A DNA stretch of 64,000 nt from Salpingoeca rosetta. Lineage: Eukaryota; Protista; Choanoflagellata. This document shows positions 1-64,000 of the stretch, in pieces. The stretch is from positions 124,001 to 188,000 of the forward strand of contig JAWQFM010000008.1 of assembly GCA_033442325.1 (NCBI GenBank), in the 5' to 3' direction. The notes beneath the pieces were generated by a model. That model saw only the letters and a program-made list of their open reading frames with translations. It was not told the origin of the DNA and searched no databases. The position numbers were made by a program, and so were the translations under genes. Position 1 is the first letter of the stretch; each line of letters starts with the position of its first letter.

Positions 1-156
1 GCAAGTACACCACACATACACACACACACACACGCACAGACGAGACGCACGCCAATATGCACACACACACACACACACATGCACGCAAAACCCTAAACAC
101 ACACACACACACACACACACGCTACACATACACACGTGTCCGTCTGAAATACATAC

Positions 157-1368
157 CTGTGGTAAAGGCGGCAACGGTGGCTCTGTTTGGATCTGTGGCC
201 ATGGCACGATCAAACTTGATCCACTTGCCAATGTCGTTGTAAATGCTGCAGTAGCACACACCACAAATGCTGCGTGCACAACACAGAGGACACACACCAG
301 TGATGTACACGACGAGACACAACAAGCAAACAAGGGTCCGTCATTGAGTCATGGTACCACCTATCCATCTGCTCCACCAACCTTAACAGCACAACCACAA
401 GCCAACAATATCATGTGGACCCCACTTCCTTCTCCACGTATGACGTCACAGTGAAAACTCCCACAAACCCAAGGGAGGGCAGCACACCAGCAGCAAACTC
501 AAAGGCACACTGCAAACCAAACCACGCGTACTTTGTGTGCGATTCCCGGCCGGGGCCGTGGCAGACGGGACACATGGGCCGCTGTGCCCCCGTGGTCGCG
601 GTGGCGGCTGTTGCTGTGGCGGTGGTAATTGGCACGGTGCCCACAGGGCCTTGAAGTTGGGCCAGCGCAGTGGAGGATGCAGTGGGGGTGCTCAGGCTTG
701 CAATGTATGCTTGCAGCTGTAGGTCGGCAGGGAGGCTCGTGATGCTCAATGCATGGGCAGTATCGGAGGAGGTAGGTGCGGTGTTGCTGCTGCTGCTGCC
801 GTGTGCACCGTTGTTGGCAGCAGAGGTCGCCGCAGCAGAGGTGGAAGTGAAGGTGGGGGTGGAAGCAGCGTAGCTGTACATGCTCCCTGTGCCAGAACTC
901 ATCTCAGAGCGGACATCCCCGGCCTTCCACCGCTTGGTGGCAGGCGGGCCATCACCAGGCATGTAGGTGGTGTTTGTGTTGGTGCCGAGAGCAAGTGGCT
1001 GCAGCCCAGGCGCTGATGCCACAGACCAGTTGCGCGATGACGAAGAGGAGGACGAGGACGAAGACGGAGGGAATGATGATGTACTAGAGGCTGTGGGCTG
1101 CTGCGGTATTGTAGAAAGCGGAAGCGGAGTCAATGACAGCGAGGCAGCAGACGGCAGGGACGCCCCAAACGACTGCTGCTGTTGAGTTGTTGGTGGGGTC
1201 GCACTGCCGGTGTCGCTGGTCGCTGCAGTCGAAGGGGTGGCCTGGAAGAGGGCTTGTTGAAGGAGTGCCGTGTACAGCAGCGTGTCTGTGTCCATACCAC
1301 CACCCTGCATGCTTGCGTTAGCACTGGCGGCAACCAAGGCCGTGCGGATCAGCTCCAACTGCTGCGTG

Positions 1369-1405
<37 letters not shown>

Positions 1406-2225
1406 GCTGCTGCTGCTGCTGCGTCTGCGGCAGTAGGATCTGCCTGGCCTGGATGTCGGTAGCGCGCGGTGCCGTGCCCTGAAGCGGAGAAAGGACCTGG
1501 CTCATGAGAGTCACCGGAACGGATGACGGGTCCCGCGTGAACGCAGCGATGGCTGCTGTCGAAGGTGGCGACGTTTGACGGCGCTTGGAATGCACTGCAT
1601 GTGCTGTTGTGAGCGGCTCAGCATCGTCGAATGGGCTCTGGCCGTCACTGCTCATGCTGAACCGCCATTCGTCCTGCTGCTGCTGCTCGACTTGTTGTTG
1701 ATCATGGAGTGGTGGCTGAAACCCATGCTGTGCAAACCTGACGATGACCTGGGCAGCCTTCACAACGAGCTTGTGATGATGGTCCGTTGGAGGCAGCTTT
1801 CCGCATACATACGCGTCCACGACGCGGCCTGCGACGCGCAGCGAGTGCAGGGCATCACTGCTGGGCCGCGGGATGGCTCGTGGTGCCGGGGTCGAGGCAG
1901 GTGAAGGCGACTGTTGTTGTTGTTGTTGCTGTTGGATGGCAAACGTGTGTTCCTCGTCCTCCTTTTGTTCTTCTTCGTCCTGCAAACGGCGGGCGCCACG
2001 TCCGGTGCGAGCGCGGCCTCGGTGCACGGAACGCCATTTCTTCTTGTCTCCGCTCCATGCTCGCGAAGCCTTTGAGCTGCCGAAAGCGGTCATCACGCTC
2101 TGATCTTCCTGTGCGCTGGGCATGGGGCTGAGCTGGAGTGGCGGCAGTGTCTGCTCTGCGGGCTGCCTTTGCCCTCGCCTTTGCTCTTGCTGGGGCTTGC
2201 GTGCATCTCCTCCTTGGGGCGGCAT
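157..2225 (-). CDS. Hypothetical Q/S/T/A-rich low-complexity protein, spliced; probably continues past the left edge
   Basis: Long open frame from ATG 2225 with polyQ and Ser/Thr tracts, ending in CPVCHGPGRESH. Probable GT donor after 532 (AA|GTACGC) and candidate small exons near 330-382 and 157-246. Downstream exon structure is uncertain and no family was recognised. Confidence 0.55.
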
Positions 2226-3184
2226 TCTCGCCTTCGCACAGCGTTGGTGGTGGTGTCTGGTGGGGTGGTGGTGGTGACGTCGCGCGCAGCAAGCAAGGGG
2301 GCAGGCCTAGGGCTGAAGCCTTCGAGCGAGTGTGCGCGTGGGCGTGCGTAGGTGCGTGTGAGAGCAGAGATGCTTCGCTCTCTGAATGCGGGCACTCTGC
2401 GAGCGGCGGCGAGGTTCAAACTCTTGTGCACTGCGAGGTTTAAACGTGGTGTAGGCTTGCTCGAGATCTGCACGAGACGAGGCGATGAGCTGGAGGAGGT
2501 GGTGGAGAGGAGGGTGGATGGATGAAAGGTGGCGGTGATGGCGGTTGGTCGAAGTGCCGTGGCCTGTTAGCCTGTTGGATTCCAAGAAGGTAGGCAAGGC
2601 GATGGAACGGTGATATCGGCAGTAGGGAGGATGGTCTGGTAGCGAGGGAGGAAAAGAAGGGGTGCTTGTTGAGTCGGAGCCAACCACGAACAGAGCGGGC
2701 GCGTGGAAATGGAAGCACCCACCACCACGATTCAACAGACGAAGGGGCAGCTAGTGTACACTCATGCATCGAGGGCACAGAGAGCCAGCTATGGTGGTAG
2801 ACCGAACGAAGAAAGGGCAGAGCAGGGGTAGTCACCGTCACCACCGCCAGCCGGTGGTTTACATGCATACCAGGTGAGCATGTGTGCCAATGACGCAAAG
2901 CTGAACGGTTTCCAGTTCCAGTTCCCAGAATCGGGTCGAGCAATCGCAGATGCATCGTCGCGCTTGCCGTCATCATCGAGGTTGCTGACTTACACCGACG
3001 ACAGCTTTAGTCGCTATGTCTTTTTCATCATCATTGTCATCCACCAGCCAGCCGCGCTGCATCAAGCACATCGGCGCAGCCACTACTCCAAACAACACAA
3101 ACCAACAGAATGAGCTTGCGACAGAACTGTCAATCACCACAGCCCCATTCCAGGAAACTTGCACTGTTCTGAGGATTCCAGCCA

Positions 3185-3609
3185 TCACTTCGCCGAATCG
3201 GGCACATCACGAACCCGGTTCTTGAACTTGCGATTGTGGTCGTGCATGTTTTGTCGCTACAAACCACGCCCTCACAGACGCATCATGCCCAAGGCAATGA
3301 TTGCAAGACACGTGCCAACACGTACGCACTGAGAAGGGCAACGCTACGCAACACAACCACACACAGGGCAGCTTGGTGTAATGGTGGTGGTGCTTATGTC
3401 TTCGGCTGGGGTAGCTTCTTGCTTTGGGCGGCGTCGTCGTGATTTCGCAAGACAGCCCTGGCTCTTGCACACACGCCGGCCGTGGTGGATCAGCAGCAGG
3501 TGCAGCGCATACCTGATCAAGTGGTCCAAGGGTCAAGTGGTGATGCGTGCACATCACGCGTGAGAGCATGTAAGCACACACAACCACACACAACCACACA
3601 ACCACACAA

Positions 3610-3669
<60 letters not shown>

Positions 3670-3980
3670 CCACACACACACACACAGACCCAAGCGCACA
3701 GCACGAGCGTGAGGTGCGCGTCCGAACGAGGCCATCATGACCACTCACTTTAAGTCATCCGGAACAGTGGCGTTGAGGTGCTCGTAAGTCGTTTCCCGCG
3801 TCACGCCCGGCCACGAATGCAACGAAGAAGCGCTGCAGTTCTGGGTGTCGTTGCTAATCCGTTTGGCCCGCTTCCTGCTGTTCTTGCTAGCGACGGAACA
3901 CGATGACTGCTCTTGTTCAACGACCCGGTTGTGCTTTCGCACCTCCACATCACTCGGCACCCACCCTGCTCTCTGTGTTC

Positions 3981-4046
<66 letters not shown>

Positions 4047-4683
4047 AAGTGAGGCACAAAAGGCTCATCTCACCGAAAACAACAACAGATGCAAACACAA
4101 GCATGCAAGCGCCAAGTGTGCTGCCACCTTGGCCAGACGGAAGACGTGCGTGTCCACAGCCATGTCGGGCCTTTGCATGGCAAACAAGAGCAGGCAGGAA
4201 ATAGTTTTCGGACCCACGCCTTTAAACCTGCACAGTGAACAAGCAATGGTGCGGGGGCCATGCGTTTGTGAGCTGCTGATGCGCGTGCACAAGTGCCGCA
4301 AGCACACAAGCACACGAGCGTGCGAGTACAACAAGCACAGCATGTTTTCCATGAATAAACCACTAAACCCATACAACATGCACACACGTACACACAAATT
4401 GTTCCAAACACATTAAACACTCACTCACCCACACACCTACACCCACACACCCTCAAACACACCAAACACATATCCCCCAACACGCACCTGGCGAGCTGCT
4501 CCTTCACGGTGTGTGATGGCAGCTCCCGCAAATACTCCAGACTCAACTGCGAGTACAACAACAAAGTGTGGCAACACATCATCTCATGTCACGGCAGAGA
4601 ATGCACATAATGTAATGCAGCATAAACCAGGCGCAGATCACTTGATGCACGATACCATCCAGCACCAGTTGACGTGCGAGAGT

Positions 4684-4735
<52 letters not shown>

Positions 4736-5884
4736 AGTATTTTGTGTGTGTGTGTGTGTTTCCAAAGAGGAAAGGAGGAAGGAGCAAGACAGCGATAGCT
4801 TTGCCCGTGTGTGCGTGCACGTGTATTGTCGCACCTTGCCGTGCTCCGCGTGCAGTGTGTCGAGAATGGACTTGATGCGCCTGTGAATGGGGGGGGGGGG
4901 TGGCACAAACACAACCGGGGGGGGGGCGTATGTCATGCGCGTAAAATCAGACAAGTTGCAGAAAGCCATGTGGCATCGTGAGCAGATGCGTGTCATGTAC
5001 AATGCATGATACCGAGGGCACCGAAGTTGCAAAACAGCAGAGTGGTGGAGTGCAATCGACTGAGCCCCACGCAACCAGCCACGTTGACGAGAGACGACAA
5101 GGAACGGAAGCAAGCACGAAGGCGAGCACGCATGCAACAAACAACAAGTACACCACACAAAAGTGCTTGATGAGACGAACCTTGATTTTGTTTGGGCGAG
5201 GCCTGCTGATCTGATGGCCGCCTCCAGTGCACCAACATCTGCGCTGTGCACATCCTCCCATGTTGGAAACCTGAGGAACACGCATTGCACACACGCACAC
5301 ACACATATGTGCACACGTACGAATACCCACACCCATATCCGTACACGTGCAAAACACAACCATACCCATACCAAACCACACACACACACACACATACCAC
5401 ATTTACAGACGAGAAACAAAGCATACACACCGCATTGACAGACGAGAAACAAAGCATACACACGCACATGCACATCGACTCGATGAGGCAATGTGGATGT
5501 AGATCTCATGATGACATCACACCACCACATCACACCGAATTGATAAAGGGGGAGGGGCGGATGGCAAGGAGATGCAGCCGAAACACGGAAATACACACTC
5601 ACATACATCCACACACACACACACACACGTACACAGAGACACAGACACACACACACACACATACATACACACACAGACACGCGCACACAGATAGAATAAA
5701 CGTGCAAGAGTTTAAGAGTTAAGGGTGGCTAGCGCACGTTTGTTTGAGATTGCGAAAGGCGGCGCTTGAGTTTGAATCGGTTGTGTTCTGCGACAGGATA
5801 GTGCGGACCTGCTCATAGCGATGCCCACGAAGACGCGTGCCATATGAAACAACAACAGCAGCAGCAGCACCCATGAGCATATGG

Positions 5885-5967
<83 letters not shown>

Positions 5968-6943
5968 GATGATGATGATGATGATGATGATGTTGTTGTT
6001 GTTGTTGTTGTTTTTGCAAGCGATGAAACAAGCGCACATGCACGCACGAAAAACACACGACTGACGCGTGCAAGAATGTCATGCCAGTCAGGCAAAGCAG
6101 CGGCTGTGCCCCACAACCATCACCGCAGCCACACTGTGCTACTGTGGGCAGAATGCTGCCTTCCTGCCTTATGACTGTCCCTGTTCTCCTCCCTCTCCTT
6201 CAGCATGCACTTACGAGCGAGTCGAGGAGGTTGGTGTTGGCGGCTCTGTGGTGCGGCGGGCGCGTGCGAGGGCCGTACAGTTGCACCAGCGCATCGTGCA
6301 TGTGCTTGCACTCAGCTGGTGTGGGGTGCGGAAAGCCGAGAAATGGAGTGGATTGCGTCGTTAACGAAGAGCACACCACATGAGACTCCCCTCTGTTCAC
6401 ATGTCCAGGTGTTGGTTTGCTTGCTTGTGTGGAATGGAGGCGCACAGGTTTCGTGCGTGTGGTGCTGTATCTGGCACGGGCATTGAGCGGCGCGTGTTCA
6501 GCCCCGTCATTGTCACCCTCGGTGTCCTCCTTGACTTTCAATACACTGTCTTCATCCTTGACACGAGCTGCACTTCTTTTTCTCCTCTCTGCTCTCGTCA
6601 TCGGCCTCGTTGTCCCTGTGCTGCTGATGCTCGTGGTGCAACTAGCTTCAGTCATCCCATCCACCCTGACGCTTCCCAGCCTTCCGTCATCCTCCTCCGT
6701 CAAGGCACCCGCCAAGACCTCCTCCTCCTTCACATCTCCATCTTGTGCTAAGTTCCTCTCACTGTTTGGCGCATAAACCCCTTCCTTCTCCTCCTCTTCC
6801 ATCCCCGCTTCCTCTTCCTCCTTCACCTTCTCTTTGCCCTTGACAGCGTGCACGCGTGCACGCTGCCGCCTCCGTCCACCACCACCACCACCACCACCAC
6901 CACCTCGTCCACGGTCATTGTCAGCAGAGACGCTCAGCTCCAT
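3185..6943 (-). CDS. HhH-GPD superfamily DNA glycosylase/lyase (endonuclease III-like), multi-exon
   Basis: Spliced exons give LLDSL|VRTILSQNTTDSNSSAAFRNLKQT|FPTWEDV...AIRSAGLAQTKS|RRIKSIL...|LSLEYLRELP...|FKGVGPKTISCLLLFAMQRPDMAVDTHVFRL...|YALHLLLIHHGRRVC. The HhH motif GVGPKT (catalytic Lys) and VDTH (catalytic Asp) are present. The 3' end is either 3344 (unspliced) or 3185 (last exon FKNRVRDVPDSAK*). Confidence 0.9.
5884..6010. repeat. (GTT)n/(GAT)n compound trinucleotide tract in a glycosylase intron
   Basis: Seen directly. Confidence 0.95.
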
Positions 6944-7043
6944 GTTGTGCAGACATTGGCTGGTCCTGTCGCCGCAACAATGTCCCCGCAACAACTGATT
7001 ATGAATAACCATTGAAAATATGCACAAATTTTCAGCAACGACG
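6944..7043. promoter_or_regulatory. Putative compact bidirectional promoter (100 bp between divergent ATGs)
   Basis: Predicted start codons at 6943 (-) and 7044 (+). Locally AT-richer, with CCGCAACAA twice and a TGAAAAT...ATTTTCA inverted repeat. Confidence 0.55.
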
Positions 7044-10463
<3,420 letters not shown>

Positions 10464-10981
10464 CTCTCATAATGCTCCAACCTGAAGGTTTGTTAGTTAG
10501 GCGTATCATGCACGTTACACACACACACCCACACACCCACACACAGAGAGACGTAACGGGTGCTTGCACATTCATTCTCTTGTTGTTTCGGTGTATGCTT
10601 GTATTTGGATCGATCAAACCACAGTCACATCACAACAAACGCTCGAAAGTATCGCTTTCGTCTCTCAATGAACACATGGAACCCAACATGGAAAGGGGCT
10701 GTTAACACAAACAAGGGGGGGGGGGAAGGTCGAAGAACAACGGCGGTTTTGGATGTAGTGCGCTCGCAGACGCTTTCAAGAAGAAACACAAACAAAGACA
10801 CGTGCACGCACAAACACAGGAACAACGACACGCACACGCACACGCACTTACACAAATGACACAACAACCGACACGATGCAAAGGGACGACGTTGGTGGGA
10901 AGGAGGGAGGGGTTGTCCTTCCTTCCTTTCTTCCTCCTCCTCCATCTATTTGGTGGTGGGGACTTGCTGTGTGGGTTGCGC

Positions 10982-11778
10982 TTATGCGAGAATCTCGTAC
11001 TCTGCGTTCTTGTTCATGCAGCACGAGCCAATGACGGAGAAGAGGGCGAGGCCGCAGGCGACGCAGGCGACCCAGTAGCCGTAGATGAAGTCGTACTCGC
11101 TGCTGAGGGAGTGGTCCTTGTAGCGGAAGTAGCAGCCGACGGTGGCGGCGGTGAAGATGAGGGACACGACGAGCAGGGAGACGGTGGCGCACTTGGAGCG
11201 GCAGCACACGCCAAAGAGGGAGGCGAGGGCGAAGAAGCCACCCAGGACAAGACCCGCAACGGCACCATCCCGTTCTGCAGAGGGCTCAGACTTGATCTTG
11301 TTGAAGTCAATCTTGCGAATCCCAGAGCATTCCGTGGCCGAGTAGTTGCCGATGGTGGTGGTGTTGCACTGCTGCCACAGGCTGGACTTGATCTGCACCT
11401 TGAAGTCGTCGCTCAGCTTCACCTCAGCCTCAACCCTGCACGAGCAACAGTGGAAAGTAGAACGAGGGCAACGGCATGTGAGTGAGTGAATGAATGAGGA
11501 CAACCAACGCAAGACGCGAATGAGGGGTATCAAGGGTACTTCGTGCGCTTTGTGAACAAGGCAAGGCGTGACACCCAACACAGGCGACAACACACAGGCC
11601 AAACCACACACACCCGCGCTGACCGACAAACAAACAAACAAAACAAAACACACATGGAACAAGAAGAAGCAGGACATTTGACGCACCAGAAGACTTTCGG
11701 GAGCAGCGCGACGACGCACACGCCAATGGTGAGGATGGCAAACAAAACAGCAAAGCCACCGCGGTGTGTGAAAGCCAT
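10982..11778 (-). CDS. PMP-22/EMP/MP20/claudin-superfamily four-TM protein (2 exons: 11778-11687, 11435-10982)
   Basis: MAFTHRGGFAVLFAILTIGVCVVALLPKVF-W(split codon)-VEAEVKLSDDFKVQIKSSLWQQCNTTTIGNYSATEC... has the W-x-LW-x2-C-x-C first-loop signature. Four hydrophobic segments, YGYW before TM4, and a C-terminal YEILA. Confidence 0.75.
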
Positions 11779-11998
11779 TGTCGGTTTGTGGTTTTTGTGA
11801 AAGAAGGAGCGTGGGAGATGAGGAAAGACGGCCGGTTGTGCGCGTGGGGTGGGTTGTTGTTGGATGGATGGATATGAGGCTTGTGCTTCTGCGTGCGTGC
11901 CTTGCGCTTGTGTGTATTGGCGGTTGGATGGAGAAAAAAAATGGCCACGCCATGCAAGAGGAAAAGATGAAGCAAAGCAAAGCACACACGCAAGCAAC

Positions 11999-12020
11999 GA
12001 TGACTCATCGATGAGTCATC
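11999..12020. promoter_or_regulatory. Perfect 22-bp palindrome made of two AP-1/GCN4-type sites
   Basis: GATGACTCATCGATGAGTCATC equals its own reverse complement. It lies between the divergent claudin-like and QCR7 starts. Function is inferred. Confidence 0.55.
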
Positions 12021-12505
12021 ACCGGTGGGTCTTTCGCGAATTCTCTACAGAATGGTTGGCAAATTGCACATTGGCAGAGAGCATTTGCAAATTGCGAGCA
12101 CAAGGAACAAAAAAAAAAAAGAGAAGAAGAGAGGCAACCAACGTGAAAGAAAAGGTGAGCAAGCAAGATGAAGTGAGGGAGGTTGGTTGGCTGGTGATGA
12201 AAGCATGCATGTGTGTGTGCGTGTGTGTGAGCGTGTATGCGTGCGTACGCGCGCGCGTGTGTGAGCGTGTATGCATGCGTGTGCGTGTGCGTGTGTGCGT
12301 TTGTACGTGTGTGTGTGTGTGTGCGAGCACTTGTGTATTTGTGTGCGATGTTGGCTTTTGTGCGTTTATGCACACGACTTGACACCACGCACACGCTTGC
12401 TTTCCCTCGCTTTTCTGTTTCTCTCTCACTCATGTCACCTGTTCACAACTCACATCATCACATCATGTTGTTTTATGACAGAGGAAAAAAAAAAGCTGAG
12501 ACACC

Positions 12506-12617
12506 ATGGCCTTCCGTCGTAGCCTGACCCTGTTCGCTCAGGAGGAGAGTGGTTTCATGGCCGCCCTCGGCCGTTGGGCCCGTAACGCCTCCGGCTACCG
12601 CAAATACGGTTGGTTCA

Positions 12618-12650
<33 letters not shown>

Positions 12651-13677
12651 CTGAGGAGGGAAGGGAGAAGAGCATTGTGAATGCACGTATGTGTATTATG
12701 TTGTGTGTTGTGTGTTGTATGTTGTGTTGTGTGTTGTGTGTGTACACGGCCTTGGTGGTCGCATGGCACACATGCACCGAACATCCTTGCACACGCTTTG
12801 ACTCGTCGTTGCGTACGCTCTTCACCCATGCTTCGCATTCCTACAGACACACACACACACACACACACACTTACGCTCACATACATGTATGCACCCACAT
12901 TCACTCACACACACACACACACACTCACTCACTCACTCACTCACACTCACTCACAACACCCGCATCCACTGTCAAACACACTCGCAGGTCTCTTTGCTGA
13001 TGACCTGATTCGTGAGGAGATGCCTGGCGTGCGTGAGGCCATTTCTCGCCTTCCCCGTGAGGAGCAGGACCTGCGCTACTTCCGCCTCAAGAGGGTATGG
13101 TCTGCGTATGTGCACGTGTATGCAATTGTGTGTGCGTGTTGTTGTTGCATCAGTTGCATCAGCCGCACACTATGAACCCTGTTCTTCTCCCATGGTGCAC
13201 ACGCTTGTGCAAACAGCTGTGTGGTGAACACAGTCCTTCCCCATGCTTTCCAGTCACTTCCATCCGTCTACTGCTGGTGTTTCTTGCGGTTGCAACCATC
13301 CCATACAGGCGCTTCAGCTCTCTGTTCAACACAAGTACCTCCCCAAGGAGGAGTGGACCACAGACGAGACTGTGAGTTTGTTTTGTGTGCATGTGTGTGG
13401 TGTATGTATGCGTGTGTGTATGTGTGTATGTGTGTATGTGTGTGTATTTGTGTGAGCGTGTGTGTGTGTGCTCGCAGTGTCTGCTTACGCCTGCACCTTT
13501 CTCAGTCACCCTTTCACACTTTGACACTGATCTTACCAACGCCGCCATCACGCTCACACTCACACACATTTCCCACCCCACCTCCCACTTTGCCAGGAGC
13601 GCTACTACCTGACGCCCATCATCAAGCAGGTGGAGCAGGAGCTCAAGGAGAAGGAGGAGTTTGACTTCAAGCTGTAA
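12506..13677 (+). CDS. UQCRB: Cytochrome b-c1 complex subunit 7 (4 exons)
   Basis: ...NASGYRKYG|LFADDLIREEMPGVREAISRLPREEQDLRYFRLKR|ALQLSVQHKYLPKEEWTTDET|ERYYLTPIIKQVEQELKEKEEFDFKL* matches QCR7 family motifs. Confidence 0.95.
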
Positions 13678-13682
13678 CCAAC

Positions 13683-13684
<2 letters not shown>

Positions 13685-13760
<76 letters not shown>

Positions 13761-13774
13761 CCAACACCAACACC

Positions 13775-13851
<77 letters not shown>
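13685..13851. repeat. (CAA)n tract immediately 3' of the QCR7 stop
   Basis: Seen directly, with a few CAC interruptions. Confidence 0.95.
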
Positions 13852-13853
<2 letters not shown>

Positions 13854-14003
13854 CACCACCATCTCTCCTTCCCAACGTGAACTGCCTTGCTGCCTTGAGT
13901 GTTGGTTGAAACATCTCTCTCCCTTTTGCCCCCCCCTCTCGTCTTGCTCGCTTTGTATTTGTCTTTGTTTGGTTGTGAGCCTTTGACGCTGCTCGTCGCG
14001 TGC

Positions 14004-14038
<35 letters not shown>

Positions 14039-14509
14039 CGTGTGTGGAGCATGCTAACGTGCTTGTGTCGAAAATTACACACGCTTCACAGACGACCACG
14101 TGTGCGTGTGTCAGAGATGCGGGATGGAGCGGTACATGCACAAAGCCAGACAGAGAGAGAGAGATGGAAGGAGAGAAAGAGAGAGAGAGAGAGATCATGT
14201 AACACACAGCACCACAAATACAACACACACACACACACACGCATACATACACCACACACATGCACACAACACACACACACACATCACCAAACACCATCCT
14301 GCTTAGATGGTGCAAATTTGCCAAAGATCACTGGCTGAAAGCGCATGGTCGCATATCCACCGCATGTATGTGTCGTCGCAGCGCCTAATGCGTATATGGT
14401 CGATTGTTACATGAAGCTGTTCCTGGAATTCCTCAAGTGCCTTTTTACCCAGGTGTTCCTGTTCTTCGTCTGCGGCCCCATCTGCGCGTGTGTGAGACAG
14501 ACAGCCAAG

Positions 14510-15905
14510 ATGGTGAGCTTGCTGTGGTGGTGTGGGTGGTGGTGGAGGTGATCAAGATGAGGCAGATGGGATGGGAAGGGCGAATGTGCGTGTGTGCCGA
14601 GGCAAGAGATAGCAACTGCAGCACGTGCGGTGTGGGGAAGCGCGATTGTGCGTGTGCGTGTGTGTGTGTATGTGCGCCGTCTGTGGACGCACACGCGTGC
14701 GGCAAAGGCTAGTGTTGGTCTTGTGGGTATGATGCACCAACACAGCAGCAAAGATCAAGATGCTTCGACGCATGTGCGTGATGACACGGCCCTGTGCCCA
14801 ATCGTTGCTCATTCTTGCTGCGCTGCTTCCACGATCCATGTGGCCACCACTTCAATCAACAGACAAAGAAGCGCCGTAACAATGGACGCAACAAGCATCA
14901 CCGCGGTCACAACAAGTTCATCCGCTGTGACAACTGCGGTCGCGCTTGCCCCAAGGTCCGCTGCCTTCTTTTGCAATGCCCTTTCCAGACTTGTGCTCGC
15001 CTGCCATTGTGCCTCCCTCACGTGTGCACGGCTCGTGTGTGATGGGCCAGGAACCGCTTTGTTCAGCCATGACCTGCTGCTCATGCGTTCACTCAACTCT
15101 ATTATGTGTATGGCGTTTGCTTCTGCTCTTTCCTTTCTCGTTCCGCACGTTTGTCCAACCACCACAGGACAAGGCCATCAAGCGCTTCCTCGTGAAGAAC
15201 ATTGTTGAGCAGGCCGCTGTTCGTGATCTTGCCGAGGCTTCCGCCTACGAGAGTAAGCACATTGACCATTGAAGAAAGCGACACGTGTGTGTTTCGTGTC
15301 AGTGTGTGTGCGCGTTGGAAGTGTGTGTTTGGGGGGGGGGGGTAGTTTGGACGTGACCACAAAGGAGTAGACCCTTGGTGCCTGTGTTCAGCTACCGAGC
15401 CTGCTTCATGCCTCATCGCTGTGTTGTGTTTGCTGCACCACCTTTTGTCGTGCACACTGTGCTGTGCTTCGTTGTACTCACACTGCACACCACACACTCT
15501 CTCTTTTACCTTTTGCAGCATACGTTCTTCCCAAGCTGTACCTGAAGATGCAATACTGCATCTCCTGCGCCATCCACTCCAAGCAGGTCCGCAACCGTTC
15601 CCACGAGGGCCGCCGCGACAGGACTCCTCCCCCTCGCTTCCGCCCCCGCGCGGTACGTTCATCTGGCCTGCTTTGCTTGCCCCGGTGTTTTTTCCTGTTT
15701 TGTTGCTTGTAGTGTGGGTTGTGGCTGACTGCACAAGAGACACGTGCGTGCCCTCCTTCTTGTGCGCTGCCTGCCACCACCACCACCACCACCACCTCTC
15801 GCTCACTTGGGTTTGTTTTGCCTTTTGCCTTTTGCCTGTTGTTTATCATCATCATGACAGAGGAAGCCCCAGGGCCCTAAGCCTGAGGCTCCCAAGAAGG
15901 CATAA
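14510..15905 (+). CDS. RPS26: 40S ribosomal protein S26 (eS26)
   Basis: Exons 14510-14512 (ATG|gtgagc), 14863-14955, 15168-15252, 15519-15652 and 15861-15905 give [12 protein letters not shown]...[19 protein letters not shown]...[25 protein letters not shown]...PPPRFRP. Confidence 0.97.
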
Positions 15906-16159
15906 GCGTCCCGCTTGCTTGCTTGCTTACTTGCTGTGGTGACGTGTTGAGTCTGTTGGTTGCTGCTCCCTTGTTTGAATGAAGATTCAAAGCGTTCCTT
16001 TGTTCTTTGAGTACATCAACAACTCCCCGAGTGAACCAACGTGGAATGAGGATGCGAGAACAAGTGCCACACGAAACACTTGTGCTGCGAAATTCAAACA
16101 CACGAAAGAAAAAAGGAGAGGGAGACAAAAACCGTCAAGCACTTTGCTCGACCTTGACA

Positions 16160-21507
<5,348 letters not shown>

Positions 21508-21787
21508 ACGATTGAGTCTCATATATGTGGCTGTCGCGTGTTTGTGCGCGCGTGTACCCGCGAGCATGCGTTGTTTGACCCGGCTTTACTCCAACCTGTT
21601 CATTCCTCGATGGAACCCAAAATTTACAGTTTCGAGAACACGCACAGAATGCATGCGAAGGCACAAGCACCAGCCATTGGGCAGGCGGGTCAAGAGAGTT
21701 CACACTCGGCCATGCAACCCCACGGACACGCACACGCACACGCACAAAGACCCACATGCAAATGCATGCACACACACGCATACATAC

Positions 21788-21822
<35 letters not shown>

Positions 21823-21839
21823 CACACACACACCGTGTG

Positions 21840-22414
21840 TCATGTGTGAGGTGCAGCATGAGCGCGCGAAACAATTTCTCGTACTCGCTGCATACAATGC
21901 ACAGACGAGCCATCATGCAAGGCGAGCATAATCTCTATGTGGTCCGAGTCGACAACGTGGAGTGCAACTTTTTGCGGGCCTGCCAGCGGCAGCAGCGCAC
22001 GTGCAAGCCGCTGTGTGCTGGTGAGCGGAACTACATAGTCCTTGTCGCCGTGCACAAGGGTCCATCGAATGTGCGGAAGGAACCACAACAGCACTTGTTG
22101 CTGTTGCTGCGGTGGTAACGGTTGTCTGTGATTTGTGTTGTCACTGCCGCTACCCTTGCTGTGATCAACGTCACCGACAGCAGCCACAGTATGTGTCAGT
22201 GTAGTAATGTGCCTGGCAAGTTTGACGGGACTGAAGCGAGGAAAGTGCTGGTGTCCTCCCATGACACGCCACATCACTGATGCCCACTCCACCCCGCGTG
22301 ATCGCTCGTGCTCAAAGTGATCGTCGATGTCATAAGGGCCAGACAGCCCTGTCACGCTCCTGCTTAACAGTGCAGTGGGTACGTGTGTGTGCATGTGCAT
22401 GTATAGTGGGAGAG

Positions 22415-22458
<44 letters not shown>

Positions 22459-23849
22459 TGTGCGTGTGTGCGCGTGCTGGTGCATGTGTGTCAGCAAGTG
22501 TGGAGAGAATAGTGCTATGTGCGGTGCGTTTGCAACGACCCACAACCACAGGCTCATAGTCACAGGTTGACAACAGCATGCGGGGATACACGAACGCGCA
22601 CAAGTGGCTGCGATGGGTGCATGAATGCACAGGTGAGGCGAGGTCACTGTTCACCTGAGTTGCAGCCCAGCGCAGAGGAGCTGGTCTGTGGAGTATGGAT
22701 GAAGGTATTGTGGTCGCATTGGATCGTTGGAGCAACACGATGGCAGCTGCTGACGATGTAGAAGCTCGAGCTCAATGTGCAGGATGAGCGTGTGGATGAT
22801 ATGCGCACCTGCAGAGTGGGCCACGACGTGCATCTGTTCGTGGAAGATAACAAAGTGGTGCGATATGCGTTTGTGAAATGCGTTTGTGAAATGTGTTTGT
22901 GAAATGTGTTTGTGAAATGTGTTTGTGAAATGTGTTTGTGAAATGTGTGTGTATGTGTGTGTGCGATTAGAGTTGTGAGTCCACAAGAGTGCACGCAAAG
23001 AGGTTGCAAACAAACAAATCAAGCGCGTTTCCTTTGAGCACACACGCACACATTCGCACACACACACATGCGCACAACTCACGGGCTGATTGAGGGATTG
23101 GTGGTGCCAGAGCAGGATTTCCAACACGCTTTTCAGCATCACGCGGATACAGCCGTGTGGATACGTGTTGTAGCTTGGAATCTGCAAAGACAAAAAAAAG
23201 GCCCTGGCTGGTGAGCGTGTGCGTCACAGCTTGTTGTGTGTGCATGTATGTTGTGCGTACCCTTGCATGTTCACGTCAAGACCGCGCGCACTTTCACATA
23301 CACAAAAGCAAGCAAGCACACACGCACAAACGCACACACACGCACACAAAAACAAGCACACACGCACAAAAGCAAGCACACGCACGCACACAAAAGCAAG
23401 CACACGCACGCACACAAAAGCAAGCAACACACGCACAAAAGTAAGCACACACGCACACACAAATCACAGACGCACACGCACGCATACGCACCAGGACGTC
23501 AAAGTGCTGCTGCTGTGCAAAGTACTTGCCAAGCAAGGCGTACATGGCCTTGTCTCCTGCATCCCATCCACTACCATACAGAAAGAGCACGCTTGCTGTC
23601 GTGCGGCACCCAGGAACAAAGTAGTGATCTACCGTGCTTAAGCATCCATCAGGCAGCAACTCCTGTTCGCATGTGAGGGAGAGAGTGAGTGAGAGAGTGA
23701 GTGAACAAGGGAGTGAGTGAGTGAGTGAGTGAGTGAGTGCAGGGCCCCAGCTCACTGATCAACCCGTTGAGCAACAACACACAGGAAAATGCACACTTAC
23801 ACTTACACACACACACACACACACACACTTCGCACACACACACACACTT

Positions 23850-23900
<51 letters not shown>

Positions 23901-24311
23901 TACACACACACACACACACGCTTACACACACACACACACACACACACGAGCACACACGAGCACACGCACACACACACACACGAGCACACGCACGAGCACA
24001 CACGAGCACACGCATGAACATGCAGACACCTTTTGGATGTGCACCGAGTGTGGTTGGCGATAAAAGAGGGTCCATTGCAGCCAGAGCCGCCAGTGCTGTA
24101 GGAGTGCCAGCTGCTGGGCCAGGGCCAATGATATGCGGGCCACACGGCGTGGATTGCAGATCACTTTGGCCACCTCCAGCATCCCTTTCTTCCCTGGTGG
24201 ATGCGCCTGTCGCCTCCACTGCAGCCACACCACAAACCCAAACCATGCACATGCCACACCCACCACGCCCCCTGCCAACGTGCTCGCTGCCAACATGCTA
24301 CTGGCCATCAT
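21840..24311 (-). CDS. Alpha/beta hydrolase, isoprenylcysteine methylesterase (ICME)-like, with N-terminal hydrophobic segment
   Basis: FLYGSGWDAGDKAMYALLG (oxyanion region), SYNTYP, AHSAG nucleophile elbow, GLSGPYDIDDHFEHERSRGVE, FSP, LVHGDKDYVVP and DH triad motifs across spliced exons. Confidence 0.82.
22869..22946. repeat. Intronic 13-bp minisatellite (GTTTGTGAAATGY x6)
   Basis: Six head-to-tail copies seen directly. Confidence 0.9.
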
Positions 24312-24920
24312 CCTGCACAAACACAAGGCCACCCTTCCACCAACACGAGGTATCACACTGCCCACCGACCACCACCTCGTTGTCCTCCCTTCTTCCGCTT
24401 CGTTGTGGTGTTAAAACAGCATCGAATCCCTTGTGTTCCGTCCATCAGAGAAACCTGCACCGCATTGTGCAATCCAAAATCTCACACATTTCGCGCGACG
24501 TCTCGCCCCAGCCAGCCAGCGCCGTTGCAAATCCACACGTGGGTGGGCTTGGGCAAGGCTTCTGCCTGCTTGCGGTGCTTGCCTGCTTGCTCCCTAGCGT
24601 CGCATGCGACGACGTGCAACGCGCAGGTGCACGTGGTGGTTCATTTTCCAGTGTGCTGTGCTCGGATCGTGCTCACACATCATCGTTGTCGTTGTCGTGG
24701 TTTGGCTGCTCCCCCTCCCCCGCTTGCTCCTCGCTGTGCAGTCCTACCTCCAAAACCCAGGCACAAGCATCAACCAAGCCAAGCAACCAAGCCAATCAAT
24801 CAATCAATCAAATCAAGAGCTCTGCTGGTTGATCAAGACAGAGGCCATCCATCACCCGTCCACCTTGTGCTTGCCCGCAGCCTTGTGAGACTCCGCCGCT
24901 TGTGAGACTTCACCGTCGCA

Positions 24921-41391
<16,471 letters not shown>

Positions 41392-41448
41392 TACCACACA
41401 CACACACTCTCTCTCTCACACACTCACACACACACACACACACACACA

Positions 41449-41483
<35 letters not shown>

Positions 41484-41996
41484 CCTTTCACACCTCTTTC
41501 TTGGCGTGCAACTCTCGTTGCACAGTGGTTCTGCTGCTGCTGTTGCTGCTGTGACTGTGCCCAACTGGGTTATGTTTCACCGTTTGCTTAAACACGTCAG
41601 ATCCGCGCCTGTGCGCGCGTGTGATGCCAACAACCTTCCTTCCTTCCTTCCACACCTCTCCTTCAATGTTGCGTTTTCAACTTTGATTTGCCTGCGTGTG
41701 CAATCCCTCCTCCTTCCCATTCGTTTCGTGCGGAGATGTGCGTGTCTGTTCTTTGTTTGTTGATGGATGCGTGTGTGTTTCACTCTTTCCACAATACAAC
41801 CCCAGCTGATATCATGGCCCACGCGCTCATGCCGGACACATGCACACGTTGTTCTGAAGGGTCATTGGTTCAATATCGACCACGTGCAAGCAGAAACACT
41901 CAGTCAAACGACACCAGGCAACCGTTTCCGCCACGCAACATGCGAGAGAGAGGGGGGGGGAGGGGGCGGGTGTGTATACACACGCAGCTGCCGGAC

Positions 41997-43855
<1,859 letters not shown>

Positions 43856-45234
43856 CGTTGTTGTTGGTCTCGCTTGTTGTCGTCGTCAGTGCTGTTGCTC
43901 TCGGCGCTTCTGGTGTTGCGCAGTAACCGAAAATTGTTTAAAACAGCCGGTAATTTTCGCGCCTGCGATGTGCCCAGCACTCGATCGATCACAGAGAGCA
44001 AGCCACCTGTCAATCTTCAGGCAAGCAAGCCGACAAGCAAGGCGACGCAAGCAACAAGGACAAGGGGGTACGTGTTGGTGAGCACGCACACACGTACACG
44101 CACTCACATCACGCACATCACGCATACGCATTCACAGCAACACACACACGAACATCGGCCGCTAGGACGACGCACACACGAACACACGCCCTGCGTTTTG
44201 CTCACGCTTGTGGTACAAAGAAAGGAATGAAGGAGGGAAAGAGGCAGGAACGTGGTTTTGTCATCCTGCTCCCTTTGGTGCCCTGGTGCAACGTTGCACG
44301 GCGACAGTCGCGAGCCCTCATCATCATTGGTCTTCTGCCCTGTGTTCCCTTGCTTGTGATGGTAGGTGTTTCACAGTTGCTGTCACCGCTTCCCCACGAA
44401 CAACGGGTTACGTTACGTCAACAGGCCGCCGTTCCCCTCTTTTGGTGAGGAATTCCCCATTTACTTCTTCATCTTCCAACACTCAGCCAAGGTCTGTCAT
44501 CTCCGGTGGTCACGACTGCGTGTGTTCTGTGTGCAACTGTAAGCGGTGACAAATGTAAGCGGTGACGCAAATATCGAAAGCCATGTGTGTGCGGGTGCTC
44601 AAGTGTTGCCTCTTGTCGACAGCTGCCCCTTTTTCTGCACGACTGCCTCTTGTCGATGGCAGAGCTCGGTCAATGCTTGCGCCTTGTCGATGCCTGGCCC
44701 AACAGACAGCCATCCCCCCTCCCCCCACCTTTGGGCATCCCTGCCCGAGATCACACACACACACACGCTCTCTTCTCACATAAGTTTTTTGGTCGATCCA
44801 CCAGCAGGAAAGACCGGTCTCGCTCAAGAGTCGACGTGTTTGGTACTCATCTTCGCATTGCGACCCACTGCTCCCAAGAGAATTCAACACCTCAGGTACC
44901 AACCGGCAACCCAAATGCTGCCGTAAGCCACAGTCCTGGCGGTTTTGTTTTGTTGCTTCCTCTGATCGCCTCTCATCTCCTCTCATACTTGCCACACGTC
45001 CTTGCCCATCACGACCGCGGTCTACGCAAGCACGTGGTATTCATCTCGCCCTCATATCACGCTGCGCCCCTGCTGTGCTTTGAATTTCACCAGCTTGGCT
45101 CAGTGCCACCCCACGCACGCATACAAACGAGCGTACCGACGCAGACGCATACGCAGACACGCTGCCTTCACCGCGACATCTGCGAGGCGTTTTTTTTTTT
45201 TGTGCCGTGAGCGTGTGCGGCGCCTGGCTGTGGC

Positions 45235-49275
<4,041 letters not shown>

Positions 49276-49307
49276 TTAGCAACGTGTGGGCGAATGTGGG
49301 AGTGCCT

Positions 49308-49370
<63 letters not shown>

Positions 49371-49956
49371 TTTGTTTCTCTCTCTCAGCCGCCATAGCCC
49401 CGACGGGTTGTTTGCTTGATTGTGGGTGTTCAGTTGACCATGCAGCCATGCTGTTGGGTTGAGTGCATGCCCTTTGGACACTCGCTCGCATATTGTATTC
49501 CTGATGTAGTTTGGCTTTGGCTTTGATGTCGTCTGGTGTGTTGCTGTGTTTCATTTATGTTTTTGGCTTTGTGTTGGTGTTGTGTTTGGTTTCGAGTAGT
49601 GTGGTGTGTATGGGAGCTGTTCGTTTGACCAAAGATACTGTCATTGTGATATCACTTGTTCCTCCTGTCGGTTTTGGCTTCTTCCCTGTCCTTGCCTCTG
49701 CATGCGTTGCACGTGTGCTAGGAGCGCTTTCCATGCGATGACTGTTGATGACTGTTGATGACCTTATCAGAACAAACCAAATATATACCAGCCAGACAAC
49801 AGAGCATGTCAAACAGCACAACCGCACACAACACAACCGCACAACCGCACACAACCCACACACAACAAAAAAAAACGAGCGCACCCATCTGCTGCATTTT
49901 GTGGTGTCGTGACTCCCCCTATTTTGCGACTCTTTTGCGAACCGCGAACGACCAAG

Positions 49957-51052
49957 ATGGTGCGTGCGATCGCTGTGCTGCTGATTGCTGTTCTTGTTCC
50001 TGGTGTGTCCATCCATCCGATGCACTGGCCGGTTGTCCTGCTGACCCTCACACGGTTCGATCCCTCGCTCATGGCTCGTGCACTCGTCGTACTGTCCCTA
50101 CTATCGATTGGTTTGTGTTACCAGGGAGTGCCATCCTTTTATCGGTGGCTCAGCCGCAAATACCCCAAGTGTGTCAAGGATGTTGTGGAGGATCGGCCGC
50201 AGGTCAGTGAGCGCTGATGGCCAAAGATGATTGTTGCCCTTGGCGCATCTGAACTTGTGCGAACCCACACACGCGTCAAAGTGGGAGGGGGATGCTACAG
50301 CGATATTTGAGTGGATCGAGGACCTCACCGTTGTTGTTGTTGTCGCTGTTGTGCGTTGTCCCTGCCAGAACATTGGTGGCGAGTATGTCCCAGTGGACAT
50401 CTCGCAACCGAACCCAAACAAGCGAGAGTTTGACAACCTCTACCTGGATATGAACGGCATCATCCATCCTGCGTCTCATCCCGAGGATCGGCCCGCCCCA
50501 GAGACAGAAGATGACATGTTCGTCGCCGTTCTTGAGGTACATCCTTGATGTGTGATTGTGCGTATGCGTGTGTGCATGGCTCGCTTTGCCTGCTTGTTTG
50601 GACAGCCTTCTTTCGTGGAACGTAGATGCGCCTGTTGCTTGCACATCCATCACGGCCCTGACTTTCTCGTCTCTGCACGCAACACGCTACTCCGCACTGC
50701 TCATGCAACGTCGTTATGCCTCCCATCACCGTCCCCGCCCTCATTGATGTCACACAATGCCAGTACCTTGACCGCGTGGTGGCGTGTGTCAGGCCACGCA
50801 AGTTGCTGTTCATGGCCATTGACGGTGAGTGAGCGGGTCGCAAGGCCCTGAATATCGTTGCATGCGTGCCTTGGGTTGTACGCTCATGTGTTGTGCCCAG
50901 TTGTTCGCGCGTGCTCACATCACATGCCACGCAGGTGTTGCTCCGCGCGCCAAGATGAACCAGCAGCGATCCCGTCGCTTCAAATCAGCCAAGGTGTGCC
51001 TTAATGCTGTGTTGTGGTGGGGGTGTGTGGTGGGTGGTGGGGGTGTCTGTAT

Positions 51053-51084
<32 letters not shown>

Positions 51085-51991
51085 CTGTGTCTGTGTCTGT
51101 GTCTGTGTACGTGTTGATGCGTGCGCATGTGCCTGCATGTGTTTGTGTGCTTCCCTGCCGTTTACCAACTTGATGCGGCGTGAGAGCCGACGCCCCATCT
51201 CACATGTGCGGCGTCTGTATCCTTCGCTGCGTTGTTCATCGTGCAGGAGCGAGAGCTGCAGGAGCAGGCAACACAGGCCATCATCAGCGAATGGAAGGAG
51301 GCTGGCAAGGATGTCTCCGAGCCGAAACAGTGCGTCCGCGTTGTTCTTTCCACCGTTGCGCCATGATGCCGCTGTGTCGTACTGTACTGTGATGTGATCC
51401 AACAAGTATTGGTCGTGCGTGCTTCAAAGCGCGTTCCCTCCCCGAAACGTGACTGATTGCGATCAAACCTTCTGCCAACAGGACGTTCGACTCAAACGTC
51501 ATCACGCCGGGCACGCCGTTTATGGACAAGCTTGCAGGTGCGTATTCTTGTCGCATGCAAACCATGTACACAAGCAGAGTACAAGCCATGCCGCAACGTC
51601 AATGCAGCACACACACAGGAAAAGCAACAACATCACGCACAGGAAGAGCAACATCACGTACAGGAAGAGCAACATCACACGCGCGCGCGCACACACGCGA
51701 CATGCACGCACACCCTCTCGCCTTAACCGCTTGCTGTTCGCTGGATTGTGCACATGACGCGTTATTTGCTGCTGCAGAGTACCTGCGGTGCTTCATCCAT
51801 GAGAAGGTGTCCTCCGATCCAGGATGGACAGGCATCAAGGTCCGTGTGATGGAGGTGTGCCGCACAGTGTGCAGCGAGCATGCGTGTGCAGGGTGAGGAT
51901 GCAGGGACAGACGTACCGATTCAAGCTCACGCACCCGCTTGCGTTTTAACTCACCCTGGCTCGTTCACCCGCTCGCTCACTCCTCCAAACG

Positions 51992-52073
<82 letters not shown>

Positions 52074-52374
52074 ACACACACACACACACACTTACACACA
52101 CACACACTTACACACACGCCCGCGGCACGACGGTTCAGGTGATCTTGTCTGATGCAACTGTACCCGGTGAGGGCGAGCACAAGATCATGGATTTCATTCG
52201 CAGACAGCGCGCACACCCAGAATACGACGCGAACACCAGGTGATGTGGGGAATTATTTCGCTTTGTTTGTTTGTTCACGCATTGTTCCTGCTTCTGCCTC
52301 TGCTTCTGCTTCTGATTGGGGTTACACATGCACCTGCTTCGGCGCCCTTTATTTGATGGCACGCATGCTCACGC

Positions 52375-52410
<36 letters not shown>

Positions 52411-52663
52411 GGTCCCTCCCGATCCACATCATCCCTGCAGCCACGTGATTCACGGATTGGATGCAGATTTAATTCTGCTCGCGCTGGCGACACATGAGCC
52501 GCATTTCACCATTCTTCGTGAGGAGGTCACGCCGCGCAACCGCGAAAAGTCTGCACAGGAGAAGGCAATGGCAGCCCTTGCTGTACGTCGTGTATGCATC
52601 TGGATTGTGTCGCGTGTGTGTATATGTACGTACGTGTGTGTGTGTGTGTGTGTGTGTGTACGT

Positions 52664-52719
<56 letters not shown>

Positions 52720-52997
52720 CCTGGTTGCTTTGCTCGGTGCCCCCTCTTTCTGATGCCAAATTGTGCTGCCCTACTCTGCTGTCGCGGGTGAAGGCTGAAG
52801 AGAACGGGGCAGAAAATGCAGCGGATTCCAACGGCGTTTACTCCCGCCCCTTTCAGGTTGATTGCACACTCCCACACGACACACGCGTACACGCACACAT
52901 GCCCACAGCGCACCCACGTGTTCCCCCGCATAATCGTATCAGTGACAATGCGGATACGCACGCAACGTGATATCGCCAGCCTGCTCACTATGACAAT

Positions 52998-53054
<57 letters not shown>

Positions 53055-53192
53055 TCCTGCAGGTGAATGTGCTGCGAGAGTATCTGGAGAAGGAGATGCG
53101 GGTGGCAGATTTCTCCGCTGCCGGCGGATTTGACCTCGAACGCGTCATCGACGACTTTGTCTTTATGGTGCGATCGTAAGCACTGCGTGCGA

Positions 53193-53239
<47 letters not shown>

Positions 53240-55640
53240 CGTATGCCTTGCGTGTGCCTGTGCGTGTGCGTGTGCGTGTGCGTGTGCGTGGGGGTTTGCA
53301 GATGACAACACACCTGTGATGACACACCGGTCTCATTGAGTCGTTGTTCTGCGTTTCGTCATCAGTGCTGTTTCGTCGGGAATGACTTTCTGCCCCACCT
53401 CCCATCCTTGAAGATCAACGAGGGCGCCATTGATGTATGTCGTTGCTACTGACACCGATGGTGTCTATGCTTGTTGATCACTGTGTACGCATGCTTCGTT
53501 GCACATGAACGGAAGCACAACATTGCACATGCTCGCATTGTACAATGCATTGTGTCGCCGCATCCCACCACACACACACACTCACTCACTCACTCACTCA
53601 CTCACTCACTCACTCACCACTCACTCACTCACCACTCACTCACTCACATACTCACTCACTCACTCACACACTCACTCACTCGCCCACTCACTCACTCACA
53701 TTCCTTGCATGTGACTTTTGCAGACCATTCTTGATCTGTATCGGAAAGATTTTCCGGCGTTTGGCGGATACCTGACGCAATCATCAGAGGTGTGTCAATA
53801 CAGACGTGCTTCTCGCATTGCAGTTTGCACACACCGCAACAGCAGATGTAGCGCATGAGACACGTGCAAAACACGAGGTCAACCACCACCATTATCAATA
53901 CCGCCACCACCATCACCGCCCTTGCTCCTCTCCATGTTCACTCCATCATCATCATCATCATCACCACCACCATCAGGTGAACCTTGAACGGGTGCAGCTG
54001 CTGCTGCATGGCCTGGCAGAGGTCGAGAACAAGATCCTCAGCGATCGACGGGTGAGCCAAATGTGTACATGTGCTCCATTTAGGGGGGAGTTGGCTGCTG
54101 AGCTGTTGTTTGGGTTGTTTGGGTTGCTGTGTTGTTGCTTTGCTTACTCAGCTGGTGTTCTTGTCATTCTGTCCCGCGCGCATGTGTCTTTGCAGTTCAA
54201 GGAGCAGCGGCGAAAACAAAAGGATGTCGACATCACCAACAAGAAGACAACGCGCGAACATCTGCAGGTCCGTGTGCCACCACTCCTGTTTGCTCTCTTA
54301 ATGCTGGCCATACAAGGGTAATGCGGCATGCATCCACACGTACACACACGCACACGCACATGCAAAGACACAATAGCGTAGCATATCTTAACACGTTTAC
54401 ACACACGCACACACACACCACGTGTGTGGCTGGTTTTCTTCCACGTCTTGCACTGCTCACCCTCTGTACACTGTTGTTGTTGCTGTGGCAGTTGATCCTG
54501 GATTGCGCTCTCAGCCCGCCACAGCTGCCCATAGGCGACTCGGAGGTGCGCACGTAGCACGCATGCCACCACACCCACACACATGACTGAAAGTGCACCT
54601 GATTGAGCATGCATCCACGCACACACACGCAAACACACATACACACGCACGCACACACGCACACGCACATGCCCCCGCTATGTGCATCGCTTTAGCCCAT
54701 GCCAAACGCACTCTCACGCCACTTTTACCTCTCCTTGGCACTCCCTATCTCTTCCTACCCCACCGCCGTCGACGCACGCTCACTTGCAGCCCCCGCAGAA
54801 GCGCCCACACATGCAGCAAAGAGTCACTGATCTTTCCTCCATCCATCACCTCTCCTCCGAGCACTTTCGGTACCGTTGATGCTCTTTTCGTTTCGCACGC
54901 TGGTGTCTGCTTTAAACGTTGCCTGTTGCTCCCACAATTTACTCACAACAACAACACCAACATTAACGACGATGATGACTTCTTACCTGTGTACTTGTCC
55001 CTTCTCCTCCCTCTGTTGTTTCCAAACCCCTCCCACGGCGTGTCTGCCATGGCGCATCAGCATCAAGAACCGTGGGCCGGGTGGTGTTCGCGTGCTGCGG
55101 CCGGATGTGGACGAGAGAAGTGCCAATCGTCTTCGTCTGCTCGATCGCATCAGGGAGTTTGCTGATGCCCATCCAAGGAAGGCAAAGATGGACCTCAAGT
55201 CCCTTCGCTCGTTTGAACGCGCGCTCGCACACGCCTACAGCGAGGAGCTTGGTCTAGGTGCGCAGGGACCCTGCTGTAGTGTGTGTGCGTGTGGCAGGTG
55301 TGAACACTGGTTTTCGATTGCTTGGTCGGCTCCTCAATGCATGTAGCAACTCACATCGTTCTTTTGTACACGTGTATGTCTTTGCTGCAGGCCACCGGTC
55401 TGAGGGGGAAGAGCCAAACAGGTACCTGGTCATCACTCATCCAGAGGTCGAGGACGAAGACGATGACGACGAAGACGAAGAAGACGAGGATGACGATGGC
55501 AGCGCAGCCCGCGACGTTCGTTGTGCACGTGTTTCATGTCTGCTTTGTTGCCTTTGCTTCGTGATTACAGCCCTTTACTCATTTCATGCAGTTGTTTTGC
55601 TTCTTTTTTTCCTCTGACACCCTGACTGACCATTTCACAC

Positions 55641-55698
<58 letters not shown>

Positions 55699-55858
55699 TT
55701 GTGATTGCGTGGTCAGGCGTTGAAGGCGGCTGTGAAAGAGCGCCTGCGGAATATGAATGACAAACGCGTGGAGCAGCACGAGGAGCAAGTCAGTTTCGAT
55801 CACATTTGCTCATCATGCTGTCATATCCACTTGCCTCAACCTCTGCATGGCGTCTCCG

Positions 55859-55897
<39 letters not shown>

Positions 55898-57327
55898 ACA
55901 CATACTGCTGCGTCTGCCCTCTCACATCTGCCTGCACACGTCGACCTTCTGCCTTCCATATCTGGTGCAGGTGAATCTTGGCCTGCACGGCTACCACGAG
56001 CGGTACTACAAGCTCAAGTTTGGCGACAGCGTGCAGCCCCGCGACGTGGCGCGCGCATATGTGGAGGGCCTGTGCTGGGTCATGAAGTACTACTACGAGG
56101 TACGCGCGCGTGGTTCCGGTGGTGTGACACAGGATCATTATCGTCATCACCATCATCACCATCATCAACAACAACAAAAACAACCACAACAACAACGTCC
56201 ATTGCCACGACAACGATCGAACTCACATGTTTTACGCGTGCGCGTCTGCTCCCTGTTTGTACGTCCGCATCGTCATTCCTTGCTGTGTCCTGTGCATCAG
56301 GGCTGTCCGTCGTGGAACTGGTTTTACCCATACCATTACGCTCCTTTCGCGCAGGATTTTGTCGACGTTGCCGTGAGTCTTCGTGCACATGCGCCTCAGA
56401 TTGTGGTTACGTTCCAGTAACGTGCCCTTCATCGGCCCAACACGCACACGCCTGTGCTCATGCCGATAGTGTGTGTGTGGTGCTGGTCGCATCGTTTCAG
56501 GGGATGTCGATTCGCTTTGATGGTGGGTCGCCCTTCACGCCGTTCCAGCAGCTGATGGCCGTCTTCCCGCCCGCGTCCTCGCACGCCCTTCCCCAAGCAT
56601 ACAGGAACCTCATGCTGTGAGTGTGATCGTGCATGTGCGTGTGTGCATTTGTGCGTGGCAACCTCTCCCTTGTCTCCCTCCCCCCCCCCCTCCCTTTGCC
56701 TCCCTCTCTCCCTCCAACTCCTTCCCTCACACCTCTTGTACGCCACCGCCACCAATGCCTACCAGGGACCCCAAGAGTCCCATTGCAGACTTTTATCCAC
56801 GCGAGTTTGAACTCGACTTTGACGGTGCCCGGTTTGCCTGGCAGGCCGTGGCCCTCCTCCCCTTTATCGACGTCGGTTGCCGCTGCATGCATGTTGTCTG
56901 CAAAGTAGCGCGTAAATCTGCTTGCTTTGCTGGCTCGATTCTTGCTACATACTTGTGTGAGCGTGTGTTTTCCTGTTTTCGTGCGCGCAAGCTCGCTTGA
57001 CTGCGGTTTGCTGCACTTCTGTCGGAGCACTGATGATGATGTGTTGTGTACGCTGCCGCTCCAACCGCTCGAATGACTCCAACCTCATGTGCCCCCGCTG
57101 CGCCACCAGGAGACGCGCCTGCTGACGGCAATTGCACCGCTGGAGTCGACGCTCACGGAAGAGGAACGGCGGCGAAATGCACGCGGTGTCAACCTCCTTC
57201 ACGTGCACCAGGTGTGGCTGCACAGGTGCACTAACTCATGCGCTCGCACATAAAACGCATCTGCACGCGCGTTAGCATATTAGACTGCGTACTTGCCTGC
57301 AGACGAAGCCCATCTTTGTCCTTGGTG

Positions 57328-57420
<93 letters not shown>

Positions 57421-57775
57421 GTTGTGTTGTGTTGTGTTGTGTTGTGTTGTGCTCCGCTCACATCCACCCTTCTCTACCTCCTGCCCTCTCTTTATTTGTG
57501 TCTCCTTCAGCGCCACCCGCTTGCACTGCAGGTTGTGCCTCTCGACCCTGACTTTAGTGGTGACGACAATGATGCCCGCGAGCACCAGCAGCAGCAGAAA
57601 GAGCAGGAAGAGAACAAGCAGTCGCCAGGTGAGGCTGCCACGGCTGAACAGGCGGGCACACCACTGCTCTCTGAGGCGGAACAGAACGCGCTGGCGGCGG
57701 AGCAGCTGCAGGCCGAGCTCATGGGCGATTACGAGCGCGCAGATGAACTGAAGAGGAAACTCGAAGCTGCACAGC

Positions 57776-57848
<73 letters not shown>

Positions 57849-58950
57849 GTCGGGCAATGTGGTCGTGAATGCGACTGATGCTGCAGCAGCTGAAGCTTAC
57901 AAGACAAGCCTTCCACAGGGTGCAGAAGAGATCAGGGATGTCTCACAGACAGGCATATCTGGGTTTGTTCGCTATTCTCAGCTCTCCGTTGGGCTCGGCG
58001 TCTTGTACACCCCGCCCGAATTTAAGGGGAAAAACACGGACAGTGTGTATCTTCTCAAGGCGTTCACCAATCGCACGGCCATGTCGCAATACTACTTCCC
58101 AGCGCCCTGCAAGCACCAGTCACGCATCCTGCCAGCCTGCACCCTCCCGACCCCTGTGCTGGACAACCTGGACACGATCAACTTCCCCCGCTTCGTGTCT
58201 GTTCCTCGTGGTGGCTACCACGGCGGTCCCCCAATGATGCATGGCCGCTCCCGCGTGCCCTCCCAGTTCCAGCTGGCGGTGGCGCCTGGCGGTGGTGGTG
58301 GTGGCTTCCCTGCCGGCCCGCGCCCCGGTGTGCATTACCGCAATCAGATCACTGCTGCCTTCCACGCACCGCCGCTCCTGCCCACCGGTCCCCAGCAGCA
58401 CGCGCCATACCCCCACCACGACTCGTATCAGCGCGACCCGTATGCAGCAGCACTGCCGCCGCCGTCACACAGGCCACCGTACCGCCCACCAGCGCATGCA
58501 CACGGGCGCGGAACGTACCCTGCGCCTGGTCGTGCCCCGACCCGTCCGCCCTCACAGCTGACCCAGCCATATCTGGGCTCGCGTCCCCCACCCCCGGGCT
58601 CGGTGTACCGGCCGTCGTACCCACCGGCACATGCCGGATCACGCCCGCCACGCGCTGTGTACGGTGGACCCGACAGGCACGCAGCCCCGTACCAGCCACA
58701 ACCGCCAGGGCAGGGATACCGCAGGTACCCTGATCGCCAGCGTGACTATGCGGATTACGGAGCCACACGCTCTGACCAGTATGTGCCCTCTCGCGCGTAC
58801 GGGTCACGCCCGCCGCCACCGCCGCATCAACAGCGCACATATCCAGCCAGCCACGGCGGACCGCCGCCCCCTGCACCGCAGCAACAACAACAGCAGCAGC
58901 AGCAGCAGCAAGGCTATCGTCCCACACACTTTCCCTCTGCGCGCAAGTGA
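49957..58950 (+). CDS. XRN2: 5'-3' exoribonuclease 2 (XRN2/Rat1) with an R3H insertion, multi-exon
   Basis: M|[143 protein letters not shown]. Confidence 0.96.
57329..57415. repeat. (CT)n tract in an XRN2 intron
   Basis: Seen directly. Confidence 0.95.
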
Positions 58951-59489
58951 CTGAACTTTTGTGCACAGTGACCCGTTGGGCTGCGCTGTCTCGGTTGTCG
59001 TGCCACAACTGGCACTCCCTTGTACTACACGCTTGCAGTTTGTGCTTGCTGGCTTCCTTCTCGTGCTCACGTGCACCCTGGCTGGCGATCGACAGACAGT
59101 CTGTTGTCTTGCATGAGCCTGTATGTCACTTTACAACGAGTAAAGCAGCTGTGGTCGACATGGCAGTGTGATGGGTAGAGATGCACAGGTGCAATGTAGG
59201 ATATGGGTTGCGAAATGACAGCCAGCACAACGCGCTCAACAATAAAACACCACTGTGTTCGCATAACAGCGCGGCAACACTCTAATGAGACGAAAAGAGA
59301 GAGGGGGGAACGGATGCGATCATATATTTCATGACACAAAACAGAGGCCGAGCTAGAAGAGGGTGCAAGTGGCTTGATGAATTGATACAACATAGAATAG
59401 AGCACATGCAACACTGCGGCTGCAATGCACAGCAGGAGGTGAAGAAAGCAAGTAAGCATCAAACAGGACCAACGCAAACATGTCACGTG

Positions 59490-62105
59490 TCAGGAAAAGG
59501 GATTGGACGGGTGCCTGCCAAAACTGCCGGTGTTGATGGAGGAGAATGCTGGTGTGGGGGGATTATGCTCGTCCTTCAAAGAGACAGGCAAAAGCTCTTC
59601 TGGATGGTGGTGCACCGTGTCATGCTGGTGGTACTGAGGATGTCGCTGTCGATGTTCACGATGGTGGTGCTGATGTTCGTGGGATTGTGCTTGCCGCTGG
59701 TATCGATGCCCTTGAGAAACAAACGGGGACCCGTCCTTGTTGTCGTTGTCAATGTCACCAGTGCGACCGTCACCACCATCGCCCTGCTGCTCATGACGCT
59801 GCGAGTGAAGAACATACATGTCAGTGTTGTGCGAGATGCTGCTTCTGCTGGAAGTGGAGTCGTTTGACATGGGCGATTTGCCCTCCTCGGCCACCATGTC
59901 GCGAAGCACTGACGCCTGCGCTCGAAGCCGCTGCAGTTCCGCTTGAATGGCACCCTTCTTCGCCTCCTCTTCGCTCACCTGTTCATCATGGCAATGGCGT
60001 GGGTAGTAGTCGTTATTGGCGTTGTGGGCGTGGTGGTGATGGTAGTGTGGTGTGATGGTGGTAGTGGCAGTGTAGTGTGGTGGTGGTAGTGTGGTGGTAG
60101 TGTGGTGTGACCGTGAATGTGTGGGTGTGCGTGAGCACAAGGCGTCATTGGAAGGCTATCCAACATCAAGGCAAGACACACCACCACCTTCCAATTGCCA
60201 TTTCTCAGACAAAGCACCCAAGAGTCATTATATTGCAACAACTGCTGCGATACTTACGCGTTGCTGCAATGCGGCCTCTTCCAGCTTGTCTCGCTGCCGT
60301 CGCTGCCGCATGTACTCGCGCCGCCACTGCCGTGCCGCTTCCTGTCGTATGCACACACAGCACACAAGCACATAGGCACATAGACAATGTATGCACACAC
60401 ACACACACATCATTTGCAATGAGAACCAGCCAGGTTGCAAGGTACATCAACACGTGTTTCCTTGAGAGTTGTGTGCACGGCTGTTGTGAAACATGAGTAT
60501 TTGCTGGCTGTGGCACTTTGTACGCACATCGCGCTCTTCCTTTGTGTTTCCTCGAATCTTCGTTGCGGGCTTGTTCGTTTCTGATGAAGCAACAGTGATC
60601 GTGTGAAAGGTTCGAGGTTAGCTGCGCCATGTTACATGAGACGCAAGAAAAACAATCGCAGTGAACTTGCCCATACACATGCACACGCGCAGATACACTG
60701 CAGGCACACACGCACGCACACGCACACACACACACATGTACCTGAGAAGCGTTGGACTTGTTCCAACTGAATCGGTAGTACCGTACAAGGCATTGCAGTA
60801 TTGATGAGGCGGTGATCATGAATGGTCAATGGTCAACACTCCAACGCTAAACACACGCTCGCAACACCAGCAACTGTCAAACACAGCCCTCTTGCTGTCT
60901 GCATGTGAAGAATGGTGCACATACGCACGCACACACACACACACAATGTCAACGCTGTCAACAGACCGTTGGTTTCTCGTGTCGTTGCAGGACTTGCGCA
61001 CAGAGATCGTGACCACTGTTCACAGCCTCTTGCAGCGCGGTGCGCTGGGAAAGGTTCACCCTTTCCACTAGCAGATACAGCGAGGGCGCATGGACAAACG
61101 CCTGCTCAAGCAACTACGGTGACGAAAACATGCGTTGCACGTGTGTGCCCGTGTGAAATGTGGATGAAGCGTGTGCAAAGAAATGTGAGCCATAAATGTT
61201 TCAAGCGCCTGTGCAGAGGAGAACGCCAACGTGCTGCAAGCGTGCATGTGTGCATATGTGGATGCGTGTTTTCAAAGCAGCGAACATAGATTGCTGGCCC
61301 AAAGGTTACAATGCACAATGCACAAAGCTCTCTCTCTCTTCATACCTCTGCATGTCCTTCCCGACACAATATGTGCAAGAGGGTGTTGCCATCTGCCGTG
61401 GTCTGGAAGGTGATGGGATGGTCGTTACGAGGGAGGTGGACGAGGGTGGAGAGGTAAAGTGAGGCCGTTGCTCGCAGTGGTGGGGAAGCGCACCAGAGCG
61501 AGCTCTCCAACCATGAAATCACGAGGGTGACATGAAACACGTCTAGTCGCACCATCGACCCACACCAAAACAGCATCGCCGGCACTAGTTGTCACCTTAC
61601 CATGTCGCACATGTTGGGGAAACGTTGTAGTAGTGTATGGACGGTGGGCGCCATATTTGTGGCTGCCTGTAGTTACATACGCAAGCGGGCGCACGAAGCA
61701 TGTACTGTGAGCTGCTGTACGCAGCACTGGCCGTGAAATGGCAAGGAAAGAGCGCTGATGGCGGCAGGGATGTGGTTGCAACGCGATTTCCACGGCGTCA
61801 GAACTCGTTCACACTCAGATACACTGCGCAACAACGTCAAGGCGACAGCGCACGAACATCAACACACCGCCCAGTGAAGTGCCGTCATGCCTCGCGTGTC
61901 CTTGATGGTGGGGTCGATGCTCGGGTGTGTAAGCAGCAGCTGCACCAGCTCTTCGTTGCCGTGCGATGCCGCAATGAGAAGTGGGGCCATGCCGTGTGCG
62001 TCTGGCGCGTTGACGTCGACTTGGTACTGCAGCAGCACAGATACCATGCCCGTGTCGCCGCCCGCAACTGCTAACGTGAATGGAGAGTGGCCCTGCCACA
62101 ACAAC

Positions 62106-62151
<46 letters not shown>

Positions 62152-64000
62152 CGCATGCGTGAGGGACAAGGTGGAACGAAGCGCCAGCCCAACATTTGAG
62201 GGTCAGGAGCATTGCCTCGTACACATGCTGACCTCCCGTTTGTGCAAGACATCGTATGCTACAATGTCCAGTTTTGACGCACCTCAGAGGACAGTAGATT
62301 GGGGTTGGCACCATTGGTCAGCAATGCCTGAGCAGTGCCTGTGGCTTGAAGAGACACTGCAATGTGCAAGGCCGGTATGCCATCTGGCGTGCGCACGTTT
62401 GGATCGGCGCCTTGTTGCAGCAGTGCCTGCACGGTCACCGCATCTCCAGAGCACACTGACACCAGAAGTGGCGGGAACGCCGCGCCAGACACGCCGCTTT
62501 CAATGCTGCGGTGCTGGAGCACTGCATGATGGTTGTATTGATGGTGGTGCTCCAGCGGAGTGGCGGAGGTGAAGGGGTTGCGCGTTGGGGCATTGGGGTG
62601 GTCGGGTTTAGACGCTTGCATCGCATACGATTGACTGAACTGTTGCCATGACCCAGAGGTCACCATCATTTCTGGGTTTGCTTGCTGGTCATGCTGTACC
62701 TACGTGCGTGCGTGCGTGCGTGCGTGCAGTGTGTGTGTGTGTGTGTGTGAGTGAGTGTGTATGTGTGTGTGAGTGTGTGTGTGTGTGTGCGCGCATGTGT
62801 ATGTATACCTGAATGAGCAAGCGAAAAGAGTTAGTACCATGGTGTGCGTGTGTGAGCAACAAAGAAACAGGGAGGACAAGCGAAGCATCACACGCAAGCA
62901 TCTCCTGAACACCAACACGAAAACAATACAGCACTGCCACACGACCAACCGCAAAGACGTCGTGGTGCGGGTTGGGCATGAATGGCACGCCACCGGCGGC
63001 AACAAAAGCCGATTCCTCAAACGCGCCATCAGCAACAAAGGGTGGCATGCCCTCCATATCGTCGGCATCACTGGCGCTATTGGTCCCAGGAGAGATGTCT
63101 GCGTACAATGAAGACTTGTCATCGTTCGAGAGGTGGCTCAAGTCATCAAGGTCCAGCATCTGATATGCCCACAGGGATTGTAAGCGTGAGTTACAAAGAC
63201 GAGGCAGGCACAAAGTCAAGTGTCTGTCCAACAACTCGGAGAGGAGATGAGATATGGATCAGGGACGTGTGTGCTCGGACACCACTCGGGCGACTTGTAC
63301 ATGTGGCCGGTACACGTGCATTGGCAAAGAAATGCGCACTTGCTCTTGACCCTGTGGTTGCATGTATGATACACACACGCGCGCGCGCGCGCGCAATCAC
63401 GCACCCGCAGACAGACCACGCACGCTCGCATGGGCACTACACGACATGAGCGTTCGTACAACGCACATCCTATGACTCACATCGTTGTCGAAGCTGTGGT
63501 GTCCTTGTGGGCGCTTTCGCATCTTGAAGAGGGTCAGGATGACCACTGCGATGAGGACAGAGCCTGCAGCCAGCCCAATGACGATGGTCGTGGCTGTCGA
63601 CGACAAGCGGCTTCCTCGGTTTGGCTTGTTCACTGCAACATCGTCGTCATCCACACGTGCGTTGTCATCGTCGTCATCATCGCCATCATTGCCAGGTGGT
63701 TGTGGTGTTGCCGTTGTGTCAGTCGGTTGAGCAGTGGTTCTTGGTGGCTGTGTTGTGACCGGATCCGTTGGCTTGAATGGCGTATGCGGTGCGGTTGTGG
63801 GCGGTGCACTCGACGTGACCTTGTTTGAGGCTATTGAGGGTCGAAACATGTCGCTCGTCGTCGTCGCTAAGCCTGTCGAAGTTGCAAGCGTGGATGAAGT
63901 GGAAGTTGTGACAACAGTGGGTGTTGTTGTTGTTATTGTTGTTGCTGTGGTGGTGGTGGCGGTGGCGGTTGTTGTTGCTGTGGCGGTTGTATTTGTAGTG
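59490..64000 (-). CDS. 3' part of a single-pass membrane protein: Thr-rich stalk, TM, Notch-like ankyrin repeats, bZIP-like domain (5' end outside window)
   Basis: Phase-compatible GT-AG exons: >64000-63481, 63159-62950, 62699-62283, 62092-61868, 61666-61601, 61402-61346, 61113-60967, 60766-60742, 60580-60528, 60341-60258, 59978-59490. TM is IVIGLAAGSVLIAVVILTLF followed by KMRKR. Ankyrin motifs include GIPALHIAV, GHSPFTLAV, GMAPLLIAA, GMTALHWAA and GNTLLHILC. Confidence 0.8.

What the first reader, a model, noticed from the sequence alone, without database searches (positions are those of the whole stretch)
59490..64000. Notch-like receptor with a built-in bZIP-like domain: candidate membrane-tethered transcription factor
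Seen: eleven minus-strand exons join with canonical GT-AG sites and matching phases into one reading frame. In order it encodes a mucin-like Thr/Pro stalk, an acidic patch, one TM helix (about 63526-63585) with a basic stop-transfer KMRKR, an acidic juxtamembrane linker, about seven ankyrin(-like) repeats, a basic region plus heptad zipper, and a His/Gln/Ser/Pro tail. The ORF track splits this into unrelated pieces. The key link is the phase-0 intron 63480-63160 (GAT|gtgagt...atcag|ATG). Knowledge: the spliced stretch GMTALHWAAATNMAPTVHTLLQRFPNMCDMTTADGNTLLHILCREGHAE parallels Notch ankyrin repeats 5-6 (GKSALHWAAAVNN...LL...DMQ...ETPLFLAAREGSYE). Animal Notch has no DNA-binding domain and relies on CSL through a WxP RAM motif, and no such motif is seen here. 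Inference: a receptor whose intracellular domain is released by intramembrane proteolysis and then dimerises or binds DNA through its own zipper, i.e. a possible CSL-independent, one-component Notch-like pathway in a unicellular relative of animals.
Basis: partly seen in the sequence, partly recalled or inferred. Interest (0 to 1): 0.9.

Follow-up and report, generated by a model that had tools for sequence, protein, structure and literature searches.

The report
Membrane-anchored ankyrin–bZIP receptor-like protein
This choanoflagellate (Salpingoeca rosetta) gene really does encode one protein with a sugar-coated outer stalk, one membrane pass, seven ankyrin repeats and a divergent bZIP-type tail, and it belongs to a small undescribed family that could carry signals straight from the cell surface to genes; it is not a Notch relative, and cleavage and DNA binding are untested.

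Summary
RNA-seq junction reads and contigs support every intron, including the key 63480-63160 link. The result is an 11-exon, 1067-aa gene: signal peptide, Thr/Pro mucin stalk, acidic patch, one TM helix, acidic linker, seven ANK repeats, a 65-residue basic-plus-zipper helix and a His/Gln/Ser tail.

The public Salpingoeca rosetta annotation splits it into PTSG_03073 and PTSG_03072. It misses exons 5-7 and the first 353 residues.

"Notch-like" holds only for topology. The gene has no EGF, LNR, NOD or RAM WxP, and its ANK repeats match generic consensus ankyrins better than Notch.

"bZIP-like" is supported, but only at family level. This gene alone fails Pfam bZIP and lacks the signature Asn. 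Three other loci in the genome (contigs C2, C16, C24) carry the same TM, ANK and C-terminal basic-zipper layout. C2 passes Pfam bZIP_1. A profile of the three divergent members (shared RRxYMxxRR motif) matches genuine bZIPs at 85% hhalign probability.

First readers of this scan had already noted similar SP-TM-ANK-bZIP genes on other DNA of this genome.

Release by proteolysis, nuclear entry, dimerisation and DNA binding remain inferences. No orthologue outside S. rosetta was found, but the searches had length limits.

The parts
63481..64000 (-). Exon 1, the part inside the window. The exon runs on to the ATG at window-equivalent 64911 = L002:5912. It encodes the signal peptide, Thr/Pro mucin stalk, acidic patch, TM helix and stop-transfer (aa 1-477).
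   Evidence: ORF and splice model. RNA depth and contigs cover it with no internal joints. Pfam finds no domain. The ectodomain is 40-50% Thr.
63640..63690 (-). Extracellular acidic patch next to the membrane (aa 408-424, Asp runs).
   Evidence: Translation.
63523..63588 (-). Single transmembrane helix (aa 442-463), containing a GLAAG small-residue stretch.
   Evidence: It is the only hydrophobic 19-mer block apart from the N-terminal signal segment; Kyte-Doolittle mean reaches 2.8.
63508..63522 (-). Basic stop-transfer KMRKR (aa 464-468). It places the C-terminal part in the cytoplasm.
   Evidence: Translation. The orientation follows from the positive-inside rule and is an inference.
63160..63480 (-). 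Intron 1, phase 0, GTGAGT...CAG. This is the key link between the TM exon and the rest of the gene.
   Evidence: 10 + 64 spliced reads in two RNA runs and contigs of two other studies. The public model PTSG_03073 uses the same junction.
62950..63159 (-). Exon 2: acidic juxtamembrane linker (aa 478-547).
   Evidence: No Pfam domain.
62283..62699 (-). Exon 3: linker plus ANK repeats 1-2 (aa 548-686).
   Evidence: Contig pieces and loose ends give the junctions. Pfam Ank 36.9 bits.
61868..62092 (-). Exon 4: ANK repeats 3-4 and the start of repeat 5 (aa 687-761).
   Evidence: Joints. Pfam Ank 53 bits and Ank_2 49 bits.
61601..61666 (-). Exon 5 (aa 762-783), in ANK repeat 5. Absent from the public annotation.
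   Evidence: Joints 61667-61867 and 61403-61600, with 17-132 reads.
61346..61402 (-). Exon 6 (aa 784-802), in ANK repeat 6. Absent from the public annotation.
   Evidence: Joints.
60967..61113 (-). Exon 7 (aa 803-851): end of ANK repeat 6 and the capping repeat 7. Absent from the public annotation.
   Evidence: Joints. Weak Pfam Ank_2/Ank hits.
60742..60766 (-). Exon 8, a 25-nt micro-exon (aa 852-859 plus one base).
   Evidence: Joint 60767-60966, plus loose ends at both neighbours that spell the micro-exon. It is also in PTSG_03072.
60528..60580 (-). Exon 9 (aa 860-877): start of the long helix.
   Evidence: Joint 60342-60527. Also in PTSG_03072.
60258..60341 (-). Exon 10 (aa 878-905): basic region with the RREYMRQRR motif and the first zipper Leu (L902).
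   Evidence: Joints. Family alignment and bZIP register.
59490..59978 (-). Exon 11 (aa 906-1067 plus the TGA stop at 59490-59492): zipper heptads followed by the His/Gln/Ser/Pro tail.
   Evidence: Joint 59979-60257. No internal joint was seen, so the extra intron in PTSG_03072 is unsupported.
60967..62477 (-). ANK domain, seven repeats (aa 622-851), spread over exons 3-7.
   Evidence: Pfam on PTSG_03073 gives Ank 78.6 bits and Ank_2 77.6 bits. Repeat parsing. PDB ranking is generic.
59883..60542 (-). Basic-region plus leucine-zipper helix (aa 873-937), spread over exons 9-11. Heptad d positions are L902, E909, I916, L923 and L930.
   Evidence: AlphaFold2 gives one continuous helix with block-mean pLDDT 88-98. 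Heptads. Family profile against genuine bZIPs gives 85%. Language-model neighbours are bZIP clusters, score 0.92.

Best explanation
This is one expressed gene for a type I single-pass membrane protein. Outside the cell it has a heavily Thr/Pro-rich, probably O-glycosylated, mucin stalk with no recognisable binding domain. Inside it has an acidic linker, a seven-repeat ankyrin module, a divergent bZIP-type basic-zipper helix and a His/Gln-rich tail.

It is one of at least four S. rosetta genes (contigs C8, C16, C24, C2) that pair different ectodomains with the same order of TM, ANK repeats and C-terminal bZIP.

The most likely mode of action is a membrane-tethered transcriptional regulator. The ectodomain keeps the ANK-bZIP part at a membrane until shedding and intramembrane cleavage, or another release step, frees it. 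The freed part would enter the nucleus, pair through the zipper and regulate genes, with the ANK repeats recruiting or masking partners.

This copy, like C16 and C24, has RRxYMxxRR where bZIPs have N-x2-AA-x2-[CS]-R. It therefore either reads DNA in a non-canonical way or acts by pairing with other bZIPs, as the Asn-less bZIP CREBZF/Zhangfei is reported to.

Shown: the gene structure, its expression, the domain order, the family and the bZIP relationship. Inferred: topology, glycosylation, cleavage, nuclear entry, dimerisation and DNA binding.
For: - Gene model and TM-ANK-zipper continuity come from RNA junctions and the spliced ORF.
- The signal-like segment and the TM helix are the only hydrophobic blocks.
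- ANK repeats are confirmed by Pfam.
- AlphaFold2 gives a continuous 65-residue helix over the basic region and zipper.
- The heptad register has the canonical spacing, with the bZIP Arg at -10 from the first Leu.
- Genome-wide profile searches return only four loci at E < 1e-3, and all four have ANK repeats just upstream and a TM segment further upstream.
- None of the 19 other loci tested around the remaining bZIP_1 matches has ANK repeats within about 8 kb upstream of the match.
- The C2 member carries TM, ANK and bZIP in one uninterrupted 1276-aa ORF, and its bZIP passes Pfam at 28.9 bits against a 27.6 cut-off.
- BLASTP of this gene's basic-zipper gives E 5e-6 against C2 and 1e-4 against C16.
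- A profile of the three divergent members against 11 unrelated own-genome bZIPs gives hhalign 85.1%, E 6e-6, in register.
- The same profile against PDB returns mostly bZIPs, such as HY5, Fos, C/EBP-beta, CREB, GCN4 and Jun.
- Tyr-Met and the flanking Arg residues are invariant across the three divergent copies, which share only 30-38% identity overall.
- ESM feature neighbours are bZIP clusters.
- Presenilin is present in the genome.
- There is precedent for a mucin-type type I protein whose tail is released by gamma-secretase and enters the nucleus: CD43 (PMC3943294).
- There is precedent for a bZIP that lacks the Asn: Zhangfei (PMC3796484). Its longer isoform SMILE is reported to homodimerise but not to bind DNA (PMC9917820 abstract).
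Against: - This copy alone gets no Pfam bZIP hit at E <= 10. It scores only 8.8 bits against own-genome bZIPs, and 23 of 2000 register-preserving shuffles reach that score. Single-sequence hhalign probability is 9-20%.
- The bZIP Asn, Ala-Ala and Cys/Ser DNA-contact positions are all replaced.
- The C24 link rests on profiles only; BLASTP finds nothing.
- The ANK domains of the four genes are not each other's best matches. A common origin of the whole cassette is therefore not shown.
- Transcripts of the three other loci were not checked.
- No cleavage site, nuclear import or DNA binding has been shown.
- No orthologue was found outside S. rosetta.
Confidence: 0.5

Rival explanations
1. It is a surface mucin or adhesion-type membrane scaffold that is never released. 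The ANK repeats dock cortical or cytoskeletal partners, and the C-terminal helix is simply a dimerising coiled coil with a basic patch that binds lipid or protein. Its likeness to bZIP would be convergent or vestigial.
For: The ectodomain has no ligand-binding domain. The ANK repeats are generic and resemble those of scaffold proteins such as ankyrins and Kidins220. The bZIP contact residues are lost, and Pfam gives no hit. ANK plus a C-terminal leucine zipper also occurs in non-DNA-binding proteins such as MYPT1 and GABP-beta (own knowledge).
Against: Family-level bZIP homology in the canonical register. The C2 member has a Pfam-passing bZIP. The variant Tyr-Met and Arg positions are conserved exactly where DNA contacts lie. 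The His/Gln-rich tail and acidic linker are commoner in nuclear regulators; this last point is an inference.
Confidence: 0.25
2. It acts while still anchored. One version places it in the ER or inner nuclear membrane, with the ANK-bZIP part facing the nucleoplasm and binding chromatin. The other makes it a decoy that holds soluble bZIP partners away from the nucleus.
For: Membrane-bound bZIP factors that tether chromatin are discussed for type II bZIPs (PMC12652670 abstract). An Asn-less basic region fits a partner-trapping role like that of CREBZF (PMC3796484, PMC9917820).
Against: A long O-glycosylated-type mucin stalk and a signal peptide point to the secretory pathway and the cell surface; this is an inference. 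There is no localisation data at all.
Confidence: 0.15
3. It is a degenerate descendant of the ancestral choanozoan Notch that lost EGF and LNR and gained a mucin stalk and a zipper.
For: The topology is type I with seven ANK repeats, as in Notch. Notch is inferred to have been present in the choanozoan ancestor and lost in most choanoflagellates (bioRxiv 10.1101/211789). Drosophila and human Notch do appear among weak hits to ANK repeats 5-6, at 23-25 bits.
Against: About 40 other ANK proteins score higher on that same stretch, and Notch is absent from the top 60 for ANK repeats 1-5. There is no EGF, LNR, NOD or RAM WxP. LNR domains sit in other genes.
Confidence: 0.04

Closest known systems
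Notch receptors (EGF-LNR-TM-RAM-ANK-PEST)
   Same: Type I single-pass topology. About seven ANK repeats in the intracellular part. The idea of an intracellular domain released by presenilin that acts in the nucleus.
   Different: It has no EGF, LNR, NOD/NODP or RAM. The ANK repeats are not specifically Notch-like. It carries its own basic-zipper, whereas Notch relies on CSL. Cleavage is untested.
Membrane-bound bZIP factors: ATF6, CREB3/OASIS family, plant bZIP17/28/60
   Same: A bZIP-type module tethered to a membrane by one TM helix.
   Different: Those are type II, with the bZIP N-terminal in the cytosol and the C-terminus in the lumen. They have canonical Asn-containing basic regions, are cut by S1P/S2P, and have no ANK repeats. 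This protein is type I with a C-terminal module and ANK repeats.
CREBZF / Zhangfei / SMILE
   Same: A bZIP whose basic region lacks the conserved Asn. It can pair through the zipper and acts by partner binding rather than by DNA contact (PMC3796484, PMC9917820).
   Different: It is soluble, has no TM or ANK, and shows no sequence kinship here.
Signalling mucins (CD43, MUC1, yeast Msb2)
   Same: A Ser/Thr/Pro-rich O-glycosylated stalk, a single TM helix and a signalling tail. The CD43 tail is released by gamma-secretase and enters the nucleus (PMC3943294).
   Different: Their tails are short and carry neither ANK repeats nor a basic-zipper.
GABP-beta and MYPT1 (ANK repeats plus C-terminal leucine zipper)
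   Same: An ANK module followed by a dimerising zipper. This comparison rests on my own knowledge and was not tested here.
   Different: They are soluble, and their zipper is not preceded by a bZIP-type basic region.

Membership tests
Notch receptor (criteria of Richter et al., bioRxiv 10.1101/211789: EGF, Notch/LNR, TM, Ank in that order) | EGF repeats in the ectodomain | tested here: not met
   Pfam finds no family in the 477-aa exon 1 product at E <= 1. The ectodomain is 40-50% Thr.
Notch receptor | Notch/LNR domain (and NOD/NODP) | tested here: not met
   No Pfam hit. The genome's LNR matches lie at C8:1985834 and C12:295878, not in this gene.
Notch receptor | TM helix followed by a cytoplasmic ANK domain | tested here: met
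   Spliced model supported by RNA. Pfam ANK. One TM helix.
Notch receptor | RAM region with a WxP motif after the TM | tested here: not met
   The only WxP (W86-S-P) lies in the ectodomain.
Notch receptor | ANK repeats closer to Notch than to other ANK proteins | tested here: not met
Notch is absent from the top 60 of 446 PDB hits.
bZIP (Pfam PF00170/PF07716/PF03131) | Score above the Pfam gathering threshold | tested here: not met
   No bZIP family is listed at E <= 10 for the spliced segment. Paralogue C2 passes at 28.9 bits, and C16 scores 12.5 bits.
bZIP | Basic region continuous with a heptad Leu zipper in one helix, at canonical spacing | tested here: met
   AlphaFold2 helix over aa 873-937. 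Heptad d positions L902/E909/I916/L923/L930 and Arg at -10.
bZIP | Signature N-x2-AA-x2-[CS]-R in the basic region | tested here: not met
   The aligned positions read R884, Y887-M888, R891 and R892, so only the final Arg is kept.
bZIP | Detectable homology to genuine bZIP domains | tested here: met
   Met at family level. The profile of C8+C16+C24 against 11 own-genome bZIPs gives 85.1%, E 6e-6. PDB hits are mostly bZIPs. BLASTP to the Pfam-positive C2 gives E 5e-6. The single sequence alone is inconclusive at 9-20%.
bZIP | Dimerisation and sequence-specific DNA binding | not testable with these tools
   The homodimer prediction gave no verdict. There is no DNA-binding assay.
Type II membrane-bound bZIP factors (ATF6/CREB3) | N-terminal cytosolic bZIP, C-terminal lumenal domain, S1P/S2P processing | tested here: not met
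   The order here is signal peptide, ectodomain, TM, then a C-terminal basic-zipper. Protease sites were not examined.
Presenilin/gamma-secretase substrates (functional class) | Type I single-pass protein in an organism that has presenilin, cleaved after ectodomain shedding | tested here: inconclusive
   Type I layout and a presenilin gene at C5:690-693 kb are both present. Shedding and cleavage cannot be tested here.

The most novel reading that the evidence does not exclude
S. rosetta has an undescribed family of one-component receptor-transcription factors. They are type I membrane proteins with interchangeable ectodomains whose ANK-bZIP intracellular domain is released by regulated proteolysis and acts directly on genes. 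Three of the four members would use a new RRxYMxxRR class of bZIP basic region with its own DNA or partner specificity. That would be a direct surface-to-nucleus route in the closest relatives of animals, parallel to Notch and independent of it.
Probability: 0.3. Interest if true: 0.85.

Novelty: new variant of a known kind. Interest (0 to 1): 0.6.

Why it matters
Membrane-tethered transcription factors are few: Notch, SREBP, ATF6/CREB3 and MYRF. All known membrane-bound bZIPs that I could find in the library are type II or N-terminally anchored. A type I, receptor-like ANK-bZIP family in a choanoflagellate would be a new way to wire the cell surface to gene control. It would also bear on how Notch-style signalling logic arose before animals. 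S. rosetta can be transfected and edited, so the prediction of a released, nuclear C-terminal fragment is directly testable.

On the practical side, the public gene models PTSG_03073 and PTSG_03072 need merging and extending. Catalogues of choanoflagellate transcription factors built on Pfam thresholds will have missed the three divergent members.

Tried and rejected
- **Homodimer prediction.** A prediction for residues 20-100 of PTSG_03072 scored 0.24 against a mark of 0.32. That is no verdict and is not evidence either way.
- **Searches for relatives elsewhere.** Exon 11 against 1.8 billion representatives found only itself. The TM/acidic region found only PTSG_03073. PTSG_03073 found only generic ANK proteins covering 17-46% of the query. 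The basic-zipper found only itself. The last three see only proteins of 0.55-1.75 times the query length, so full-length orthologues of about 1000 aa could not appear.
- **Paralogue searches with non-conserved parts.** Searches with exon 11 and with the linker were blank and at first suggested an orphan gene. That reading was wrong.
- **Circular bZIP reference.** My first own-genome bZIP reference (A1) unknowingly contained the C2 family member. The tests were repeated without it, and the earlier, higher numbers should be read with that in mind.
- **ANK domains as evidence of common descent.** Rejected, because family members are not each other's best ANK hits.
- **Further candidate loci.** Weak extra profile hits at C9:1232720 (an ordinary soluble bZIP) and C22:21124 (a coiled coil) are not family members.
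- **Other blanks.** The PDB sequence search with the single basic-zipper found only a chance endoplasmin hit. The look-up of encoding contigs found no record for PTSG_03072. Literature searches for the locus tags and for TM+ANK+bZIP in choanoflagellates found nothing.


Full report
**Where and what.** The window is G000:C8:124001-188000 of a 55.4-Mb, 68-contig assembly. The two public proteins that match the locus exactly are PTSG_03072 and PTSG_03073 of Salpingoeca rosetta. I fetched the flank beyond the window edge as L002 (window coordinate = L002 + 58999).

**Gene model.** Reading the minus strand, I placed eleven exons with GT..AG introns and matching phases. They give a 3204-nt CDS and a 1067-aa product with no internal stop. 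Exon 1 continues past the window edge to an ATG at window-equivalent 64911, which has an in-frame stop upstream.

**RNA support.** Two raw RNA-seq runs and the contigs of two other studies were laid on L002:400-6100.
- Seven introns are listed as joints at exactly the predicted bases.
- The key intron, 63160-63480, has 10 and 64 spliced reads and is present in contigs of both other runs.
- Introns 2 and 3 are given by contig pieces. One 1845-nt contig joins exons 4, 3, 2 and 1.
- The 25-nt micro-exon 8 is shown by a joint on one side and by loose read ends on both sides that spell its sequence.
- Depth inside intron 1 is 0.5-3 against 12-130 in the flanking exons, so there is no major transcript that starts at 63159 and skips the TM exon.
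- First mates lie on the + strand, as expected for a minus-strand mRNA.

**Public annotation.** PTSG_03073 (409 aa) starts at an internal Met (aa 354 of my model). It contains the TM helix and the same exon 1-2 junction, then runs into intron 4. PTSG_03072 (176 aa) starts at an ATG inside intron 7 and covers exons 8-11, with one extra intron in exon 11 that no read supports. Exons 5-7 and the first 353 residues are unannotated. The TM-ANK link was therefore already public. The link from ANK to the zipper, and the signal peptide plus mucin stalk, were not.

**Anatomy.**
- aa 1-22: a hydrophobic, signal-peptide-like segment.
- aa ~100-410: 50% Thr and 11% Pro, including three copies of a VTREPPQPTKGNAPT(n) unit.
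- aa 408-424: an Asp-rich patch.
- aa 442-463: the only other hydrophobic block (Kyte-Doolittle mean up to 2.8), followed by KMRKR.
- aa 470-620: an acidic linker (net charge -17) with no Pfam domain.
- aa 622-851: seven ANK-like repeats (Pfam Ank 78.6 bits and Ank_2 77.6 bits on PTSG_03073).
- aa 873-937: a basic stretch followed by heptads with d positions L902, E909, I916, L923 and L930.
- aa 938-1067: a His/Ser/Gln/Gly/Pro-rich tail.

AlphaFold2, run without an alignment, models aa 873-937 as one continuous helix with block-mean pLDDT 88-98.

**Is it Notch-like?** Only in topology.
- Pfam finds nothing in the ectodomain: no EGF, LNR, NOD or NODP.
- The only WxP motif is extracellular.
- ANK repeats 1-5 match ankyrin-1/2, DARPins, NompC, latrotoxins, Kidins220, tankyrase and TRPA1. 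Notch is not among the best 60 of 446 PDB hits.
They fall below ankyrins, NompC, Kidins220, espin, TRPA1, gankyrin, HACE1 and others.
- Richter et al. define Notch as EGF, Notch domain, TM and Ank in that order. They name PTSG_03468 as the closest S. rosetta protein and report Su(H) in all choanoflagellates (bioRxiv 10.1101/211789).
- In this genome I find presenilin, a LAG1/CSL-type gene and LNR domains, all at other loci.

**Is the tail a bZIP?** Taken alone, the evidence is weak.
- No Pfam bZIP model is listed at E <= 10.
- An HMM of 11 genuine bZIP domains from the same genome gives 8.8 bits. Those domains score 25-46 bits in leave-one-out tests.
- That score is reached by 2 of 2000 composition shuffles and by 23 of 2000 shuffles that keep the basic block and the heptad register.
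- Single-sequence hhalign gives 9-20%.
- The ESM feature search places the segment next to bZIP clusters (0.92, 168 shared features). By the tool's own calibration this is only a lead.
- In the aligned register, the bZIP Asn is R884, the Ala-Ala pair is Y887-M888 and the Cys/Ser is R891. Only the Arg at -10 from the first Leu is kept.

**The family.** A look at the scan's earlier notes showed that other first readers had flagged genes with the layout "signal peptide, TM, ankyrin, bZIP" on other pieces of this genome. I treated this as a lead and searched for such loci myself.
- I fetched 20 loci around the bZIP_1 matches. Only one of them has ANK repeats within about 8 kb upstream of the match.
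- That locus is C2:2192984-2196814. A single 1276-aa ORF there holds a TM helix with a KRRKQQKRR stop-transfer, Pfam ANK repeats and a C-terminal bZIP_1 (24.8 to 28.9 bits, depending on the sequence context scanned, against a 27.6 cut-off). Cys-rich and Thr-rich ORFs lie upstream on the same strand.
- The basic-zipper of this gene aligns to the C2 one at 40% identity over 48 residues, E 5e-6.
- A profile of the two, searched over the whole genome in six frames, found two further loci and nothing else below E 1e-3. These are C16:1119952 and C24:1144850.
- A profile of the three divergent members returns the same four loci.
- Both new loci show the same order on one strand: a signal-like start, an ectodomain (Thr-mucin in C24), a TM helix, a linker, ANK repeats and a terminal basic-zipper.
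- C24 has a plausible phase-0, 328-nt intron about 25 codons after its TM. This resembles the phase-0, 321-nt intron 1 here.
- The four basic-zippers align without gaps across the core.
- This gene, C16 and C24 share invariant Arg, Tyr-Met and Arg residues (RREYMRQRR, RRAYMQKRR, RAMYMRKHR) exactly where bZIPs have N-x2-AA-x2-[CS]-R. C2 keeps the Asn.

**Family-level test.** My first bZIP reference alignment contained the C2 member, so I repeated the test without it. The three-member profile against 11 unrelated own-genome bZIPs gives hhalign probability 85.1%, E 6e-6, over 54 columns in the canonical register. With the contaminated reference the figure was 91.8%. The same profile against all PDB sequences returns mainly bZIP chains aligned over basic region plus zipper, at marginal E-values of 0.013-1. 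They include HY5, c-Fos, C/EBP-beta, CREB, GCN4, Jun, ATF-2 and VBP. I conclude that the tail is a divergent bZIP relative and that the TM-ANK-bZIP layout recurs in this genome.

**Limits of the family claim.**
- The domains are short and the pairwise statistics are modest. C24 is linked to this gene only through profiles, since BLASTP finds nothing.
- The ANK domains of the four genes are not each other's best matches in the genome. The ANK domain of C16 is also generic rather than Notch-like.
- I could not check transcripts of the three other loci, because read laying is capped at one call.
- No relative outside S. rosetta was found. Three of those four searches could not see proteins longer than 1.75 times the query.
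- The literature library holds no paper with the locus tags or with this architecture.

**Mechanism.** A bZIP-type module has no obvious use at the cell surface, and the same cassette sits behind four different ectodomains. The best reading is therefore a receptor-tethered transcriptional regulator that has to be released, or else has to sit in a nuclear-facing membrane.
- Release by shedding and a presenilin-type cut is plausible. The protein has a type I layout, small residues (GLAAG) lie in the helix, and presenilin is present. The mucin CD43 is a precedent (PMC3943294).
- Nothing here shows that such release happens.
- The contact residues are replaced but conserved among three members. 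The module may therefore recognise DNA in a new way, or may act by pairing with other bZIPs as the Asn-less Zhangfei/SMILE does (PMC3796484, PMC9917820).
- A static scaffold with a dimerising coiled coil remains a serious rival.

**Verdict.** This is a new variant of a known kind, namely membrane-tethered transcription factors. Interest 0.6.

Noticed in passing
L026 (G000:C2:2188700-2198699), ORF 4285-8115 on the + strand: A second S. rosetta gene with a TM helix, ANK repeats and a Pfam-passing C-terminal bZIP_1 in one uninterrupted 1276-aa ORF. Upstream same-strand ORFs encode a Cys-rich and Thr-rich ectodomain with no Pfam domain.
   Followed up: partly
L035 (G000:C24:1138000-1147999), + strand, 3448-7219: A third locus: signal peptide, His/Asn-rich region, a very long poly-Thr stalk, TM, ANK repeats and a basic-zipper with RAMYMRKHR. 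There is a plausible 328-nt phase-0 intron after the TM exon. Transcripts were not checked.
   Followed up: partly
L036 (G000:C16:1113000-1122999), + strand, about 2380-7180: A fourth locus: signal-like start, small ectodomain, TM followed by an Asp run, a Gln-rich linker, ANK repeats in two exons (one reads ALHWAAAV, as in Notch, yet the PDB ranking is generic) and a basic-zipper with RRAYMQKRR. Pfam bZIP_1 scores 12.5 bits.
   Followed up: partly
window 59490-59978 (exon 11) and 60767-60790: The public model PTSG_03072 starts at an ATG inside intron 7 and has an extra intron within exon 11 that shifts the frame of the tail. No spliced read supports that intron.
   Followed up: yes
L002:5175-5938 (window-equivalent 64174-64937): In run X21 the 5' two-thirds of exon 1 has depth 4-9, against 38 at the TM-coding part. 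In run X22 it stays at 80-100. This could be 3' bias, or a condition-dependent internal start that would give a product beginning at Met354 without the signal peptide.
   Followed up: no
L002:5103-5160 (window-equivalent 64102-64159): Seven positions in the Thr-repeat region carry a second base in about 8-60% of RNA reads in both runs, and some also in contigs. The cause may be allelic variation or cross-mapping between the three repeat units.
   Followed up: no
window 62703-62800, 62105-62150, 60685-60740, 60380-60410 and others: Most introns of this gene carry (CA)n/(TG)n microsatellites. The read tool skipped several of them as repeats.
   Followed up: no
G000:C5:690419-693398; G000:C1:709703-710565; G000:C8:1985834-1985935 and C12:295878-295943: The genome holds a presenilin gene, a LAG1/CSL-type DNA-binding gene and two LNR (Notch-domain) matches, all at loci unrelated to this gene.
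   Followed up: partly
L035:~850-2500: A long run of N (withheld sequence or an assembly gap) flanked by (CA)n, upstream of the C24 family member.
   Followed up: no
window 57238-58950, + strand: The neighbouring 570-aa ORF has poly-Gln runs and a Pro/Gly/Tyr-rich C-terminal half, downstream of this gene's 3' end on the opposite strand. It was not examined.
   Followed up: no
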